Sequence record: NC_048182.1
Length of the DNA: 64,000 bases
Strand: one strand, 5' to 3'
Shown here: piece after piece, positions 1 through 64,000 of the stretch
Layout of the letters: each line of letters starts with the position of its first letter
How positions within the stretch are numbered: the stretch's first letter is position 1
Notes under the pieces: model-generated
The model's input: the letters and a program-made list of their open reading frames with translations, nothing else
Told to the model about the DNA's origin: nothing
The model's database searches: none
Program-made: the position numbers and the translations under genes

Positions 1-114
1 GGCTCCTTGGAATAGGAGACGGATTTGGTGCTTAATTCCCCCAATGGTGAAGTTGACCCATTGATGACCAAGTCCTTGATAACACAAAAACAACTGTAGA
101 GGTTTGTTGACATA

Positions 115-585
115 TTGCAACCTTTAGGCTATAATGAACTATTACAGAATGCGGTGGACACAGAGATGAACGTATTTTTACAGGAGCTAATTGATAGGTT
201 AATAAATTACCTAGTTAGGATCTCCAAAGGTGATACCTACGAAGAGAAGATCGAACAGCTTCTGAGAAAGACGCTCGTAATCACTTTCTTCACTATATTA
301 CTGACAGCTACGATGACTTCCAAGTACTTGGTATCAAGCTGGTACTTGCAAGACCTTGAAAGGGCTATCACCAAAATTGATCAATTCATGGGCACTCAGT
401 CCAATCAGATCAACCAGCTGTTCAAGATAAACAATGATTACATGGGAAGGCTTCAGAACTTCAGAGAAGCCACTGACGAAATGTTAGGCGACATGCGTTC
501 CCTTGATCAAGAAAATCAGGAATTAAAGAAAGAGAACAAGGAACTTCAAGATAAGCTCGACAAGAAAAGGAATATCAAAAAGTAA
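115..585 (+). CDS. Membrane-anchored coiled-coil protein
   Basis: 156-aa ORF with one hydrophobic segment (LVITFFTILLTATM) and a C-terminal heptad-like stretch (LDQENQELKKENKELQDKL). The start codon is uncertain. Confidence 0.6.
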   Translation: MQPLGYNELLQNAVDTEMNVFLQELIDRLINYLVRISKGDTYEEKIEQLLRKTLVITFFTILLTATMTSKYLVSSWYLQDLERAITKIDQFMGTQSNQINQLFKINNDYMGRLQNFREATDEMLGDMRSLDQENQELKKENKELQDKLDKKRNIKK

Positions 586-639
586 TTTAAGACAAGGATG
601 TCTATCAGTTGTTACATAACAATAAGTCAGGAACAAATA

Positions 640-2061
640 ATGAACATTGTTTATTACATAGTGAGTTCGTTTCTCAAAGATAAGGAGATAGGAGTATCTG
701 GAGGACACGGATATTCATATGACCCGACAAATGAGAGCAAACGTAAGCTGAGTAAAGATGTGCCTTCTGTGTACGGTTACTTTGTAAACGGTAACTATCA
801 AAGTATCGCAGTGGATATGGTTGACATCTATAACGGCCGTGTTCTGCGACGACCTAATGAAACAGAAGCATTCCTTCTTCATTTAGAAGCCATTATCAAT
901 GAGTGGCTGAAAGATAAGAAGGATAATGAAAAGTTGTTGGTTATTACAAACAGTGTCAAAGGACACAAGATGTTAACTAACAACAAGCACCCTGACAGTC
1001 TGAATGCGGAAGTATTCAAACGTGTGCACAGCCTCTGGAAAGAACATGAGAAAAACATCATCATTGATGTTGAGTATTATGCCAAAGGCGGCGAAGGTCC
1101 TAAAGTTGCACATAAGCAGATGGAAATGGCAATAGCACTTTGCAGTTTGCCAGGCTCTGAAGACATCGTTCTCGACAAGATGGACCTAAAGGCATATAAG
1201 GATCCCGAGATCGATTTCAATCGATTAGTCACTGCTTCTCGCTGGTACTTCAATACCGGTGATAAGTCTGACTTCTTCGATGTGGATGAGTTTGGTTACC
1301 GCAAATATACGTTCGGTCGGGTCGACCCTGACAAGAACTATTACGGCAAAGCAACTCCTGACGTTTATTATTCGGCACTGTATACCAAAACTCCTATTGA
1401 TATACTGGATAAGCTATTCCTGTTCTGTCAAAAGAACAAGCCCAATCCATACAACATTATGAGCGCTGGTAATCTCAACCATATCAAGTCTAAAGAAGTG
1501 GCGCGCATCATCGACACACTTCCTGGTACCTTTACCAAGACCGAACTGGTTGCACCGATGACAATCGGCAGTACTGAAAATGCGGCATTGGTTGAGTTTA
1601 TCGATCCACCTGGGTTATCGTACCGTATCCGTGACTTCCACGCGAAGCTGAACTTTATTCATACTTTCTTCCGTAAGCGGGATGAGAAAGGTGAGTATAA
1701 GAAAAACAAGTTTGTGGACATTACTGATCTGTTCTTTACCAGAGACCCGAAAGGTAAACTTAAAATCCATCCTGACTTTACCAACAACACCTTAAAGATG
1801 CAGGTCCCTATTGAAGCTCCCAATTGCGTGAAGCCTGTTGTCATTAACTTGTCTATCAAGTATGACACTCCTGAACGTAATGCTTTGAACTCTCTGATAG
1901 CCAACAAGGTAGAAGATGTCAAAGTGTATTTGGCGCTGGACTTCAATAATGACTCTGGTGTGAGTTATTGTACTATTGTCAGCACTCCTGACTTTGACTA
2001 CATTCATTCTAACAGCATTGCAAATTTACGTGTGTACTCTTTAAAAGAGTTAGGTAAATAA
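640..2061 (+). CDS. RNase H-like protein (phiKZ gp155-like), catalytic residues apparently degenerate
   Basis: N-terminal layout follows the RNase HI fold (IVYYIVSS...GGHGY; TEAFLLHLEAI; VITNS). Position near uvsX and vRNAP betaC matches phiKZ-like phages. Likely start is ATG 640, after CAGGA. Confidence 0.65.
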   Translation: MNIVYYIVSSFLKDKEIGVSGGHGYSYDPTNESKRKLSKDVPSVYGYFVNGNYQSIAVDMVDIYNGRVLRRPNETEAFLLHLEAIINEWLKDKKDNEKLLVITNSVKGHKMLTNNKHPDSLNAEVFKRVHSLWKEHEKNIIIDVEYYAKGGEGPKVAHKQMEMAIALCSLPGSEDIVLDKMDLKAYKDPEIDFNRLVTASRWYFNTGDKSDFFDVDEFGYRKYTFGRVDPDKNYYGKATPDVYYSALYTKTPIDILDKLFLFCQKNKPNPYNIMSAGNLNHIKSKEVARIIDTLPGTFTKTELVAPMTIGSTENAALVEFIDPPGLSYRIRDFHAKLNFIHTFFRKRDEKGEYKKNKFVDITDLFFTRDPKGKLKIHPDFTNNTLKMQVPIEAPNCVKPVVINLSIKYDTPERNALNSLIANKVEDVKVYLALDFNNDSGVSYCTIVSTPDFDYIHSNSIANLRVYSLKELGK

Positions 2062-2067
2062 CATATT

Positions 2068-2097
2068 CCCTTACCCTCCCGAAAGGAAGGGTAAGGG
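2068..2097. terminator. Conserved palindromic hairpin, CCCYTACCC/GGGTARGGG family
   Basis: cccttaccct-c-cc-gaaa-gg-a-agggtaaggg between convergent genes. Confidence 0.75.
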
Positions 2098-2110
2098 TTA
2101 TGTATGGTTA

Positions 2111-3154
2111 TTACAAGTTCTTCATCATTTCGTTAATGTAAGCAGTGGTTGCTTCATCGGTACTTGATTTGGCTTTACGCAATGCTTCTTTAACAATACC
2201 GTCAGTCATATCTTTCATCGCTTTCTGCGTTTGCGAGTTAATACTAATAACAGTATCTCGCCAAATACCCGCGATGTCAGTTAACAGACGGACTACGGCA
2301 ACCGCACGACTCAGTTGCTGCGCTTTGTCATCATGGCCTTTACCAGCTTCGTTCATCTTGTCCAATGCAACGGTAGCTTTAGCCAATTCACTTTGCGCTT
2401 CATCTGAAGCATATACTAGGTTTTCAATTTTCTTGGTAAACAAACCGTTACCGTTGACCAGCCATTTGTGATCAGAAAGACGAGCAGCGTCGGTAATGAA
2501 GTTCCAACGACCATCAAGACCCAATGACTCCAGAGTTGTACCGTCTGGATCGATACGACGGATTTCATCAACTTTGGAATTAAGGGTTTTTAATCGATTA
2601 CCAACTTTAGTAGAGATATCGGTAATGATTTCGCTTTCGATTTTAGCGAATATATCTTTAGGTGAGTTAACACCTTCGATTTCAACTTTGTTAATTTCTT
2701 CGTTGATTTTTGCTTTATCTTCAGCAGAAATCTTTTTGATGATGCGGTACTCAGCACTATCTTTATTGTACTCAATGTGAGCATCGATCCCGCGATCTTT
2801 TAATTTCTTGACCTGGTTAACCAATGCGATATCGGCACCAGTAATTTCTTTCTTGGCTTCTTCATATTTAGCTTTAGAAGAGCCGGTAAACCAACCACGG
2901 ATAGTCTTGATCAGATCTTTGATCCATTCATAGACTTTGCGAGCGCCACGCTTAACAGAATCCAGGAATCCTTCCTGACCTGCAAAGTCGATATCGTTCA
3001 AGGTGAATACAGTCATCGCATAACTGGCTTCATATCCTTCAACGGTAGCACCATGTCCAGCGGTTGCGATCGCTCCCAAACCTGCCGACAAGTTGTAAGC
3101 CATGTCGAAGTCAGTATGTAAGGATTCCATACCACCAATATGTTCGAATTCCAT
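2111..3154 (-). CDS. Virion head/inner-body-type protein with a protease-cleavable N-terminal propeptide
   Basis: 347 aa. The N-terminus carries repeated G-x-E motifs (GGMES, VEGYEA, AGQEG) followed by FLDSVKRGARKVYEWIKDLI, typical of phiKZ-like internal head proteins. Confidence 0.65.
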   Translation of the reverse strand: MEFEHIGGMESLHTDFDMAYNLSAGLGAIATAGHGATVEGYEASYAMTVFTLNDIDFAGQEGFLDSVKRGARKVYEWIKDLIKTIRGWFTGSSKAKYEEAKKEITGADIALVNQVKKLKDRGIDAHIEYNKDSAEYRIIKKISAEDKAKINEEINKVEIEGVNSPKDIFAKIESEIITDISTKVGNRLKTLNSKVDEIRRIDPDGTTLESLGLDGRWNFITDAARLSDHKWLVNGNGLFTKKIENLVYASDEAQSELAKATVALDKMNEAGKGHDDKAQQLSRAVAVVRLLTDIAGIWRDTVISINSQTQKAMKDMTDGIVKEALRKAKSSTDEATTAYINEMMKNL

Positions 3155-3163
3155 TATAGTTCC

Positions 3164-5308
3164 TTAGAAGAGGTCAGCCATCGTGACACGTTTAATTGAC
3201 GGGGAGTGATCAATATGATCGGTGATAAGATCGTCAGCAACCAACTCAGTAAGATCGTAGTTGGTGTGCATGGATTCAAAGCCGAGGAATTGACGCCAAT
3301 CCCACGCATTCGTTCCGATAGCTTTGACAGTAGAACCCGCCACCTGAGTAGGAAGCTTGCCACCACCAAGAAGAATTTCAACCTGCTCTTTAGACCATTC
3401 CATAATGTCAATAGAGCGAGAGGTAATGTTCTCTTCGTTACCGGTATCCAGGTCGATCATATTTACAAAGCATTCGGTATCTTGGCCTTTACGGTAGATA
3501 CGGGCGATAGTCTGCTTAAGCTCGTAAGAACGGAACGGAGCGTTCATTAAGATAAGCTGGTTAGCCATGATTAACGGGTAACCCTCACGTAAGGTATTGT
3601 AGGTTGTAATCAGTACAGGGATGGTAGGATCGTCCCCAAACTTGGTAACAACTTTATCAATGTCCTTACTGTTCTCGCCACTTACAGAAAGTGTTTTAAT
3701 TCCTTCACGTTCAAAGTAACGTTCGAGTTCTTTAATGACCTCGATATAAGAAGTAAAGATCACTGTCTTCTTCTTAACAGAAGCAATCATTGCAGGTAAC
3801 CCAGCATGCTCAATAATGTCACGCACAGCCTGCATACGCGCTTGAGACAGAACTCGACCTAATGCTTCACCACGAATCTTCAGACCCACATATTTCACCG
3901 CAGACTTAATGTGCCGGAAATACTTCAAGTCATCACCACGAAGTTCGTTTTCAATCTTAGCCTCTACCTTGTGGCAGAACTTAGATTTATCCACATCAGT
4001 GAAGTTGTTATACCCGTGTTTCTGGAAGTAGTTGACTATCTCGATATATTGATCAAGTTCAGCTTCTTCAACCATGTCGCCTGAAATCCATTGGCGGTAT
4101 CCGGTAACGTACTTGTTCCAGTCAGTGATGTACTGTGGCATCATTTTGTGATAGAACGATACACGTTCGGTAATGAAGTCCATCATCTCTGCACGGATGT
4201 TAGTCAGCGTATAGCGATCAGCACCATCAAACCCGACATTAACCATGATTGGTTCAGGAGGAGAATCCATCCCTTCAATTTTGGTAATGGTGTATTTGAT
4301 ACGACCCAAACGGTGAGCCAGCATTTCATTAAGGAATGCGTTGTCACGACCGTACATTTTCAGGAAGTCTTGCTGGACCAGTTTATCGAAGAATTTATCG
4401 ATAATGGTGAACAAGGCAAATGTTTCACGACCTTGAGCTTTAATAGGAGTACCAGACATAAACAGAACATCGGACACAAACTTGTGGGAACATAACTCGA
4501 TCAGCCCCTGAGTCTGTTGAGACTTATGCTCGTTGTAGTTATGGGATTCATCCACAATAACTTTAACCGGTTCTTTACCACCTTTAGTAACTTTAGTCAG
4601 GAAGTCGTCATATTCACCACTACGAAGGTTTTCCTTGTAGATGATGAAATACTCCTTGTCCAAGTTATCGATCATCCTGGTGCCGTCTAGAGACGTCCAG
4701 ATAGATGGTTTCTCCTTAAAGTACTCATTCGTCATTTCATTAACCCAAGGTTTATTAACCAAGTGTTTTGGAACAACGATAACGGTCTTATAAGGTGAGA
4801 TCATTGCAGACCAAACCAAGCTGGTGAATGTTTTACCTGAGCCAGGTTCGGCATCCAGTAAACAACCTCTCAGCTGATAACCGTATTTAATGCGCGAGTA
4901 ATCTTCAAGAAACTCACGTTGGTTTATAAAAGGAGTGAAACGGAATTTCTTCAACGCCTTATCAACATCATAAGGTGTGTACTTTTCGAAGGTAGTGGTG
5001 ATCCACGTCTTCGCTTTAATTTCGTCGTAGAGTTGTTTGTACTTATACATACCAACACGATAGCGATCAACCATACGCTTATTCTTGTTGTTAGTAAAGT
5101 GATCCAAAATCCATGCCAACTCAACCGTAAAGAATTTATGAATGCGGAAGCGTCGGTTGTTAACCTTGACAATCATTCGGTTGAATATAACCGAGGTGCC
5201 AAAGTTAGCTCGTAGATCTATTTCGAAGTGGTTTAAATTTATACCACTGACGTCATAGTAAGAGCCGACACTTTCCACACTTGGTGTAAAGCTAAAAAAT
5301 TCCAACAT
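3164..5308 (-). CDS. SNF2/SWI2-like superfamily 2 helicase
   Basis: Walker A LDAEPGSGKT, DExH VIVDESHN, motif III SGTP and motif VI QTIARIYRKGQ. Likely start is ATG 5308 (MLEFF). Confidence 0.9.
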   Translation of the reverse strand: MLEFFSFTPSVESVGSYYDVSGINLNHFEIDLRANFGTSVIFNRMIVKVNNRRFRIHKFFTVELAWILDHFTNNKNKRMVDRYRVGMYKYKQLYDEIKAKTWITTTFEKYTPYDVDKALKKFRFTPFINQREFLEDYSRIKYGYQLRGCLLDAEPGSGKTFTSLVWSAMISPYKTVIVVPKHLVNKPWVNEMTNEYFKEKPSIWTSLDGTRMIDNLDKEYFIIYKENLRSGEYDDFLTKVTKGGKEPVKVIVDESHNYNEHKSQQTQGLIELCSHKFVSDVLFMSGTPIKAQGRETFALFTIIDKFFDKLVQQDFLKMYGRDNAFLNEMLAHRLGRIKYTITKIEGMDSPPEPIMVNVGFDGADRYTLTNIRAEMMDFITERVSFYHKMMPQYITDWNKYVTGYRQWISGDMVEEAELDQYIEIVNYFQKHGYNNFTDVDKSKFCHKVEAKIENELRGDDLKYFRHIKSAVKYVGLKIRGEALGRVLSQARMQAVRDIIEHAGLPAMIASVKKKTVIFTSYIEVIKELERYFEREGIKTLSVSGENSKDIDKVVTKFGDDPTIPVLITTYNTLREGYPLIMANQLILMNAPFRSYELKQTIARIYRKGQDTECFVNMIDLDTGNEENITSRSIDIMEWSKEQVEILLGGGKLPTQVAGSTVKAIGTNAWDWRQFLGFESMHTNYDLTELVADDLITDHIDHSPSIKRVTMADLF

Positions 5309-5324
5309 CGTTAAGGGCCCTAAA

Positions 5325-6458
5325 ATGAGTGAACAAAAAGTAGAAAAGTTTCTGACCGAAGAAAACATCAATAACCTGGCCGCATACATTTTGAATTGCT
5401 GTCAAGATGCTGGTGATATGGGTCATATCGATGCGGAGTATCAGGAATGGCGTAATCGTTACAAAGTATCCCTGGGTCTGATGACTTGGCATATTTCTAA
5501 CGACTTCTTGCCAAAGTTCTGGTTGTTCCTGTCTCAAGGTGAAGAAGGTTGGGACAAAATCCAGGATGCGATTGAAGCAGAAGATGGTACCATCGCTGAG
5601 TTCGTAGCGCCTCTTCTTTCCAGTCTGGAAGAAGCAATGGTCGGTTATGAACCGGATGAATCTGATCCATTCTATAAACTTATGGGTATCGATTTCGAAA
5701 ACGTTGATAAACGTCTGCAAGGGTTGACTACCGCTGGTGCTGGTGTTATCCGTGATCTGGCAAGAACAGTGAATGCTGAGTTGGATCTGGTTAACAAAGA
5801 CCGTGACGTGGTTAAAGACTTCGATGGTATCCTGACTTTTGATACCAACCTGGGTAAAGACTTTAAACTTCATCTGTGCTTCGACAAGATTGCTCCGATC
5901 AATGAAGAAGGTGTGGGTATGGTTATGCGTACCCCGATGACAGAAGAAGACGGTAAGCTGTATCTGCGTGACAGCTACCCTAAAGTTCTGAGCAAGTTAG
6001 AACACATGAACAATCTGGTTAGCGCTTTGTTTGAAACCAAAGCAATCAAAGAGTCTCAGTACCTGACTGACTATACCGCAAGGGCTATTGATGTTCTGCT
6101 TACCAAAGCGTTCACGAACCAAGTGATCACGTACATCCAGTTCGGTGGTATTGATGACTGGCGTGTTCAGTCTAAAGACACACCAAACAACACAGCATGT
6201 TTCAAATATCTGGATGACGAAGTTGAACACATCATCAAACTGCTTGATGAACTTCCTAAACAGGAAGGTGTGGACATCTATTCCATCGATATCGATACGC
6301 TGGCTGTATTCGGTCGTAACAACGATAACAAAGTGGTTACCCCAGCAGTACAGGGCTTTACCGAACAGAAGCTCCTGCGTCGTTACAGCAAGGGATTTGA
6401 ACGTCTGCTCGCTATCCGTCTGGGCATGAGTGATAACGCTCACTTCTTCCGCGCATAA
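5325..6458 (+). CDS. Hypothetical acidic protein
   Basis: 377-aa ORF with phage-like codon usage, divergent from the helicase and ending before a family hairpin. Confidence 0.75.
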   Translation: MSEQKVEKFLTEENINNLAAYILNCCQDAGDMGHIDAEYQEWRNRYKVSLGLMTWHISNDFLPKFWLFLSQGEEGWDKIQDAIEAEDGTIAEFVAPLLSSLEEAMVGYEPDESDPFYKLMGIDFENVDKRLQGLTTAGAGVIRDLARTVNAELDLVNKDRDVVKDFDGILTFDTNLGKDFKLHLCFDKIAPINEEGVGMVMRTPMTEEDGKLYLRDSYPKVLSKLEHMNNLVSALFETKAIKESQYLTDYTARAIDVLLTKAFTNQVITYIQFGGIDDWRVQSKDTPNNTACFKYLDDEVEHIIKLLDELPKQEGVDIYSIDIDTLAVFGRNNDNKVVTPAVQGFTEQKLLRRYSKGFERLLAIRLGMSDNAHFFRA

Positions 6459-6467
6459 CAGTCATAA

Positions 6468-6500
6468 CCCCTTACCCCTCCTTCTGGAGTGGGTAAGGGG
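6468..6500. terminator. Conserved palindromic hairpin
   Basis: ccccttaccc-ctcc-ttct-ggag-t-gggtaagggg between convergent genes. Confidence 0.75.
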
Positions 6501-6509
6501 AATATGTTC

Positions 6510-7289
6510 TTAAAGTTTTTTGCTTTCTTCAACTTGAAGCTGCAACACACGAGTCAAGTCGGACAACAGGTTAACCATCTTACCCACAAAGGTAACATTA
6601 CCAACCAGGTCACTGATCGCATCATTCAATAGGTTACCGCCAACTTTATCGAAGATGATTTCGTTATTGTCAACTTTATCTTTCAGCAGTTTAACAATAT
6701 AGAGAACCTGATCGACTTGTTTTGCTACCAGCTCAACATCACGGGCTTGCAGTGTTTTCACCACACTGTTAAAGTTAGACCCAATGTTATAAGCCTCGCC
6801 AAAGTTAGGATACATATCCTGAACAGCGCGGGTGTAAATACCTGTATCAGATATCACCGCATTAAACTGTTCTTTGGTCTCATCAAACATAATGTTGTTG
6901 TCGATATTACGGATAGAGTGAGAAACTTTACCGCTCACTGCAGCCTGTTTAATATTACGATAAACAACATCAGCCTGAGTAGAAACCAACTTCAACATTG
7001 GGACTGCTCTCAGCACCAATGCTACGTAGTCTTTAAACGAAATCTTACTCGCATTAAAGAAAACTGGAGAAGGGATATGTTTGGATGCTACAGAAAAATA
7101 ATCATTCTTGGCAGCAAAATCTTTCCATACCTCAATCCCTTGAACGGTATGAACGGACTTGTTAAAGTTCTTAGCGTTGAAGGCGTCGACACCCAGGCTA
7201 ACTTCTTTAAAGAAGGATACTAAAGTCTCACCAAAAGTAAGAGCTTCATTGCCCTCTACCTGGGGAACAGTTTGTTCTTGAATAGACAT
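6510..7289 (-). CDS. Probable virion protein (phiKZ gp153-like position)
   Basis: Adjacent to and divergent from uvsX. N-terminal VEGNEA cleavage-like motif. Likely start is ATG 7289, after GGAG. Confidence 0.55.
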   Translation of the reverse strand: MSIQEQTVPQVEGNEALTFGETLVSFFKEVSLGVDAFNAKNFNKSVHTVQGIEVWKDFAAKNDYFSVASKHIPSPVFFNASKISFKDYVALVLRAVPMLKLVSTQADVVYRNIKQAAVSGKVSHSIRNIDNNIMFDETKEQFNAVISDTGIYTRAVQDMYPNFGEAYNIGSNFNSVVKTLQARDVELVAKQVDQVLYIVKLLKDKVDNNEIIFDKVGGNLLNDAISDLVGNVTFVGKMVNLLSDLTRVLQLQVEESKKL

Positions 7290-7352
7290 GCTATGGCAAA
7301 CTCCATTAGTGTGATTCTGAAACGTTTCATAACATTTAAACATAGGTGATAC

Positions 7353-8828
7353 ATGCTTTCCGCATTAAATTTTTTAAAGGACTATGGTTCTGAATCTAAC
7401 CTTCAAATCGGTCTGAACGTTAACTCCATCTTTGACCTGCTAACAACCAGCATGATTAAGGGTAAAGATGGTGTTTGGTATCAGAACGGCGGACTAATGC
7501 CTATCAACGCACTGGCAGGTGGTAACAACACCCAAAAGACCGGTCGTACTGTAACTGATGTAGCAGCACTGTTACACCGCTTCCATAAAGCAATTATCCT
7601 GTACGGTGATACTGAATCCACTCTTGATGTTTCTCGTCTGGCAGAAAAAGTGGACGAGCTGTACGGTGAAGAAGGATACTTCGAGAAATATATCGAAGAT
7701 CAGCGCTTCATCTATATGCCTAACTCAGCAGGCATGGACGGCACTTATTACCACAACAAGATCAAAGAGATTTATGTTAACCTGATGGCGTTGTCTGAAT
7801 CCAAAGATAAAGCTGAGCAGGAAGCATATAAAGAACTCTTCTTTGAAACTCCGTTCTGGTCTAAGAAGCTGGAGAAGTACATTGAGGAACGTCACCCAAT
7901 TCTCTTCATCTGTGACTCAGTCTCTGAAGTTAACTTCGATGACCTGATGTTCAAACAGTTCGAAGATGGTGACATCGATGCCGGTGGTAAGAAACGTACT
8001 CGTGATATGGAGATCGGTAACTTACGCCGTATCTTGATGTCTGACGTTTGTACTCTGGGTCCTCGTGTTGGTGTTCGTTCTTATTGGATCGCTCAGTCTG
8101 CTGATGTGATCAACATGGACGGTAAGCCAAAAGAGAAAGACTCTACCTTCTTGCGTCATAACAAAAAGCTTCAAGCTCCGAAGGCGATTCTTAAACTTCC
8201 TCATATCGGTGTGGAGATTATCAAAGGACAGGTCATGAAACAAACTGACCACTCTGCGATGTATCCGCGCGGTAAAGAGTCAACCATTTCCTCTAATGCT
8301 AAACAAAACCCGGAACTGGTTAAATATCTGACTACGGTCTTCCGTAACAAGTCAGGTAGCTCTGGTGGTGACTTGAGTTTCGTTGCATCCCAGGAATTGG
8401 GGATCATGCCTTACCTGTCAATGTACGATACTCTTAAAGAGTACGGTTACTTTGGCCTGGATGGTTCTGCTGTTCGTCATGCTTGTTCATTGATGCCTGA
8501 CACGACCATCATGCGTACCACTGTGCGCGATCTCTTAGAAGGCGAGAACGCAAACAAGAAATTACAACGCGCCATTGAAATCGTCTTCCACTATTGGTAC
8601 CAAACCACTTTCTGGGATAACTTCCCTGACAACTGGAAAATGAAACCTTCTGAGTTGTTTGAGAAAGGTAAAGAAGTTGGGCTGGATTGGGACGACGTAT
8701 TTGAGAATACCGTTTACTACTGGTGTACTAACCCAGAGATCAAAAAGACTAAACACACGCTGACCATTTTCGAGTTGATGGAAATCCTCGTGAATGGTAA
8801 AAAACCATATTGGAAGGATAAAAAGTAA
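7353..8828 (+). CDS. uvsX: UvsX/RecA-like recombinase
   Basis: Walker A ALAGGNNTQKT, YGDTESTL and Walker B FICDSVSE. Size and position are like phiKZ gp152. Confidence 0.85.
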   Translation: MLSALNFLKDYGSESNLQIGLNVNSIFDLLTTSMIKGKDGVWYQNGGLMPINALAGGNNTQKTGRTVTDVAALLHRFHKAIILYGDTESTLDVSRLAEKVDELYGEEGYFEKYIEDQRFIYMPNSAGMDGTYYHNKIKEIYVNLMALSESKDKAEQEAYKELFFETPFWSKKLEKYIEERHPILFICDSVSEVNFDDLMFKQFEDGDIDAGGKKRTRDMEIGNLRRILMSDVCTLGPRVGVRSYWIAQSADVINMDGKPKEKDSTFLRHNKKLQAPKAILKLPHIGVEIIKGQVMKQTDHSAMYPRGKESTISSNAKQNPELVKYLTTVFRNKSGSSGGDLSFVASQELGIMPYLSMYDTLKEYGYFGLDGSAVRHACSLMPDTTIMRTTVRDLLEGENANKKLQRAIEIVFHYWYQTTFWDNFPDNWKMKPSELFEKGKEVGLDWDDVFENTVYYWCTNPEIKKTKHTLTIFELMEILVNGKKPYWKDKK

Positions 8829-8829
8829 A

Positions 8830-9195
8830 ATGTCAGAGTTTAGCTATGATTACTCGGTCCTGGTTGTCGTCGAACCCGAGTTTTTGGGAAAAAGTAAAGA
8901 TGCAGACGCGTACGTAGAGAAACTCAACAAGTTCCTCACCACTCGAGCTGGTGAATCACGTTTGCGTAGTGTATCAGTTACAGGCTCTTATGGCCTTCCT
9001 GGTTGTGACCACTTGGAAGTGGATGATCGCAACAAAACTGCTTTTATCAAGTCTCTCGATGATCATTTGACTCAATTCGATGAAATTGTGATCATCACTA
9101 ACTTTGAGAAGGAACCGTATCTTGATGCGTTAAATTCTCGAGCGGATGAATTCTCGAAAACTATCACCTATTATGGTTATGAGACTCGAGTATGA
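8830..9195 (+). CDS. Hypothetical protein
   Basis: ORF tightly coupled between uvsX and RNAP betaC. Likely start is ATG 8830. Confidence 0.7.
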   Translation: MSEFSYDYSVLVVVEPEFLGKSKDADAYVEKLNKFLTTRAGESRLRSVSVTGSYGLPGCDHLEVDDRNKTAFIKSLDDHLTQFDEIVIITNFEKEPYLDALNSRADEFSKTITYYGYETRV

Positions 9196-9869
9196 AAAAC
9201 AGAAAAGAGATCGAAGCTGATGTCCTGTTCTTAGCCGAAAGGTTTACTCAGGGCAAAGGTAACGTCGAACTCTATACTGAACTGTTTGGGCGTTTAGAAG
9301 ACGCCCAATTTAAGGAGTTCTGGAACAAGATTTGCGACTCTGGATTTATTCCAATGTTTGTGGATAACTTCAATATGAAGGAAGCCATTAACTATGACCA
9401 TATGGTCAAGGTCGCAATCGAGCTGGATATTCCTTTAGAGCAACAGCTTATTATTACTGACCCCGATACCGGACTTGAACACACCACTCCAGAAACTTAT
9501 CTGGTGGGTATTGCTGAAGTTCGTAAACAGCGTCAGTTACAGACCAAGAAGTTTGGTGCCGCCAAACACGACCATGAAACTGAAGACCTTACAGGTCAGC
9601 CTACTGGTGCTTCTAAAGCCGGTGGTATCTCTAACCCAGAGATTCAGGTTCTGCTGTCCCTTGGTCTTCCTACATTGGCTAAAGAGCTTGCTGATGTGCG
9701 TGGTGGTGATGCCGGTGCGTATCGTGCATATAAAAGTGACATCCTGACTTCTGGGGTTGCTTCAACTGAATCTGCACTTCAACGTGGTACTGGGGTTAAG
9801 TCACTTCAAACTGCGCATTACTTGTTACGTGGTCAGCATCTCGATAACGATCTGGATTCACGAAACTAA
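9192..9869 (+). CDS. Virion RNA polymerase beta subunit, C-terminal part (phiKZ gp149-like)
   Basis: EDLTGQPTGASKAGGISNPEIQVLLSLG corresponds to the RpoB C-terminal [24 protein letters not shown] motif. Confidence 0.85.
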   Translation: MKNRKEIEADVLFLAERFTQGKGNVELYTELFGRLEDAQFKEFWNKICDSGFIPMFVDNFNMKEAINYDHMVKVAIELDIPLEQQLIITDPDTGLEHTTPETYLVGIAEVRKQRQLQTKKFGAAKHDHETEDLTGQPTGASKAGGISNPEIQVLLSLGLPTLAKELADVRGGDAGAYRAYKSDILTSGVASTESALQRGTGVKSLQTAHYLLRGQHLDNDLDSRN

Positions 9870-10324
9870 TGGAACAGCTTGATATTCATTTACGCCTCGT
9901 TAGCATCTTAACTAAAGAGATGGAAACTGAGATTCTTATTAACTTAGATTCTTCTGGCTTTTGGAAGAAAGCTAATGCAATCGTGTTTGAGGAATCTCTT
10001 CCATCTTTCCGTGAAGGACTCACTACTCTGGTGGAATCTCTGGGTGAAGATAAAGATGCGTATAACTATTTTAGTTCAATGGTTACACGCGTTATGTCTG
10101 ACCCTAATACCAGACCAGCTTTAGAAATGTTTGTCAAAGGGTTTGACATGACTGTGGAAGACCCTGTGTTAGGCGATGGGTTTAATTTTAAAGCTAGTGA
10201 CCTTAGCCCTGTCGCACAGCTGGTCTTGTATATCAGTGTTCACCGTAACCTGGTCACTTTGGCAATGTTTGCTAAAGATCAAGAACCTTCTGGTAAATCT
10301 CGACAAAAGAAAAACCCTAAATGA
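9869..10324 (+). CDS. Hypothetical protein
   Basis: 151 aa, stop/start overlap with both neighbours. Confidence 0.7.
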   Translation: MEQLDIHLRLVSILTKEMETEILINLDSSGFWKKANAIVFEESLPSFREGLTTLVESLGEDKDAYNYFSSMVTRVMSDPNTRPALEMFVKGFDMTVEDPVLGDGFNFKASDLSPVAQLVLYISVHRNLVTLAMFAKDQEPSGKSRQKKNPK

Positions 10325-11046
10325 TTTCCATTTATACGGAACTTGGATCTCTTTTCGATGAACGGCGTGGTATCTTAACTAAGGTTGCTCGAGAGTCGGG
10401 CAACACTAAGTTTGATTGGGATCGTAACTTTGCTCAGATCTATAAACGCCGCCGCATGGATATCTTTAACCAACCTGAGTTAGGGATTACTCAGGAGAAA
10501 TACGAAGCCCGTTATAAACAACGAAGCTTGGCTGACTTTGAGGATGAAAACGAAGTCTATATCGTTCCCAGTAATCTGATCTTCAACATGTTCCGTTTAG
10601 TTCGTGAGTTGGAGTTTGGCGTAGGTCAGATGATCTCTGCTCAGAACTTTTCGGTGACTGTTAACCTCTGGCCTTATGAGTTAACAGAAGCACATGCTCA
10701 AGAGTTACAATCGGTAATGAAGGGTGCGGTTAAATTTAACTACACTCTATCTTTTGTATTTATCGAACCTTCTGAATTAACACCGAAGGTATTGAACTCA
10801 TTTGAGTATGTGTTTAAATATGACATGTTACTCTCCCCGGATATGAAGAACTACTGGGAAAACTATATTCGCATGCCTGACTCAGGCACCAAGTTTATAG
10901 TCCCTGGTATTCTGACGTCTCGGGAACTACCTGAAGAAATGAGAGGCGAAGAGCCGATCGATCTTATTACCAAGATGAACTTTACTCAGGGCGGTAAAAT
11001 AACCCTAGTACCCGTAAACAAAACCATATTCGATTATAAAGAATAA
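10321..11046 (+). CDS. Hypothetical conserved jumbo-phage protein
   Basis: 241 aa, overlaps the upstream stop, ends before a perfect hairpin. Confidence 0.7.
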   Translation: MISIYTELGSLFDERRGILTKVARESGNTKFDWDRNFAQIYKRRRMDIFNQPELGITQEKYEARYKQRSLADFEDENEVYIVPSNLIFNMFRLVRELEFGVGQMISAQNFSVTVNLWPYELTEAHAQELQSVMKGAVKFNYTLSFVFIEPSELTPKVLNSFEYVFKYDMLLSPDMKNYWENYIRMPDSGTKFIVPGILTSRELPEEMRGEEPIDLITKMNFTQGGKITLVPVNKTIFDYKE

Positions 11047-11051
11047 GGTCA

Positions 11052-11080
11052 CCCCTAGGAGCCCCGAAAGGGCTCCTAGG
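11052..11080. terminator. Bidirectional hairpin terminator
   Basis: ccctaggagcc...gaaa...ggctcctaggg inverted repeat between convergent genes. Confidence 0.75.
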
Positions 11081-11097
11081 GATGTTTCGCTTAGGTG

Positions 11098-11718
11098 TTA
11101 CATATCTGGATCAAATTCTTCATCACGACCTTCATCGTCTACACGGATAACAGGTTCGTCATCAATGTCAAAGGTCTGTTCGATTTCTTTAGCATCTAAG
11201 TGCTGATGACCCTGATGAAGTTCTTCATTCTTGATCTCCATTGAGTAATCACCATTCGGTTGAATGATAGGAGCCAGAGGATCAAGTACGATAGCCATAT
11301 TACCGTAGTTAGGGATCTCAAGACGACCAGAAGCCACTTCATTAAGGGCGTTAACAAACGTCGCAAAGTTGGCACGGTTGTCCTCCAATTCTCTGTCCTT
11401 AGCACGCTCTTTACGATCATCACGAGCAGACTTTTCAGTTTGAGCCAGGATGGTGTTGATCGAGTCAAGGAGCTTCGAGTTCCCAGGTTTGGCAATGTAC
11501 GCTTGGGTAGCGATGTCCAGTACTAGAGTACGGTGTAACTGAACAAGAGAGAACAGTCGATCTTCGTTCTCTTTATTGCGTTCGCCATGAAGGATGGAAC
11601 GGATATTAGCAATCAGCTCATCTTTATCCTTTTCAGTTTTCAGCTTCTCTTCAGGCATGAACTGAGGGCGTGTTGGTTCTTCGTCATTGTAATCCGCATA
11701 TGACATATACTGCTCCAA
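11098..11718 (-). CDS. Hypothetical acidic protein
   Basis: 206-aa ORF with an acidic C-terminus. Confidence 0.7.
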   Translation of the reverse strand: MEQYMSYADYNDEEPTRPQFMPEEKLKTEKDKDELIANIRSILHGERNKENEDRLFSLVQLHRTLVLDIATQAYIAKPGNSKLLDSINTILAQTEKSARDDRKERAKDRELEDNRANFATFVNALNEVASGRLEIPNYGNMAIVLDPLAPIIQPNGDYSMEIKNEELHQGHQHLDAKEIEQTFDIDDEPVIRVDDEGRDEEFDPDM

Positions 11719-11747
11719 TATTTAGTTAACTAAACTATTTCAGACAA

Positions 11748-11754
11748 ATATTAT
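11748..11754 (+). promoter_or_regulatory. Putative early (vRNAP) promoter core ATATTAT
   Basis: tttcagacaaATATTAT; the same motif recurs before accessory genes and resembles the phiKZ early TATATTAC consensus. Confidence 0.45.
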
Positions 11755-11819
11755 CAAAGTAGATATCCATGGAAATCTGTTTTAATAATCTTTATTATGA
11801 AACAGTTAGAGGTGATGTG

Positions 11820-12371
11820 ATGTTCTTCAACAAGCTTTTGAATATGATTCCATTCTTCCGTAAACGGAATGTAAAGAAGATTCGCAAGGAACTTGTCGAT
11901 ATCAAAAATGATTTCGCAGACGGGTTCTTTAATGACAAATTTATCATTAGTCTTCACAATATCCTAAATAGTGGCTTAATCGACTTCTCAGGCCATTTAG
12001 TGAATGACTCATTGAGCAAGGTAACCACGTATTCAAAAACGTCTCAGGGTGCTGTTACGTTCATTAATAAGGGTGATTTCAAAAAGACTTCTGTCGAACG
12101 TAGCAAACTTATCAGCATGACTGAAAGTACCGATTTCTTTTCCAATTGGTACTCTCATGAAGAATCCGTATTTGATTTAATTTCAATAATGAGCAGGGCT
12201 TTACAGATACACGTATGTCAAATAAAAAACCTGGATGTAAGCGGGCATGAGCTTATCAGCCAGCATGTCAGCGAATCGGACCTGGAATTTATCGAGTCGC
12301 TATTATATAGACTTTTACTCATCGATGTAACGAGTCTATCCATATTCTATCTAGAGAGCAAATATGACTGA
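11820..12371 (+). CDS. Hypothetical protein
   Basis: Likely start is ATG 11820 after AGAGGTG; coupled to the next ORF. Confidence 0.7.
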   Translation: MFFNKLLNMIPFFRKRNVKKIRKELVDIKNDFADGFFNDKFIISLHNILNSGLIDFSGHLVNDSLSKVTTYSKTSQGAVTFINKGDFKKTSVERSKLISMTESTDFFSNWYSHEESVFDLISIMSRALQIHVCQIKNLDVSGHELISQHVSESDLEFIESLLYRLLLIDVTSLSIFYLESKYD

Positions 12372-12783
12372 TAAAAATAAGCAACAGTTATCCTTCGGTA
12401 AGAACAAAAACTTTGTTCCTTACGAACAGCTCACAGACATCCCCAGTCGTTTGTTCAGAAAGATAACTGAAAAGCTAAACATCAATCAAGCAAAGTGGAA
12501 AACGTTTCTGGATGACTATCTACGGTGGCAACATCCTGACGATAGCGCTCCGGCAGCAGAAGTAAAGAGAGCAAGAAGCACAGCGCTAGGCAATATCCAA
12601 TCCACGCTCTTCTGTAGTAAGAGTCTGAGTTGGAACAAGCTGTTGATGGGAATGAAGATCGCCCGAATCGTCTCTGTTAAACTCACCCTGGAGTTTGAAA
12701 CAGAATCTGGTGAGAAGCATGTCATCGAAGAACGCACTGTGCTGCGGAAGGTTCATAAAGAATCTGAATCTACCGAAGACTAA
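12364..12783 (+). CDS. Hypothetical basic protein
   Basis: 139-aa ORF overlapping the upstream stop. Confidence 0.7.
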   Translation: MTDKNKQQLSFGKNKNFVPYEQLTDIPSRLFRKITEKLNINQAKWKTFLDDYLRWQHPDDSAPAAEVKRARSTALGNIQSTLFCSKSLSWNKLLMGMKIARIVSVKLTLEFETESGEKHVIEERTVLRKVHKESESTED

Positions 12784-12844
12784 ATATGTTACTCTACCTT
12801 CGGGTAGGGTAACTTCATTCATTCTTTTATTTTTGGTATTGAAA

Positions 12845-13960
12845 ATGACGTTACTTCAGAAAACAAGTATATTTGAAGGTGTGGATTTAGGGAACACCCT
12901 GAAGAAAGCCAGTCAGGCCATGGGAGAAACAGTCTCCGGATTAACCACACAGCTAGTCAATCCATTTAAAGCTGTTACCGAATCAGTACGAGGTGGTATA
13001 GCCACCATCAGTGAAGCTCAGTCAGTTCTCTCTTCTAACTTGAACGCCTACAAGTCTGCAGCGATTGAAGGCATCGACGTTGGGCTAAAGAACATCAGTG
13101 GCGGGTTGTTTAACATTGGAAATATTGGTTCTGTTTTAACTTACCAGGATGGGTTCAAGGTTAACACTGATGAGCTTCTTCGCATCGGGAGTAAAGGGTT
13201 AGGGTTTAACGTCTATTCGATGTCTAACCTGAAAGACCAGATTGCTAATGGTTTCCTGGACGAACTATCCAGTATGTCTGGTGGGTTGTCAACTGGTTTG
13301 TTCTACATGGATGGCACTAAGCTTCGAATCAGTGATGATTGGAAGTTCCAGATGGGTACTTCTATCATTGACTTTATTGCAAAGGACAATGATGAGTTTG
13401 GGTCCATTGTCAACGTAGCTGGGATGAACTCAATCCTTAATACCATGCTAAACCAAACCGTTCGTTATGGTATCTTGGATGGATATAACACATTTGGTGA
13501 TCAGTACATCTTCCAGTCTGATTACCACGATGCATTAATCAGTGCGGTTAGTATTGCAGTTTCGAATGGTGACGCCGAGTCGGTTAGAAAGATTCTGGAA
13601 ATCATTCAAACTGAAGGTGCTAACAAAGTACACGCTAAGTACCCCGATCTGATTGAACAACTATTGGGTAACTTCCGTTTACAAGATACAGAAGACACGT
13701 CTGACTATCCACGTATCCGTTCTTCTATCTTGGAAGTCTGTACTAAGCTGAAAGGTCCCGATTGGTATAAGTCTTATACCCAGTTAGGTATGTGTATCAA
13801 CATGGGTTTGGTTAATGCCATCTCTGATGATGCTAAAAACATTCTCATGGATGAACCAAGCTTAGTCCCTCTGTTATGTGGTGCCGGGATCTTTAATGAT
13901 CTCTCTGCGGTTGAGATCTTCCAACAAGATTTCCCTAAAGCTATCCGTTTTGACAACTAA
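12845..13960 (+). CDS. Putative virion/tail-associated protein
   Basis: Long ORF, likely start MTLLQK at 12845, convergent with the baseplate-hub-like gene. Confidence 0.6.
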   Translation: MTLLQKTSIFEGVDLGNTLKKASQAMGETVSGLTTQLVNPFKAVTESVRGGIATISEAQSVLSSNLNAYKSAAIEGIDVGLKNISGGLFNIGNIGSVLTYQDGFKVNTDELLRIGSKGLGFNVYSMSNLKDQIANGFLDELSSMSGGLSTGLFYMDGTKLRISDDWKFQMGTSIIDFIAKDNDEFGSIVNVAGMNSILNTMLNQTVRYGILDGYNTFGDQYIFQSDYHDALISAVSIAVSNGDAESVRKILEIIQTEGANKVHAKYPDLIEQLLGNFRLQDTEDTSDYPRIRSSILEVCTKLKGPDWYKSYTQLGMCINMGLVNAISDDAKNILMDEPSLVPLLCGAGIFNDLSAVEIFQQDFPKAIRFDN

Positions 13961-13970
13961 GTGAACATAA

Positions 13971-14001
13971 CCCCTACCCCTCCTTTCGGAGCGGGTAGGG
14001 G
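13971..14001. terminator. Conserved palindromic hairpin
   Basis: cccctaccc-ctcc-tttc-ggag-c-gggtagggg between convergent genes. Confidence 0.75.
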
Positions 14002-14022
14002 AATATGCTTGTTTATTTCTTT

Positions 14023-16227
14023 TTATCGGTTTAACGGTCGACCTGTAAAGACACGACCGATATCACCGACGATACTGTCGTTCACCACACTAGCAACGTT
14101 AGATGGGGAGAACATTTGCTTAACGTCTGTTTTAAAGCGAGTCATACGACGGTTTAAATCGTTGAAACGTAACATGGTATCAAGATAGTCAATACCTGCC
14201 ACACGGTTTACCCAGTCGTTATATTTACCAATGTCACCAAGGTAGCGAGATGATTGCTTAGCGATGTTCACCAAGTCAAGCGGGTTCGATACACGGTTAA
14301 TAGGAATTGACAACACTTTATCCAAATCTGCAACAGTAAGATTAACACGACAGTTACGAGGTTTCATGTCTGTCGTCCAACCCAATGGACCGATACCAAA
14401 TTCAATAGAGGCGTTCTGCACAATACCTGTTCTGATAATAGACTTACCACGAGCAAAGCACTTGATAAGGAATGGAGCAGTGTACGTTGAACCACCAGTA
14501 CTGATTGGGGTAACAAATGGCATGATCAATGATAAAGGCAAGAACACGTTGGTTGCAATGGAATACGGATGTGCATAAGGCGCTTCAAAGTAGAAAGAGA
14601 AACTCTCACTGTGAAGGTTGGTAGATGAATCGCTCCAGTGTTCAGCAATCTCAACACGTGAGTTACCCATCAATGCCAATGGAACGTTACCAATAACTGT
14701 CCCAGCTGCCATCCCCATTACTGCTTCTTTCATGGTATCAACAAAGCCATCGATCACACCGATACCTGTTGTACCACCACCCATGTTAAACTTAAAGTCA
14801 CTTACTGCAGTAACCGTACTGTTAAAGGTATCTTCTAAAGCAGAACCTGTTGTCTGGTTACCGAAGCTATCACTAACAGAGCTTGTTCCTTCATAACGGA
14901 ACGTAACACCATCCAGACCACCGTAGAAGCCATCCATCAGTAACTGATAGACTTGGGCAGACCAACCGGATTCATCCACGTCAGGTGCTTGTGTAAGCCC
15001 ATCAGGAACGGTACCTGATAATGAAGGGGACGGAGTTGCAGATGCGTTAGCTGTGGAGAGCGCAGCTTCACCATTGTTGTTTACCGCATACTTAGTGGCC
15101 AGGTCTTTTGAGTACTTACTTGCGGATGCCGATGTTTGAGAAAGCGAATCGCTCGGTTGAACGTTAGCTCCCACATCGGCACTTAAGTAAGAAGACGCAA
15201 CCTCAGGGTAGGACATTTCTTCTTGATCCCCACCACGGATAGCACCAACGGTTTTCATTTCTTGCATCAGGTAATCACGAGAACCCGTACCGGCAGCAAA
15301 GCCAGTGTTAGCATTCACAAATCCTGAATCTCGGATGAGTTTATTCAACACACCCTGAATAGCTTTATCTTTATCTTCCGGGGTACGGATACCAGAAGTA
15401 TCGTCCAGCTCCTTTATCTTCTTCATGAAGTAACGGAACTTACGAACACCACGAGTACATACTTTCAGAATGTCAACTGTACCATCTTCGTTAATGGCAT
15501 CAGGATACAGACTGTGCATGTAAGAGAAGTTGTTCTTAGCAATTGCGCTGTCTTTAAGATAACCTTTCTGACCACCTTCGCCGTGATCACGGTCACCTTT
15601 CTTAGTGTTACCCTGATCCTGTCTGTCATTTGGCAGAACTGTTAAAGAGTAACCTGCTGCAACCATTAAGTCGTTAAAGATACCTTGAGCAGCCTGGAAG
15701 TAATGCCCCATAGCTGGCTTACCATAGTACCATTTATTCTTAGGTGTCCCCGTCATGAACTCCAGGAAGTTGTATGACGTAGCGACCAACTGGGCGGGCC
15801 AGAATGCAATAGCACCGGCTGCCTGTCCAATGTAGTACGCTGTGCTTGGGGCACGACCTTTTACTGCAATAATGGATGCGGAGTAGTCGAACATATTCAT
15901 AACGAATCCGAGTATCCCTGTGAACTCAGGAACACATGCGGTGAGTACGACAGACTGCGCGTTATCGTTATGGATACGTTTATAGTAACGTCCCATGTTA
16001 CCAAGTTGGTTTTCCATCAGCGGTTTAGGCCATGGATCGGTATTTTTACCAAAGCCTGGTAATGGGTTAACAAACTTGTTATCACCGATAGCGGTAGAGA
16101 AGAAGCTTGTGTATAAATCATAGTCGGACCGAATCAACACTTTCTCGGGATCTTTCAATCCTTCTGACATCAATCGAAATGATCGACTGACTATGTTAAC
16201 GTCCTTATATGGAAGTTGTACACTCAT
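14023..16227 (-). CDS. Tail tip/baseplate hub-like protein (phiKZ gp182-like)
   Basis: 734 aa, directly downstream of the tape-measure gene; beta-rich tube-like C-terminal half. Confidence 0.65.
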   Translation of the reverse strand: MSVQLPYKDVNIVSRSFRLMSEGLKDPEKVLIRSDYDLYTSFFSTAIGDNKFVNPLPGFGKNTDPWPKPLMENQLGNMGRYYKRIHNDNAQSVVLTACVPEFTGILGFVMNMFDYSASIIAVKGRAPSTAYYIGQAAGAIAFWPAQLVATSYNFLEFMTGTPKNKWYYGKPAMGHYFQAAQGIFNDLMVAAGYSLTVLPNDRQDQGNTKKGDRDHGEGGQKGYLKDSAIAKNNFSYMHSLYPDAINEDGTVDILKVCTRGVRKFRYFMKKIKELDDTSGIRTPEDKDKAIQGVLNKLIRDSGFVNANTGFAAGTGSRDYLMQEMKTVGAIRGGDQEEMSYPEVASSYLSADVGANVQPSDSLSQTSASASKYSKDLATKYAVNNNGEAALSTANASATPSPSLSGTVPDGLTQAPDVDESGWSAQVYQLLMDGFYGGLDGVTFRYEGTSSVSDSFGNQTTGSALEDTFNSTVTAVSDFKFNMGGGTTGIGVIDGFVDTMKEAVMGMAAGTVIGNVPLALMGNSRVEIAEHWSDSSTNLHSESFSFYFEAPYAHPYSIATNVFLPLSLIMPFVTPISTGGSTYTAPFLIKCFARGKSIIRTGIVQNASIEFGIGPLGWTTDMKPRNCRVNLTVADLDKVLSIPINRVSNPLDLVNIAKQSSRYLGDIGKYNDWVNRVAGIDYLDTMLRFNDLNRRMTRFKTDVKQMFSPSNVASVVNDSIVGDIGRVFTGRPLNR

Positions 16228-16246
16228 TAGTAACCTCGGTGGAAAG

Positions 16247-16266
16247 AAGGGGCCGAAGCCCCTTCG
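16247..16266. terminator. Hairpin after the tape-measure gene
   Basis: gaaggggc-cgaa-gccccttc (a UUCG loop on the minus strand). Confidence 0.6.
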
Positions 16267-16267
16267 A

Positions 16268-19200
16268 TTATCTCATATCGACTACATTGCCACCGTCGCC
16301 TTTCTTCTGACCTTGAACCAACTGAGTAAGCAACTGGTTAGTCTGGCTAAGAATACCAGCAACTGTCGTATCGGTCGTTTGCAAGTTATCAGGAAGAGCA
16401 ACTTCTGCTTTGATTGGTCCTTGAGGTGCTGCAGGTGCAACCTCTGGTGCTTTGACAGCAGGTGCCGATGCGGCAGAAGCTGTGCTTGGTGCACTAGAAG
16501 AATCAGTAGCACTTGAGCTACCACTTTCAGATGCAGCGCTACTTTCGATGGCATCAGCAGCGGCAGTACCTTTGGTGGATGGATCAAGCGGAGAAGCAGA
16601 GCCAGCAGATGCAGTGGATCCTACATTAGATGGCGGCTTTTGCTCTTTGGCTAGGATATCACTAACAGTTTCAGCTTTGGCACCAGCTTCCTTAACTGCG
16701 GTCTGTCCAGCGACTTGTTCCGGAGGAGCATTCTGGTCAGCTGCAGTAGGAGCTTTACCTCCGCCAGCCATTGGGTCGGCAGCATCAGGATCAGCAGCGT
16801 CAGCCGCACCAGATGTGTCACCAAGATCAATATCACCACTACGGAGTTTATTGAGATAGTCGTTGTAGTACTTACGACGTTCATCAGTAGCAGGTACAGC
16901 GTTACCGCCGTTAATCCCACGTACTGCCGTGTCAAAGTCACCCGATTTAGCAATAGACTTCATTGCTGGGTTGTTCTTCAGATACCAAACAGCAGATTCT
17001 GCCATGACGTTTGGATCTTCAGAAACCAACTTCGGATTTGATACAACGTCAATACCCGTGTCCTTCTTGAACTTCTCGTAGTTAGACTTACCCGTTAACT
17101 GGAAGAAGCCACGACCACGATAGTTCCAACCGTCTTCTGGTTTAGAGTTACCTAGTTGAGGTCCTTTAGGAGCACGACCGTAAACCCACATTGCACGTTC
17201 AGCCGGAGACATGGCAGCGACTTTCTGTGCGGTAGCGGCATCAGGTACGTTTTTGAAGTACTTCAGAAGAGTTGGTGCAGACCAGTTGGTATTCTCAACT
17301 GTGTTCTGATAGTTGCCGGTTTCTTTACGAGCCATTGCAAGAGCAAGTGCCAGTACTTTGTTATCCTTGAAGCCAGCTTTAACAAGATGGTTAAGCATGA
17401 GTTTTTCACCCTGCTCAAGTGACATCTTGACACCTTTATCTTCCCCAGCCTGTTTAATAAACTCTGGGTTGAAGTTCTCGTTCGCTTTACCCATGAACTC
17501 GCCAGCAGAACCGGCAGGACCACCAGGGGCTGACATGGTTGCGTTAGGATAGTAACCGCCTTGAGACATCGCGGTCTGTCCACCTGCACCACCAAAGCCA
17601 GGCATCGCTCCACCAAACGTATTTGGACTGGAACCGGAAGCCCTCTGTTGAATTTCAAGGGTTGTCTGTTTGGCCTTCTCTTTGGTCTCTGCTTCATCCT
17701 TAGCAAATTTCTGTGGATCCTTTTCTTCCATGGTACGAGAAGACATGTCTTCCAATTCAGGATCACGCAGTCGAGCTTGTGCTGCTTTGGCATCCAGGAT
17801 TTCCAGATACTTCTTAGCACGATCAGCCCACTTCCCAGATTTAGAACTTGGGAATGGAGAAGCTTCAATTTCCCAAACAGATACCTGCTGATCATTAACC
17901 ACAACGAGCTGTTCAGTTAACTGGTGAGCAATCTGAGCACGGTTAGTTGCACTCAATGATTTCCACCCGACTGAAGGCATTGTTCCTTTATACTTCTTGA
18001 CACCTTTGACGTAAGTCATCAGGACAGGAAGGAAGCGATCACGGAACCATGTCATCCAGTTGTTAATTGCAATATCCGTATCTAAACGGAATGATGCTTT
18101 AAACAACTCGAGCACTTGACCAGACTTACCAGTAAAGCGAGCATCGTCCCCCATCACCATGATGAAGTTTTCCATGTAACGCTCTAAGCGCAGAACAGCA
18201 GCAACACGCCAAGGCATGTTATCAATGTTACCATACGCTGCCAGACGCGTCATTACAAACGCATCCATCGGCTGGTCACCACCAGGCATCATGTCTGAAA
18301 TATCAATCTCTGACACTTTGGCTGGTTGTTGGAACTTAGCATCAATAGCTTGTTGTGAAGCCAGGGCAGCTTTCTTACCCATGATGTCTTGAGAGGCTTG
18401 TTCGTGTGTAGGAACAGCACTTGTTGGAGTTCCCTGAGTTTCAAGCTTCTTAGCTGTATCAGCATCAGTCGCAATCTTCTCAACCGCATTTTCATCCGGT
18501 GGTGGGAAATCTTTACTCAGACGTTCAAACATCGCAGTAACCGTATGACGAGTAAGTTCCTCATTCATGATCCCTTCGGTATTATCGATACGTATATCGA
18601 TGTTGTAAGGGAACGGATCCATAGTAGCAATGGCTTCACTGACACGGGAAACAACTTGAACTACTTCAAACGACTGCTTGGCATCAAACTCATCCAAGTC
18701 ACCCATGCGCGCTACAGAGATAGCTGCGTTGTACATCAGGAAGATTGGTTTAAAGCGAGCAGTATACCAACTTGATATGGCGTTGTTATCTTTGTACGGT
18801 GCTGAGGTTGCTTCAACAAACTGAGTCAGAATCTTCTCGATCGGTGTGTCTGGTTTCAGACTAGCACGGTCACCACGAATAGCGACCCAAGGATAGAGAA
18901 GTTTCTCAAGTAACAGCACTCGGCGACCTAATGGTGAACTACTGTCCTTAATACCGTACATCGCTAAACGGATAGAACGTTGACGAGATGGTTTACCCGG
19001 ATCTTTAATCAGGCCGTAACCTGTTTCGTCCTTGGCAATCCCACGAACCTCATCTTCGTGTTTTTCCATAGTGTTACGGTTGAAGAAGAACTTACCATCT
19101 GAGGACCAGAATAGACCGTAGTTATCCAGAGTTTGTCGAGTGTCAGAACTAATAGCTGAATCAACCGCTGCTTTAGCTAACTGACCTTGAGGAAGCCAGG

Positions 19201-22200
19201 AAGTCAAGGCTTCTATTCCCGCGTCACCGGCAGTACGATAGTGACCAGTAACTGGGTCACGATCACCAATACCGATATCTGCATTTTCGGTTGGAGAAGC
19301 AGGAATTTCATCATCGCCCATGGCCTCGCCTAATGCCCAGCTCAAGCCAGTTCCCACAACCATACTCATTGGGTTACCGATCTTAAACTTACCACGGGTC
19401 TTAGGTGTACGGGTACGACCTCCGGCTTTAGCTCCTTTACCTTTCTTCCCAGCTTTACCTTTCTTCTTCTTACCTGACTGACCGTGTTGTTCAACATCCA
19501 CATCTGGACCATCAAGAGCATCCATCGCTCCCCTGACCATTTTCCCGCCCATAAACGCTTTAGCCAGAGAACTGAATCCCCACTTCATCAGTTTATAGAT
19601 AGGTGACGCTGCGCCGAGCACACCGTTGAACAGCAGTTTACCGATCTTACCTAAACGCTCAGTGGACTTCACAAGAGAACCAAAGATCAACCCACCAATA
19701 GTTCCAATTGGGTTTTTAATCAGGTTCATCCCAAAGGTAGCGATACCCCCAATGAAACCTTTCAGCTTACTGAAGATCCCGCCTTCTTTTTCATCCTTAC
19801 CGTCACCCGCACCCAGACCTTTGGTATTTTCAGCAATCGAAATAATCGCTTCATTTACTTTGTGCTTCTCTTCTTCTTCCTTTTGACGCGCTTTAAAGGA
19901 AAGTGAGTTGAGACGGAATGGGGAAGTCGAACTGTTAGAGTTTCCACCGGTTGAACCACCGCCAGATCCAGCACCGCCCATGCCTGCGGCAGCCATAGCT
20001 GAATCGAGGGCGTCATCATCGATAGAGATACCGAACTGTTTCTCCAGGAGTTTGTAGATACGGTCTAAGCGACGTTCTACCCCTGAAGCTGAACCCATTG
20101 CTCCACTTGCGCCGCCAGCGGCTCCAGGAGCGGTTGGAGCTTTGTTATAACCAAGCTTACCCAGTAGGGTGTCCATTCCTGATTTAGCAAGTCCTGTCGC
20201 CATACCAACCATATTAGCAGCACCAGCGCCCACATTGCGTACAGCAGCACCTGTGGCAGTGATAAGTCCTGCTTCATACTCTTCCTGAGTAACCAGTTGA
20301 TTACCTTGTTCATCATAGACTGGACCATTGATTTCATTCCAACCAGAGATGGATTTAAATTCATTATTATCCGTACGAATGAAGTACTCGCCAGATTTGA
20401 ATTTAATTGAGAGTAATCTCGGTTCCTTATCCCCACGGACATAAACGTCTTGTTGGTAGATAAGGTCTTTACCCATTTGCATCGCTGACTTGATACGGTT
20501 AATAGGATCTAACAATCCATAAGCAGATACTGCAGCATCTTTAACACGTTTCAATCCGTTCAGTACAACGGCACGACCATCTGGCCCAAAGATTTTACCA
20601 CTCAAGGTAGTGACCCCAATAACAACCTTATTCAAGGTGTCATAGACAGGCCCTTTGATATCGTTCCAGGTTTTAATTACTCGACGGGTCACGGCATCCA
20701 GGTATTGTTCTGCTTTTAGCGCTTGCGCTGCTAAAATAGGTTCCCCTCTTTCGTTAAGGATATCCTCATCGTCAGATGGAGCGTTACCTGTTGCTGCTTT
20801 GGCGTCTTGACGACCCCAGTATTGAACAATACCACCGGCAAGTAAACCAGCACTTGCAACACCTGCGGCCAATAGTGGATTGGAAATGAATGCAGAAGAA
20901 AGACCGCCCAACATACCGCCTAAAACTAATGGTGAGTTGTTAGCGAGGAACTCCATTCCCTTAGTGGCGAACCCTTTAGGGAATTTAGACTTCACGGCTT
21001 TCCAAATAGAAAGCTTAGCATCTTCTTCTTCACGTTCTTCTTTAACAGTCAACTTACCAATAAGAAGTTTACCAGCAGCAGCCATCTCGTAGAACTTAGA
21101 CATGGTTTCAGCCATCTCTGTTGTCTTACCGAGAATCCCCTGGTTGATATCCTTAATAGAAGTAATCTCGCCAGTCATGGAATCAAAGTTAACGAGTTCA
21201 CCTCTTTTGGATTGCTCGTCATTCTTACTGATCATTCCAGCTAAACGTTCATTCAGCTGTTTAAGAGTGTCGTTTAATTCTTCCTGACCGCTAACTTGAA
21301 CAATAGGCGCTGGAGCACCAGAAGTTCCTCCCAGACCCAGACCACGAGTAGGCGCATCAATACCACGAGAATCCCCATTAACAACTCCTCTTAATTCAGG
21401 GTTGTTTGGGTCGTCCATATACTGACCAATACGATCATGGAACATCTGGGCATTAATCTTATCAACACCACCTTCGGTATAGATAACACCCAGGTCACGG
21501 AGCATCTGTTCGTTGCCTGTTTGACGAAGCAAGTTAATGCGCTGAGTAACGTTAGGATAGTTGGACTTTAAGTTCTCTGCAGCGACCGAAGCTGTAGCCA
21601 AACGCTCACGCCCTTTACGGGTAGGCATTTTCGACGCCATCTTCAATTGGGTAAAGGCATCGCCGTTTTCAAAGTCAACAATATCTTGATCTTCGATACC
21701 AAAGTGCAGTTTCATTACTGCGTGAATTTCTTTCAGCTGTGACGGAGGTACACCCGGAAGATCACCTAAGTAATAGAACGGGTTAAATGCTTTCTCAGCA
21801 TCCACGTCTTTAGCAATCTGCAAGGCTAATGCTTTCTTAGCCGCAGGAGAAAGTAATTTGCGTGTATCAAGACTGTCAGCCATCTCCAATGCCGCTGACG
21901 CAATATTCTTAAAATCAGAATGCTGCATTAAGTCAGCTTTGGTTGTGACTTTACGATCAGATTCTTTCATGAACTGACCGCGCATATAGTTATAACTAAC
22001 TTTCTCAACATCATCACGGCCAGTACGAATCTGTTCCAGAATCTGGTTGGTTTGTGAAATCAACCCAGGAATAACTTCGTTAAGTGTGATGTTGTTCATT
22101 TCCTTCCAGTGACCAGGCTGAGCCATCTCACGAGGATCACGTTTGGAAATGGTGTACTGGGTACCACGGGATTTACCCACATCCTGCATGAAGCTGTTGA

Positions 22201-23569
22201 TCTTAGACTTCATGACGTTTGATGCTGCGTTAGTTACTTTCCAGATATTTTTGGGAATCGGTTTTTCACCTGGGGACAACGACTGGAGATATTCATCATA
22301 ATCGTAGAATTTCATTTCATCCATGGCTTGATAGTTCTCAGCCAATCGGTTTACCATCCCCGGACCTGAGGTGGAAAGGTATGAAACGACGTTACCCATA
22401 TCTTTAAGTTGTTTAACCTGGCCGCGAATCCATTTCGCTTGTGCTGGGTTATTTTTCATCAACTTATCGATCATCTTCTTCCCAGGACCATGGGTAAAGA
22501 AATAAGGGAGTTGTTCAATAGCCTGCCCGGCAACCATCTGACCAAGTAAGTCACCAATGGTTCCCTTTGACATTTCGCCAACACCCATGTCGAGACCCAT
22601 AGCTGCGGCATCGACTATCCCACCCATAGTCCCATACATATCTTTACGAGCACCCTTACCAAAACGGGTACTCATAAATTCACCCAGACCGCCCATGCGA
22701 CGTCCAACAGCACCTAATGCCGCATCACGCGCAGCTTGCTTAGTAGCAGCAAAGGTAGAAGTCTTTTCGAAATCAGATTTCTCTGAGGACTCTAAGATCT
22801 TCTTCAACTGACGGATCTCTTCATGGACACCTGCTTCCATGAATTTGTAGAACTTGGATGACTGGACGTATTGACGAGCAGTTAAGTTCAGCATCGCTTG
22901 ATCCATGCGAGCTTGAACATTGCGTTGATAGTTGAGTAAATCCCGGACACCGCCCTCGATATTAACAAGCTGACGGTTACCACCCATAATGGTGGACTGT
23001 AAGCTCGCTGTAGCCGCTGCGGTCATTGAGTTAAGGGAATCACTCAGTGAGGAGAACATACTGCTCTGCGAAGCTAGAGCGCGATCTTGAGCATATTCGG
23101 CTTCGTCATCCGAAGCATCATCCATACGCGCTAGGTCGCTAGAGTACTCACTTGGCTTTTCCCAATCAGAGAAGTCCTTCTCACTAAATTTATTAATGCC
23201 CTCACTAACAAAATTAGGCATCTTATCAGACATTTTCTCTGATAGGTGGCCAGCAATGTTTTGTAATGATTTAAAGGTCTGGGCATTTTCTTGCTGGAAC
23301 TCTGTTTTGAGTTCCTGATAACGGCCATGGATAAACTCGGCTTTGTCAAGCGCAGTAGACCACGTACTCGGTAACACAGTACGTAATGTTCTGATCTTGG
23401 CATCCGTTGTTCCTACCATGCCATCAGTTACGCCGGTTAAGAACCCCGATGCAAACCCACCAAGAAAACCTTTCTTGGCATTTGGGTCCATATCGAAGTC
23501 CATGTCGAAATCATAGTCTCCGGCGAACATATCCTCCGAATCCCAATTGATCTCGTAATCATCTTTCAT
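16268..23569 (-). CDS. Tape-measure-like virion protein with a C-terminal GH19 lysozyme domain (phiKZ gp181 position)
   Basis: 2433 aa, Gly/Ala-rich and helical. GH19 motifs ETG...ENTNWS and DGWNYRGRGFFQLTGKSNY. Divergent from vRNAP beta'. Confidence 0.85.
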   Translation of the reverse strand: MKDDYEINWDSEDMFAGDYDFDMDFDMDPNAKKGFLGGFASGFLTGVTDGMVGTTDAKIRTLRTVLPSTWSTALDKAEFIHGRYQELKTEFQQENAQTFKSLQNIAGHLSEKMSDKMPNFVSEGINKFSEKDFSDWEKPSEYSSDLARMDDASDDEAEYAQDRALASQSSMFSSLSDSLNSMTAAATASLQSTIMGGNRQLVNIEGGVRDLLNYQRNVQARMDQAMLNLTARQYVQSSKFYKFMEAGVHEEIRQLKKILESSEKSDFEKTSTFAATKQAARDAALGAVGRRMGGLGEFMSTRFGKGARKDMYGTMGGIVDAAAMGLDMGVGEMSKGTIGDLLGQMVAGQAIEQLPYFFTHGPGKKMIDKLMKNNPAQAKWIRGQVKQLKDMGNVVSYLSTSGPGMVNRLAENYQAMDEMKFYDYDEYLQSLSPGEKPIPKNIWKVTNAASNVMKSKINSFMQDVGKSRGTQYTISKRDPREMAQPGHWKEMNNITLNEVIPGLISQTNQILEQIRTGRDDVEKVSYNYMRGQFMKESDRKVTTKADLMQHSDFKNIASAALEMADSLDTRKLLSPAAKKALALQIAKDVDAEKAFNPFYYLGDLPGVPPSQLKEIHAVMKLHFGIEDQDIVDFENGDAFTQLKMASKMPTRKGRERLATASVAAENLKSNYPNVTQRINLLRQTGNEQMLRDLGVIYTEGGVDKINAQMFHDRIGQYMDDPNNPELRGVVNGDSRGIDAPTRGLGLGGTSGAPAPIVQVSGQEELNDTLKQLNERLAGMISKNDEQSKRGELVNFDSMTGEITSIKDINQGILGKTTEMAETMSKFYEMAAAGKLLIGKLTVKEEREEEDAKLSIWKAVKSKFPKGFATKGMEFLANNSPLVLGGMLGGLSSAFISNPLLAAGVASAGLLAGGIVQYWGRQDAKAATGNAPSDDEDILNERGEPILAAQALKAEQYLDAVTRRVIKTWNDIKGPVYDTLNKVVIGVTTLSGKIFGPDGRAVVLNGLKRVKDAAVSAYGLLDPINRIKSAMQMGKDLIYQQDVYVRGDKEPRLLSIKFKSGEYFIRTDNNEFKSISGWNEINGPVYDEQGNQLVTQEEYEAGLITATGAAVRNVGAGAANMVGMATGLAKSGMDTLLGKLGYNKAPTAPGAAGGASGAMGSASGVERRLDRIYKLLEKQFGISIDDDALDSAMAAAGMGGAGSGGGSTGGNSNSSTSPFRLNSLSFKARQKEEEEKHKVNEAIISIAENTKGLGAGDGKDEKEGGIFSKLKGFIGGIATFGMNLIKNPIGTIGGLIFGSLVKSTERLGKIGKLLFNGVLGAASPIYKLMKWGFSSLAKAFMGGKMVRGAMDALDGPDVDVEQHGQSGKKKKGKAGKKGKGAKAGGRTRTPKTRGKFKIGNPMSMVVGTGLSWALGEAMGDDEIPASPTENADIGIGDRDPVTGHYRTAGDAGIEALTSWLPQGQLAKAAVDSAISSDTRQTLDNYGLFWSSDGKFFFNRNTMEKHEDEVRGIAKDETGYGLIKDPGKPSRQRSIRLAMYGIKDSSSPLGRRVLLLEKLLYPWVAIRGDRASLKPDTPIEKILTQFVEATSAPYKDNNAISSWYTARFKPIFLMYNAAISVARMGDLDEFDAKQSFEVVQVVSRVSEAIATMDPFPYNIDIRIDNTEGIMNEELTRHTVTAMFERLSKDFPPPDENAVEKIATDADTAKKLETQGTPTSAVPTHEQASQDIMGKKAALASQQAIDAKFQQPAKVSEIDISDMMPGGDQPMDAFVMTRLAAYGNIDNMPWRVAAVLRLERYMENFIMVMGDDARFTGKSGQVLELFKASFRLDTDIAINNWMTWFRDRFLPVLMTYVKGVKKYKGTMPSVGWKSLSATNRAQIAHQLTEQLVVVNDQQVSVWEIEASPFPSSKSGKWADRAKKYLEILDAKAAQARLRDPELEDMSSRTMEEKDPQKFAKDEAETKEKAKQTTLEIQQRASGSSPNTFGGAMPGFGGAGGQTAMSQGGYYPNATMSAPGGPAGSAGEFMGKANENFNPEFIKQAGEDKGVKMSLEQGEKLMLNHLVKAGFKDNKVLALALAMARKETGNYQNTVENTNWSAPTLLKYFKNVPDAATAQKVAAMSPAERAMWVYGRAPKGPQLGNSKPEDGWNYRGRGFFQLTGKSNYEKFKKDTGIDVVSNPKLVSEDPNVMAESAVWYLKNNPAMKSIAKSGDFDTAVRGINGGNAVPATDERRKYYNDYLNKLRSGDIDLGDTSGAADAADPDAADPMAGGGKAPTAADQNAPPEQVAGQTAVKEAGAKAETVSDILAKEQKPPSNVGSTASAGSASPLDPSTKGTAAADAIESSAASESGSSSATDSSSAPSTASAASAPAVKAPEVAPAAPQGPIKAEVALPDNLQTTDTTVAGILSQTNQLLTQLVQGQKKGDGGNVVDMR

Positions 23570-23595
23570 ATATAAACCTCGTTAGGAAATCACTA

Positions 23596-25221
23596 ATGGC
23601 CAGAAAACCTACTAACTTTACTTTGCTAGATCCTAGCAAGGTACCGTGGCAATTAATGCGGCCAGTCACAGTGGCTGACACATTTGAAGGTCAAACAAGT
23701 AACCTAAATGATGACGGTCTTTATTCAACTTTAATCTTCGGTCGTGTTGGGACTGATGAACGCGATAAGACCGAATCGTACATTGATGTTACATTGCCAA
23801 TCTTCAACCCGACATACTTCAAAGCTCTGATCCAACTTAAGAGCTTATACGGAGAAATCATCCGTGGTCGGGCATATGCCATCTGGGACGAGACCGAGAA
23901 GGATTTCATAAAATCCAACATCCTCGAAGGGGATACTGGATTCGCCTTCTTTATGGAACACTTTAATCAGCTGGATCCTAAACAGAACGAATCATTTAAA
24001 CGTAAACAGAAGATCGACTTGGTTAATCTTTTTAAAGACCGAGCACTGTCTTCTAAAATTCTGGTGATGCCAGCAGGGATTCGTGACATTGAATTTACTC
24101 CCGGAACCGATATGGTTACTGAGAATGAAATCAATGATCTTTATCGCAAACTGATCTTCCGTAGTAAGTCATTAAACGTAAGGAATATTGACTTTACCGA
24201 CCCAGTGTACGATAATATCCGTTGGGGACTGCAAGAGTCATTTAACAACATCGGCGAGTTCCTGTTTAAGATGCAGGAAGGCAAACGCGGCTTTATGCAA
24301 CGTCGTATGTCTCGTCGTTCTATCTTTGGTGCAACACGTAACGTAATCACTTCTCGTAAAGTATCCGTTGAAGATTGCGACAAGAACGTTACTGGGGATC
24401 CTAACTCCACTATCATTGGTTTGTATCAGGCTTTGCTTGGTTTCAACCTTGTAGCCATCTACGAACTCTCTAATGGCTTCCTGAGCGACGTGTTCACTCC
24501 AGGGATGTCAATGGCTAAGTTAGTTGATCCGAAGACGCTGAAGAGCACCTACGTTGATGTAGACCCATTAGCGGTTGACAAATGGACTTCTTCGGATGGT
24601 CTAACCTCTCTGTTTAACGGTTATGGTTCACCGAACCTTCGTAATCGCGATATTAAAATTGCTGGGCATTATCTTGGTCTGGTATATGACGATGGTAAGA
24701 AGGTTATGCTGTTGCATGACATTGACGACTTACCAGAAGGTTGGGATAGAAAACATATTCGTCCAGTAACTTACACGCAGTTCTTCTACATGCAGACCGT
24801 TAAGGCCATTGAGAAGAAAATGTTGCAAGTTACTCGATACCCAATTACTGGGATAGGTTCTATCTACCCGAGTCGTGTGTTCGTCATGCCGACGAACTCA
24901 ACCTCAGCATCACGTACGTTGTTTGACATTGATGGTGAAACTGCTATCACCGATTACAACTATTTCCCAGCATGGACAAAGAACCCAAGCTACTTCGATG
25001 GAATGTCAATTGCGAACATTCGCCTTGGTCTGGCTGGCGGTGACTTCGATGGTGATGCCTTATCAGCAAACTCCATCATGGCTGAGGATTCAATTCGTGA
25101 AGTTGAAATGATGTTCGGTAAGCGTGACTTCTACATCTCTGGTTCGGGGGACTTCTTATATGACCCTGTGCAAGAACCTCATGAATTCCTTTTACGTTCA
25201 CTTACTAACGGATTATCGTAA
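23596..25221 (+). CDS. Virion RNA polymerase beta' subunit, N-terminal/catalytic part (phiKZ gp180-like)
   Basis: DGLYSTLIFG, KILVMPAGIRD, RRSIFGATRNVI and the catalytic loop GGDFDGD. Confidence 0.92.
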   Translation: MARKPTNFTLLDPSKVPWQLMRPVTVADTFEGQTSNLNDDGLYSTLIFGRVGTDERDKTESYIDVTLPIFNPTYFKALIQLKSLYGEIIRGRAYAIWDETEKDFIKSNILEGDTGFAFFMEHFNQLDPKQNESFKRKQKIDLVNLFKDRALSSKILVMPAGIRDIEFTPGTDMVTENEINDLYRKLIFRSKSLNVRNIDFTDPVYDNIRWGLQESFNNIGEFLFKMQEGKRGFMQRRMSRRSIFGATRNVITSRKVSVEDCDKNVTGDPNSTIIGLYQALLGFNLVAIYELSNGFLSDVFTPGMSMAKLVDPKTLKSTYVDVDPLAVDKWTSSDGLTSLFNGYGSPNLRNRDIKIAGHYLGLVYDDGKKVMLLHDIDDLPEGWDRKHIRPVTYTQFFYMQTVKAIEKKMLQVTRYPITGIGSIYPSRVFVMPTNSTSASRTLFDIDGETAITDYNYFPAWTKNPSYFDGMSIANIRLGLAGGDFDGDALSANSIMAEDSIREVEMMFGKRDFYISGSGDFLYDPVQEPHEFLLRSLTNGLS

Positions 25222-28200
25222 TGTTTCAAAACCCAGATCTCTTTATGATTGATGGGGTCGAAGCCATGCAGTATAACATGTTCGTTAAACTGTATGGTAC
25301 TCGTGAGAAGATTAACGATGTATTAAGCCCACGGTATAACCCCGTGGGTGACATCATGCTTCCGCGTGAATCGATCATCCATTACATGCAGCATATCCCT
25401 GGTGAGATCGGACCGTCTAACACGGCTCCTTTCATTAGTAACTATGATAAGCGCATTAACATCTTCTTTAATACCAACTATGATGTTGTTCTGGGATCGA
25501 CTAAGATCTTAGCCACACAACTCAGTGCGGTCATTAAAGGGTATGAAGGGTCACACTTCATTTATAACCGCGCACGTCAATATCAGACGGCGTTGGCAAA
25601 GGAAGGTGAACTGTTAGTCAATAACCTGGCCGTGGGTCAGATTCCTATTGTCTATAAACGTCGTACCGTATTTACTCCATATCAAATCAACTACAACAAC
25701 TGGAGTACGTTGATTGGATCGATAAACGAATTCAGTAAGTTTGGTCGTCATCAGTTTGTGGAAGTTCCTCTTCCTCGAACGTTCCCAACCTTTATTCGTT
25801 TGAAGCAAGATTTCCAACGTTATAAGAGCTTCTTCAATGAGAACATGGAGATCGCTCACTATGACAAGAAAACCTTACAGCAGTATCAGGCTGAGCAAAG
25901 CTTCTGGTTGCTTGATTTGTACGGAATCCTCATGGGCTTTAAAGAGAAGGAGTATTCTCTCTTTAATAAACTTAATGATGACGCCCGTCGCCAGTTAGAA
26001 TTGGTGTTTACCTATAACGGTAAATGTTGGATTGTCAACCTCCAAAACGTTATTAACCTTTTAGCTTATTCCGATAAGCCGAAAGATGAAGAACCTGGCG
26101 CAACAAAAATTAACCACTTCAAGCGCTTCTATATTGCTCTGATCAGTCTGGTCACTCCTATTGAAACCACGCAGCAGAGTCAAGAAGAAAATGGAAGAGA
26201 AGACGAAACTAATAACAAGGGAACCTCTACCAAGGAAGAAGAAGTTTCCGGGGATGACGATACTATCGAAGATCCCGTTGTGGATGATAATCCTCGGGCT
26301 GATTCTCTGGCTGACCTTTACGCCAGCCTTGAGAGAAATGATTCTGTACAGGATGACAAACCAGGAACACCGGCAGAACAAAGTTCTGTTGAAGCACCTG
26401 GGGTCGATCCCGATGATACTGAATCCGACCCCTCGACTGAATGGTCAGCAGAAGTAAGTGATGAAGTGTTTGAACGTGCCACGGTTGAATCTGTGGTTGT
26501 AGTTACAAACACTCGTGGTTATGGTCCAACGACTTCCATTGCTCGTGAGCTGGAAGAGTTAGCAAAAACCGGTCAGCTTACTACTAAAGAAATGGAGTTC
26601 TTTGAAAAGGCTAGTAACAAATATAAAGAGTTAGAAGTAGGCGGTGTCCCTCTTGAAGAGATCATTGACATTAAACCTTCTGACATGAAACTGCAGAACG
26701 AGAACGTCAGTCCTGACAGTATTGTGGTACGTGATAAAGCAGCACTAAAATCTCGTACTACTGAGTTGACCAAAGAGTATAACGCCAAACTCTTAGAGCG
26801 TAACGTTATTGAGATGATTCTCTATGGCGCTCAGAACGGTAAAACCGCTTTGACTGATATTGAGATGGAACGTACCATTACTGCTGACTCAAAGTACAAC
26901 GTACTGACGATGCAGTTCCAACCTCTTAAAGGTAGCCGTTCCACTCGTCGTATGCGTATGCCAATCGTTGAAGAAGATGGTTCCTTTACCATCAACGGTG
27001 TTAAGTCCTATGCGCAGTTAATGCGTATGGAATTACCAATTCGTAAAATATCTCCAACTAAGGTTGCGTTGACTTCTTATTACGATAAGAAGATCATGGT
27101 CGAGCGTTCCATTAAACGCGCTGATGATTACCGTAACTGGCTGAAGACATCTATCATAGCTCGTTCTTATGCTGACAAATCTATTAAGGTAAGTCTGGGT
27201 GGATTCAAACCACCTAAAGACAAAGTGTGCTATTACTATAGTGTTCTCGCCTCTCGTTTCAAATCCATCTCTACACCAGACTTCCATTTTGACTTTGACA
27301 CTGCAGCATTAGTGACAACAAAAGAAGAAGCTAAACTGTGTAATGAGAACCAGTGGATTATTGGTCGTAAAGGGGATCATCCTATCTTTATCGACTCTAC
27401 CGGCTTGGTTACCATTAATGGACAAGACGAAGGGTACATTGAAGAACTGCTTGGTCTGAACGTTGCTAAAGCACCTTTACCTACCGCAACAGTAAATATC
27501 AACGGTTATCACTTCCCAGCGGTTGTTGTGTTATCTTACTGGATTGGGTTCACTAACCTGTTGAAAATGCTGAAGGTCGAATACCGCACAGTAGAACCAG
27601 ATCAACGCGCTCAGTTAGGTGCTGATGAATATATGGTTGTCTTTGCTGACGAGCGCATGATTCTTAACCGTCGTGATGAACTGTCTACATTAATCATGAC
27701 TGGGTTGCGTAAACTCGATAACCTTCAGAACTTCTCCCGTTCGCATTTAGATGATCCTAACATCTGGTTCGGTCTCATTGGTGACCCTCGCGTTAAACCG
27801 AGTCACTTCAAAGAGATGACGATGCTGTACGACATGTTCATTGATCCAATTACTAAACGTCAGTTGGAACAGATGAAGTATCCGTACGTCCTGGATAAGC
27901 TGATCATTGAAGCTGTTAAACTCATGCTGAGCAATGAGTCCAAACACGAGATCGAAATTACCGAGCAACGTTTCGTCGGTTACGAACGTTTTGCTGGTCA
28001 CGTTTATCGTGAGCTTGTTAAAGCAACTCGTCAATACCGTAACAAACCAAACAACGGTAAGAAAACCTTCGACCTTAACCCTGAAGCTGTAATGATGGCT
28101 ATCGTAAGTGACTCTTCTGCTCAGGCAACTGAGGAAGTTAACCCGATTCACCAAATCAAGCAACAGGAAGAAGTTACCTTTGGTGGGACCTTGGGTCGTA

Positions 28201-29546
28201 GTGACCGTGCGATGGTTCGTCGTACTCGTGGACAGTTACCAAACTACGCAGGGATTATCTCTGAAGCTGGTAAGGACTCCGGTAAAGTAGGGTTCATCAG
28301 TTATCTGACTTCTGACGCTAAGATTGCTGACCTTTACGGTAACGTTGATGCGAACATGAAAGGCACGACTGTGGGTCGTGGTTCTGTTGTTATGAACACA
28401 CTCTACGGCACAACCAAGGACGATACCAAACGTACACTGTTCTCCGGCGTACAGCAAAGCCAGGTTATGGCTGCGGATAACTATGTCGTTAACCCACTAC
28501 GTACTTCTTACGACTCTATCATTGCTTATCGTACTTCTGAGTTGTACTCGTCTATCTCTAAGAAAGATGGGAAAGTAACTGAGGTAAGTGAGTATGGTAT
28601 TACCGTAGAGTATGATGATGGGACAACGGATAAGTTCCCGCTGGGGTATGAGATTGGTAAAGGTGCGGGTGAATATCACAAACACCTGAAGATCACAGAC
28701 CGCGATGTAGGATATGCGTTCAAGAAAGGTGAAATCCTGGCTTGGGACTCAATGTTCTTTGACCGTGATATGATCGACCCAACTCGCGTTGTTTGGAAGT
28801 CTGGTGGTTTAGCACGTATTGCCTTTGGTGAAGACCAGTTTACCTTTGAAGACTCCATCGGTATTGTTAAAGCGTTCTCTGATGCTTCGACAACTCCGTT
28901 CGTTAAACCTAACGATTTTAAAGTGGAAGCTCTCCAGGAAATCAAACTTCACGTTAAAGTGGGCGACGTGGTTGAATACGACCAGATCCTATGCGACATC
29001 CAGAACCCTGAGTCTGCTGCTTTCGAGGTAGATGATTCTGGTATGTTTGATGGGTTGGACCGTTTAGGTATCAAGCAGATTAAAGCGAAGCAGTCAGGCA
29101 AGATCTCCAAAATCGAAGTTGTCTATAATGGCGATATCGAAGACTGGAGTGATTCACTGAAAGCTTTCATTAAGAAGCAAGACGGTGTTCGAGCTAAATC
29201 AGCTAACTATAAGAAACTCACTGCGAAGACCGGTGACGTTGGTGGTAACACCTCCGTTGGTAAGAGCAAGGTTTACCCTGGCACTGCGGTTGTGTACATC
29301 TATATCGAGAACACAATCAAAACCACCACTGCGGATAAATTCGTAGTAGGTAACCAGATGAAGGGTACAGTTGGTTTCATTTATGAACACCAGATCTATA
29401 CCGTGGACGGTCGTCCTGTTGACATTACGTTCTCGCTTAAGTCACTGTTGAACCGAATGGTTCTGAGCTTACGCGATAAGGCAGTCGCTAACGAAGTCAA
29501 CAACGTTTACACTCAGCGCATGATCGCTAAATACGGGAAATACTAA
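25221..29546 (+). CDS. Virion RNA polymerase beta subunit, N-terminal part (phiKZ gp178-like)
   Basis: 1441 aa. RpoB-like motifs GSFTINGV, EAGKDSGKVG, EDQFTFEDSI and ADKFVVGNQMKGTV. Confidence 0.92.
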   Translation: MFQNPDLFMIDGVEAMQYNMFVKLYGTREKINDVLSPRYNPVGDIMLPRESIIHYMQHIPGEIGPSNTAPFISNYDKRINIFFNTNYDVVLGSTKILATQLSAVIKGYEGSHFIYNRARQYQTALAKEGELLVNNLAVGQIPIVYKRRTVFTPYQINYNNWSTLIGSINEFSKFGRHQFVEVPLPRTFPTFIRLKQDFQRYKSFFNENMEIAHYDKKTLQQYQAEQSFWLLDLYGILMGFKEKEYSLFNKLNDDARRQLELVFTYNGKCWIVNLQNVINLLAYSDKPKDEEPGATKINHFKRFYIALISLVTPIETTQQSQEENGREDETNNKGTSTKEEEVSGDDDTIEDPVVDDNPRADSLADLYASLERNDSVQDDKPGTPAEQSSVEAPGVDPDDTESDPSTEWSAEVSDEVFERATVESVVVVTNTRGYGPTTSIARELEELAKTGQLTTKEMEFFEKASNKYKELEVGGVPLEEIIDIKPSDMKLQNENVSPDSIVVRDKAALKSRTTELTKEYNAKLLERNVIEMILYGAQNGKTALTDIEMERTITADSKYNVLTMQFQPLKGSRSTRRMRMPIVEEDGSFTINGVKSYAQLMRMELPIRKISPTKVALTSYYDKKIMVERSIKRADDYRNWLKTSIIARSYADKSIKVSLGGFKPPKDKVCYYYSVLASRFKSISTPDFHFDFDTAALVTTKEEAKLCNENQWIIGRKGDHPIFIDSTGLVTINGQDEGYIEELLGLNVAKAPLPTATVNINGYHFPAVVVLSYWIGFTNLLKMLKVEYRTVEPDQRAQLGADEYMVVFADERMILNRRDELSTLIMTGLRKLDNLQNFSRSHLDDPNIWFGLIGDPRVKPSHFKEMTMLYDMFIDPITKRQLEQMKYPYVLDKLIIEAVKLMLSNESKHEIEITEQRFVGYERFAGHVYRELVKATRQYRNKPNNGKKTFDLNPEAVMMAIVSDSSAQATEEVNPIHQIKQQEEVTFGGTLGRSDRAMVRRTRGQLPNYAGIISEAGKDSGKVGFISYLTSDAKIADLYGNVDANMKGTTVGRGSVVMNTLYGTTKDDTKRTLFSGVQQSQVMAADNYVVNPLRTSYDSIIAYRTSELYSSISKKDGKVTEVSEYGITVEYDDGTTDKFPLGYEIGKGAGEYHKHLKITDRDVGYAFKKGEILAWDSMFFDRDMIDPTRVVWKSGGLARIAFGEDQFTFEDSIGIVKAFSDASTTPFVKPNDFKVEALQEIKLHVKVGDVVEYDQILCDIQNPESAAFEVDDSGMFDGLDRLGIKQIKAKQSGKISKIEVVYNGDIEDWSDSLKAFIKKQDGVRAKSANYKKLTAKTGDVGGNTSVGKSKVYPGTAVVYIYIENTIKTTTADKFVVGNQMKGTVGFIYEHQIYTVDGRPVDITFSLKSLLNRMVLSLRDKAVANEVNNVYTQRMIAKYGKY

Positions 29547-30415
29547 TGTCAAACTCCAACACTGATGTATTCGCCATTAAGACGATGCAATCACTGTTGC
29601 GAGAAGTTAATCTCTATCGAGGCCGCATTGACGGCCTCTTTGGAGATGGCTGTCGCAATAGCGTTATCGCAATGCTGAAAAAGATCGATCCAGCATTTAA
29701 TAAACAACTACCGGTTAACAGTTATGATGCAGCTTCTGTCTTCACCTTTATTCAGACTGGTCTGGCTGCTCTTGGTCTTTATACCCGTCGGATTGATGGT
29801 ATTTGGGGCGATGGTACTTTTGGGGCTTTTAGCCAGTTGGTGGAAAACTATCGAGTATCCACCGGTAATCCACGATTCGGATTTGCGTGGTCTGGACATC
29901 CGGCAGTACCGAAAGAAGGTGTAGAGAAATATCTCACCTGGATGCGTAAATGGGGTAAACCTGATGAACACGTATCTTATATCTTGAGCTGCAATGCTCT
30001 GGAAACTGGCCGGACATTTGATCCAGCTATTCGCAATAAACTAAGTGGTGCAGTTGGCTTGATTCAGTTTATGCCTAAAGGGTCTGCTTTAGACCTGGGC
30101 ACAACTGCTGACGCACTGGCTAAGATGAGTTTTGTTGAACAGCAGGATTATGTCTTCAAATACTTTGAAAAGTACGGCTACATCAAGAAGTGTCAGAGGC
30201 TGGAAGATTATTACCTTTCTATCTTCATGCCAGTAATGGTAGGTCGTGATCCAAATGAAGTTATTGGGCGTGCAGGTACTAAACTGTATGATCAAAACAA
30301 AGGCTTCGATGCGGACAAGAAAGGGTATTACACCGTCGGTGATATCGGCGCTGCAATTAACCAGTTCTACTGGGATGGGCTTGATCCGAAGAATCGTGTC
30401 ATCATTACTCCATAA
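29546..30415 (+). CDS. Modular endolysin: two PG-binding repeats plus an SLT/lysozyme-like catalytic domain
   Basis: Repeats RIDGLFGDG and RIDGIWGDGT; catalytic ALETG and SGAVGLIQFM. Confidence 0.85.
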   Translation: MSNSNTDVFAIKTMQSLLREVNLYRGRIDGLFGDGCRNSVIAMLKKIDPAFNKQLPVNSYDAASVFTFIQTGLAALGLYTRRIDGIWGDGTFGAFSQLVENYRVSTGNPRFGFAWSGHPAVPKEGVEKYLTWMRKWGKPDEHVSYILSCNALETGRTFDPAIRNKLSGAVGLIQFMPKGSALDLGTTADALAKMSFVEQQDYVFKYFEKYGYIKKCQRLEDYYLSIFMPVMVGRDPNEVIGRAGTKLYDQNKGFDADKKGYYTVGDIGAAINQFYWDGLDPKNRVIITP

Positions 30416-30424
30416 GGAATCGTT

Positions 30425-30589
30425 ATGTCTGCTGTAGACAACATTGTCACAGTTAGCAACTTGTTTGAAGTTGTTGCTGCTGTACAAGAAAAAGTTGGTT
30501 ATGAGTTTCAAGCTCCGCTCGACGAAGCAACTCAAAACGAAGTAACCTCCCGTGCAATCAAAGCAATCGTCCTGGGAGATGAAGAATGA
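30425..30589 (+). CDS. Small acidic protein (54 aa), absent from the ORF track
   Basis: AAGGA RBS, then MSAVDNIVTV...VLGDEE; its stop overlaps the next ATG. Confidence 0.65.
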   Translation: MSAVDNIVTVSNLFEVVAAVQEKVGYEFQAPLDEATQNEVTSRAIKAIVLGDEE

Positions 30590-32088
30590 TTAAGCAAACT
30601 ACGGTACTGATGGCGACACCAATCGCTGCGGTAGCTACTGCCAAAGGCATGGATCTTCATGAACGTGTTGGCGATATCATTAAAGGTCTGAACGAAACCA
30701 CAGCTGCGGCTGCGGCATATACCGAAGATAATATCGCGGTCGCACTTCCTGCCTTTACTTCAACCAGTCCTGATCATACTGAAGCGCTGGATGCTACTTC
30801 AGATATTATCGCTGCGCGTATTCGTGCCGGGCTGGAAACGATCTCTAAGCGCGTTAAACCGGTACTGAAAGCTGTTGAGCAGGAAATCTCCAACCTGCTG
30901 GATGCGAACAATGTGGTCGATACCATCTTTGGTGCTTGTCGCGTTGAAGCGGTTAACATCGAACCTGCATTCCTGAAGTCTCCATTCTTCCCTAAAGCTG
31001 TTCCACCAACCTTTGCTGATATCGGTACAGTTAAAACATCTGACCTGATCAAAGGCGCTTACCCGCAGATGTCTGGTGAAGACCTGGTTGAGCTGATTGC
31101 GGTTAACGTTCCAGAACTCACAACCTTCTTCAGTAACCCTACTGAAGTGAAACGTGTTTATGATTCCCTGTTTGTAGAGAAGTATTACTACGACCTGGTT
31201 TCAGCTGGAGCTATCAACAATGGCGTTATTAACGTCAATGCTGGTGACAACTTCCGCTTTAGCAATTTCCGCCCAATGGTTATCGCATCTCTGATGCTGA
31301 ATCGCCTGGTGGCAATGGAAGATCCTCTCGATGGTGTTACCGGTGTTTCACTGGACGACTATCGCGCTAGCCTGGCTGTCACCCGTGACCTGCTTTCTAC
31401 TTTGCTGTATAACTTTGGTCAGATCTGGGAAACACGTGCTGCTGCAGGTGTTGTAATTCTTGACGAAGGCGTACAGCTCGGTAAGATGCTGGGTAACGCA
31501 CAGCTGCTGGAAGGTACTCTGGTAGTTGGTTACAACCGTGCTGTGCTGGACATGTTTGCCGATGCTGAATCGCTTTCTCTGTCTGAGTTTGCTATCGGTT
31601 ATGTTTACGCTAAGCTGCGCGGTTACCGTCCTAAGGACATCATCACCGACCGTGATGCTATCTGCGATGCGTTCCGTGAATACTGCGGTGATGTTAAAGC
31701 AGGGTTGATCACTTCTAAAGCAACAGTTGCTGCTAGCGCATATTCTCGCGTTGTTGAATCTCTTTATACCAAAGATGAATTCAAAGAAGCGATTGATGCG
31801 ATGAATGATGATATCATTCCATCTCAGCGGCTGGCGATGCGTGTTGCTAAGCATATCGACATCGGTATGTTCTTCCAGAACACTGCTCTGGTGGATTCCA
31901 TCGTTAAGGGTGAAAACTCTCTGATGAATACCCCACTGGCTGCGGTAATGGCAGGTGCTTTTGACAGCCCAATCGCTGAAGAGATTCTGCGAATCAACGC
32001 GCAGAACAAACCTGGCTCCCTGGAACAGCAGCGTAAGGCGCTTTCTCGTGCAATCATCACTGTCATTCTGAAACGTCTGATTAAGTAA
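30586..32088 (+). CDS. Virion head protein (SPN3US gp243-like position)
   Basis: 500 aa, Ala-rich, lies between the endolysin and vRNAP beta'M. Confidence 0.6.
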   Translation: MIKQTTVLMATPIAAVATAKGMDLHERVGDIIKGLNETTAAAAAYTEDNIAVALPAFTSTSPDHTEALDATSDIIAARIRAGLETISKRVKPVLKAVEQEISNLLDANNVVDTIFGACRVEAVNIEPAFLKSPFFPKAVPPTFADIGTVKTSDLIKGAYPQMSGEDLVELIAVNVPELTTFFSNPTEVKRVYDSLFVEKYYYDLVSAGAINNGVINVNAGDNFRFSNFRPMVIASLMLNRLVAMEDPLDGVTGVSLDDYRASLAVTRDLLSTLLYNFGQIWETRAAAGVVILDEGVQLGKMLGNAQLLEGTLVVGYNRAVLDMFADAESLSLSEFAIGYVYAKLRGYRPKDIITDRDAICDAFREYCGDVKAGLITSKATVAASAYSRVVESLYTKDEFKEAIDAMNDDIIPSQRLAMRVAKHIDIGMFFQNTALVDSIVKGENSLMNTPLAAVMAGAFDSPIAEEILRINAQNKPGSLEQQRKALSRAIITVILKRLIK

Positions 32089-32825
32089 TGGATGTAGAGA
32101 AGTTAAAACATGATATAGGGCTGGTTGGTACAGCCCTTAAACTCATGCCGGATAAAAGTGTCGTTGCTCTTAAGAAACTGACTGTTTGTTTCCCAAAGCG
32201 TTTCGAACAAAGTAACTTAGCTGAGATTGCTGACACTGTACACACCGTGCTTATGTGCGGTGTGGTTGTTGGTGACAGTTATGGTTTCCTTGGTGGACTC
32301 ACTAAGGTAACAATGAAACCTGGGGATATTTACGAAGAGACGATCGGTAATGATCGTTACTATATGCTTGACTTCGAACCTGGTGATGTAGTGATCGAAT
32401 CGTTGACTGTTCCTATGGACAGTAACATCGGTTATTACTATTACTTAGAGTTCACCAAGTATGCTCGTATTCCTTGGTATCTCGACGAAGAGAAATTACT
32501 CAGCGTATATGACGAAGCTAAGTTCTATACCGGTAAATCCATGGGTACCTCTAACCACGCTATTCGAGTTCTATATTCGCTGGTATTACGCGATCCAAAG
32601 AACCTTGATGTACCGTTCCGTTATAGTTCGGAACTTGCTGACCCTAAAGTCAAACCTCGTATCATCGGTATTAACAACCCTGGCCAGTTACTTAACTCTA
32701 CCTTCAGCCGTTTGGCTTCTGGTTACATGAGTGATAACATCGTCTCCGGTATTCTTAATCCTGATACCAAAGTCACCACTATGGAAGAAGTCTTCCGTGG
32801 CTTACCTTCTCAAGGAGACAACTAA
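32088..32825 (+). CDS. Virion RNA polymerase beta' middle subunit (phiKZ gp176-like)
   Basis: 245 aa immediately upstream of the prohead protease; conserved position and the STFSRLASGY motif. Confidence 0.7.
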   Translation: MDVEKLKHDIGLVGTALKLMPDKSVVALKKLTVCFPKRFEQSNLAEIADTVHTVLMCGVVVGDSYGFLGGLTKVTMKPGDIYEETIGNDRYYMLDFEPGDVVIESLTVPMDSNIGYYYYLEFTKYARIPWYLDEEKLLSVYDEAKFYTGKSMGTSNHAIRVLYSLVLRDPKNLDVPFRYSSELADPKVKPRIIGINNPGQLLNSTFSRLASGYMSDNIVSGILNPDTKVTTMEEVFRGLPSQGDN

Positions 32826-33676
32826 TGTCAGAAATTAGTTTGGGGAACATCGTTCTTGCTCACAGTGGTAAGAAAGGTATTCTGAAACCTAATGAACAAG
32901 GACTATATCTGCTTAATGCAGGTGGGTTCAACATTCCTAACCATGCTGGTATTACTTATCCAGCCAACGATTACATTGTCGCTCAGATTGAAGAAAACTC
33001 TGATTTGCAACGCCGCGCTAAGATGGGCTATTGCAAAATGGAAGTTGAACATCCAGAACCTTTCTTTTATGTAATCGAAAATGGTGTTAAATATCGTCAA
33101 CCTATGACTGACGTTCTTCAGTGGATTAACCGTCTGCGTTCTTATGACCCGGATAATATCTGTGGTCTGATTAGCAAGGTTATTTTCCGTCTGGAAAACC
33201 CGAACGATCTGTCAGCACCTATCTGGAACGAAATCCTCTGCAAGCCATTTGGTCCTAAGGGTGATCAGTTCCGTGAATCTCTGGATACCCCAGAGCACAA
33301 CACTGCTGTCAGTATCCGCACTCAGATCTCTCCATTCCGTCCTGGCGAAACACGTAAAAACGTTGAATACTGGACTGGTTATGACTGGGTTGCTGAACCT
33401 GGTATGATTCATGCTAACAAGCACATGTCTGCCGGTTGCGAATCCTTCATGTCAGAAATGAACATGAGTTCCAACGTTCAGAAGTTTGCTGTTGCTAAAG
33501 TCATTGCCCGTATGGAAGAAGCTATGGCGCAGGCTGCTACTAACACCGAAGCTCTTGAACACGTTGGTGGTATGGAAGCACTGAATCATTTCTCTACCAT
33601 GCTGAATATGATGAAATCTAAGTATCGCACTGGTGATACTGTTCAGGTTGGTCATAGCTTTACTGATATCTTTTAA
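32825..33676 (+). CDS. Prohead maturation serine protease (phiKZ gp175-like)
   Basis: GGFNIPN, EVEHP (His), AVSIRT (Ser) and GYDWVAEPG; C-terminal self-cleavage-like GGMEA. Confidence 0.88.
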   Translation: MSEISLGNIVLAHSGKKGILKPNEQGLYLLNAGGFNIPNHAGITYPANDYIVAQIEENSDLQRRAKMGYCKMEVEHPEPFFYVIENGVKYRQPMTDVLQWINRLRSYDPDNICGLISKVIFRLENPNDLSAPIWNEILCKPFGPKGDQFRESLDTPEHNTAVSIRTQISPFRPGETRKNVEYWTGYDWVAEPGMIHANKHMSAGCESFMSEMNMSSNVQKFAVAKVIARMEEAMAQAATNTEALEHVGGMEALNHFSTMLNMMKSKYRTGDTVQVGHSFTDIF

Positions 33677-33682
33677 TCATCT

Positions 33683-33711
33683 CCCTTACCCTTCCGAAAG
33701 GAGGGTAAGGG
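33683..33711 (+). terminator. Conserved palindromic hairpin
   Basis: cccttaccc-t-tcc-gaaa-gga-gggtaaggg followed by T-rich sequence. Confidence 0.75.
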
Positions 33712-33787
33712 TTATGTTTTATTTTCTCAGATTAGTTTCCATTATACGTTAACTAATACAAATCTTTTATTTGAAAAGGAAAGAACA

Positions 33788-34558
33788 ATGTCTCAAGAAT
33801 CCGCTCTGTCTCCAGCAGTAACTGCAATGCACGTCGCTCAGGTTGAGAAAGCTATGGATGAGCCAAACTCCATGCACGCAGTTGTTGAAGGCCGTATGAA
33901 AGAAACCAGTGATGAACTGGGCTCTATCGGACAACCTTTCCACAGAACTATGCCTGACCATGTTGCTATTGAGCAAGGTGCCGGTGAAGGCAAGCAGACA
34001 TGGGTTAAGTACGGACCTAACCTGAACACTCTGCGTATTGCAACCCAGGTTCGTGAGCTGGCGCTCCAAGGTGTTACTCTGAAGAACACCTTTAAAGAAA
34101 TGCAGCACGTTTGGGAAAGTCTGATGACTGAAGACAAACGTTGCCTGATTGTAGAACAGGAAGCCACCAAAGTAAAATACCAACTGGTTAACCTGTATGC
34201 GGTCAAACTGATCAGATATCTGCGTTCCATTGTTGGTCTTGACCTGGTCCCTCTGGCTCAGCAAGACCCAGAAACCCGCACCTGGAAACTGGATGCGATT
34301 ATCCTGAACGTTGCTTCCAACAAAGTAAAAGATCACGACCATCTGTTCCGTATGTTCCTGGTAAACTTGTTTGGGATGTCTGAACAACTGGTTGATTTGT
34401 CTCTGGAACCAACCTGGGCTAAATACCGTGAATACATTCGTACGGTATATGATTTCGATCTGGGCGATACCGAAGAAGTGACTGAAACACCTGACCTAGA
34501 ACTGATTGATGGAGCAATCTACAATCTGCTGTCCGGTAAAGCTCTGGCGTTCTTCTAA
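33788..34558 (+). CDS. Hypothetical, probably virion, protein
   Basis: 256 aa with an AAGGA RBS, next to the protease. Confidence 0.7.
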   Translation: MSQESALSPAVTAMHVAQVEKAMDEPNSMHAVVEGRMKETSDELGSIGQPFHRTMPDHVAIEQGAGEGKQTWVKYGPNLNTLRIATQVRELALQGVTLKNTFKEMQHVWESLMTEDKRCLIVEQEATKVKYQLVNLYAVKLIRYLRSIVGLDLVPLAQQDPETRTWKLDAIILNVASNKVKDHDHLFRMFLVNLFGMSEQLVDLSLEPTWAKYREYIRTVYDFDLGDTEEVTETPDLELIDGAIYNLLSGKALAFF

Positions 34559-34608
34559 TACATATGAGGGAACTTCGGTTCCCTTCCCTATAGTTGTCTG
34601 GAGAGTTT

Positions 34609-35181
34609 ATGGAACATCAAGTTATAGATTTACGCAATAACCCTCCTAACCAAATGACGGCCATGGAGCGTGCTGCAGTTGGTTCTGGTTACATGAACAT
34701 TCGTAAGCAATTCGAACAGATTGAGAACAGTCTGTACGAAGTCACACTGACCGTTGTTAACCGTCCTTGTGAGAATGGCAAGATCTACGAGATTACTCGT
34801 GATGAACTTGACAAGAAGTTACAGGCGATGGTTAACAAGCACATCGGTGAAATCGACCACAATGCTGTTAAACGTGCTATGAGTAATCATGATACCTATT
34901 CCATGGCTCGATTACGTTTGGCGACAGTTGTTGTGGAAGACTCTGTTGGGACTCTGAAGTCTTACTCAATTGACGGCATTCGTGATGGTAGTGGGTCTTT
35001 GGTTGTGCGTGGTCGCGTTTGGTTATCTCCTCGGGCTGAAGAAATGATCAAGTCAGGTAACTATATATTCGCAATGCGTTCATCCATTGTGAAGTGGAAA
35101 CATAACGAGCCAGCTACAAGGCTTGATATGATTCATGGATTCGACCTGTTGCTGGAAGCTGAGTTTGACAAAGCCATCTGA
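34609..35181 (+). CDS. Prohead-protease-fold paralog lacking the catalytic Ser
   Basis: NRPCENGKIY, GEIDH, FAMRSS and IHGFDL mirror the protease motifs. Start is ATG 34609 after GGAGAG. Confidence 0.6.
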   Translation: MEHQVIDLRNNPPNQMTAMERAAVGSGYMNIRKQFEQIENSLYEVTLTVVNRPCENGKIYEITRDELDKKLQAMVNKHIGEIDHNAVKRAMSNHDTYSMARLRLATVVVEDSVGTLKSYSIDGIRDGSGSLVVRGRVWLSPRAEEMIKSGNYIFAMRSSIVKWKHNEPATRLDMIHGFDLLLEAEFDKAI

Positions 35182-35191
35182 TTTGAAATAG

Positions 35192-35200
35192 ATATTATTA
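35192..35200 (+). promoter_or_regulatory. Putative early promoter ATATATTAT
   Basis: tttgaaatagATATATTAT; identical cores occur at 37937 and 43139. Confidence 0.55.
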
Positions 35201-35311
35201 GAGTGTATCTCATAAAGGTATTTATAAGTAGTCGATCTTGGTCGGCTATTTGTAATAAGACGGGCTAATCGCCCAAAGCCAATAAACGTTCAAATATAAA
35301 GGAACGACATC

Positions 35312-36292
35312 ATGTTAAAAGATAAATCTTGCTACGCCACTGAAACTGCTTATGCTCGTGCTTACTTCCTCCATAAATCCAAAGTTCAGGATTACCTGAT
35401 GGATCCGGTATATGGTTCTCATATCCGTGTCATCACACCGACAGAAGACCAGCCAACACCTGTCGAAGGTAAGGGATATTATACTCGTCCACAGTTCTGT
35501 TTGATTAGTAGTGTGGGTGCATCTCGTTTATATGAGATGGATGAAATCCCTAAACTGCTGGATGGTGTTAGACTTGTTATTAAGAGTCTGGATGTGAGAG
35601 GTAAAACCGACATTCACTTTGGTGGTAGTAATTCAAAATACCCTGCGTTGTTTACCAGCGATTGGGGTGCTCTCAGATTCACTACCATGCAAGGTAGTAG
35701 TGAAATGTTTGTCACTGGCGTTCTTCCATCAAAAAGCGAACGTTTCACAGCAGAACGTCATAAAACCATTCTAACTAACTTGCATGATTCATTGCAGTTG
35801 ATCATTGACGGTAAAGGTCCTAAAGAAAAGATTCTGAAACTGGACAATGAAATTTTCACCGTACTACCTCGTAAAGATCAGGGTATTCGTATTCCTGTCC
35901 GCATTAGTGCGCTCAGAGGAACAGCTCCAGGCATTACCACCATCCGTATTGGATCTCATGGGCAGTTGATCTGCTTGCCAATTAATGAAGCTGCAGATGT
36001 CTTTAACCGTTACATGGAAAATGCGGTTGACATTAGTGAACGTCTTCTCGCCGCTGGTTCTCCTGCTGGTTATGGGGAAGTTAAGTTTAACGGCAATGGT
36101 CCTGACATTAATATGGAATATGTGAATGCTCGCATCATTCCTCTTAAAACAGGTGACAGCGCATTTGTCATTTTAAATTCTGACCGCTATCCTGGTAATA
36201 CCAAACTTGGGTTCCACTATGACCCAGAGTTCTGTAAAGAACTTAATGAGGCCTTCCAGGAAGTCGTCAAACAAATGAAAGGCATGCTTTAA
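35312..36292 (+). CDS. Hypothetical protein with an apparent three-fold internal repeat
   Basis: 326 aa; strand-strand-helix units loosely resemble paralog family A. Confidence 0.65.
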   Translation: MLKDKSCYATETAYARAYFLHKSKVQDYLMDPVYGSHIRVITPTEDQPTPVEGKGYYTRPQFCLISSVGASRLYEMDEIPKLLDGVRLVIKSLDVRGKTDIHFGGSNSKYPALFTSDWGALRFTTMQGSSEMFVTGVLPSKSERFTAERHKTILTNLHDSLQLIIDGKGPKEKILKLDNEIFTVLPRKDQGIRIPVRISALRGTAPGITTIRIGSHGQLICLPINEAADVFNRYMENAVDISERLLAAGSPAGYGEVKFNGNGPDINMEYVNARIIPLKTGDSAFVILNSDRYPGNTKLGFHYDPEFCKELNEAFQEVVKQMKGML

Positions 36293-36549
36293 TGAAAAAG
36301 GTCTTGTTGATTCTGTTAGGGATTTGTAGTTTTTCTGCTCTAGCGACCAAGTACGATGATACCGTCGAACCTAAGATGCCAAGCGATTATGTAACTCAAG
36401 ATCGCTTCGTGTCTACTGCCATGCGTGGTACTATGGATTTGATCATCACCGATACCAAAACGGGCTGCCAGTACTTCGTAGTGGACGCCGGTGGGTATTC
36501 AAAACCAGCAACATCACTTGGGTGCTTTGAAGAGTACAAAAAGAAATAA
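36292..36549 (+). CDS. Small exported protein
   Basis: Signal peptide MKKVLLILLGICSFSALA; IITDTKTGCQYF motif with two Cys in the mature part. Confidence 0.75.
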   Translation: MKKVLLILLGICSFSALATKYDDTVEPKMPSDYVTQDRFVSTAMRGTMDLIITDTKTGCQYFVVDAGGYSKPATSLGCFEEYKKK

Positions 36550-36560
36550 CCCGTAAATGA

Positions 36561-36588
36561 GGGAACTACGGGAAATCCCGTAGTTCCC
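36561..36588. terminator. Perfect hairpin
   Basis: gggaactacggg-aaat-cccgtagttccc. Confidence 0.7.
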
Positions 36589-36601
36589 CATAGGAGTATT
36601 T

Positions 36602-37018
36602 ATGTCTGAAGAAAAAGAGTTTAAAACGCTAGAAGAAGTTTTAGCGGTTGTGGAACCAAAGAACGTGTTTGTCATTATTGAGATCTCTCAGGACGATGTG
36701 AAAGTAGAGAACGATAACTTGTTCTTTAAGCCTGTAGACCTACTCGATCACGCTACTCGTTGCATGGAAATCACAGAGCGTATTAAAGCAGCTGTCGATA
36801 AGGTAACTGTTCGTAATGCTTCAGCGTATCTTCAGCCGACTCCTGAAGGTCACGCTAAATTGATGAATCGTTACATCTTCATTAGTGAAGGCGCATTGCA
36901 CGATATCAAGCTGTCTGATCTTACTCTGGTCTATCGCTTAGATGGTCGTTGTGAAATTACCCACTTCCCTTCTAGCGAGAAAGCTGAAGCTCTCTTACCT
37001 CACCACGTGGTGGACTAA
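36602..37018 (+). CDS. Small alpha/beta protein, paralog array D
   Basis: TLEEVLAVVEPKNVFV...SDLTLVYRLDG, shared with the ORFs at 37178 and 37516. Confidence 0.75.
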   Translation: MSEEKEFKTLEEVLAVVEPKNVFVIIEISQDDVKVENDNLFFKPVDLLDHATRCMEITERIKAAVDKVTVRNASAYLQPTPEGHAKLMNRYIFISEGALHDIKLSDLTLVYRLDGRCEITHFPSSEKAEALLPHHVVD

Positions 37019-37178
37019 ATGCAAACTAACTTTAGTACAGGATACCAACCTACTGGGACCTCTAAGGAAGACCTTTTTTTTTACTTCTGATTTAACTTTA
37101 GTGGTTAATGAAAATGGGAAGATCATCCCTATTCGTTTAACCGTCCGTTCTGAAACTATTCGGGAGTTTAGTTTATAA
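37019..37178 (+). pseudogene. Short array-D paralog interrupted by a T9 frameshift
   Basis: MQTNFS...EDLFF in one frame continues as FFTSDLTLVVNENGKII in the +1 frame across 9 T at 37074-37082. Confidence 0.55.
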
Positions 37179-37513
37179 TGAAAGAACAAACTTTGGTAGA
37201 ATATCTGAAACAACACAAGTTCGAATCTGTCTTTGTTGTATCAACCCCTGAGCATGATTCTAAACGCGCTCGAGTCATCGATCTCATTCAAGATACCTTG
37301 GGTGTGAAAGCGGTTCCTGGGATCATGGAATTTGACGCGGCGCGTTCATCTATCGGTAGACCAAATTACAAGGTCACGGATATTAACGGGAAGGCTGACA
37401 GGAAGTTACTATTTACTTCCAACCTGACCCTTTCTATCACTGACGGGTATCCTCAGGTCATCCGTGTTGATTTAAAATACGGCGATTCAGTTGGCAAGAG
37501 ATTTACGGAGTAA
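37178..37513 (+). CDS. Small alpha/beta protein, paralog array D
   Basis: TLVEYLKQHKFESVFVV...KLLFTSNLTL. Confidence 0.75.
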   Translation: MKEQTLVEYLKQHKFESVFVVSTPEHDSKRARVIDLIQDTLGVKAVPGIMEFDAARSSIGRPNYKVTDINGKADRKLLFTSNLTLSITDGYPQVIRVDLKYGDSVGKRFTE

Positions 37514-37515
37514 TA

Positions 37516-37917
37516 ATGGCTAAGCAACTTGAAAATTTACCTGATGAGATTGAAACACTTGAGCAGTTCCTTGAGTGGATCAATCCTAAATCCATCTTCT
37601 TCGGGTATGAAGGGTTCGGCAAAGATGAAATGCCCGACGATGATAACCCGAGCATGAAGGAAGAGTTTGCTACACTTTGTGCACGTATTCAGAAAGCTTG
37701 CCCTAAAGCTCTGTTTACAGCTGAACCTTTGTATATGAAGATTGTCCAAAGTGACTTCTTCTGTACCAAGATGAAGTATATCTTCACCAACCCTAAAGCT
37801 AAGTGGCAGGAATGCATCAAAGCGGACCTTGCATTTGTTTATGGGTGTGAAGGTGAATGGCACCTGGCACGAGCTGGAGATATGAAGCCTTACACAACTG
37901 TTGATTTAGTTTTGTAA
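37516..37917 (+). CDS. Small alpha/beta protein, paralog array D
   Basis: TLEQFLEWINPKSIFFG...KYIFTN...KADLAFVYGCEG. Confidence 0.75.
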   Translation: MAKQLENLPDEIETLEQFLEWINPKSIFFGYEGFGKDEMPDDDNPSMKEEFATLCARIQKACPKALFTAEPLYMKIVQSDFFCTKMKYIFTNPKAKWQECIKADLAFVYGCEGEWHLARAGDMKPYTTVDLVL

Positions 37918-37936
37918 TGGCCAAATAGCTTCAAAC

Positions 37937-37945
37937 ATATATTAT
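37937..37945 (+). promoter_or_regulatory. Putative early promoter ATATATTAT
   Basis: ttcaaacATATATTAT upstream of the ORF at 38015. Confidence 0.55.
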
Positions 37946-38014
37946 CGAATTGAGCAGAAATGCTGGGAAGACAAACATGTACTTCCTGTTCTTCATTAAT
38001 AGAGAGAAAACATA

Positions 38015-39280
38015 ATGCAACCTTCAGGCTATATGTATTTATTGAATCCAGAAAACGGCAACTTAGTTAATGCTAAAACTGGTAAAGATGTTGAAATCAT
38101 TAACTGGGAAGATCTGGTTAAAGATGTTAAAACTATCGTCATCGGTATTGATGGTCGTTTGGTATATTCACCAGGCATTGAAAATGCGATCATTCCTTTC
38201 CAGGAATGGTTGGGTAAAAACCATCCCGATGTTGAGCTATCTTTACATTCAGGTCCAATGGATTTCGAACGTCACCTCAGTAAAGATGTGATCCTGGAAG
38301 CATGCGCTTATGGACTCCATGTATCCATGACCGGACCGAATTCTGGCAAGGTGGGTAAAATGGCTAAGTTCATTCAACTGGACGATCCTGAATTTACCCG
38401 CGAACTCCATCTGGAAGTTACTAAGGATGACCAGGGAAATGTGAAGTCTATTGTGGAAGTTGATAAACTTCGCGAGGGTAAAAACATGAATGACGAACTG
38501 TTGAAGTCCGACCACCCTCTGATCAACCAGCACTTCACAGCTGGGATCTCTCCAGGTCGTTTTTACATGATGGGGTCGCATACTGGCGCAGCTAAATCTA
38601 AGCTGACAAAGGCTAGCGAGGTACTGGAACATTTAACCACATGTATCGAACTCAATGGTCGTGCATTACAAGTGTTCATTGGTTTCACCGATCCACTTGC
38701 TTCGAAAGCTAACGCAAACGCTAGTAAAGCGTTAGCGCAGGCAATGCCGGAAATAGTGGGTTCGGAATGGGTCGGTGTTGCAAAAGAACAAGATGCAGAT
38801 CTTGGGCTGGTGTTTGATGGCAAATGGTGGATCATTACTAAGTGCCGTGGTTCGATGAATGGTATTGTGGGTAACCGTTTGGTAACTCAGGCGTTGCTGG
38901 ATGAAGCATGTCGTAACGTCAACATCAAAGACGCTTATCCTAAAACCCCAGCTCCGGTTAAGCCAGAACAAATCAATGCATATGACGTTGATTGGTCTGA
39001 AGCAACCAGCGGTGTGTTAATCATCGTTGATTATCAAACACACATGGGTGAGGGTGAAAGCACTCTGAATACCGATCTGCTTGGACGCATTACTGATGCG
39101 ATCTTCAGTAAGAACCTGGACCAGTATATCATGGTTAAAGGTGATACTGATGGCGATTACGAAACACGACTGGAGCATGCCATTGCTAATGTCAGTTGCG
39201 TGGTACGTATTTATGATGGTGAGGCGGTGTTCATCAAGTTTAGTGGGATGCCTCAACTGAAAGACACCATTATTCACTAA
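38015..39280 (+). CDS. Multi-module protein with degenerate DnaB/RecA-fold fragments
   Basis: TAGISPGRFYMMGSHTGAAKS (Walker A-like), EQDADLGLVF...IITKCRG (DnaB C-terminal-like) and VLIIVDYQ (Walker B-like). Confidence 0.55.
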   Translation: MQPSGYMYLLNPENGNLVNAKTGKDVEIINWEDLVKDVKTIVIGIDGRLVYSPGIENAIIPFQEWLGKNHPDVELSLHSGPMDFERHLSKDVILEACAYGLHVSMTGPNSGKVGKMAKFIQLDDPEFTRELHLEVTKDDQGNVKSIVEVDKLREGKNMNDELLKSDHPLINQHFTAGISPGRFYMMGSHTGAAKSKLTKASEVLEHLTTCIELNGRALQVFIGFTDPLASKANANASKALAQAMPEIVGSEWVGVAKEQDADLGLVFDGKWWIITKCRGSMNGIVGNRLVTQALLDEACRNVNIKDAYPKTPAPVKPEQINAYDVDWSEATSGVLIIVDYQTHMGEGESTLNTDLLGRITDAIFSKNLDQYIMVKGDTDGDYETRLEHAIANVSCVVRIYDGEAVFIKFSGMPQLKDTIIH

Positions 39281-39342
39281 TAACTCCAGCTTCAATTATA
39301 AGTTAACCCTGTAAATTAATTTCAATTAGAGAGATATAGACA

Positions 39343-39801
39343 ATGTCTAAAGTAAACAAAGCGTTCGGCAAACTGATGGATTCCCGTGTAGATGCTCTGG
39401 TGAAAGGTGCAACAGTTCATAAAGAAACTCACCACATCAGCTTCGGTATTCCAGAAGAGCTGACTGAAAAGAAAGACTTCGCGTTTAAGAACAATCTCGA
39501 GGTTGTTCAACATGCGGTCGATCTGGTTAATGGCTATGGCCTGGCGGTTGAAGCGGCGACTACTCAAATCGCTCAAGATCAATTCCCAGAAACCAAGATT
39601 GAACGTTGGGACGGTAATCTGAAAGCATTTGACGGCCTGACCTTCAACTCTGATGTTCGCCTGCGTGAAGTGGTTGGTGAAGATACCATTTATGGTGTTA
39701 CTGAAACTTTCATTGACCACCCACACTCAGTTGACATGGTCACCTGGTATTCTGACTTCGCTGCCGTGAATGAAGAACGCGCTAAGAAACTGTTCGACTA
39801 A
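39343..39801 (+). CDS. Hypothetical protein with highly expressed-type codon bias
   Basis: 152 aa, followed by the hairpin cctctcctgg/ccaggagagg. Confidence 0.8.
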   Translation: MSKVNKAFGKLMDSRVDALVKGATVHKETHHISFGIPEELTEKKDFAFKNNLEVVQHAVDLVNGYGLAVEAATTQIAQDQFPETKIERWDGNLKAFDGLTFNSDVRLREVVGEDTIYGVTETFIDHPHSVDMVTWYSDFAAVNEERAKKLFD

Positions 39802-39866
39802 TCGACCAGCCCTCTCCTGGTTCTGCCAGGAGAGGTTCTTAGATCTTCTTTATTTTTGGCAGAAGC

Positions 39867-40409
39867 ATGGAACATAAAACAATAAATCGGGTACTCATTG
39901 GTGATGACCTATCTCCAGATATGATTATTACTAATAACACAGTTATCAACGATGCTGTTGATGATAAGCCCATATGGAAGGGTGATTGTGAGATTAGATT
40001 CTATCTTGGTGGTCGTCCTGTCATTTTACATAATGATACAAGCAGTGACGATAACAAGGGATCGCTAAAAGAGTACAGGAGAAAGCTAGAGCTTATTAGG
40101 GACATGACCGCTGAAGTATTAGCATGGAGTAAAGAAAAGCCGTCAGAGGGCTTCCTATTGCGTGAATTCTTGAATCCTCTTGATACTGCTCAGCAAAGGT
40201 TGTTTGGTGGAACCTTAATGATTCACTATAGCCCTTACTTTAAAATGGTTACGTTCGATATAGCTGATTGCAGTAATAAGCTTCGTCGTAGTTATAACGA
40301 TAAGAACTTTCCACAGTTTGCTAATCATGTCATTAATATTATTAATGAGTCGTTAGCTGACATGACTATATTAGAAGGTAAGTTAAATGGCATTACATCT
40401 AACACCTGA
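39867..40409 (+). CDS. Paralog family A protein
   Basis: FYLGGRPVILH...EY..KL..I...EFLN...FDIADCSNKLR. Confidence 0.75.
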   Translation: MEHKTINRVLIGDDLSPDMIITNNTVINDAVDDKPIWKGDCEIRFYLGGRPVILHNDTSSDDNKGSLKEYRRKLELIRDMTAEVLAWSKEKPSEGFLLREFLNPLDTAQQRLFGGTLMIHYSPYFKMVTFDIADCSNKLRRSYNDKNFPQFANHVINIINESLADMTILEGKLNGITSNT

Positions 40410-40740
40410 AGCTTTTAATAAAGCCTGTTCCTTGATGATGATCAAAGCGGTAGAACATCGACACTCAACTGTTAAAGCAAATATTGCTAAGAAAGCTGCC
40501 TATAAAGAGTTGAAACATTTCTTCTCTCTGGACGGTAATCTGTTAAAGATCGTTAAGCATGAAAGTAAATATTTCTTTATCGAAAGAGAGGTAGGGGGTG
40601 TATCAATCATTCCTAAACCTGGCGGGACTGGTATTTACGTTACCGCTGAGAATCTTCACCTGTTAGGTGGGTTCCTTAAACATTCTCCTAAGCCAACCAC
40701 TATGGCTCAATGGCGTCAAACATTTTTGGGGTTGTTATGA
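40387..40740 (+). CDS. Paralog family B basic protein
   Basis: C-terminal IYVTAENLHLLGGFL motif. Confidence 0.65.
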   Translation: MALHLTPEAFNKACSLMMIKAVEHRHSTVKANIAKKAAYKELKHFFSLDGNLLKIVKHESKYFFIEREVGGVSIIPKPGGTGIYVTAENLHLLGGFLKHSPKPTTMAQWRQTFLGLL

Positions 40741-41306
40741 ATCTGTCTAAAGTAAAACGCCTGCATCGTAAAGCTCGTCGTACTATGTACGCTCAAGCTC
40801 CTGATATGCGTGGTGCGACTTCTTTGGTTCATGTGACTAAGAACACGGTGAACCATAAACCAATCCGATCCATTACTCATGAGCTGTATGGTCAGGTAAC
40901 TTTCCATTTAGGAGCGGGCCATCCAATTACGATTCATGCTGAACCTGCGAGCATGGGTCATTTTGGTGCAGCTACCGACTATCTGGATAAGCTCCATGAT
41001 CTTATTCATTTCATGAGTAGCGCATTTCACCACCTTCATACTAAGAACGAAGATCTATTCGTTTGTCAGAAATTTCTAAACAATGGGGTTAACAATGAAT
41101 ATGGCTCCACGCTTTTTATTCGCATCCCTAAGAAATACGATCAACTTCCTTTCTGTGTCTTTGAGATTTCCTCTTGTCACTTTAAGGTCCGTTTAACCCC
41201 AGAGCGTGCAGAGTTGAAGAAGTTATTGAAGTTCTTCATCAAAGTCCTTGATCAGCACAACCTGGATTATGGTAACGCCATTGAAGTATTAAGGAGTGTC
41301 CGGTGA
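40737..41306 (+). CDS. Paralog family A protein
   Basis: FHLGAGHPITIH...DYLDKL...KFLN...FEISSCHFKVRL. Likely start MNLSK overlaps the upstream stop. Confidence 0.75.
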   Translation: MNLSKVKRLHRKARRTMYAQAPDMRGATSLVHVTKNTVNHKPIRSITHELYGQVTFHLGAGHPITIHAEPASMGHFGAATDYLDKLHDLIHFMSSAFHHLHTKNEDLFVCQKFLNNGVNNEYGSTLFIRIPKKYDQLPFCVFEISSCHFKVRLTPERAELKKLLKFFIKVLDQHNLDYGNAIEVLRSVR

Positions 41307-41707
41307 GTTTAAACATTTATGGTGAATTAGCAAAGTTCCGTGTTAATACTTTCTTTACGATGACTACTGCGCGAAAACGTGAATTGGTCTATCGAGATAT
41401 AGACAAGGTTCTGTTGCGCATTTGTAACAGTATCCGCAAGGGATACGCTTTGAAAGACCGTGCAAGGGCTGGGCAGGAGATCCTGCGGCGTTATCCTTAC
41501 TTTGAGGTAACAGTGGCTGACATCTACTCTCAGCGCGAGCTAGAGGTGGTTATTACTCGCAGGCACAAAGATGTTATTTCATCTATCACTATTAATGAAG
41601 ATAACATCGGTCAGTTTGAAGCTTGGTGTAAAGAGTGGCGTACTGAGCTTAAACCAACTGACTTTAGCGCGCTTGCGCAATTCAACCCTAACCAGAGATA
41701 TTGGTAA
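41303..41707 (+). CDS. Paralog family B basic protein
   Basis: ITINEDNIGQFEAWC motif; GTG start overlaps the upstream stop. Confidence 0.65.
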   Translation: MSLNIYGELAKFRVNTFFTMTTARKRELVYRDIDKVLLRICNSIRKGYALKDRARAGQEILRRYPYFEVTVADIYSQRELEVVITRRHKDVISSITINEDNIGQFEAWCKEWRTELKPTDFSALAQFNPNQRYW

Positions 41708-42144
41708 TGGCAAGAACTCATTCTGAAATTCAGATAGAGAACTGGAACAATCTTCGAGTTCGTATTCTTGACGCCCATCCCCGTCGTCGTTCTAAAGCTG
41801 ATGTGCTTGTCTCTCTCGATAAAGAGTTCCAGCAATTAGCCAGCAGGCTACTAAAACTTCAAGTAAGTTCTGGTAGTTACAAAATCCTCGGGGTTGATCA
41901 CAGTTCATTAACTCGTGGTCATATCGCAATTAAATCTCGTGATGGATTTACGGTAAACATCTATGAGAAGGATTACGAGTTATTCCAGAGATGGTCCGAT
42001 ATGTCAGATGAGGATAAACTCATATCCAAACCTAAGAACTTATATGGGTATCGTCTCAGTACCACTCAGCCTGACGTTAAGAAACCCAGGACCACCAATC
42101 CTGACAAAGAACGTCTGAATATAAGGCATGGTGAAAATGACTAA
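41701..42144 (+). CDS. Paralog family B basic protein
   Basis: VNIYEKDYELFQRWS motif. Confidence 0.65.
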   Translation: MVMARTHSEIQIENWNNLRVRILDAHPRRRSKADVLVSLDKEFQQLASRLLKLQVSSGSYKILGVDHSSLTRGHIAIKSRDGFTVNIYEKDYELFQRWSDMSDEDKLISKPKNLYGYRLSTTQPDVKKPRTTNPDKERLNIRHGEND

Positions 42145-42532
42145 ATGGCCAACAATCAGTAAACAGCTGGAAGAACAGCTCGACTTGGTGCGGTATCTCG
42201 GAAGAGATGAGAAACACCGCAGTGTTTGGGAACACAAACCTTTCATTGATGTTAACAAAGACTTCTGTCGTATTGTTAAGATGAAACGGTTAGGTCGAGA
42301 ACTTAAACCCAGCAGTTACAAAAGGCTGAAACTTAATCATCTCAACCACGGAACTGATGCTTGGGAAATTCGTTTATATACCAATCACAGTTACGTTTCC
42401 ATTAACAAAGATAACTGGGGTGGGTTCGATTATTATGTCCGTTCACTTATCCATTATGCCCCCACTTCGGCGGCGTCCATGATGGCTAAGTATCCGCATG
42501 TGAGGTTAGGAAGTGGCATGGATAAAGCGTAG
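42128..42532 (+). CDS. Paralog family B basic protein
   Basis: VSINKDNWGGFDYYV motif. Confidence 0.65.
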   Translation: MVKMTKWPTISKQLEEQLDLVRYLGRDEKHRSVWEHKPFIDVNKDFCRIVKMKRLGRELKPSSYKRLKLNHLNHGTDAWEIRLYTNHSYVSINKDNWGGFDYYVRSLIHYAPTSAASMMAKYPHVRLGSGMDKA

Positions 42533-43115
42533 TTATAAAAGGGATTGGTTGCAAAGAGCACCGTCCCTTAATACGGTTGCTTATAAACATGAAATGAGTA
42601 ACGTGACTTCTTGGGATCTTAAACCGGAAGCTATGGATAAACCTGATAATAAAAGGAAATGGCCTGAAGACTATTTCCCTTATGAAGAAGTCCAAGTTAA
42701 GTTTGAGACTATCTTCTCCATTGGGTCTAATATCATCATTCTTCATGCTAATGACTTTATTGATCCGTTTGAAGCATTAAAAGACTATCACAGAAAGATT
42801 GAATTAATCCGTGAGGTCACACAACGCTTTATACGCGACTATAAGCGCTTCTATGAGAAAGACGCACCGTTTATCATCAAGGAGTTCTTAAACGGCTCTG
42901 AGGGTCCCTCAGCCATCTATACGAGCACTGTGGCCATCTCTTGTTCAACAACCCATGATTTCTTTTTCGAAATAGCATCTTGCGATGTTAAAGCACGGAT
43001 GTACATGACCAAAGAAAAAGACTTCCTGGAAATGCTTCACAAGTTACAGCGCTTTATATTAACGGCAGCCACTGATGCAAAGTCTACCCTTGACACTTAT
43101 AAGGGCAAGTATTGA
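42513..43115 (+). CDS. Paralog family A protein
   Basis: FSIGSNIIILH...DYHRKI..I...EFLN...FEIASCDVKARM. Confidence 0.75.
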   Translation: MAWIKRSYKRDWLQRAPSLNTVAYKHEMSNVTSWDLKPEAMDKPDNKRKWPEDYFPYEEVQVKFETIFSIGSNIIILHANDFIDPFEALKDYHRKIELIREVTQRFIRDYKRFYEKDAPFIIKEFLNGSEGPSAIYTSTVAISCSTTHDFFFEIASCDVKARMYMTKEKDFLEMLHKLQRFILTAATDAKSTLDTYKGKY

Positions 43116-43138
43116 TTTAGTTGGATAAGTAATCAGGT

Positions 43139-43147
43139 ATATATTAT
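43139..43147 (+). promoter_or_regulatory. Putative early promoter ATATATTAT
   Basis: Upstream of the exported-protein trio. Confidence 0.5.
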
Positions 43148-43189
43148 CTACATGTTAAACTTAACATAATCTAAATAGAGGGTATTATC

Positions 43190-43774
43190 GTGGTTAAGAC
43201 TTTTCTGAAAAACATTGGTGTCGTTGTAGCGCAATGGGCCATTGTAACTGTGGTGGTTATCTTTGCGGTCACTTTGTACAACAAAGCAAATGCTGCTGAT
43301 AAAGCTGTTGGTTGGGTTGGGATTAGTAAAGATGCCGATACTGAAGAAGTCATTGGCATCACTGCAACGGGTGATCGTGGTGGGGTGATTACTCTGATGT
43401 GCCAACCCGATAAAACCATTAAGGCGACTTATAAATCTCCTGAAGGTAAAAACTATGACATGTGGACCATGCGTAATTACGGGCATGATTTCACAAGTAA
43501 GAAAGACTATCTGTTAGCTGGTTCGGGAGCGCATACTACTCTTGACGTATACACGTTCTTATTAAGGGCTGAATATGCGTTCGAGGTTAATACGTTCGCT
43601 ATCGGTAGTAAAGCCAAATTTGACAAAGCTGTGCTGAATGCCAAAGAAGCACCTAAGTTGAAAGATGGTGATGAAGCTCCTGAAACATTTGTGACCACAG
43701 AAATCATTTCTGGTTATGTCCAGCAAATGGCTAAAGCCTGCCCAGCTCAAGGTACAGAGATGGGTAGTCTGTGA
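43190..43774 (+). CDS. Membrane-anchored periplasmic protein (family C)
   Basis: N-terminal TM segment; two Cys (TLMCQP and KACP). Confidence 0.75.
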   Translation: MVKTFLKNIGVVVAQWAIVTVVVIFAVTLYNKANAADKAVGWVGISKDADTEEVIGITATGDRGGVITLMCQPDKTIKATYKSPEGKNYDMWTMRNYGHDFTSKKDYLLAGSGAHTTLDVYTFLLRAEYAFEVNTFAIGSKAKFDKAVLNAKEAPKLKDGDEAPETFVTTEIISGYVQQMAKACPAQGTEMGSL

Positions 43775-43874
43775 TTTCAGTTGAAAACTGAAATAAAAAT
43801 ATATAATCAAATTGAATTTAAACCTTGCGGTCCTAGTGACTGCGAGGTTTAGTAAACCACATATAGAGGACATT

Positions 43875-44513
43875 ATGAAAAAGTTTTTGAAATGGGTTGG
43901 TATCGTATTCCTGGTTCTTATTGGCATGGCAATCGTCTACGGTGATAATGCGCCAGCTACTGAGAAATCAAAACCGCAAACTAAAACCGAAGTTACTCAA
44001 TCTGACCGTGACGCTTTCTTTGCAGCTAAGCAAGGAATTCTGGACGATCTGAAAGAGCGTGTTAAACTTCGTGATCAAGCATTCCCACCAATTCAAATCT
44101 TTGGTGGAACATATCAAGGTCCTTCATCAGCAACATTGGGATGTCGTAATCCTAATAAACCGCTGGGAACTGAATTCGTGATGCAAGGTCCTGGTAAGGT
44201 ATGGTACGCATTCGGTATTGGGGGTGATCCTTACCGTTGGATTGAAATGCCTACAAGCGCAGGCGGTAATGGACCATCACAGGTTGAACAGATTGTTAGC
44301 AATATCGCTCGAAAAAATGATCCTCGAATGGTAGTGGCGTTTATTGTTTCTGATAGTCGTCCTGGTTCCAATGATGATGCGGTAGCGTTGTCATATGAAG
44401 AAATCGTACGACTGAACGATCAACTTCGTAACAGCGCTTGTTCTGGCTGGTACGCTCCTACTTGGGTGAACCACACTGCTGAAGAAGTTCACCATCTTAA
44501 ATACGCACAGTAA
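43875..44513 (+). CDS. Membrane-anchored periplasmic protein (family C)
   Basis: MKKFLKWVGIVFLVLIGMAIVYG after GAGG; Cys in TLGCRNP and SACSG. Confidence 0.75.
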   Translation: MKKFLKWVGIVFLVLIGMAIVYGDNAPATEKSKPQTKTEVTQSDRDAFFAAKQGILDDLKERVKLRDQAFPPIQIFGGTYQGPSSATLGCRNPNKPLGTEFVMQGPGKVWYAFGIGGDPYRWIEMPTSAGGNGPSQVEQIVSNIARKNDPRMVVAFIVSDSRPGSNDDAVALSYEEIVRLNDQLRNSACSGWYAPTWVNHTAEEVHHLKYAQ

Positions 44514-44522
44514 GGTAAAGAC

Positions 44523-45227
44523 ATGAAAAAGTTTATTAGCGTAATCCTGACAACATTGGCGTTTGTTGTTCTGGTTGGGTGTAATGACGGAGAAGTAGGA
44601 AGTGGTAAAAACCAACAACCTACTGAAAAGCAACAAGCTGTTCTTCGTGATCCAGCTACGGCTGAACAGATCTACGGTACGGTGTTGCATGAAGGTGTGG
44701 TTGCACCTAGTCAGATTGTTATGGTGACAGGTCAGGATCTATCCAAAGATCTTACTCTGATCTCCATCCTGACTAAGGGTAATCATGCTAAACCAGGTAC
44801 AGCATTCTTGTTGGCATGTGACCTTCGTGGCGGAACCTGGTCGGCGGCTACTAACATCTATACACCTGACGGTAAACCTACTGATAAGGCGTTGGATATC
44901 TCTATCATGAACTTCCCTGCCGGATTAACTCAAATCCGTGAAGTGGATGATTCTAAACGGGCGTACTTTGCAACTGCTGAAGGTGATTCAGATATCGTGG
45001 GTGCTTTGAAAGGATTGAGTAAACTAGATCCCGAATCCACCATTGCCTTTGTAGCAGAAGAAACCAAAGATGACGGTTATCGTTATTCTGTTGGTTGGTC
45101 TCCAATGTTCAAAGTTAAAGATGTTGTTGCCGGTCTGAAGAAGATAGACTTGTCCTCCTGTGCTAAAACCACGATGGATAACGAGTACTATAACTTCGTT
45201 CCCAACGAAACCCTGATGGGTAAGTAA
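44523..45227 (+). CDS. Lipoprotein (family C)
   Basis: Lipobox LVGC; further Cys in LLACDL and LSSCAK. Confidence 0.8.
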   Translation: MKKFISVILTTLAFVVLVGCNDGEVGSGKNQQPTEKQQAVLRDPATAEQIYGTVLHEGVVAPSQIVMVTGQDLSKDLTLISILTKGNHAKPGTAFLLACDLRGGTWSAATNIYTPDGKPTDKALDISIMNFPAGLTQIREVDDSKRAYFATAEGDSDIVGALKGLSKLDPESTIAFVAEETKDDGYRYSVGWSPMFKVKDVVAGLKKIDLSSCAKTTMDNEYYNFVPNETLMGK

Positions 45228-45238
45228 CAATATTTTGC

Positions 45239-45270
45239 TAAGGCTAGAGGACTTCGGTTCTCTAGCCTAG
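45239..45270 (+). terminator. Hairpin terminator
   Basis: ctaggctagag-gac-ttcg-gtt-ctctagcctag. Confidence 0.7.
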
Positions 45271-45361
45271 TGAGATAGCCATTTATTTTGTATTTAAAAA
45301 CCCTCAGGCCGATATTATTGTATCGATACCAATAACCATTATTCCTAGAAGGCAAACATAG

Positions 45362-46099
45362 ATGGAAAAGGAAAATATCACTGAATTCACCTTGGACCCA
45401 AAGCGTGTCCAGGAAGATAAAGATTGGGCCATGTTATTCGACTGGAAGATGCAGAAAGAGTTACTGCGTTATTGCGTGTACTCTATCTCTCTGAATGACC
45501 CGGCTCATAATCTCGGACATTGCTGGGATGTCTGTGCATTAGGCAAAAGGATTTGTGACGAGTTAGGCGTGGATGATCGCACTCGGATGCTTGTCTACCT
45601 GGGCACGTTGCTTCATGACATCGGATGTCGGTATGAGCGGGATTATCATCATTTGATAGGATATGGACTCACCTATGAACTCATTAACCGTTACTGGCCA
45701 AACGAGTTTAGCGATGATGAATTATTAACTATCGCGACCGCAGTGCTTGAGCATCGCAGCTCGAATAAGAACAAGCCGACTAATTTCGTTAGCTCTATTG
45801 TAAGTGTGGCTGATTCTGGGGCGCCAGACTTTAACAAGTATGTTAAACGAGCTATTCAGTTCCGACTGAAAATGAACTTAACGGACGATGTTCTTATTGA
45901 GGAAGTCTATAAACACCTGCTTGAAAAGTTTGGTGTGGAGGGCTACCACTGGAAAAGTTATCCTGACGTCGGTATGGAGCTTTTCAAAACGGAATGGGAT
46001 ATCTTCTCCAACTTGCTGTATGATGAACAATTCACTATGGATTGTATCAAAACTACGTACGAGCAGTTAGGAGGAAAATGTGTGGGTAAATCCGGATAG
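45362..46099 (+). CDS. HD-domain metal-dependent phosphohydrolase
   Basis: AHNLGH...LLHDIG...HH...VLEHR...VADSG. Confidence 0.88.
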   Translation: MEKENITEFTLDPKRVQEDKDWAMLFDWKMQKELLRYCVYSISLNDPAHNLGHCWDVCALGKRICDELGVDDRTRMLVYLGTLLHDIGCRYERDYHHLIGYGLTYELINRYWPNEFSDDELLTIATAVLEHRSSNKNKPTNFVSSIVSVADSGAPDFNKYVKRAIQFRLKMNLTDDVLIEEVYKHLLEKFGVEGYHWKSYPDVGMELFKTEWDIFSNLLYDEQFTMDCIKTTYEQLGGKCVGKSG

Positions 46100-46538
46100 T
46101 TTATTCCTGACGTCCATAATCATAGCTTTGATTCTCGTCGTCATTACCGGGTTTGTTTGGTTCTTTCTGAGAGACCATCCCGCCAGTGAGACGAGATTCA
46201 AGTGGACACAGTACAGCCGTGACTTTATTGCGGCTGAGTATGTTGATCGTTACAAAACCACCTGGACGTTCCATATACGTTATTGGTCTAAAGTTATATT
46301 ACCGTCATGTAGACACGAAGGCAGTAATCGACTGGTCTTGAATATCCCTGATGGGTTGACTGTTGAGGAGTTTGAAGCATTCATTTCCAATTGCGGAAAA
46401 GTGGATAGCACTGGACACAAAGTTCTCTTCGGGTTAGTAAATCAAAAAGGATTAAACCGGTTACGTTTCGACGCTATCGACAATAAGGTCTTTAGCGACT
46501 TTAAGAAATTCATTTATGAAAAAGCTTTAACCCCTTAA
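46080..46538 (+). CDS. Single-pass membrane protein
   Basis: N-terminal TM segment plus a soluble domain. Confidence 0.7.
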   Translation: MWVNPDSLFLTSIIIALILVVITGFVWFFLRDHPASETRFKWTQYSRDFIAAEYVDRYKTTWTFHIRYWSKVILPSCRHEGSNRLVLNIPDGLTVEEFEAFISNCGKVDSTGHKVLFGLVNQKGLNRLRFDAIDNKVFSDFKKFIYEKALTP

Positions 46539-46939
46539 TGGATATATTACTCGGTCTGAGCCTATTTCTAGGTGCCACTTACTTGGGACATCTCATATAC
46601 AATGATTCGAAGATATGCGTGAAATATCGCATAACTGGAAACATCTTCGTTATTACATATGGGAAACGTGTTATCAATATTGAACTAAGAGAGGGGATAA
46701 GAATACCATCTTACTCTCGCAGTAAAGATGTTGAGTGTATCGTTGTTCCAAAGCGCACCGGTAATCTGACACAGATCGAGAACTTCATGACTCGATATAA
46801 AACCTCGATATTGGCTGAAGCCATGTTCAGGTTTAGTGAAAGTGCTCATGCGCTTCCGATACTTCGATATGATCCCATTCAAGCTAAAAAGCTTATTGAC
46901 GTACAAATTAAGTTGAAGTGTTTCATAACCAACATTTAA
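46538..46939 (+). CDS. Single-pass membrane protein
   Basis: N-terminal TM segment; same layout as the upstream ORF. Confidence 0.7.
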   Translation: MDILLGLSLFLGATYLGHLIYNDSKICVKYRITGNIFVITYGKRVINIELREGIRIPSYSRSKDVECIVVPKRTGNLTQIENFMTRYKTSILAEAMFRFSESAHALPILRYDPIQAKKLIDVQIKLKCFITNI

Positions 46940-46949
46940 ACAAACAAAC

Positions 46950-46981
46950 CTCCTACTCACCCCGTTAAGGGTGAGTAGGAG
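46950..46981. terminator. Bidirectional hairpin
   Basis: ctcctactcaccc/gggtgagtaggag inverted repeat between convergent genes. Confidence 0.75.
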
Positions 46982-47009
46982 TAATAACGTTTGTTATTTT
47001 TTTGCTTTA

Positions 47010-47915
47010 TCAGCCGCCCATGAAGTTCGGGTTCTGAATGGTACGAGCGTCTTTGTTCATGCTGTCCACAATACCGTTATCTTTGATAGCGGCCAGGTTA
47101 GCAGTAACAGTTTTGAAGCCACTCGGTGCAGCACGACCACCTGGGTTGTACAGAGGCATACGCTTCATTACAGCGCGAGCAATCTCTTTAGCAGCCAGGG
47201 TATCGAATTCCATCAGACCAGTGAACTCAGTAGAGATTTCACGGACTTGACCGGAAGCCTGTTCAACGTTGAAGCTGAACTCGTAGTTCGGACCTTCTTT
47301 AGGCATCTGACCCAGAACGATTACCGCATGGCGGACGTCCTGCCAGTTACGGGTAGGCTCGAAGTAAACGGAGCTCATAGAGATCTCGTCCAGCAGCAGC
47401 TCACCGGAGTAACCCAGGGTGATGATCTTCGGATGACGAATGGTAGGATCGCTCAGCAGATAGCTGATCCAGGTATCGAACATCTTGGAGAAGGTTTCGC
47501 CTTCTGGATCCAGTGCCATGTGGCTGATGGAACCAAACTGACGAGTAGAACCTACAGGGAAGCTCAGGGTAGAACCACCTGCCCAGGTAATGTCGTGGTA
47601 ATCAACGGACGTACGGACCGTCAGACCACTCCATTCGCGAGAACGGGTTTCCATGTATGCACGGAGCAGACCATGGAGATCTTTACCGCCTGGCAGGTTG
47701 GAGAACGCTGCTGGGGTAGAGAGGTTCACACAGTACGGACGCTGTGACACGTACGGCTGTTCCTGAACGTAACGGAAGTTGTTAGGTGCGAAACCATACT
47801 GACCGCCATTCGCTGCGTTGATGATTGGAGTGTTACCAATATCAAATGCGCGTTTGAAGTCAGAGTTACCTGGCATTAATGTCAGGTTGTCGCGATGCGG
47901 AAAGTTACTAGCCAT
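47010..47915 (-). CDS. Tail tube protein (phiKZ gp30-like)
   Basis: 301 aa directly downstream of the sheath gene; GGQYGFAPN motif. Confidence 0.8.
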   Translation of the reverse strand: MASNFPHRDNLTLMPGNSDFKRAFDIGNTPIINAANGGQYGFAPNNFRYVQEQPYVSQRPYCVNLSTPAAFSNLPGGKDLHGLLRAYMETRSREWSGLTVRTSVDYHDITWAGGSTLSFPVGSTRQFGSISHMALDPEGETFSKMFDTWISYLLSDPTIRHPKIITLGYSGELLLDEISMSSVYFEPTRNWQDVRHAVIVLGQMPKEGPNYEFSFNVEQASGQVREISTEFTGLMEFDTLAAKEIARAVMKRMPLYNPGGRAAPSGFKTVTANLAAIKDNGIVDSMNKDARTIQNPNFMGG

Positions 47916-47928
47916 CTTTCATCATTCC

Positions 47929-50127
47929 TTATTGTTCGGTCAGGCTGTCTTCGTTGTAAGCTTCCAGAACAGAGTTCATCATGTAAACACCTTTACCGAA
48001 CCACAGGCGGGTAACAGCATACATGACAGACTTACTGGTCGGAGAATCTTCACGGAACGAAGTGACAACTTCCCAGTTAGAGATAACGGACCCGAACAGT
48101 TCACGGATACGAGCTTCGGCACCATCTTTAACGAATGCCAGATAACCTTCACGGCCAATCTGAGTATCGCCAGAAACTTGGATCCACAGATCTTGCAGGA
48201 TCTTCTCAACGCAGACACACTTCCACACGTTGGTCAGATCTTTCAGCACGCTGTTGATGTTGTCATAAACAGTAGGCAGTGCCGGACGGCAGAACTGAGT
48301 CGTCGTGATAGGAGTGACGGTGATGGAACCGTTGGTCAGGTTGTTAGCAGCCGGGTCATCAGCTTCGAACTCAACGAGTGGGTCGTGCATGATGCGCAGG
48401 ATACGGTTGCCTTCATGATCAGGCATCAGAGATGCGTACATCTTACCGTCTTCACCACCACCTGCAACTGCGAAGGCATACATGGTATCCAGGTTCAGAG
48501 AGAACCGGTTCCAGGTCACTTCATCAATTACACGGGCGTTCCAAAGGTTGATGGATGCACGGCAAGCGTGAGACTTGTAAGTCTCAGATTCAGGAATCAT
48601 GCTGATACGAGTATTCAGCATAGTTGCTGTAGAGTACAGCTCTTCCTGGGTTTTGGTACGCAGGTATTCAGTTGCGCACGGAACCACAATGATATCTTTA
48701 CGCTTGTTCAGCATCTGAATCATTGCCAGTTTGATCTGCTGGTTGAAGCCCAGGTCCCACATGAAGGAAGTACGGTTACGAATAACGTCTTTCACATCCA
48801 GGGAGTTCTGGTATTCCAGCAGCCACGCCAGGTACATCATCTGGTTCATTTCCCAACACTGCTTGTGGGATACAATTGCATCCGGATCAGTAGTGTCTGC
48901 GATCCACTCACCATCGATAGCGTCTACCCAGGTGCTTGGTTTCTTAGGATATTTACCTTCGGCGTCAGCAAACGGGTTGATCCCGCCATTAGCCTGCTGA
49001 TAGTGGTTCAGGCTGATACGAGAACCAGTCAGCTTGTTGGCCACAACCAGAGAACCACCGAACACGATGTTGTGATAAGGTTTACCGTAATGGTCAACCA
49101 GATCCAGCGGGTTCATGATGGCATGCTTAGGCATTTTGTTTGACAGAATAGTTGGTGCAGTACCAGCCCCGTCAATATACTCTGCTTTATACAGTTCATT
49201 ACAAACTGCGTTGATGTTGTTCTGATATACGATAGTCGCATTGAACGGAGCATCACGGTCAGTAGTAGGACGGTTTACATTCTTGCCAGTATAGGCATCG
49301 ACTGCAGACTTCAAGCTGTAACGAACGTTCTGGTCAGAGACCATGTCGAACAGCGTAAAGGTGGTATCCGGGGAACCGTTAACGGTACTGAATGGAACAC
49401 GCAGACCGTTATCCAGCAAAGTACCCATGTTCAGGATGAACGGATACGCGCCGTTGTTGATAACGAAACGAGCGATTTCATTCCAGTCGGTATTCATGGA
49501 ATGACCCATAGCAGCATAGCTAGCATTATACGCGTCGCCAATACCTGCTTCCAGTTCGTAGAACGGATAGAACTTACCTTCCGTACCTTCTGGAACATCT
49601 GGGGTAGATGAATCAGCAGTCACAGGAACAATGACAGCTTTACCTGCTTCCAGACCTTTAACAGACTGAGTGGCCGGGCAGATCCATTTACCGGTAACGG
49701 TCGGAGTGGTTTCATCAGCAACTGGGTTGCCTGCTTCATCCAGATCGTAGTCGCCGTTTGCATCACGCTTATAGTTAGGGATCTCACCTGAGAAGACAGC
49801 AACGCCGCCCAGAACACGTGCTTGCACGGTGTTGTTAACCAGACGTTTGAAACTGAAGCTTGCTTGGCCAGCTGCGCCCAATTTCATGATTGCTAGTGCA
49901 ACCGGGTTGTAATACATTCCGAACGCATCAGTAGTGTCACCGAATTTCTCGGAGAACCCACCTACTGATACCGTCGCGCGACGAGTACCACCTTTCGGGG
50001 TGCACATCGCGAAGTCCGGAAAGTGAGCAGGGGAAGAGATAATAGGAGATGTGCTTGCGAATTGCTCGCGAGACACGATCCCCTCATTAACTACTCTCCC
50101 TGGAATCACTTTGCTAAAAGTTTCCAT
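47929..50127 (-). CDS. Tail sheath protein (phiKZ gp29-like)
   Basis: About 730 aa, start METFSK after GAGG; C-terminal sheath-like region DVIRNRTSFMWDLGF...GKGVYMM. Confidence 0.85.
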   Translation of the reverse strand: METFSKVIPGRVVNEGIVSREQFASTSPIISSPAHFPDFAMCTPKGGTRRATVSVGGFSEKFGDTTDAFGMYYNPVALAIMKLGAAGQASFSFKRLVNNTVQARVLGGVAVFSGEIPNYKRDANGDYDLDEAGNPVADETTPTVTGKWICPATQSVKGLEAGKAVIVPVTADSSTPDVPEGTEGKFYPFYELEAGIGDAYNASYAAMGHSMNTDWNEIARFVINNGAYPFILNMGTLLDNGLRVPFSTVNGSPDTTFTLFDMVSDQNVRYSLKSAVDAYTGKNVNRPTTDRDAPFNATIVYQNNINAVCNELYKAEYIDGAGTAPTILSNKMPKHAIMNPLDLVDHYGKPYHNIVFGGSLVVANKLTGSRISLNHYQQANGGINPFADAEGKYPKKPSTWVDAIDGEWIADTTDPDAIVSHKQCWEMNQMMYLAWLLEYQNSLDVKDVIRNRTSFMWDLGFNQQIKLAMIQMLNKRKDIIVVPCATEYLRTKTQEELYSTATMLNTRISMIPESETYKSHACRASINLWNARVIDEVTWNRFSLNLDTMYAFAVAGGGEDGKMYASLMPDHEGNRILRIMHDPLVEFEADDPAANNLTNGSITVTPITTTQFCRPALPTVYDNINSVLKDLTNVWKCVCVEKILQDLWIQVSGDTQIGREGYLAFVKDGAEARIRELFGSVISNWEVVTSFREDSPTSKSVMYAVTRLWFGKGVYMMNSVLEAYNEDSLTEQ

Positions 50128-50233
50128 ATAAAAAACCTCGTTAATTTTTTTGATCAAAAAAATCAATCGTATGACCCAAATTCGGGCAGATGGTTAACGT
50201 TAACACGCATAACATTAATTCAGGACTAGAGTT

Positions 50234-51109
50234 ATGATTCTAAATGGTTATGAGACTACAGTAGGTAGTCGCTTTAAGGTTAAAGATAAGGTAGAAGAAA
50301 CTGTAAAGCTTCTTCAAAGCACCAATCGTCTTGAAATGATTGACAATCGTGGTGTCTATGCTGTCGATAAGAAAAACGATAACGGACTCCCTGCTTTTAT
50401 CTTCCCTATCTCCACCCTTAACTACATGCGCGAACCGGTAACGATTCTCGACCAACGTACCTACTTCAATGGTCAAGGTCGAAACATCAACGTGCCGGAA
50501 TACAACGTCATGTTACTGGCTTCCATCCTTCAACAAGATATGCAACGTAATAACTTGTCGTTGGTTAAGTCGGTTCGTCCTTACACTATCAAAGCGTTTG
50601 CTAACTCTGTTGGTAATGCTATTGGACGTACGGCAACACTGGACATTCTTCAGAAGATGACATTGCGCATCATTCTGGCTCACTATTTCGTGTGCTTGTC
50701 TGAAGATCCAAATGTGGATTACAAATTTGTTTCAGCAAATGCGGTATCTCGTTCCCTTCGTGTCCCTCAGACTCAGGTCTTAGAAATCATCGAAGAAATC
50801 GGATTTATCGCTAAGCTGGAAGATCTTCGTCAAGCCATTGTCAAACACCCAGTACTGTTCCCACTCACCCGTTTAGATTTGGGTGGTTTGGTCGCAGCAG
50901 GTTCTTCCGTGTTCTTTGCAACTTCCGGTTTCCGTCAACTGATGGGTGCTGCACTTGAGATGCCTACTTTATTTACGGCGATCTGCCACGGTGCTGCAAC
51001 TCAGAAGATCTATCAGAATACTAAAGTGGGTGAAGAACTGAACGTGAAGGTTGACAAGTCTGTTGAAAACTTCATTCGTACAGTTGAGTATTACTTCAAC
51101 TCTAAATAA
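50234..51109 (+). CDS. Virion structural protein (phiKZ gp28-like position)
   Basis: 291 aa, divergent from the sheath gene; conserved synteny. Confidence 0.65.
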   Translation: MILNGYETTVGSRFKVKDKVEETVKLLQSTNRLEMIDNRGVYAVDKKNDNGLPAFIFPISTLNYMREPVTILDQRTYFNGQGRNINVPEYNVMLLASILQQDMQRNNLSLVKSVRPYTIKAFANSVGNAIGRTATLDILQKMTLRIILAHYFVCLSEDPNVDYKFVSANAVSRSLRVPQTQVLEIIEEIGFIAKLEDLRQAIVKHPVLFPLTRLDLGGLVAAGSSVFFATSGFRQLMGAALEMPTLFTAICHGAATQKIYQNTKVGEELNVKVDKSVENFIRTVEYYFNSK

Positions 51110-51132
51110 CGTTTCTTTTCTTGGGGTAATAA

Positions 51133-53934
51133 ATGACCGCATATTCGCTTGAATATACCCAAGACAGAAATCCAATGGTCGATTACGCCACGAAGAACAT
51201 GTGGGGTAATCCTGAACTCGATTCCCAGTATCAGATTAAACTGAGCAGGGTTTCGGGTAACCAGGGTTTCATTAACGATTTCCCTTTCTGGGGTAAGCGA
51301 CACCTGTTGCCTACCAATTTAGAATTCTATCATGTATTCAGTTTAGCTGGTCTTGATATTGGGTTCTGGAATATGGGAAGTCGTGGAGAGAGCTGGTATC
51401 CACACAATCAGTGGATTAAGGCAAGTACCTTTGCTCGTAATCGTGGCATCAATATTGATGTCTACGCGGGTAGCGGTTCCATGTGGGTACGTGATGAAAC
51501 GTACATCATGGATACGTTCCAAGGCGGTACATTACTGTGCATCCCTAAGAACATTAACTTCCCTCTCCCTGTGGGTAAAGAACTATATGTACATTGTTAC
51601 ACTGTTGATATCAACACACGCAATGTAACTGATCTTGTTAAATACTCCGTAGGGTACGTTGGTGATGTTTATCAAAAACCTGAAGACTTTGATCGCGTTA
51701 AGCTTAACTATGATACATGGAAAGCTTACGGCATGGGTCAAGTTCTATTCTGGCATAACGGTAAAACAAAAGACATCACTAAAGTATCTCCGGTTCCTGG
51801 TGACATGATTGAAGCAAGTTATGATCCCTCTATTGAAATCATTGCGAGCTACAAGTATTCTGAAATGCCTGATTACTATTCCGAACTGGATAGTAAAAGA
51901 AAGGTAATTCTATTCCCTGGGTTCCGAGACACCCCTCGTGTCTACCGTTACTATGATGACTGCATTTATTATGTCACCAACCGTCGTAACGGACAGATGT
52001 ATTACTTTAACCGTAACTCTGTTGACGCTGTTCGTCAATTGACTCATCAAGATTACGGGATGTGTGCAAGCTATGTTGATTACTTGACCGATCGTCATAT
52101 TAATGATGACAAGTCTGGGATGACAACTATTGCGGACATCGATATTACGGTTGCCTATCACAAAACACTATGGCAGGTTCCGGTTGGACCTACGTCAAGT
52201 CGCATTAACGATTTGTATTTGCTGGAAGACCCAGCAGACATTTTGAATGCACTAACAGGCATTCATTCCTCGATTCCAGAGTGGACAGCTAACAAGCTTG
52301 AAAACTCACCTACCAATTTGGTATTGAATCGTGATGTTCGTTATTTGAAGACTAAGGCGATTCGCGAAGGTCTTGGGTATAACGGTTGTGCTGTAGCGAT
52401 GAGTAATACTCCGCTCTATATGCCGTATGATCCCCCTGGTACACCTAACCACAAACCAATCTACACCACTCCTGACTATACCTCTGGTTTAGGATACCGT
52501 GTTCCACCTACTTATGTTGAGTACTCTACAGCGTATGAGTATGGGGAGGATGGATTACTGTTACGTTTACGTCAGGTAATCAATCAAGAATGGTACACCC
52601 CAAGTGAAGATTGCTTCTATGTCGAATGGGCATTGGGTAAAGCAACTCAGAAAGTTGATTATGTCGTTTCTCAACAGGACGTCAAGATCAGACTGGGGTA
52701 CGGGTTCCGAGTGTATAAGGCACCATACTCTCAACCGCCTGAACCACCTGAAGGTGATGGTAAAGAGATTAAAGTAAGTACTGATGGGACTAACCCTTAC
52801 GGTGAGAACGGTAAAGAGATCCGTGTTTGGGAACTTGATCAAGCTGAAGGGGAAGATCCAGATATTCCTGATGGCGGTCAAATTACCGGACCTTGGGTTG
52901 ATATCACTGGTGATGAAACACAGTACGAAATTATTGATGGTTATATTGTGTTCCGCTTTGACACCATTAACTATATGGGTCTGGTGGTTACCGACTATAA
53001 CCATATCTACAATAGTTTCAACTTGTCTCACATTGACAATTCCTTGTCCTTTGCAATTACTCGCTCTTGGACTATCGGGGATAAAATCCTTGAGATGGAA
53101 CCAGGTCAAATTGATATTTGGATGAACCGTCATCCTCTTATTGAAAACGTTGACTACTATCTTGACTTCCCTAACGTCTACATCACTAACAAGATGTGGT
53201 TAGTAGAGGGTGCTCAATTCTTCCAGTATCGCGCTACCGGACTGTCTAAGAACGGGCTGGTTAATTCTAGCGAGCTGGGATTTGTAGCTGACAGTGTTAT
53301 CGGTATGAACGGTCGTTATAACCTTCGTATCGACAGACCGACTAAGACCATTATCGGTGGTCGCTTGTTCTTAACTCAGACGCTTGATTCTGGTGAAGAC
53401 ATTAACCATGGACGTAACGTAAAGGACTATAATGGTTGGCCTTACGAAGTGAAACACATTTACTGTGCTAATAAATACGTCGATTGGTATGACACTTACT
53501 GGGGTTATGATGAAGCCCGTGAACTCGATAAGAGAATCTCGGATTATCTGACTGAACATGTGAAGTACAAACCGAAGACCGCTACTGATACGGTATATAT
53601 GGAAGATGATAAGTATCGTCTCTATTCTCCGTTCCTTAGTCTCATCGTCAATGAACTGGTATTAGGTTTCATGGATGCGCCTCCGGTGTCTGGTAAAGAA
53701 GTTCCTTACCCGGCCAGTGTGGTTGACAACTTGACACGCGAACATCAGTGGTTGTTGAAATACGACCCAATCGTTAATGACATTGATCTCCGTTTCTTTA
53801 CGGTTCAGCCGTATAACAACTTAGAGACCATTGAGGTGACAGCTGATCAGCTGACGTTCATTAAAACTGTTAACGATTTGTATCTTGGCGGTAAGGTCTT
53901 TATCGAGGGTTATTTTGAGGTGAAGAATGTTTGA
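51133..53934 (+). CDS. Baseplate/virion structural protein (phiKZ gp27-like position)
   Basis: 933 aa, beta-rich, located between sheath and terminase. Confidence 0.7.
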   Translation: MTAYSLEYTQDRNPMVDYATKNMWGNPELDSQYQIKLSRVSGNQGFINDFPFWGKRHLLPTNLEFYHVFSLAGLDIGFWNMGSRGESWYPHNQWIKASTFARNRGINIDVYAGSGSMWVRDETYIMDTFQGGTLLCIPKNINFPLPVGKELYVHCYTVDINTRNVTDLVKYSVGYVGDVYQKPEDFDRVKLNYDTWKAYGMGQVLFWHNGKTKDITKVSPVPGDMIEASYDPSIEIIASYKYSEMPDYYSELDSKRKVILFPGFRDTPRVYRYYDDCIYYVTNRRNGQMYYFNRNSVDAVRQLTHQDYGMCASYVDYLTDRHINDDKSGMTTIADIDITVAYHKTLWQVPVGPTSSRINDLYLLEDPADILNALTGIHSSIPEWTANKLENSPTNLVLNRDVRYLKTKAIREGLGYNGCAVAMSNTPLYMPYDPPGTPNHKPIYTTPDYTSGLGYRVPPTYVEYSTAYEYGEDGLLLRLRQVINQEWYTPSEDCFYVEWALGKATQKVDYVVSQQDVKIRLGYGFRVYKAPYSQPPEPPEGDGKEIKVSTDGTNPYGENGKEIRVWELDQAEGEDPDIPDGGQITGPWVDITGDETQYEIIDGYIVFRFDTINYMGLVVTDYNHIYNSFNLSHIDNSLSFAITRSWTIGDKILEMEPGQIDIWMNRHPLIENVDYYLDFPNVYITNKMWLVEGAQFFQYRATGLSKNGLVNSSELGFVADSVIGMNGRYNLRIDRPTKTIIGGRLFLTQTLDSGEDINHGRNVKDYNGWPYEVKHIYCANKYVDWYDTYWGYDEARELDKRISDYLTEHVKYKPKTATDTVYMEDDKYRLYSPFLSLIVNELVLGFMDAPPVSGKEVPYPASVVDNLTREHQWLLKYDPIVNDIDLRFFTVQPYNNLETIEVTADQLTFIKTVNDLYLGGKVFIEGYFEVKNV

Positions 53935-55663
53935 TAAAAATCCCAAAATCGTCTCGGACCCGGTAACTCCTGCAACGAGTACTAATGCGGAGAATAACGG
54001 TGACCGTAAGGTGGTTCGTTATTTGGATCAGATCTTTGATCCAGATATCCACCCCATCGAAGACCGAGCGAAGTACGTCGTCCCTTATGAAGGGGAAGTT
54101 GTACACGACACAGCCAACCACCGCATGCTCATCGTTAAACACGTTGACAAATATGCCACCTGGAAAACCACGTTTGAGAACTACTGGCTTCTGCCGGAAG
54201 AATCTAACGATGATTACGATCTGTTCCCTCAACATGAGTACGGATTCCTTCAGGGCGAGTTAGCATTCATGATCGATTATTCAGAGCGTCCTCCGGTCGC
54301 TCGTGTCGACAGCAATGCTACTGGTAATGATGCTGCTTACGCTATCATTTATAAAGGCAGTCTAATCAATGAGTTAGGTCTGGTGGTATCGGCAACGTAT
54401 GAAGGCCAGAATCTGGTCTCTAACAAAATTGCTGTTTCTCCGGTGATCTATGACAACATTGAGAACAGGACCGTGATGGGTTGTAATACTTTCAGTACTA
54501 CCCAGAATGAAGCGGCCATGCCAAATGGGACTAAGTGTACTTTGGTTTATTACGATGCAGCCGGTCGTCCTATTCCACCTACCTATCCCCTGGTAGTGCA
54601 GCAGTGTGCTTACATGCGTGATCACCAGTTGAGTGTTCGCTATGTTAAGTCCATTGAGTTACTGGCCCCGTGGTTTACTAACAGCATGCGTCCTCGCACC
54701 ATGTTTGTTCCGATCAACTTACCGTTAACGGCGATTGAGTTCCGTGCTGTAGTTCACTTCAGCGATGGCTCAAAAGAAGAACATCCAGTTAACTCCATCT
54801 CTGGAGATTACGGGTTCACCATTCACGGTATTGATCAGTATAAGCCAACGACACCGAATCAGGTATCCGATGCAATCGTTCTTACTTACGCTTTTAAAGA
54901 AAGCGAGCAAGCTCTTATTGTACAGCCTGGATCTCCTCGTCACATATCTGAAAGCTATGAGATTGTGGCGACTCCTGCTCAGGGTGCTTATAGTCCTCGC
55001 ATCTATACCTATCCTTATTGGGATCCTACTGTTGGTTGGAGAAATAAACACTTCACTACAGATCTGGATCGTAAGTATTGCCGCGATGTTACAGACATCA
55101 CAACTCTGAACGAATCTTCTCCTGTGTTTGAAGGTAAGAAGTATGGTGAAGAGCAACCGATGATCTTTAACCTGAACATGCGAGATGTTTCTGCGGTCTA
55201 TGAGCCATGGGCATTTGTTCAGCACACTACGATCACTCTGTATAACCCACCAAGCAATGTAGGTCGTAAATGGGATGTTCGTCATTCCTATTCTCGTCCT
55301 CCATTCTCTCCATTAACTGTTGAATACGTACCTCAGGTCAACTCAACGGTTCTGGCTAAGTTTGCTGGTTTGGCAGATGTAACGGCATTTGTTGCTGAAG
55401 GGTATCTGAAGTTCGAGCCAATGTTCGATCCTCGTACCGAGGTCAAAGCTCCAGATCCAACTCACTTTGATTTGGTTCGTGTGGATGGTACTGCTCGCAC
55501 TGGTATTCCAATTGCAAGCTTCAACAATCTTCCTATCTCTGACTTGACGTTAGCTGATGGTGAGACTCTGTATATCCGTTGGGTCCGTCGTGACTCTACT
55601 GGCGCAGAACTGCAACTGGGTGTATCCGCAGCACTGACCAAGCAAGTAACTGCTTTTAGTTAA
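53927..55663 (+). CDS. Baseplate/virion structural protein (phiKZ gp26-like position)
   Basis: 578 aa, beta-rich, convergent with the terminase. Confidence 0.7.
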   Translation: MFDKNPKIVSDPVTPATSTNAENNGDRKVVRYLDQIFDPDIHPIEDRAKYVVPYEGEVVHDTANHRMLIVKHVDKYATWKTTFENYWLLPEESNDDYDLFPQHEYGFLQGELAFMIDYSERPPVARVDSNATGNDAAYAIIYKGSLINELGLVVSATYEGQNLVSNKIAVSPVIYDNIENRTVMGCNTFSTTQNEAAMPNGTKCTLVYYDAAGRPIPPTYPLVVQQCAYMRDHQLSVRYVKSIELLAPWFTNSMRPRTMFVPINLPLTAIEFRAVVHFSDGSKEEHPVNSISGDYGFTIHGIDQYKPTTPNQVSDAIVLTYAFKESEQALIVQPGSPRHISESYEIVATPAQGAYSPRIYTYPYWDPTVGWRNKHFTTDLDRKYCRDVTDITTLNESSPVFEGKKYGEEQPMIFNLNMRDVSAVYEPWAFVQHTTITLYNPPSNVGRKWDVRHSYSRPPFSPLTVEYVPQVNSTVLAKFAGLADVTAFVAEGYLKFEPMFDPRTEVKAPDPTHFDLVRVDGTARTGIPIASFNNLPISDLTLADGETLYIRWVRRDSTGAELQLGVSAALTKQVTAFS

Positions 55664-55675
55664 TAAAGCATAACC

Positions 55676-55706
55676 CCCCTACCCCTCCTCACGGAGTGGG
55701 TAGGGG
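55676..55706. terminator. Conserved palindromic hairpin
   Basis: cccctaccc-ctcc-tcac-ggag-t-gggtagggg between convergent genes. Confidence 0.75.
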
Positions 55707-55716
55707 AATATGTTTG

Positions 55717-58047
55717 TTAGAAACGATTGAATCGACCAAAGCGAGATTTCTTGGCTCTTGCATCAACAAGACGTTTTTGTCTTTCTTGTTTAGCGTTCTC
55801 AATAATTTCATCAATAGTAATTGTCTTACGCATTTCTTTAGGGATCAGCGTAGACAGTTTACGAACCTCTGCTTCAATACGATTAGCGATGGTTGCATTA
55901 TCGGTATTGAGAAGTTCTTTGGTCAGACTGTTGATGCGCTCTTTAATACGAATGAACATATCTAACTGGGCTTTGGTATACTGGGGTTCATCGCCATTGT
56001 CTTTCAGAGTTTTAACCTCTGTCATGGTAGCACCCTGTGGCACTCCATAATAAGACTTGTTATAACCAAGCTTAATAAACCAGTAAGTCAGTAACCAAGC
56101 AATGACCAAGTCATCGTGTCCTTTTGACGCGTGGTCAATACGTCCATCTTTATCAACTTCCAATCCGATCAGTTCATCGATAAGTAACGGATACCCAATC
56201 CCTGCACCAGTAAGGCTAACAGCTTCAAAGATAAAGCCATACATCTCACGACGAGTTTGTGGGGTGGTTGCAAATCCAAACTTACCTTTATATTTGAGGT
56301 AGAACTCTTTTGTTCTGTATTTGAAGTTAACTTCTTTTACATCACGGAGTTCTTTCTCATAACGAATTGGATATTGATAGATGTCATTGAACAGTCGTTT
56401 AAATGGATCAATACCATAAGCAGGCAGAGTAATAAGCAGTCGCTCAATCATCATTGCTGCACGGTTACGTTCAATAACGAGCATGGAGTTAGGGATGCGT
56501 ATCAGGAGCTCTTTAACCACGTCTGTAACGTCATCAAGGAATGCAAGAGGATAACGTCCTGTCCCAATTACCTCACCGCTCTTAAGACGTCTGAGGACCA
56601 ATGTACAGGCATCTCGGTCGTTTGCATCTGAGGTATCCATCCCCATCAGTATAAACTCATCTTCAGCGTTAATGTAGAAGTTAAGTTCTTCTTCTGAAAT
56701 GAACCAGTCAACAAACAAGCCAGTATCAAGAATCTCTTCGTTTCTTAAGAAAGATTTCTTACTCCCTGCTAAAGACTCACGGGTGAAGTCGTCGAAGAGT
56801 TTGTTCATCCCTTCTTCGGTCCACATCATCAACAAGTCGATCTTAGCCTTAGACCAAGACAGACCCAGTTTATCCATGGTCTCTTTAACCCAGTTAGGAC
56901 CAAAGCCTAATTGGAGGTGAGTAAACATCATACCAATGCGAGGAGAGGTAGTCTTAACTGGGGATGCTTTAATGCAACGCTGAACCAAATGAGACTCAGA
57001 GAAGCTATCGTAGAACGATTCACGCCACTCAGTAGAGTTCTTAAAGTCATCGTGCATGTAACGACCTTCCGCCTTCAGGATCGAGTTAGGCGTTGTCGCT
57101 TTGGCTGTAAAGTAAGGAATACCTTTTTCACGTGCTTCTTTCTGCGCCGTCAGTGTTGCTGGCGCTGCACCGTTTACGATGTTTTCAATGTACTTCGTCC
57201 AAGCAGGTTCGTCGTACAAGAGAACTTCAAAGGTAGAACCACGAGCCACGTTCTCTGCGCCGTCCTCACCACCAGACGGTACACGAACTTCAAAGGTGTT
57301 CTTTTTGTCAGCTCCGAATGCTTCATATGAAAGAATATTACCAGCATCCTTATCCTTATATGTCATGTTACACATGTAATAAGGGAGTGCCGATCGTATC
57401 TTCTTAATTGCTTCCACGAACTGCATACGGTTACTTGCGGCCAGGGTAATCAGACCAGTACGGAAACCACGACCTGTCAAATACTGCATAATAAATGTCA
57501 GTACCTGCATCCCTACTGTTTTACCTGACTGACGAGGCATCAAGATAGTAGTAGGGAGGTGGTTCAAGCAACACCAGATAAAACTGATTACAGCACGGTT
57601 AGCACGGAAGCGTGAGGAGCCGTTGACTTTCACTACTTCACGAATTGCATACCAGATGTTCTCATTACACTCGTTGAGAATCATCATCTGTTGTTCATCC
57701 GTCAGATTAGGATCCCATGGGTCAAGATCTTTAATCAACGGGTTGTTAATTTGTAAGAGGAAGTAATAGTTCTTGATCCCCATCTGTCTGAACAGTTCAG
57801 CAGTACGGAGGAACGACTTATTACTTGTCTCTAAATGAACCCCCGCCCCATAACGGGAGAAGTCCTTTAAGAAGCGCACGGTCTTCAGAGTCCATAAGCT
57901 GTCTTCTTCATAGTGAGCCACGATTCGTTGATCGAGATCATCTAAAAGAGTTCGCTTATCCTTATCGTCCATAAGGTATTCTGGAAGAGCCGCCGCTTTA
58001 CCTCCTAAATGCGTTAGGAGCTTCTTAGCGAGGCTTAACTTGTCCAT
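55717..58047 (-). CDS. terL: Terminase large subunit
   Basis: Walker A MPRQSGKT, Walker B VLLYDE, nuclease motifs MGMDTS and GHDDLVIA. Confidence 0.93.
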   Translation of the reverse strand: MDKLSLAKKLLTHLGGKAAALPEYLMDDKDKRTLLDDLDQRIVAHYEEDSLWTLKTVRFLKDFSRYGAGVHLETSNKSFLRTAELFRQMGIKNYYFLLQINNPLIKDLDPWDPNLTDEQQMMILNECNENIWYAIREVVKVNGSSRFRANRAVISFIWCCLNHLPTTILMPRQSGKTVGMQVLTFIMQYLTGRGFRTGLITLAASNRMQFVEAIKKIRSALPYYMCNMTYKDKDAGNILSYEAFGADKKNTFEVRVPSGGEDGAENVARGSTFEVLLYDEPAWTKYIENIVNGAAPATLTAQKEAREKGIPYFTAKATTPNSILKAEGRYMHDDFKNSTEWRESFYDSFSESHLVQRCIKASPVKTTSPRIGMMFTHLQLGFGPNWVKETMDKLGLSWSKAKIDLLMMWTEEGMNKLFDDFTRESLAGSKKSFLRNEEILDTGLFVDWFISEEELNFYINAEDEFILMGMDTSDANDRDACTLVLRRLKSGEVIGTGRYPLAFLDDVTDVVKELLIRIPNSMLVIERNRAAMMIERLLITLPAYGIDPFKRLFNDIYQYPIRYEKELRDVKEVNFKYRTKEFYLKYKGKFGFATTPQTRREMYGFIFEAVSLTGAGIGYPLLIDELIGLEVDKDGRIDHASKGHDDLVIAWLLTYWFIKLGYNKSYYGVPQGATMTEVKTLKDNGDEPQYTKAQLDMFIRIKERINSLTKELLNTDNATIANRIEAEVRKLSTLIPKEMRKTITIDEIIENAKQERQKRLVDARAKKSRFGRFNRF

Positions 58048-58153
58048 TCACACATTCACCTTGTCTGTAAATTGAGAAGCGCACAGAGCGCCGTAGGCAC
58101 TATGCCTTATCAAAGTATAGTCAAACCATAATTCATGGTAATCTAACAAAGAC

Positions 58154-58182
58154 CCCTACCCACTCCGAAAGGAGGGGTAGGG
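58154..58182 (-). terminator. Conserved palindromic hairpin (reverse orientation)
   Basis: ccctaccc-a-ctcc-gaaa-ggag-gggtaggg; a UUUC loop on the minus strand. Confidence 0.7.
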
Positions 58183-58198
58183 TTATCTTTAATTTATT

Positions 58199-58813
58199 TT
58201 ACTCTGGATCTTTCTCACCAAGTAATACAAGGATTTCATCGACTGTGGTGTGTTCATTGATGTAATGAACTTTGGTTTTACCATTCAGACCGATAATCTC
58301 CAGCGAGCGGATATACTTCTCACGAAGTTCATTCCAGTTAGCTTCTGTCTTGAGGAAGAGATCTTTTTCATCAACTGCACGGTTACAGTTGGCGAGACGC
58401 TCTAAGAAGGTAGCATGACTGATGTCAATGAAGAAGATGTGATCAGGATAGATATCGTGACCAGCAGTTCTCAACATCTCTTCGTTAGCACGCAACACAG
58501 CACTACATGGCATGGTTGGGGTTGATTGATAAACCATTGAGGACACCACACAACGATCTGAAATCAGACCGCTATAACGGTGTTCTGCAACGACTTCATC
58601 AAAGCAGTCAATACGGCCAGCGATGATCATCATCATCTCGTAGTGCTTAGGAAGGTAATTCGCATTGTTCATACGCTTTACTTCTGCTGCATGTTCATTA
58701 CCAGTGTACGGTTCATTTACCGTGTGCCAGCCCAGAGCTGCGGCTAAACGTTTAGCCAGTTCTGATTTACCTGCAAAGTCAAGTCCTTCAAGGACGGCAT
58801 ACTTACCAAACAT
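58199..58813 (-). CDS. tmk: Thymidylate kinase
   Basis: P-loop LEGLDFAGKS, EPY and DR..SSMVYQ. Confidence 0.9.
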   Translation of the reverse strand: MFGKYAVLEGLDFAGKSELAKRLAAALGWHTVNEPYTGNEHAAEVKRMNNANYLPKHYEMMMIIAGRIDCFDEVVAEHRYSGLISDRCVVSSMVYQSTPTMPCSAVLRANEEMLRTAGHDIYPDHIFFIDISHATFLERLANCNRAVDEKDLFLKTEANWNELREKYIRSLEIIGLNGKTKVHYINEHTTVDEILVLLGEKDPE

Positions 58814-60285
58814 TAGACCATACTCTCCATTGTCAAAGTTCGAAGGACAATATAAAGCATCAACGAAGTACGCAAAGACGTGATCTTAATATCCGTCTTG
58901 ATACCCGTCATTGCTTTAACAATCTCGTCCCCATTATTTCGGAGCTTCAGCAATAGAGCGTTAGAGGATTTACTTGAAGTATACGCACCACGAATTTTAA
59001 AGAAGATCTCTTTAATGTTGTTGTGTCGAATACTGTTGCTGTTGAGGTACTCAAACAAATGAGCAATTACGTCATCAACAAACTCACGATACTTCTCACC
59101 TTTAGCGTGAGCATACTGGATTGGGAAATCCCGGAGTATCATTTCAAGCTTATCCGCATCGGTTCTTGGAATCGCTGCAGCTGCATAAGTTGCTAACTCC
59201 TGTTTGAAAAAACTATTCTTATCATTCAGGACGCCACTGATGTAGTTGCGATAACGCGTTTCCTTTTTCTGAACATCTTTGATATTCAATTCACCGTCAA
59301 GTACGGCCAGACCGGAATCAGTTTCCACCAGGTCAACGGAATCCTTAATCTCATAGAGAACTTTGGTGTAGTCGTTGATTACACCTTTGAGACGGGATTC
59401 CATATCGTTCACCATGTAAACGATCTTCTTATCGTTATCCATCTTAGCAATAGTATCAAAGTGAATACCAGTACGAGGATCGATAATGAACTCAGCACGA
59501 GCACGGAAGAGATCATTCCATGAACCATAGCGCTTGATATCAAACTTCAGAGAGAGCTTGTTATACGCCGTTACAGCCACACTGTGTTTGACCAGGTAAC
59601 CGTAATAGTGGTTCATGATAGAAGTCATGATACGATAGTGGAAAAGCATGATGAGGTTAATCATCGCATCTTCTTTAAGGTTACGAGGGAGATCAGACAC
59701 CCATACCTTATGAAGAAGATAAACGCAAGACAAGTTAAAGACTTCAGATGAAACTTTAAAGTCTTTGTTGATCCATTTGGTTTTGATCAACTCATCACGA
59801 AGACGTACTTCATCAACATCGATAATGTCACGGAAGAAAGTAACACGGTCAGACGTTTTAAAGAGAACACGGTGAGTACCGAGATATGGAGATCCAAAGA
59901 ACTCTGTGTGGTCATTGTCTTTAGTAGCAAATCCATAAACGTAACGTTTGAGGGTTTTTACCCAACGTTCGTTAATAATGAGATCATCGACTAAACCGTC
60001 AAAGATATCTTTAACCGCATCGTCACGGTTATAGTTAAAGTTTGGTTGTAGTGCTTCCATCCCAGCAACAAACTCTGGGGTGAGCATGTGTTCCATACCA
60101 CCGAACTGATTCAGGGGAGTATATGGACCAAACATGGTTACGGGGCTAAGAGGGTTGGCGGATTCTATCCCTGCCAACATCTCTTGCAATTCTGGATCGG
60201 CCATTGAGCGTTCATACAACTCTTCCGGCGTCAAGTCCACATAACGGTATTTAATAATACCGCTATAAAGATCGCGTTTATCCAC
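58813..60285 (-). CDS. Virion structural protein with a cleavable N-terminus (phiKZ gp32-like position)
   Basis: 490 aa; AGIES, GGMEH and AGMEA motifs in the first 80 aa. Confidence 0.65.
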   Translation of the reverse strand: MDKRDLYSGIIKYRYVDLTPEELYERSMADPELQEMLAGIESANPLSPVTMFGPYTPLNQFGGMEHMLTPEFVAGMEALQPNFNYNRDDAVKDIFDGLVDDLIINERWVKTLKRYVYGFATKDNDHTEFFGSPYLGTHRVLFKTSDRVTFFRDIIDVDEVRLRDELIKTKWINKDFKVSSEVFNLSCVYLLHKVWVSDLPRNLKEDAMINLIMLFHYRIMTSIMNHYYGYLVKHSVAVTAYNKLSLKFDIKRYGSWNDLFRARAEFIIDPRTGIHFDTIAKMDNDKKIVYMVNDMESRLKGVINDYTKVLYEIKDSVDLVETDSGLAVLDGELNIKDVQKKETRYRNYISGVLNDKNSFFKQELATYAAAAIPRTDADKLEMILRDFPIQYAHAKGEKYREFVDDVIAHLFEYLNSNSIRHNNIKEIFFKIRGAYTSSKSSNALLLKLRNNGDEIVKAMTGIKTDIKITSLRTSLMLYIVLRTLTMESMV

Positions 60286-61130
60286 TACCGTTTCCTTGGA
60301 ACCATCATTTTGAGAGAATCGGCTTTACCTTTCGGATCTGAATAAGCAAAGATCTTTTTCATCTCATTATAATACATATCTTTGAAAGACTGCCCTGCAT
60401 CTGAGTAACCCTGTATTTCATCCTGGATGTCTTCAACAGTTACGCCAAAACGAGACACAGCTTCTTGCATCCCACGGCGACAGTGTTTGTAGATATACGC
60501 TTTGGTACCCCATTCCACCCACTCAGCAAACTTGTCATGAGATTTTGGATGAAGGGTAGTAAAGTGATCATCAAAAGCCAATACGACTTTAGCGATCATA
60601 TTAAACAATGCAGAACCTGCATCGCGGATAATAAAGGAGTTATTACCCGTCATGGTAATGTTGGTAAAGGTACGCTGAACGTTACCATCATCAAGACCGT
60701 TGATCAGACGACTTAATGCGTTGTTCATTTGACCTGTACCGCAGGTAGCATAACCGGCAAAATTATTGCCGTTCATAATAGCCCGGTTGATATTTCCAGG
60801 ATAGACTTCGATAACCTGCATGATACGACGACCACCGGTTAAGAAGTCTGGTACGTTAACGGCAATTACACCGCCTGCAAGATTTTCAATTCGAGCATAA
60901 CTCAAATCGACAACCTCGGTAGTACCGCCAGCGACGTCCATTAAAGGCGCACACATCTTCATGATGACCTTTTCACGAATCCCCTGATCGATACTAAATT
61001 CAGTATTCACGGGTTGCCAAACTGATCCATAGCCGTTGTTGGGATTCTCAAAAGCGAGCTTCAACATGTACGGCGATATATCAGATGGACCATCCTGAAT
61101 ATAGTTGATGGCAAAATCTATAGCGCTCAT
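60285..61130 (-). CDS. Probable virion structural protein
   Basis: 281 aa, translationally coupled to the downstream gene. Confidence 0.65.
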   Translation of the reverse strand: MSAIDFAINYIQDGPSDISPYMLKLAFENPNNGYGSVWQPVNTEFSIDQGIREKVIMKMCAPLMDVAGGTTEVVDLSYARIENLAGGVIAVNVPDFLTGGRRIMQVIEVYPGNINRAIMNGNNFAGYATCGTGQMNNALSRLINGLDDGNVQRTFTNITMTGNNSFIIRDAGSALFNMIAKVVLAFDDHFTTLHPKSHDKFAEWVEWGTKAYIYKHCRRGMQEAVSRFGVTVEDIQDEIQGYSDAGQSFKDMYYNEMKKIFAYSDPKGKADSLKMMVPRKR

Positions 61131-61173
61131 TTATAATACCCTTGCAAGGAAGTTACAAAACATTCAGCATAAA

Positions 61174-61205
61174 CCCCCTACCCCGCCCGAAGGTGAGGTA
61201 GGGGG
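61174..61205 (-). terminator. Conserved-family hairpin with a cUUCGg loop ending the ncRNA block
   Basis: Minus strand ccccctacc-uc-acc-UUCG-ggc-gg-gguaggggg-uuu; G.U pairs form only on the minus strand. Confidence 0.75.
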
Positions 61206-61216
61206 AGTACGATCTT

Positions 61217-61312
61217 GCATCCGACGGTTCCTAAAGGTCTGGAATCCTTTATATCTGGAACCCGTTTCGTCCACTTGTTTTACATCGCCGGACTCGTCAG
61301 GGTTTGCGATGC
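61217..61312 (-). ncRNA. Type I hammerhead ribozyme
   Basis: Minus strand: CUGACGA (61300-61294), stem II GUCC/GGAC, GAAA (61268-61265), stem III CGG(G)UUCC/GGAACCG, GUC triplet (61225-61223), stem I GCAU..CC/GG-AUGC. Confidence 0.88.
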
Positions 61313-61319
61313 TACTCCA

Positions 61320-61890
61320 CATGTAGTAGGGTGAGCTACCCGATATCGTGCTGGTACCCTGGAAGGGACCTATTAGTCAAGATGAACGTCAAAGTTCAAG
61401 ACTGTATCGCAACTGTCGTTCGGGTAACTCAAGAGGTGCAGTAAGGCGTAAAGTAATCCGACGTGACATGCCTGTCTCGGTTTCTCTAGCTTACTGCAGA
61501 ATGGGTGCAACGTTCCCAACTCTGATAGATGTTTCTTTTTATAACCGCCCTGGAAGGTGTTCGGGTTCTACCTTCATAGATAAGACGAGCATCACCTCGC
61601 CATTGCATTCAGCTTATGCTACAGGACATTCTATCAGCGCGTCGCTGCGTCGCCGAGGCTAACCAGGGCAACACCCACCAGAGGCTACTTACAGTAGCGG
61701 ACTTATAAGCCGCCGTTCACCGTCTGGATTTTCCTGAGTAGTAGCGTACTCAGGTTTTGCCTTCTCCAGCACTCGGGGAGGTGAGACCCCAAACCAGAGA
61801 AGGTCTTACAACCAATCTCAGTCGACTGGCAGACCCCTGTTATTAGCCCGCATGGCATATAACCCAGATCTACACTTCCCGACACATCGG
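61320..61890 (-). ncRNA. Large structured ncRNA candidate (about 570 nt)
   Basis: No credible ORF. At least ten helices, including 11-bp and 9-bp multiloop closers and an 8-bp pseudoknot. Wobble pairs favour the minus strand. Confidence 0.7.
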
Positions 61891-61893
61891 TTG

Positions 61894-62166
61894 TTATGCT
61901 GTTGCCATTTCCGGAGCATTGTCCGGATTAGCCAGCGTTTTCACCAAACCTTCGTAACCGCCTTTAATAAAGACGTCATCAACGAAGATCTGAGGAACAG
62001 TACGAACCACTTCACCGCAGATCTCAGACAGCTTTTCGCCATTGATACCTGCTTCAACGATGTTGATGTACTCAATTTCCAGACCTTTTTCTTCGGCCAG
62101 GGCTTTAGCACGATCACACCATGGGCAATTTGGTTTGCCATAGATCTTAACAACTTTGGTTTCCAT
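61894..62166 (-). CDS. Glutaredoxin
   Basis: CPWC active site, TVPQIF and GGY. Confidence 0.93.
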   Translation of the reverse strand: METKVVKIYGKPNCPWCDRAKALAEEKGLEIEYINIVEAGINGEKLSEICGEVVRTVPQIFVDDVFIKGGYEGLVKTLANPDNAPEMATA

Positions 62167-62174
62167 TATAGTTC

Positions 62175-62300
62175 CTAACCAATAGTAATGTGAATAAAAC
62201 TGAACAGCCAGATCAGACCTTCAATGGTGGCCCAGCCAGCTATTGCGCAGATCAGACCGAAAATTACGATCATTCCTGTCCAGGATCCGGAGAACCACAT
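62175..62300 (-). CDS. Small membrane protein (41 aa), absent from the ORF track
   Basis: AAGGTG RBS; MWFSGSWTGMIVIFGLICAIAGWATIEGLIWLFSFIHITIG. Confidence 0.65.
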   Translation of the reverse strand: MWFSGSWTGMIVIFGLICAIAGWATIEGLIWLFSFIHITIG

Positions 62301-62320
62301 AGGTCACCTTTTGAAGTTGT

Positions 62321-62514
62321 AGAGGATCTCGAGAGTTGAACTCAACTTATCATTCAGTACAGTTGAAGTAGAGTTGTCTATCTTCACCGCTAATGGGTTC
62401 ACGACTAAGTCGCTAGAGCATAACTGAACTTGTGTCCCACGACACGACCCTCATTGATTAGGCTCGAGGTCAGGACTTTAACCTAACTACTGCGACGTCT
62501 TCAATGACATCCTC
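62321..62514 (-). ncRNA. tRNA-like structured element (about 190 nt)
   Basis: T-arm UUGAG-UUCAACU-CUCGA followed by GAUCCUC, which can pair with GAGGAU at 62514; several internal hairpins. Confidence 0.35.
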
Positions 62515-62620
62515 GAAGTTGGAATTACACACCGAGCAACCGATAGGTGGGAAGTGGATCCCAGGTATGCACTTTAGGCCCTGGCCTGTTGTACCCCGGT
62601 TGTACTCGATATGTAATATT

Positions 62621-62706
62621 TGGTGGTAGAGGAAGGATTTGAACCTACGAAGCCCGAAGGCAACAGATTTACAGTCTGCTCTCGTTGACCGCTTGAGTAC
62701 TCTACC
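62621..62706 (-). tRNA. trnY: tRNA-Tyr (GTA), class II, CCA encoded
   Basis: GGTAGAG acceptor, anticodon arm GCAGA-CTGTAAA-TCTGT, long variable arm, GTTCAAATC T-loop, ends ACCA. Confidence 0.96.
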
Positions 62707-62714
62707 TTAATACT

Positions 62715-62858
62715 TTACTTTCCCTTCAGTGCTTTCTCTAAAGGGCTTGAAACTTTCTTAGCGAACACATTGTTAGGTTGTTTCTTGTAAATCGCCTGGT
62801 TAACTAGAGTTTTAGTTAATTGGGGATTGAGATGAGGAAACCCACTTGGTGTTCTCAT
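62715..62858 (-). CDS. Small basic protein (47 aa), absent from the ORF track
   Basis: ATGA overlap with the upstream stop; MRTPSGFPHL...EKALKGK. Confidence 0.5.
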   Translation of the reverse strand: MRTPSGFPHLNPQLTKTLVNQAIYKKQPNNVFAKKVSSPLEKALKGK

Positions 62859-63364
62859 TTGGCAGGTCCGGTATGTTGATTACCAGTACCGCTGTGGATG
62901 TTCACATGAGGGGAATTAATCTTAAAGTTACCGCCTACCATATGAACCGTCCCGGCATTCACATCAACGGTAACATCTTTCTTACCATTGATTACTGAAA
63001 CTGTTACACCAGTCTCGCTGATGATATACGCTTCCACATCAGAAGTAATATATTCAATGCGAGTCTCTGGATCATCGACGTAGCGTTTGTGAATTAACAC
63101 AGCTACACAGTTATGCGGAAGATTCAAATCTCCGGCAAACTCGCCAATCTGTTTTGTTTCCGGACAGACTCGATACAGATCCCAGATATCCCATATATAC
63201 TTAACTGATTCATGGCTTAATACTGGGAGAACCCCTTTACCGTTCAACCATTCTTCTCTGATTTTATTAACCGCATCAACGGTTTCATCTGCAGATAAGA
63301 AAGTAGCATTCAGATCTAAAGTCGACGGGATTTGATTTGGGGTACGAATGGTTTTCAATAACAT
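62855..63364 (-). CDS. Hypothetical phage protein
   Basis: 169 aa with the C-terminal motif EAYIISETGVTVSVIN. Confidence 0.7.
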   Translation of the reverse strand: MLLKTIRTPNQIPSTLDLNATFLSADETVDAVNKIREEWLNGKGVLPVLSHESVKYIWDIWDLYRVCPETKQIGEFAGDLNLPHNCVAVLIHKRYVDDPETRIEYITSDVEAYIISETGVTVSVINGKKDVTVDVNAGTVHMVGGNFKINSPHVNIHSGTGNQHTGPAK

Positions 63365-63410
63365 GCTTTATCTCACTTAGTTTTGTTAGTAGGAGGTTTA
63401 GCTGTTTGTG

Positions 63411-63776
63411 AATAACCCGCTTTTCATTTAAGGAAGCGCTGATCCCGAAGGAGGGCTGCGGGTTACTATTGTGAGCCGCTATTGCTAAGCTCAGTTCTAT
63501 CACAGTCGTAACAGAACAAGGTGCCGAACTTAATCGGTTGCTTTGCGACTATCTTCATCAATTTAACCTTAAGAGACACCGTGGTCAGTTTAAGGCAGAA
63601 GAGGGAGTCTATCCAAATTGTTAATGGCTTATATTATCCATGATCGCCACTTCATGGAAAATCCCTTATATACCTAGGCAACCATTAGGTTGATTTGGAT
63701 TCCAAGGGGAGGTACCTCGGGTAGCTCTGTAGTCGAGCAGTCGATCCATGGCAAAATTTACTTTGACTACAGAGCT
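63411..63776 (-). ncRNA. Second structured RNA candidate (about 370 nt)
   Basis: Intergenic region tiled by helices: a 12-bp perfect stem, an 8-bp multiloop stem, a 10-bp hairpin with G.U pairs and a UUCG hairpin. Confidence 0.55.
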
Positions 63777-63812
63777 TTGTTCTTAACAGAATATAGTAAT
63801 CAGCTTAAATTA

Positions 63813-64000
63813 TTAAGCTGGGATGTATTCCACCCAATCATGACCCATCTGATCGCTAACCGAAGGAACCCAGGTATTTACCGTACCGGTGACCGTGTTA
63901 ACAATAACGAAGAAAGGTTCGATGTATGGCTGTACGCCATTTGGGAGTTCTACATCAGTGGCACGGACAGAACCATGTAACTGGACATAAAGTCCTTTAC
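63813..64000 (-). CDS. DUF2829/Tad2-like protein, 5'-truncated by the window edge
   Basis: GKGLYVQL...PYIEPFFVIVNT...TWVPSVSDQMGHDWVEY matches the recalled DUF2829 pattern NGKGM.V.L...PW.PS..D..A.DW. Confidence 0.7.
   Translation of the reverse strand, partial: KGLYVQLHGSVRATDVELPNGVQPYIEPFFVIVNTVTGTVNTWVPSVSDQMGHDWVEYIPA

Follow-up and report, generated by a model that had tools for sequence, protein, structure and literature searches.

A large structured RNA joined to a putative hammerhead ribozyme at the end of a tRNA island in Edwardsiella jumbo phage pEt-SU

Organization of the locus

The window analyzed here, 64,000 nucleotides of NC_048182.1, belongs to Edwardsiella phage pEt-SU, a jumbo phage of the phiKZ/OBP type. 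Annotated coding sequences occupy 909 of the 2640 nt (34%) between 61174 and 63813, against an ORF coverage of about 95% elsewhere in the window, in agreement with an earlier sequence-only reading, which had described a mostly non-coding stretch in a gene-dense genome. All eight elements listed in that reading are present, all of them on the minus strand, as is every feature of the unit, although several details had to be corrected (Table 1). Two ORFs were missing from its list, those encoding gp284 and a 41-aa protein. Inside the stretch, none of the phage-type terminators was found, and the absence of an obvious intervening terminator had likewise been noted before.

Table 1. Features of the unit and its surroundings in the pEt-SU window.
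Feature	Coordinates	Strand	Evidence or remarks
Tad2-like (DUF2829) gp283, 3' part	63813..64000	-	full gene 63813-64103, cut by the window end
Conserved AT-rich box, 22-23 nt, candidate promoter	63777..63799	-	conservation; promoter role putative
Leader hairpin, ~54 nt	63723..63776	-	covariation, fold
gp284, 169-aa protein, conserved unit member	62855..63364	-	ORF
tRNA-Tyr (anticodon GTA)	62621..62706	-	ARAGORN; Rfam RF00005, 53 bits
Module X, long stem with three-way junction cap	62523..62618	-	fold z = -4.1
tRNA-like remnant, 58 nt	62461..62518	-	comparison with the 106-nt cloverleaf of relatives
Module Y, preceding the 41-aa ORF and overlapping a 32-aa ORF	62306..62453	-	conservation
41-aa hydrophobic ORF, annotated gp237	62175..62300	-	ORF, annotation
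Glutaredoxin gene	61894..62166	-	Pfam PF00462, E = 2.5e-14
Large structured non-coding RNA body, ~570 nt	61323..61893	-	homology, covariation, fold
Large RNA, central module with GGGUG/CACCC closure	61503..61676	-	alignment
Putative type I hammerhead ribozyme	61219..61311	-	invariant core, covarying stems
Hammerhead pseudoknot, 5-6 bp	61311-61306 with loop II 61288-61283	-	
Hammerhead stem I	61304-61301 with 61222-61219	-	
Hammerhead core	61300-61294 and 61268-61266	-	
Hammerhead stem II	61293-61290 with 61272-61269	-	
Hammerhead stem III	61265-61262 with 61227-61224, plus distal extension	-	
Predicted self-cleavage site, after C of GUC	61222..61223	-	position relative to conserved core and stems; hammerhead chemistry
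Intrinsic terminator hairpin with T-tract	61169..61205	-	kept in all relatives; hairpin 61174-61205 plus T-tract

The likely start of the unit is formed by the conserved box together with the leader hairpin (63723-63799), and its end by the phage-type terminator. Hairpins of the same family stand at gene ends elsewhere in the window (approximately 2064-2106, 13964-14010, 33681-33719, 55666-55717, and 58154-58190). Since a single promoter-like box and a single terminator bound all the elements, and since the large RNA starts a few bases past the glutaredoxin stop codon, leaving no room for a promoter of its own, co-transcription is plausible, and the whole stretch is probably one transcript.

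Upstream of the box lies the gene for gp283, which by its Pfam PF11195 domain would be a member of the Tad2 (Thoeris anti-defence 2) family, with scores of 32 bits for the portion within the window and 53 bits for the full protein (cut-off, 25). A Tad2-like gene also lies upstream of a gp284 homologue in five further contigs. The sequence-only reading was right about the presence of this gene, but it falls outside the range proposed for the unit and upstream of the conserved box, and it is perhaps not a part of the unit.

The box occurs once in the window (chance expectation, 0 matches) and is kept where the tRNA region begins in Yubaba, N1M2, Survivor, OBP, and five metagenome contigs, as well as weakly in Aeromonas phage D6. 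A general promoter motif test of the window showed no enrichment of TTTGTAA/TATGTAA or of the box core. The leader hairpin, which corresponds to the "structured RNA" of the earlier list, carries GCCAUGG in its apical loop, and its stems covary over nine phages and contigs. A long leader hairpin is predicted in eight sequences despite differing stem sequences, and Survivor aligns to the element; the whole spacer holding the box and the hairpin has a fold z of -4.4.

The 169-aa protein gp284 had no match in Pfam, PHROG, NCBIfam, or PDB, its AlphaFold model (pLDDT 66, low confidence) gave no fold match, and none of its 15 homologues has a Pfam domain. Downstream of tRNA-Tyr, module X is 93% identical to its counterpart in N1M2 and is present also in AH04, Survivor, and contigs L015 and L016. 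The tRNA-like remnant consists of an acceptor-like stem, one hairpin, and a T-arm-like hairpin, without the long anticodon-like arm seen in relatives, and neither ARAGORN nor the Rfam tRNA model (RF00005) calls it. The 106-nt cloverleaf elements were found in N1M2, SXP01, AH04, and L015, with a CCA end in AH04 and L015. Module Y is 90% identical in contig L017 and 83% in L015. Family searches, including Pfam, gave no match for gp237. For the glutaredoxin, GrxA ranks best among NCBIfam models, yet the score is under that model's own cut-off.

The large structured RNA

The region between the glutaredoxin gene and the hammerhead is homologous in 15 loci. RNAalifold applied to the alignment predicted 74 pairs, with compensatory changes in 43. 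Among the 58 pairs that do not belong to the hammerhead, 90% of cells are paired, with a covariation score of 0.46 as compared with 0.24 in shuffles (maximum 0.27) and 0.10-0.16 in slid controls; as 15 loci from a single phage clade are a small family, shared ancestry supplies part of this signal. The minimum free energy of the fold corresponds to z = -4.9. A protein-coding reading was rejected, as the longest stop-free stretches change frame and place in every member and no conserved ORF exists.

The central module is closed by covarying helices (61676-61672/61507-61503 and 61644-61641/61511-61508). Its sequence is nearly invariant in seven relatives, reduced in two, and replaced in OBP. The most sequence-conserved module is thus dispensable in some members, an observation that was counted against the explanation preferred below.

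An Rfam search with the large RNA returned zero families at E<=10, the RNA being absent from Rfam 15; the literature search found no counterpart, and comparison with E. coli genomes revealed no similarity to any of them. The large RNA is a new, previously undescribed family. Short motifs had raised the suspicion of an RNase P-like RNA, which was abandoned after no Rfam RNase P model matched any of 12 sequences (E<=10 or E<=5). Introns of groups I and II were rejected as well: their models had no match in the same number of sequences at these thresholds, and, as the flanks differ between relatives, there is no exon pair. The pEt-SU record seemed to contain the RNA a second time, but that place proved to be the shared terminator hairpin only.

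The hammerhead ribozyme

As judged from the alignment, the predicted hammerhead at the 3' side of the large RNA appears genuine. The catalytic-core columns are invariant in 13 aligned sequences, with the exception of one free position, and the core was also found in contigs L036 and L037, both of which match the family's own covariance model. The catalytic nucleotides flanking stem II are in place, as are the A-U pair and a non-G unpaired nucleotide at the predicted cut. In the alignment 86-91% of cells pair and eight pairs are changed on both sides; the covariation score is 0.25-0.38, compared with 0.10-0.13 in shuffles (reached by 0 of 500), and slid controls were low. All four pairs of stem I show double changes; stem II has one covarying and three invariant pairs, while stem III combines an invariant proximal part with a covarying extension. 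The pseudoknot between stem I and loop II comprises 5 bp, three of them covarying, and was recovered independently by RNAalifold. The topology is that of a hammerhead in which loops cap stems II and III, while stem I is open.

With the family's own covariance model, members score 74-114 bits. The Rfam model RF00163 (gathering threshold 34 bits) has no match in the window at E<=10 and no member reaches its threshold, which speaks against the main explanation; the best score in the family, 23.7 bits (contig L017), is a weak but independent sign in favor of a hammerhead. In pEt-SU itself stem I beside the core is short, consisting of 2 bp, a mismatch, and 1 bp, which was counted against the main explanation.

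Hammerheads stabilized by a pseudoknot are common and are also known from phages (PMC3088659). The type I pseudoknot hammerheads (Perreault et al., 2011, PMC3088659) share with the pEt-SU element the core, three stems, an open stem I, the GUC triplet, a 5-6 bp pseudoknot between stem I and loop II, and a phage context. The pEt-SU family differs from them in falling under the RF00163 threshold, in a long, three-part stem III with a conserved YUCCAR loop, and in that the ribozyme is not intergenic but continues a ~570-nt structured RNA at its 3' end. A second hammerhead, suspected on the 5' side in SXP01, was discarded, as the motif lies within a real 131-aa ORF matching phrog_4301.

Distribution and synteny in related phages

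Besides pEt-SU, no fewer than 14 genomes and contigs of related jumbo phages carry the pair of large RNA and hammerhead. The absence of the hammerhead beside the RNA in relatives had been named beforehand as telling against the sequence-only reading; the two occur together in 15 of 15 loci. Culturable phages carrying the RNA are pEt-SU, OBP, N1M2, Kc263, AH04, and Serratia phages. The order is fixed: a tRNA/glutaredoxin cluster is followed by the large RNA, the hammerhead, and then the DUF7484 virion gene. The large RNA starts directly after an upstream stop codon or tRNA-Met, the latter in Yubaba, N1M2, OBP, and contig L023; its upstream neighbor varies, being glutaredoxin, tRNA-Met, or other ORFs.

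In most relatives the predicted cut is followed by a second structured RNA of ~270 nt, the 3' domain. This domain has been lost in pEt-SU, so that its hammerhead would remove the terminator only. The cut would take off ~55 nt from an RNA already ended by a terminator, so that a benefit of cutting is doubtful, a point counted against the main explanation.

Close Aeromonas relatives with the same synteny possess neither the large RNA nor the hammerhead; hence, the RNA is not essential to the phage lifestyle. Candidate relatives lacking the hammerhead, obtained by scanning viral contigs with a pattern of the 5' domain, were chance matches only (L029-L034), and an exact 18-mer scan matched pEt-SU itself alone.

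Comparison with known large phage RNAs

GOLLD and ROOL are phage RNAs found near tRNA islands, one GOLLD being located downstream of tRNA-Met (PMC12286853, PMC5737381). The large RNA of pEt-SU shares the features of this type, as it exceeds 500 nt, has many covarying helices, and is encoded by a phage beside tRNA islands. Like GOLLD (RF01998), it is ornate and combines a conserved with a variable part, and its position in Yubaba, N1M2, OBP, and L023 parallels that of the GOLLD studied downstream of tRNA-Met. However, a hammerhead is not reported for GOLLD in the literature covered, and the phages carrying the present RNA are proteobacterial jumbo phages. With ROOL (RF03087) it has in common the size (ROOL averages 581 nt), multiple junctions, pseudoknots, and the phage and tRNA context, but the sequence and fold are different, and the RNA described here has a predicted self-cleaving 3' domain. 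The GOLLD and ROOL models gave no match in the window at E<=10 or in 11 relatives at E<=5. By analogy, the large RNA appears to be of the same sort as GOLLD and ROOL while not being related to them in sequence.

Retrozymes and viroid-like circular RNAs resemble the locus in being non-coding RNAs of 600-1000 nt with a hammerhead; however, they need cuts at both ends of the unit, whereas pEt-SU has one ribozyme at a fixed chromosomal position and no unit repeat was seen. The tRNA region of phage T4 encodes stable non-tRNA RNAs that are co-transcribed with tRNAs and excised from a common precursor, an arrangement like that of the present unit, although in T4 the RNAs are small and host enzymes, not a ribozyme, do the cutting.

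Proposed model and alternative explanations

The explanation we favor, and hold to be fairly probable, is a single unit at the end of the tRNA island that yields a new GOLLD/ROOL-like large RNA whose 3' end is made by the hammerhead. The transcript would run through the box and leader hairpin, gp284, tRNA-Tyr, the tRNA-derived modules, the 41-aa ORF, glutaredoxin, the ~570-nt RNA, the hammerhead, and the terminator. Pairing between loop II and the strand that extends stem I on its 5' side would help the ribozyme fold, and the ribozyme, acting in cis, would cut after GUC at 61223. The large RNA would keep the ribozyme as its 3' domain and end in a 2',3'-cyclic phosphate, while the terminator hairpin and U-tail would leave with a 5'-OH; in most relatives, the one cut would free the second structured RNA. 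The hammerhead probably cuts in vivo and the cut RNA is probably stable. The proposal of the sequence-only reading that the hammerhead sets a 3' end agrees well with these data, as the ribozyme appears real and stands at the position needed to set the large RNA's 3' end. With regard to function, context and analogy allow a guess: the RNA may act in trans with the translation or tRNA apparatus, or serve as an RNA scaffold.

A bolder and fairly unlikely version of this proposal is that the ~570-nt RNA represents a new functional class in nucleus-forming jumbo phages of the OBP/pEt-SU type, a ribozyme or RNA-only assembly acting on tRNAs or ribosomes and matured by its own hammerhead, which ancestrally would have split the precursor into two cooperating RNAs.

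Rather unlikely, in our opinion, is the possibility that the RNA and hammerhead, instead of acting in trans, form a giant cis-acting 3' UTR, responsible for stability, processing, or export of the tRNA/glutaredoxin transcript and for its insulation from the late virion operon. Such a role would fit an RNA that begins immediately past the preceding stop codon or tRNA, without space for a promoter, and always lies between the tRNA island and the DUF7484 structural genes. However, the RNA stays while its upstream neighbor changes, the terminator already insulates the units, and a multi-junction fold of this length with near-invariant loops far exceeds the needs of known 3' stabilizers.

More doubtful is a large ribozyme or RNA-only assembly of nucleus-forming phages, serving, for example, RNA processing without host enzymes, with the hammerhead as a maturation step. 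The size, junctions, pseudoknots, and invariant unpaired nucleotides are consistent with this, catalysis or cage formation is frequent among large complex RNAs of bacteria (PMC5737381, PMC12286853), and OBP encodes chimallin (PMC10299810); yet RNase P and intron models did not match, no substrate is known, and the Aeromonas phages lacking the RNA argue against an essential part in the lifestyle.

The sequence-only reading had suggested that RtcB might join the 5'-OH and cyclic-phosphate ends of the large RNA into a circle that would counter host defence as a decoy or sponge, which we regard as very unlikely. The hammerhead would indeed yield the cyclic phosphate and a Tad2-like anti-defence gene adjoins the unit, but that gene lies upstream of the conserved box. 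Moreover, circularization by RtcB requires that the RNA begin with a 5'-OH, which RNase-type 5' processing would not leave. Nothing able to generate such an end was found: the window contains one hammerhead and no other self-cleaving ribozyme family at E<=10. No conserved helix links the 5' and 3' ends, and in most relatives the 5'-OH product would be a separate RNA, the 3' domain. The least credible explanation sees the region as a relic in decay, whether a degenerate intron, a mobile element, or a dead gene, in which a hammerhead-like motif arose by chance. It could appeal to erosion in the region, as both the 3' domain and, in the tRNA-like element, the long arm have disappeared from pEt-SU, but is contradicted by compensatory changes over 13 aligned sequences, the invariant catalytic core, fixed synteny, and the lack of a conserved ORF.

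Significance

To our knowledge, very few ornate RNAs of conserved structure above 500 nt exist in bacteria and phages, and every one discovered up to now has opened up new biochemistry or architecture. The carriers of the pEt-SU-type RNA include culturable phages. According to one account (PMC12908238), nucleus-forming jumbo phages keep transcription apart from translation; it may be speculated that the access of host RNA-processing enzymes to transcripts in the phage nucleus is in question. The built-in hammerhead would be a rare bacterial case with an obvious and testable job, the maturation of one specific large RNA, and the GOLLD/ROOL-type theme of a large RNA beside phage tRNAs would now extend to nucleus-forming jumbo phages.

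Genomic context of the RNA region

The genome of Edwardsiella phage pEt-SU (NC_048182) comprises 276,734 bp, and the window is 100% identical to it (subtracting 186,000 from a record position gives the window position). OBP, EL and further jumbo phages of the phiKZ type encode relatives of its DUF7484 virion protein, OBP being among the phages listed as chimallin-encoding (PMC10299810). All features considered here lie on the minus strand (table below), in a stretch where annotated coding sequence occupies 34%, versus approximately 95% ORF cover in the remaining window. The gp284 protein is a conserved member of the unit for which no recognisable family or fold was found.

Features of the RNA region of pEt-SU, in 5'-to-3' order, and the corresponding element of relatives
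Feature	Position	Strand	Remark
Tad2-like gene gp283	63813-64103	-	first; cut by window end
Spacer	between gp283 and gp284	-	448 nt
Box	63777-63799	-	unique in window
Long hairpin	63723-63776	-	follows the box
gp284	62855-63364	-	169 aa
tRNA-Tyr	62621-62706	-	
Spacer	between tRNA-Tyr and 41-aa ORF	-	320 nt
Cloverleaf remnant	62461-62518	-	58 nt
Conserved segment	62306-62453	-	150 nt, upstream of 41-aa ORF
41-aa ORF	62175-62300	-	
Glutaredoxin gene	61894-62166	-	
Gene-free stretch	61131-61893	-	763 nt
Large RNA	61323-61893	-	
Hammerhead	61219-61311	-	
Terminator hairpin (T-tract follows)	61174-61205	-	hairpin-family copy 61166-61207
DUF7484 gene	start at 61130	-	last
106-nt cloverleaf-like RNA	L002 (N1M2):3729-3834		
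106-nt cloverleaf-like RNA	L006 (SXP01):2279-2384		
106-nt cloverleaf-like RNA	L010 (AH04):1026-1131		
106-nt cloverleaf-like RNA	L015:285-390		

At the downstream end, the terminator belongs to a hairpin family whose near-identical, G+C-rich members are followed by TTTAT and lie at gene ends (~2064-2106, 13964-14010, 33681-33719, 55666-55717, 58154-58190 and 61166-61207), several of them between convergent genes; a copy in OBP matches at 90%. These look like the standard terminators of the phage. At the upstream end, the box and its hairpin are conserved: in at least nine phages or contigs they open the tRNA region, and the hairpin stems covary. The Tad2-like gene of pEt-SU lies upstream of the box. 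Since early promoters of phages of this kind are conserved AT-rich ~10-mers (PMC7598289), the box is a promoter candidate and may serve the region. Only a few bases at most separate the upstream stop codon from the structured part of the large RNA; in several relatives the structured part instead starts about ten bases past a tRNA-Met. There is therefore no space for a separate promoter.

Three independent metagenomic Logan contigs, L035 (96 kb), L038 (66 kb) and L039 (45 kb), each stop within ~300 nt past the gp284 homolog, right at the start of the tRNA and RNA region; these ends may be assembly breaks on RNA genes or a genome end.

The element previously read as a tRNA-like RNA is a remnant of a 106-nt cloverleaf-like element that in relatives has a very long anticodon-like arm and a 9-nt apical loop that is conserved; in two phages its CCA end is encoded as well. 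It is annotated as tRNA in no record, gives no match to the Rfam tRNA model, and was not called by ARAGORN in L015. Two further conserved modules flank the remnant. The segment 62306-62453, overlapping a 32-aa ORF, is 90% identical to the distantly related uncultivated phage L017, far above its surroundings.

A large structured RNA

Homologues of the ~570 nt that separate the glutaredoxin stop codon from the hammerhead occur in the isolates Survivor (76% full-length identity to pEt-SU), Yubaba, Sureiya, N1M2, Kc263, SXP01, OBP and AH04, as well as in four uncultivated viral genomes and three metagenome contigs. RNAalifold on 13 sequences gave 74 pairs, with compensatory changes in 43. By our own count, the 58 pairs outside the hammerhead show 90% pairing and a covariation score of 0.46, versus 0.24 in shuffled controls (at most 0.27) and 0.10-0.16 with slid partners. 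Seven helices are robust to alignment, and the pEt-SU fold is 4.9 standard deviations better than shuffles. No conserved reading frame was found, no member matched an Rfam family, and nothing similar was detected in E. coli genomes. Seven members share a central module (61503-61676) of nearly invariant sequence; two carry a reduced form and OBP a replacement, which makes the module a dispensable add-on.

Two annotated hypothetical proteins overlapping the large RNA and hammerhead, PQB72_gp252 of N1M2 (L002 4479-4991) and PQD71_gp258 of Kc263 (L005 4008-4199), are probably spurious; the annotated start of the N1M2 DUF7484 gene seems too late. In SXP01 an unannotated 131-aa ORF (L006:2877-3272) separates the large RNA from the glutaredoxin gene; it matches phrog_4301, is missing from pEt-SU and, judged by eye, may carry a kinase-like motif.

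Aeromonas phages pAEv1810, PS1, D6 and ZPAH34 share the synteny of tRNAs, glutaredoxin, a 0.8-1.1-kb gap and DUF7484. Neither the large RNA nor a hammerhead is present in the gap, no Rfam family matches it, and it may encode a different, unrecognised RNA.

A type I hammerhead ribozyme

An Rfam scan of the window yielded only a tRNA, with no hammerhead call even at E<=10; one family member gave a sub-threshold RF00163 match (23.7 bits). The hammerhead core is fully conserved in the spacer that holds it, aligned from six phages. A model built from eight copies scored 74-114 bits on the 13 members first collected and 97 bits on each of two later ones, with a single copy in the 64-kb window. Across the alignment of 13 sequences, pairing holds in 86% of cells, eight pairs have changes on both sides, and the covariation score is 0.254, versus 0.097 for shuffles (none of 500 reached it) and 0.04-0.08 for slid controls. 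All four stem I pairs covary, as do the three parts of the long stem III arm, which ends in a conserved YUCCAR loop, and a 5-bp pseudoknot between the 5' extension of stem I and loop II. Pseudoknot-stabilised hammerheads are common, with phage examples reported (PMC3088659). With loops closing stems II and III, and stem I open, the ribozyme is of type I; cleavage is predicted to follow GUC, separating 61223 from 61222. Beside the core, stem I of pEt-SU is weak, and the downstream strand could alternatively pair with the pseudoknot strand.

The extended pattern also occurs in unrelated contigs lacking the large RNA: L020/L022 (a 56-kb viral contig), L021, L025, L026, L027 (a Clostridia MAG) and L028 (Mycolicibacterium neoaurum). 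They score 19-32 bits with the family-built model, Rfam at E<=1 calls no hammerhead in L022, L025 or L026, and they appear to be additional type I hammerheads that have gone uncalled.

Proposed maturation and significance

In 10 of the 13 aligned members (including contig L023, which ends inside it), the cleavage site is separated from the terminator by a conserved ~270-nt RNA; this suggests that ancestrally the ribozyme would have split a single precursor into two structured RNAs. This RNA is absent from pEt-SU, Survivor, SXP01 and the later-added L036 and L037. In pEt-SU the cut would remove only the terminator hairpin and U-tail, leaving the ribozyme as the 3' domain of the large RNA, and by hammerhead chemistry the new 3' end would be a 2',3'-cyclic phosphate. 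Circularisation of the large RNA, raised in the sequence-only reading, is unsupported, given that a single ribozyme is present, nothing visible would supply a 5'-OH at the 5' end, and no helix connects the two ends.

Literature searches on hammerheads in jumbo phages yielded nothing relevant, and broader ones found nothing on the large RNA. It resembles GOLLD and ROOL in size and context (PMC12286853; PMC5737381) but is a member of neither, and context is the sole guide to its function. The overall anatomy speaks for a new phage RNA, large and structured, that carries its own hammerhead to mature its 3' end.

Follow-up and report, generated by a model that had tools for sequence, protein, structure and literature searches.

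Large, elaborately folded noncoding RNAs of bacteria and phages are still scarce: to our knowledge only a handful is known, and each of them has broken new ground in structure or function. GOLLD and ROOL, as far as we know, have no self-cleaving ribozyme. Formation of the 3' end by a structure-specific cut, and not by termination, is the strategy of MALAT1/mascRNA, in which RNase P makes the cut, and of synthetic tRNA-RNA-ribozyme cassettes. According to a preprint, GOLLD and ROOL form RNA-only homo-oligomers (bioRxiv 10.1101/2024.12.08.627333). In the field of hammerhead ribozymes, pseudoknots between stems I and II are an established tertiary contact, which is required for fast cleavage (PMC3088659). 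The same work describes clustered hammerheads that cut the polycistronic transcripts of prophages (Perreault et al. 2011, Fig. 3).

The window studied here, a whole stretch of 64,000 nucleotides (NC_048182.1), is 100% identical to the sequence of Edwardsiella phage pEt-SU, a phiKZ-related jumbo phage with a genome of 277 kb. It contains a gene-free gap of 763 nt, with a glutaredoxin gene on one side and a virion gene on the other, and we think that this gap probably holds a stand-alone, highly structured noncoding RNA, belonging to a new large phage RNA family and matured by its own hammerhead. The glutaredoxin/thioredoxin-fold gene (61894-62166, minus strand, from annotation and the list of open reading frames) is directly upstream of the RNA, with no terminator between them in pEt-SU. 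Further upstream, and with the same transcriptional direction, ARAGORN and Rfam place a tRNA-Tyr(GUA) gene at 62621-62706; tRNA, glutaredoxin gene, RNA and virion gene are all on the minus strand. The neighbourhood of the glutaredoxin gene is the same in all annotated relatives. In the phages N1M2, Yubaba and Sureiya and in the uncultivated contig L078, a tRNA ends no more than about 25 nt from the 5' end of the RNA, and it is a tRNA-Met wherever it could be typed. A terminase gene is located about 3 kb from the RNA locus, and HNH homing endonuclease genes are present near the locus in N1M2 and in Aeromonas phage pAEv1810.

A large, densely structured noncoding RNA near a tRNA gene of a jumbo phage had been predicted from the bare sequence at 61320-61890. 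Its nature and its phage location near a tRNA gene are supported, the distance to tRNA-Tyr being 728 nt in pEt-SU. The predicted RNA does occupy that interval, although the proposed limits have to be moved, to 61893 at the 5' end and to 61223 at the 3' end. The predicted mature RNA, called RNA-A (61223-61893, minus strand, 671 nt), thus extends from directly after the glutaredoxin stop codon to the hammerhead cleavage site. A search with nhmmer gave a single match in the window, 61896-61222 on the minus strand, with E = 2e-146. The many G.U pairs in the 5' domain establish that the RNA is on the minus strand, and the folding energy of 61211-61893 is also better than that of shuffled controls on this strand only: -243.9 kcal/mol compared with -213.9 ± 9.7 for the shuffles (z = -3.11, none of 20 shuffles as good), against z = -0.63 for the plus strand. 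Comparison of the stop-free segments in six frames among 13 members revealed no conserved reading frame on either strand, just short shared fragments in all frames that are broken by 1-nt indels. In N1M2, a plus-strand 'hypothetical protein' has been annotated over the homologous region, overlapping tRNA-Met in antisense; this annotation and the similar one in Kc263 are probably spurious.

The RNA occurs at the equivalent site in nine GenBank jumbo phages (pEt-SU, Survivor, Yubaba, Sureiya, N1M2, SXP01, Kc263, OBP and AH04) and in five uncultivated contigs (L015, L019, L020, L023 and L078, where the flanks were examined), always between the tRNA/glutaredoxin cluster and a virion gene of 281 aa. 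There is one copy per genome, at this single fixed syntenic position, in the 14 genomes or contigs. The central domain is the best-conserved DNA of the locus, with 79-81% identity to N1M2 and Yubaba, in comparison with 72-75% for the flanking genes. However, contigs L020 and L023 have no central core at all, although both outer domains (5' and 3'), the hammerhead and a downstream structured RNA (RNA-B, see below) are retained, so the best-conserved module is dispensable in some lineages. In members of the AH04 type, the RNA is preceded by a terminator-like hairpin of its own and there is a conserved AT-rich 5' element; both features count in favour of the RNA being an independent gene.

An exact 18-mer of the core and the neighbouring protein each retrieved only pEt-SU itself from IMG/VR. 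The hammerhead pattern, applied to IMG/VR and metagenomes, yielded the five new contigs besides about 70 unrelated ordinary hammerheads, and in 185,579 bacterial and archaeal species genomes it found 18 hammerheads, none of them beside the large RNA. With blastn, the AH04 version matched no additional phage among the phage records, and in Aeromonas phages pAEv1810 and D6, whose neighbour protein is 61-66% identical, no match was obtained within 3.5 kb of the syntenic site. The best explanation is that the RNA family is confined to OBP/pEt-SU-like phiKZ-related jumbo phages. We found no description of it in the literature on hammerheads, ribozymes and ROOL/GOLLD in jumbo phages, Chimalliviridae and OBP/N1M2, nor any report of a large structured RNA in phiKZ-related jumbo phages.

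The comparative tests were performed on 13 distinct homologous sequences, in which RNA-A has about 20 helices with compensatory changes; since these sequences are related, part of the covariation signal could reflect phylogeny, but controls with slid partners argue against it. Each homologue was also folded independently, with the same architecture as the outcome. All eight pairings of the original prediction are complementary in pEt-SU at the coordinates given, and five of the seven helices, as well as the long-range pairing, find support in the comparison, as detailed in the next paragraphs.

The 5' domain (61809-61893) is an irregular long hairpin formed by P1 (61886-93/61809-16), P2 (61879-83/61821-25), P3 (61866-73/61829-36) and P4 (61859-63/61839-43), an architecture common to the independent folds of eight pEt-SU-type sequences. 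P2 is 100% paired, with exchange in both directions between CG and UA. In the stretch that runs from P3 by way of P4 up to the tip of the hairpin, pairing amounts to 85% and 10 pairs are compensatory. The invariant junction UGUAAGACC leads to two hairpins at 61733-61804, both of which had been predicted: P5 (61797-803/61760-66), 89% paired and with compensatory changes in 5 of its 7 pairs, and P6 (61747-54/61733-40), where 7 of 8 pairs are compensatory.

The central domain (61503-61727) is fully nested. Pa (61723-27/61678-82) surrounds Pb and Pc, and Pka (61673-76/61503-06) surrounds Pd (61649-54/61667-72) and Pkb (61640-45/61507-12). Inside Pkb is Pe (61630-37/61522-29), which in turn surrounds Pf (61622-28/61546-52), the closing helix of a junction of Pg (61616-19/61605-08), Ph (61584-89/61596-601) and Pi (61570-75/61553-58). 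Pi is a helix of the original prediction that covaries, with compensatory changes in 4 of 6 pairs. The loop AAGCUNA of Pg is invariant and the loop GAACCCGAA of Pi nearly so; pairing of the latter with UUGGG at 61514-61518 is a possible tertiary contact, both partners being invariant. In this refined model 86.2% of the cells are paired, a value that none of 500 shuffles reached (77.0% in shuffles); the slid controls gave 28-46%, and 27 of 59 pairs are compensatory. RNAalifold recovers Pka, Pkb, Pd and Pg unaided. On the other hand, two of the predicted helices, H3 (61547-52/61664-69) and H5 (61595-99/61654-58), are not conserved, with about 60% pairing and almost no compensation, and they compete with the better-supported Pd, Pf and Ph. 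This changes the meaning of the long-range pseudoknot that had been proposed for 61522-29/61630-37. The pairing itself holds, with 81-87% of the cells paired and 3 of 8 pairs compensatory, but it crosses only H3 and H5; once these are dropped it crosses nothing and becomes an ordinary nested helix, our Pe.

Multimerisation through two palindromic words had also been suggested; it finds no support, because neither word is conserved as a palindrome. The word CAGUCGACUG is the 3' strand of P2, for which the relatives carry GUCAAC or GUUGAC, which are not palindromes, and CUUAUAAG is the variable loop of helix Pb. Just two self-complementary candidates are left: AGCU, which is invariant in the Pg loop, and GAUAUC, which is nearly so.

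After the central domain comes a long variable hairpin (61437-61498, from independent folds), whose base is the predicted helix 61437-45/61490-98. Its sequence varies to the point of not being alignable family-wide; all the same, hairpins are there in 13 of 13 independent folds, one long hairpin in pEt-SU-type members and two in those of the AH04 type. The 3' domain (61333-61430) is closed by the predicted 11-bp helix H1 (61420-30/61333-43), with 91.6% of the cells paired and compensatory changes in 7 of 11 pairs among the 13 sequences. One of the H1 pairs is a U.G that can form on no other strand than the minus one, as had been noted. Two inner hairpins complete this domain, with the conserved internal-loop strings GAACGAMAG and GCGAUAUC, and all 13 independent folds share its architecture. 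The small hairpin P0 (61312-61329; 61325-29/61312-16) then abuts the 5' strand of the hammerhead pseudoknot; both sides change in 5 of 5 pairs family-wide, with 63% of the cells paired in alignment A3.

Immediately 3' of the interval originally predicted, and missed there, is a complete type I hammerhead ribozyme (61219-61311, minus strand), which carries the one well-supported pseudoknot of the locus. Three stems surround the core, stem I being open and stems II and III closed, as is proper of type I, and the pairs N10.1-N11.1 and N1.1-N2.1 are formed. The core strands CUGACGA (61294-61300) and GAA (61266-68) are invariant in the 13 sequences except for the free position N7, and so are A15.1-U16.1 and GUC (ACGG...CCGU-C); position 17 is C and not G. 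Stem I (61301-04/61219-22) is 85% paired and covaries in 4 of 4 pairs, with the variants CACC/GGUG, CUAU/AUAG and ACAU/AUGU. Stem II (61289-93/61269-73) is 93% paired, and its 10.4-11.4 pair switches between C-G and U-A. Stem III is long (61257-65/61224-31, tip 61246-51/61232-37), with four invariant core-proximal pairs and a distal part that covaries. The pseudoknot joins the strand 5' of stem I (61306-11) to loop II (61283-88) by 6 bp in pEt-SU, and it is found with 4-7 bp in 13 of 13 sequences through five different complementary sequence pairs: CAUCGC/GCGAUG, UGUCGU/GCGACA, GUUCG/CGAAC, CGUCGA/UCGACG and CCCG/CGGG.

The predicted cleavage site is C17 at 61223, the cut being between 61223 and 61222. 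Self-cleavage at this position is very probable, but it may be slow in pEt-SU, whose weak stem I consists of two G-C pairs, one A-U pair and, in place of the third pair, an A.A mismatch. A family model (R1) gives one match in the window, with 105.8 bits. The Rfam models align the core alone, mis-assign the long stem III and do not reach their gathering thresholds: Hammerhead_1 (RF00163) reaches 13.9 of the required 34 bits (E = 1, 141-nt query), and RF00008 reaches 15.7 of 48.5 bits on AH04. These low scores are due to the oversized loop II (19 nt) and stem III (34-nt insert).

Downstream of the predicted cut, the 3' cleavage product of pEt-SU contains a single structure, a terminator hairpin (CCCCCUACC...GGUAGGGGG, followed by UUU; 61171-61205, minus strand) that starts 15 nt past the cleavage site and is conserved and covarying in the family. 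A simple terminator scan missed it because its U run is short. Three further copies of the motif are found at 13967, 55672 and 58149, also on the minus strand (0.12 matches expected by chance), the last two copies being just past the terminase and thymidylate-kinase genes. In most relatives, the predicted cut separates RNA-A from a second RNA, RNA-B, which is likewise structured and conserved and measures about 270-300 nt. RNA-B has been lost in pEt-SU, Survivor and SXP01, which keep the whole upstream RNA and an intact hammerhead core.

The RNA body matches no family of Rfam 15. The whole window and 12 homologous loci were compared with it at gathering thresholds, and four sub-regions at E<=10. 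At these settings only tRNAs, the sub-threshold hammerhead matches and one weak match to L10_leader in Yubaba appeared. The latter (26 bits, E = 0.056) was treated as a chance result, being located in RNA-B with a score that comes largely from the terminator. GOLLD, ROOL, OLE, raiA and the other curated large bacterial RNAs gave no gathering match in the window and the 12 loci, and none when the gap and two homologues were searched at E<=10; tmRNA, RNase P RNA and group I and II introns were likewise without a match in Rfam, both at gathering and at E<=10. ARAGORN detected no tRNA or tmRNA in the gap at default settings, and only inconsistent matches on mixed strands when these were relaxed. 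The strings GAAUGUCC and AGAACCCG resemble CR-I and CR-V of RNase P, but by inspection they lack P4-type complementarity, and no RNase P model matches. With no Rfam match and with covariation present, an undescribed class of RNA, as had been conjectured, is a fair reading.

How could this RNA be made and what could it do? In the mechanism that we propose, the RNA would be transcribed from the minus strand, either along with the tRNA and glutaredoxin cluster or directly after it, and it would fold into the 5' hairpin domain, the two hairpins, the nested multi-junction central domain, the variable hairpin and the 3' domain. The 3'-terminal hammerhead, clamped in its active fold by the 6-bp pseudoknot that loop II makes with the strand preceding stem I, would then cut after C61223, leaving the 671-nt RNA with a 2',3'-cyclic phosphate end and discarding the terminator hairpin; in most relatives the same cut would free the second structured RNA of about 270-300 nt. 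The 5' end might be generated by tRNA 3' processing where a tRNA abuts, and in pEt-SU by whatever splits the RNA from the glutaredoxin message. The processed body, presumably stable, may act in trans, as a folded scaffold or a binding partner during infection. A more ambitious proposal, which we put forward as a tentative one with a modest chance of being right, is that RNA-A is a new large functional RNA class in a natural tRNA-RNA-ribozyme cassette, the hammerhead splitting RNA-A from RNA-B, with a body whose own activity would serve the unusual cell biology of these phages and be needed there: RNA-only or ribonucleoprotein assembly, decoy of a host factor, or catalysis.

Among the alternatives, the one that deserves most attention, unlikely as we consider it, is a purely cis-acting processing or stability cassette: a 3' UTR of the glutaredoxin/tRNA transcript that the hammerhead only trims, for example to a 2',3'-cyclic-phosphate end protected from tailing and from exonucleases, without any function in trans. 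In pEt-SU, P1 starts directly after the glutaredoxin stop codon with no terminator between, so the RNA could simply stay as a 3' UTR, and a role proposed for hammerheads in phage and prophage operons is to divide long transcripts into pieces the length of a gene (PMC3088659). Nevertheless, protection of a 3' end does not need some 570 nt with about 20 covarying helices and near-invariant loops (AAGCUNA, GAACCCGAA), and a transcript that loses its terminator hairpin would normally have its 3' end exposed, not protected. Besides, the RNA comes after a tRNA and not an mRNA in N1M2, Yubaba and L078, and the AH04-type copies sit behind an upstream terminator-like hairpin, as separate genes do. Another conceivable role for the body is that of a giant allosteric ribozyme sensing a ligand, protein or RNA and controlling P0 and the pseudoknot, hence cleavage, so as to regulate release of the downstream RNA or the fate of the transcript. 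Upstream folding could gate cleavage, since the 5' pseudoknot strand comes directly after P0 and the H1-closed domain, and the cut frees the conserved RNA-B in most relatives. However, we found no conserved alternative pairing that would keep the pseudoknot strand or the core occupied, pEt-SU, Survivor and SXP01 maintain the upstream RNA and intact core without any RNA-B, and L020 and L023 keep the hammerhead without the central core. We know of no natural allosteric hammerhead either, and regard such control as quite improbable.

The remaining explanations deny a function to the RNA, or its existence. Hammerheads are typical of selfish and repetitive elements, and the HNH genes near the locus in N1M2 and pAEv1810 could recall a functionless remnant of an intron, a retrozyme-like element or a hammerhead-bearing mobile element by the tRNA cluster. 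Such an origin is very hard to reconcile with one copy per genome at a fixed syntenic site in 14 genomes or contigs, with a single ribozyme lacking any internal reverse transcriptase or endonuclease reading frame and any group I/II signature, and with the evident purifying selection on structure; the pattern-matching hammerheads of the 185,579 bacterial and archaeal species genomes, moreover, have no such RNA beside them. Least credible of all, to the point of being nearly negligible, is that the gap has no RNA gene and is a decayed protein gene, or a DNA element (origin or packaging signal) whose inverted repeats mimic helices. The plus-strand 'hypothetical protein' of N1M2 and the terminase gene about 3 kb away might be invoked for it. 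Yet no frame is conserved on either strand and the N1M2 reading frame is antisense to tRNA-Met, the G.U pairs and the z-score of the fold are strand-specific, and a complete hammerhead core with covarying stems is not explicable at the DNA level.

We return to the stand-alone RNA matured by its own hammerhead as the reading that we prefer. It adds a large-RNA family from the phiKZ-related jumbo phages, a group intensively studied for other reasons. With a canonical hammerhead fused to the 3' end of the RNA, self-cleavage is simple to test, and the predicted cut gives a defined mature species for structural work. In addition, the natural variants with or without RNA-B and the two contigs without the central core provide material for dissecting the modules.

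The closest relatives of the ribozyme are the type I hammerheads with a stem I/II pseudoknot (RF00163; Perreault et al. 2011, PMC3088659). Both have the identical core (CUGANGA, GAA, A15.1-U16.1, cleavage after GUC), with stem I open and the other two stems closed. In both, the loop-loop contact is replaced by a pseudoknot (4-7 bp), and the phage context fits transcript processing. The present family differs from them in having a loop II of 18-23 nt, a stem III hairpin of 33-36 nt, a stem I of 3-4 bp and, in the stem III loop of 12 of 13 sequences, a UCCA(G/A) motif, and in its position, since it is joined to a conserved structured RNA of 570 nt at the 3' end of the latter and does not stand between genes or in a repeat. 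Like the clustered prophage hammerheads, it lies within a phage transcription unit and would split adjacent functional RNAs; unlike them, it would separate two noncoding structured RNAs, or an RNA and a terminator, with one ribozyme per locus where they have several that flank genes. The body of the RNA resembles GOLLD and ROOL in its length of several hundred nt, its many conserved helices, its noncoding nature and its presence in phage genomes beside tRNA genes, although it matches neither Rfam model and its hosts are jumbo phages of Gammaproteobacteria. Finally, while MALAT1/mascRNA and the synthetic tRNA-RNA-ribozyme cassettes are eukaryotic or engineered, and the likeness is one of design only and not of ancestry, the layout of the locus would make it a natural instance of a design from synthetic biology, in which a defined RNA is freed from a longer transcript by tRNA processing at one end and by a structure-directed cut at the other.

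The minus strand of Edwardsiella phage pEt-SU carries, in an annotation-free gap of 763 nt (61131–61893), a conserved, strand-specific, multi-domain RNA structure that is co-oriented with and adjacent to tRNA genes. Positions 61100–62200 of the window are 100% identical to the phage record (NC_048182, 276,734 bp), with window position equal to record position minus 186,000. The phage has split RNA polymerase beta-subunit genes, and the 281-aa virion protein beside the finding shares 76% identity with its homologue in Pseudomonas phage OBP and 41% with that of phage EL; thus, pEt-SU is a phiKZ-related jumbo phage. Every neighbour of the gap is on the minus strand. In transcription order, they are tRNA-Tyr (62706→62621), a gap of 320 nt and then a 41-codon ORF, a glutaredoxin-like gene (62166→61894) directly 5' of the gap with the finding, and the virion gene (61130→60285) directly 3' of it. 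RNA-A, the predicted RNA that fills most of this gap (61893→61223), is present as a single copy in the window.

Relatives were searched for by sensitive blastn with the gap as query against 50,697 phage records. Non-coding homologues at the same syntenic place were found in Pantoea phage Survivor, matched over the whole gap with 76% identity, and, for parts of the gap only, in Serratia phages Yubaba and Sureiya, Klebsiella phage N1M2, Shewanella phage SXP01 and Kosakonia phage Kc263. OBP and Erwinia phage AH04 hold a diverged copy in the same place, recognised by its hammerhead core and common motifs. Screening with a hammerhead-derived pattern and then with nhmmer brought in the uncultivated jumbo-phage contigs L015, L019 (= L079), L020 and L023, besides the short contig L078. 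Two Aeromonas relatives gave no match at distances of up to 3.5 kb from the syntenic site, and the hammerhead pattern retrieved only unrelated hammerheads from 185,579 bacterial and archaeal species genomes. The central 233 nt are 79–81% identical to N1M2 and Yubaba, versus 72–75% for the flanking protein genes.

The original prediction had proposed here a structured RNA, possibly outside known families, and this is borne out by folding energy, by the Rfam search and by syntenic homologues with compensatory changes across helices, such as those in 27 of the 59 central-domain pairs. The minus strand of 61211–61893 folds at −243.9 kcal/mol versus −213.9 ± 9.7 for dinucleotide shuffles (z = −3.11), the plus strand reaching only z = −0.63. 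Rfam 15 gave no match on the gap, neither at gathering thresholds nor at E ≤ 10. Moreover, six-frame comparison of the members revealed no conserved coding frame: stop-free segments are short in all frames, between-member matches extend over 13–61 residues in several frames of both strands, and the best-conserved alignment block contains 1-nt indels. Hypothetical proteins are annotated over the homologous RNA, or over RNA-B (a second structured RNA found downstream in relatives), in N1M2 (L002 3916–4428, plus strand) and Kc263 (L007 2030–2221, minus strand). The N1M2 protein runs antisense to tRNA-Met over their overlap, and both annotations were probably called in error.

In the coordinates used here, which were checked, nucleotide p of the RNA lies at window position 61894 − p. 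The body of RNA-A begins with an irregular hairpin, P1–P4 (61809–61893, minus strand), which forms the same fold independently in the eight pEt-SU-type sequences. Its helix P2 is 100% paired with a CG/UA exchange. Pairing reaches 85% over the stretch that runs through P3 and P4 up to the hairpin tip, where 10 pairs are compensatory. At several positions of this domain most sequences have a G.U pair, and this settles that the strand is the minus one. Past the invariant UGUAAGACC come two hairpins, H7 (61760–61766/61797–61803) and then H6 (61733–61740/61747–61754). The central domain (61503–61727, minus strand) is wholly nested: helix Pa surrounds Pb and Pc, Pka surrounds Pd and Pkb, Pkb surrounds Pe, and Pe surrounds Pf, which closes a junction with Pg, Ph and Pi. 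In this model, 86.2% of cells are paired, a value attained by none of 500 shuffles, which give 77.0%; slid partners give 28–46%. Then follow a variable long hairpin, H2 (61437–61445/61490–61498), a 3' domain closed by the 11-bp helix H1 (61333–61343/61420–61430), and P0, a small hairpin before the hammerhead, all on the minus strand. Among the conserved single-stranded elements are the loops of Pg (AAGCUNA) and Pi (GAACCCGAA), an A-rich linker, and the strings GAACGAMAG and GCGAUAUC.

All eight pairings originally proposed are complementary in pEt-SU at the coordinates given for them, and most of them stand: H1 (92% paired, 7 compensatory pairs), H2 (one or two hairpins at its site in 13 of 13 independent folds), H4 (61553–61558/61570–61575), H6, H7 and the pairing 61522–61529/61630–61637. 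H3 (61547–61552/61664–61669) and H5 (61595–61599/61654–61658) have to be given up, being about 60% paired with almost no compensation and losing their strands to the better-supported Pd, Pf and Ph. Without them, the pairing 61522–61529/61630–61637 crosses nothing and turns from the claimed pseudoknot into an ordinary enclosing helix. Two words taken for palindromes find other explanations, CAGUCGACUG as the 3' strand of P2, non-palindromic in most relatives, and CUUAUAAG as the variable loop of Pb.

Members of the AH04 type have a different 5' domain with a closing helix of 10 bp. Their copies start with a conserved AT-rich element, GUAUAUUAUGUAAUUCA (L011 2326–2345, with equivalent 5' ends in L015, L019, L020 and L023), which may be a phage promoter. 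In these four contigs a terminator-like hairpin lies directly 5' of the element, and in some of them the element sits inside the palindrome UUACAUAAGUAUAUUAUGUAA; hairpin and element together are arranged as would be expected of an independent gene.

At the 3' end of RNA-A, comparison of the members shows a complete predicted hammerhead, overlooked by the original prediction, with covarying stems and a pseudoknot, and a terminator after it. The aligned minus strand reads CAUCGC-A-AACC-CUGACGA-GUCCG[loop]UGGAC-GAA-ACGG-G-UUCC[...]GGAA-CCGU-C/GGAU, the slash marking the predicted cut between C61223 and G61222. The full core is present (C3–A9, G12–A14, the A15.1–U16.1 pair and C17 as cleavage-site nucleotide), and the type is I, because stem I is open and stems II and III are closed. 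Core and GUC site are invariant in 13 of 13 distinct sequences. Stem I covaries (CACC/GGUG, CUAU/AUAG, ACAU/AUGU, CAG/CUG), as do the fourth pair of stem II (C-G to U-A) and distal stem III. A caveat concerns pEt-SU itself, where an A.A mismatch interrupts stem I and leaves it with two G-C pairs and one A-U pair; Survivor, its closest relative, has four clean pairs. A pseudoknot of 4–7 bp joins loop II to the strand just 5' of stem I in all 13 members, with five different complementary sequence pairs, and is the sole well-supported pseudoknot of the locus. Pseudoknots that link stems I and II are an accepted tertiary contact of hammerheads, occurring in about 40% of natural examples, and cleavage becomes slower by orders of magnitude when they are broken (PMC3088659). 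Over the hammerhead alignment, 77% of cells are paired versus 32–45% with slid partners, and two-sided changes occur in 22 of 34 pairs. The Rfam model Hammerhead_1 aligned the core at 13.9 bits against a threshold of 34, since neither the interior of stem III (34 nt) nor loop II (19 nt) is part of that model; a covariance model built from the family has one match in the window, at 61211–61330 (minus strand, 105.8 bits).

Downstream of the cut, the 3' fragment in pEt-SU, Survivor and SXP01 comprises 15–25 nt and a hairpin, CCCCCUACC...GGUAGGGGG-UUU (61171–61205 in the window). The motif CCCCUACC...GGUAGGGG(U/G)UU is found on the minus strand at 13967–13979, 55672–55684, 58149–58161 and 61171–61183, against 0.12 matches expected by chance for the three recurrences, and the copies at 55672 and 58149 come right after the terminase and thymidylate-kinase genes. 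Because it recurs, with two copies just past genes, this hairpin looks like the standard terminator of pEt-SU. Weaker matches lie near 2051–2111, 6457–6513 and 33676–33719, and OBP has a similar hairpin at an unrelated locus.

Between cut site and terminator, Yubaba, Sureiya, N1M2, Kc263, OBP, AH04, L015, L019, L020 and L023 contain RNA-B, a conserved and structured stretch of about 270–300 nt with compensatory changes in 25 of 53 predicted pairs (among others, minus strand of L004 2200–2500, L002 3415–3708 and L007 1790–2116, and plus strand of L010 3167–3445 and L011 3077–3375). L078 ends short of the complete region, and pEt-SU, Survivor and SXP01 are devoid of it. A likeness of the Yubaba copy to a ribosomal protein L10 leader (26.3 bits, sub-threshold, E = 0.056) was set aside as probably due to chance. 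Therefore, the predicted cut would part two structured RNAs in most members, and in pEt-SU it would remove the terminator only.

The 320-nt gap of the same operon (62301–62620, minus strand), from tRNA-Tyr to the 41-codon ORF, is also gene-free and strongly conserved: 62306–62453 are 90% identical to L020 and 83% to L015, and 62489–62618 are 93% identical to N1M2, where tRNA-Arg and tRNA-Asn flank them. The folding z-score of this gap is −2.9, the order of modules differs among phages, Rfam gave no match on it, and it probably holds further undescribed small RNAs. Within it, 62321–62452 (minus strand) is missed by default ARAGORN and by Rfam; ARAGORN calls a tRNA-Gln(CUG)-like gene there only if the threshold is relaxed to 80% and introns are permitted. 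The called gene combines an acceptor stem of 7 bp (A-U in pEt-SU becoming G.U in L020), a good T arm (CCGAG-UUCGACU-CUCGG in L020) and an anticodon loop with 59 nt inserted on its 5' side; it could be a tRNA with an unusual interruption or an RNA that resembles tRNA. A further stretch, 63365–63690 (about 325 nt), also lacks a convincing ORF, its first 75 nt being 82% identical to non-coding Survivor DNA.

As to function, we think that RNA-A would be transcribed together with or after the tRNA/glutaredoxin cluster. In N1M2, Yubaba, Sureiya and L078, where a tRNA abuts it, its 5' end could come from tRNA 3' processing; the hammerhead, by cutting after C61223, would leave a 671-nt RNA with a cyclic-phosphate end, whose folded body might act in trans. 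A body of this size, with so many covarying helices and with invariant loops, points to a specific partner or an assembly and not just to stabilisation. The rival readings, judged less likely, are a 3' UTR or processing cassette that acts in cis, a ribozyme under allosteric control, the remnant of a selfish element, and an element that does not work as RNA. Any model is limited by the distribution of the modules. In L020 and L023 the entire central core is missing (columns about 262–475 of alignment A2), the best-conserved part in the other members; these contigs retain the 5' and 3' domains together with the hammerhead and RNA-B. Three lineages are without RNA-B, and both modules can therefore be lost.

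RNA-A is a real, conserved feature for which no earlier description was found in the literature searched, including a 2025 review of nucleus-forming jumbo phages, with incomplete coverage. Its body matched none of the curated families. Its 3' part fits a type I hammerhead with pseudoknot in every structural respect except the Rfam score. We classify RNA-A as a putative new family of large structured phage RNA, whose hallmark is a built-in predicted hammerhead forming the 3' end. Although unrelated to GOLLD and ROOL by sequence or model, it is, like them, large, ornate, phage-borne and located beside tRNA genes.
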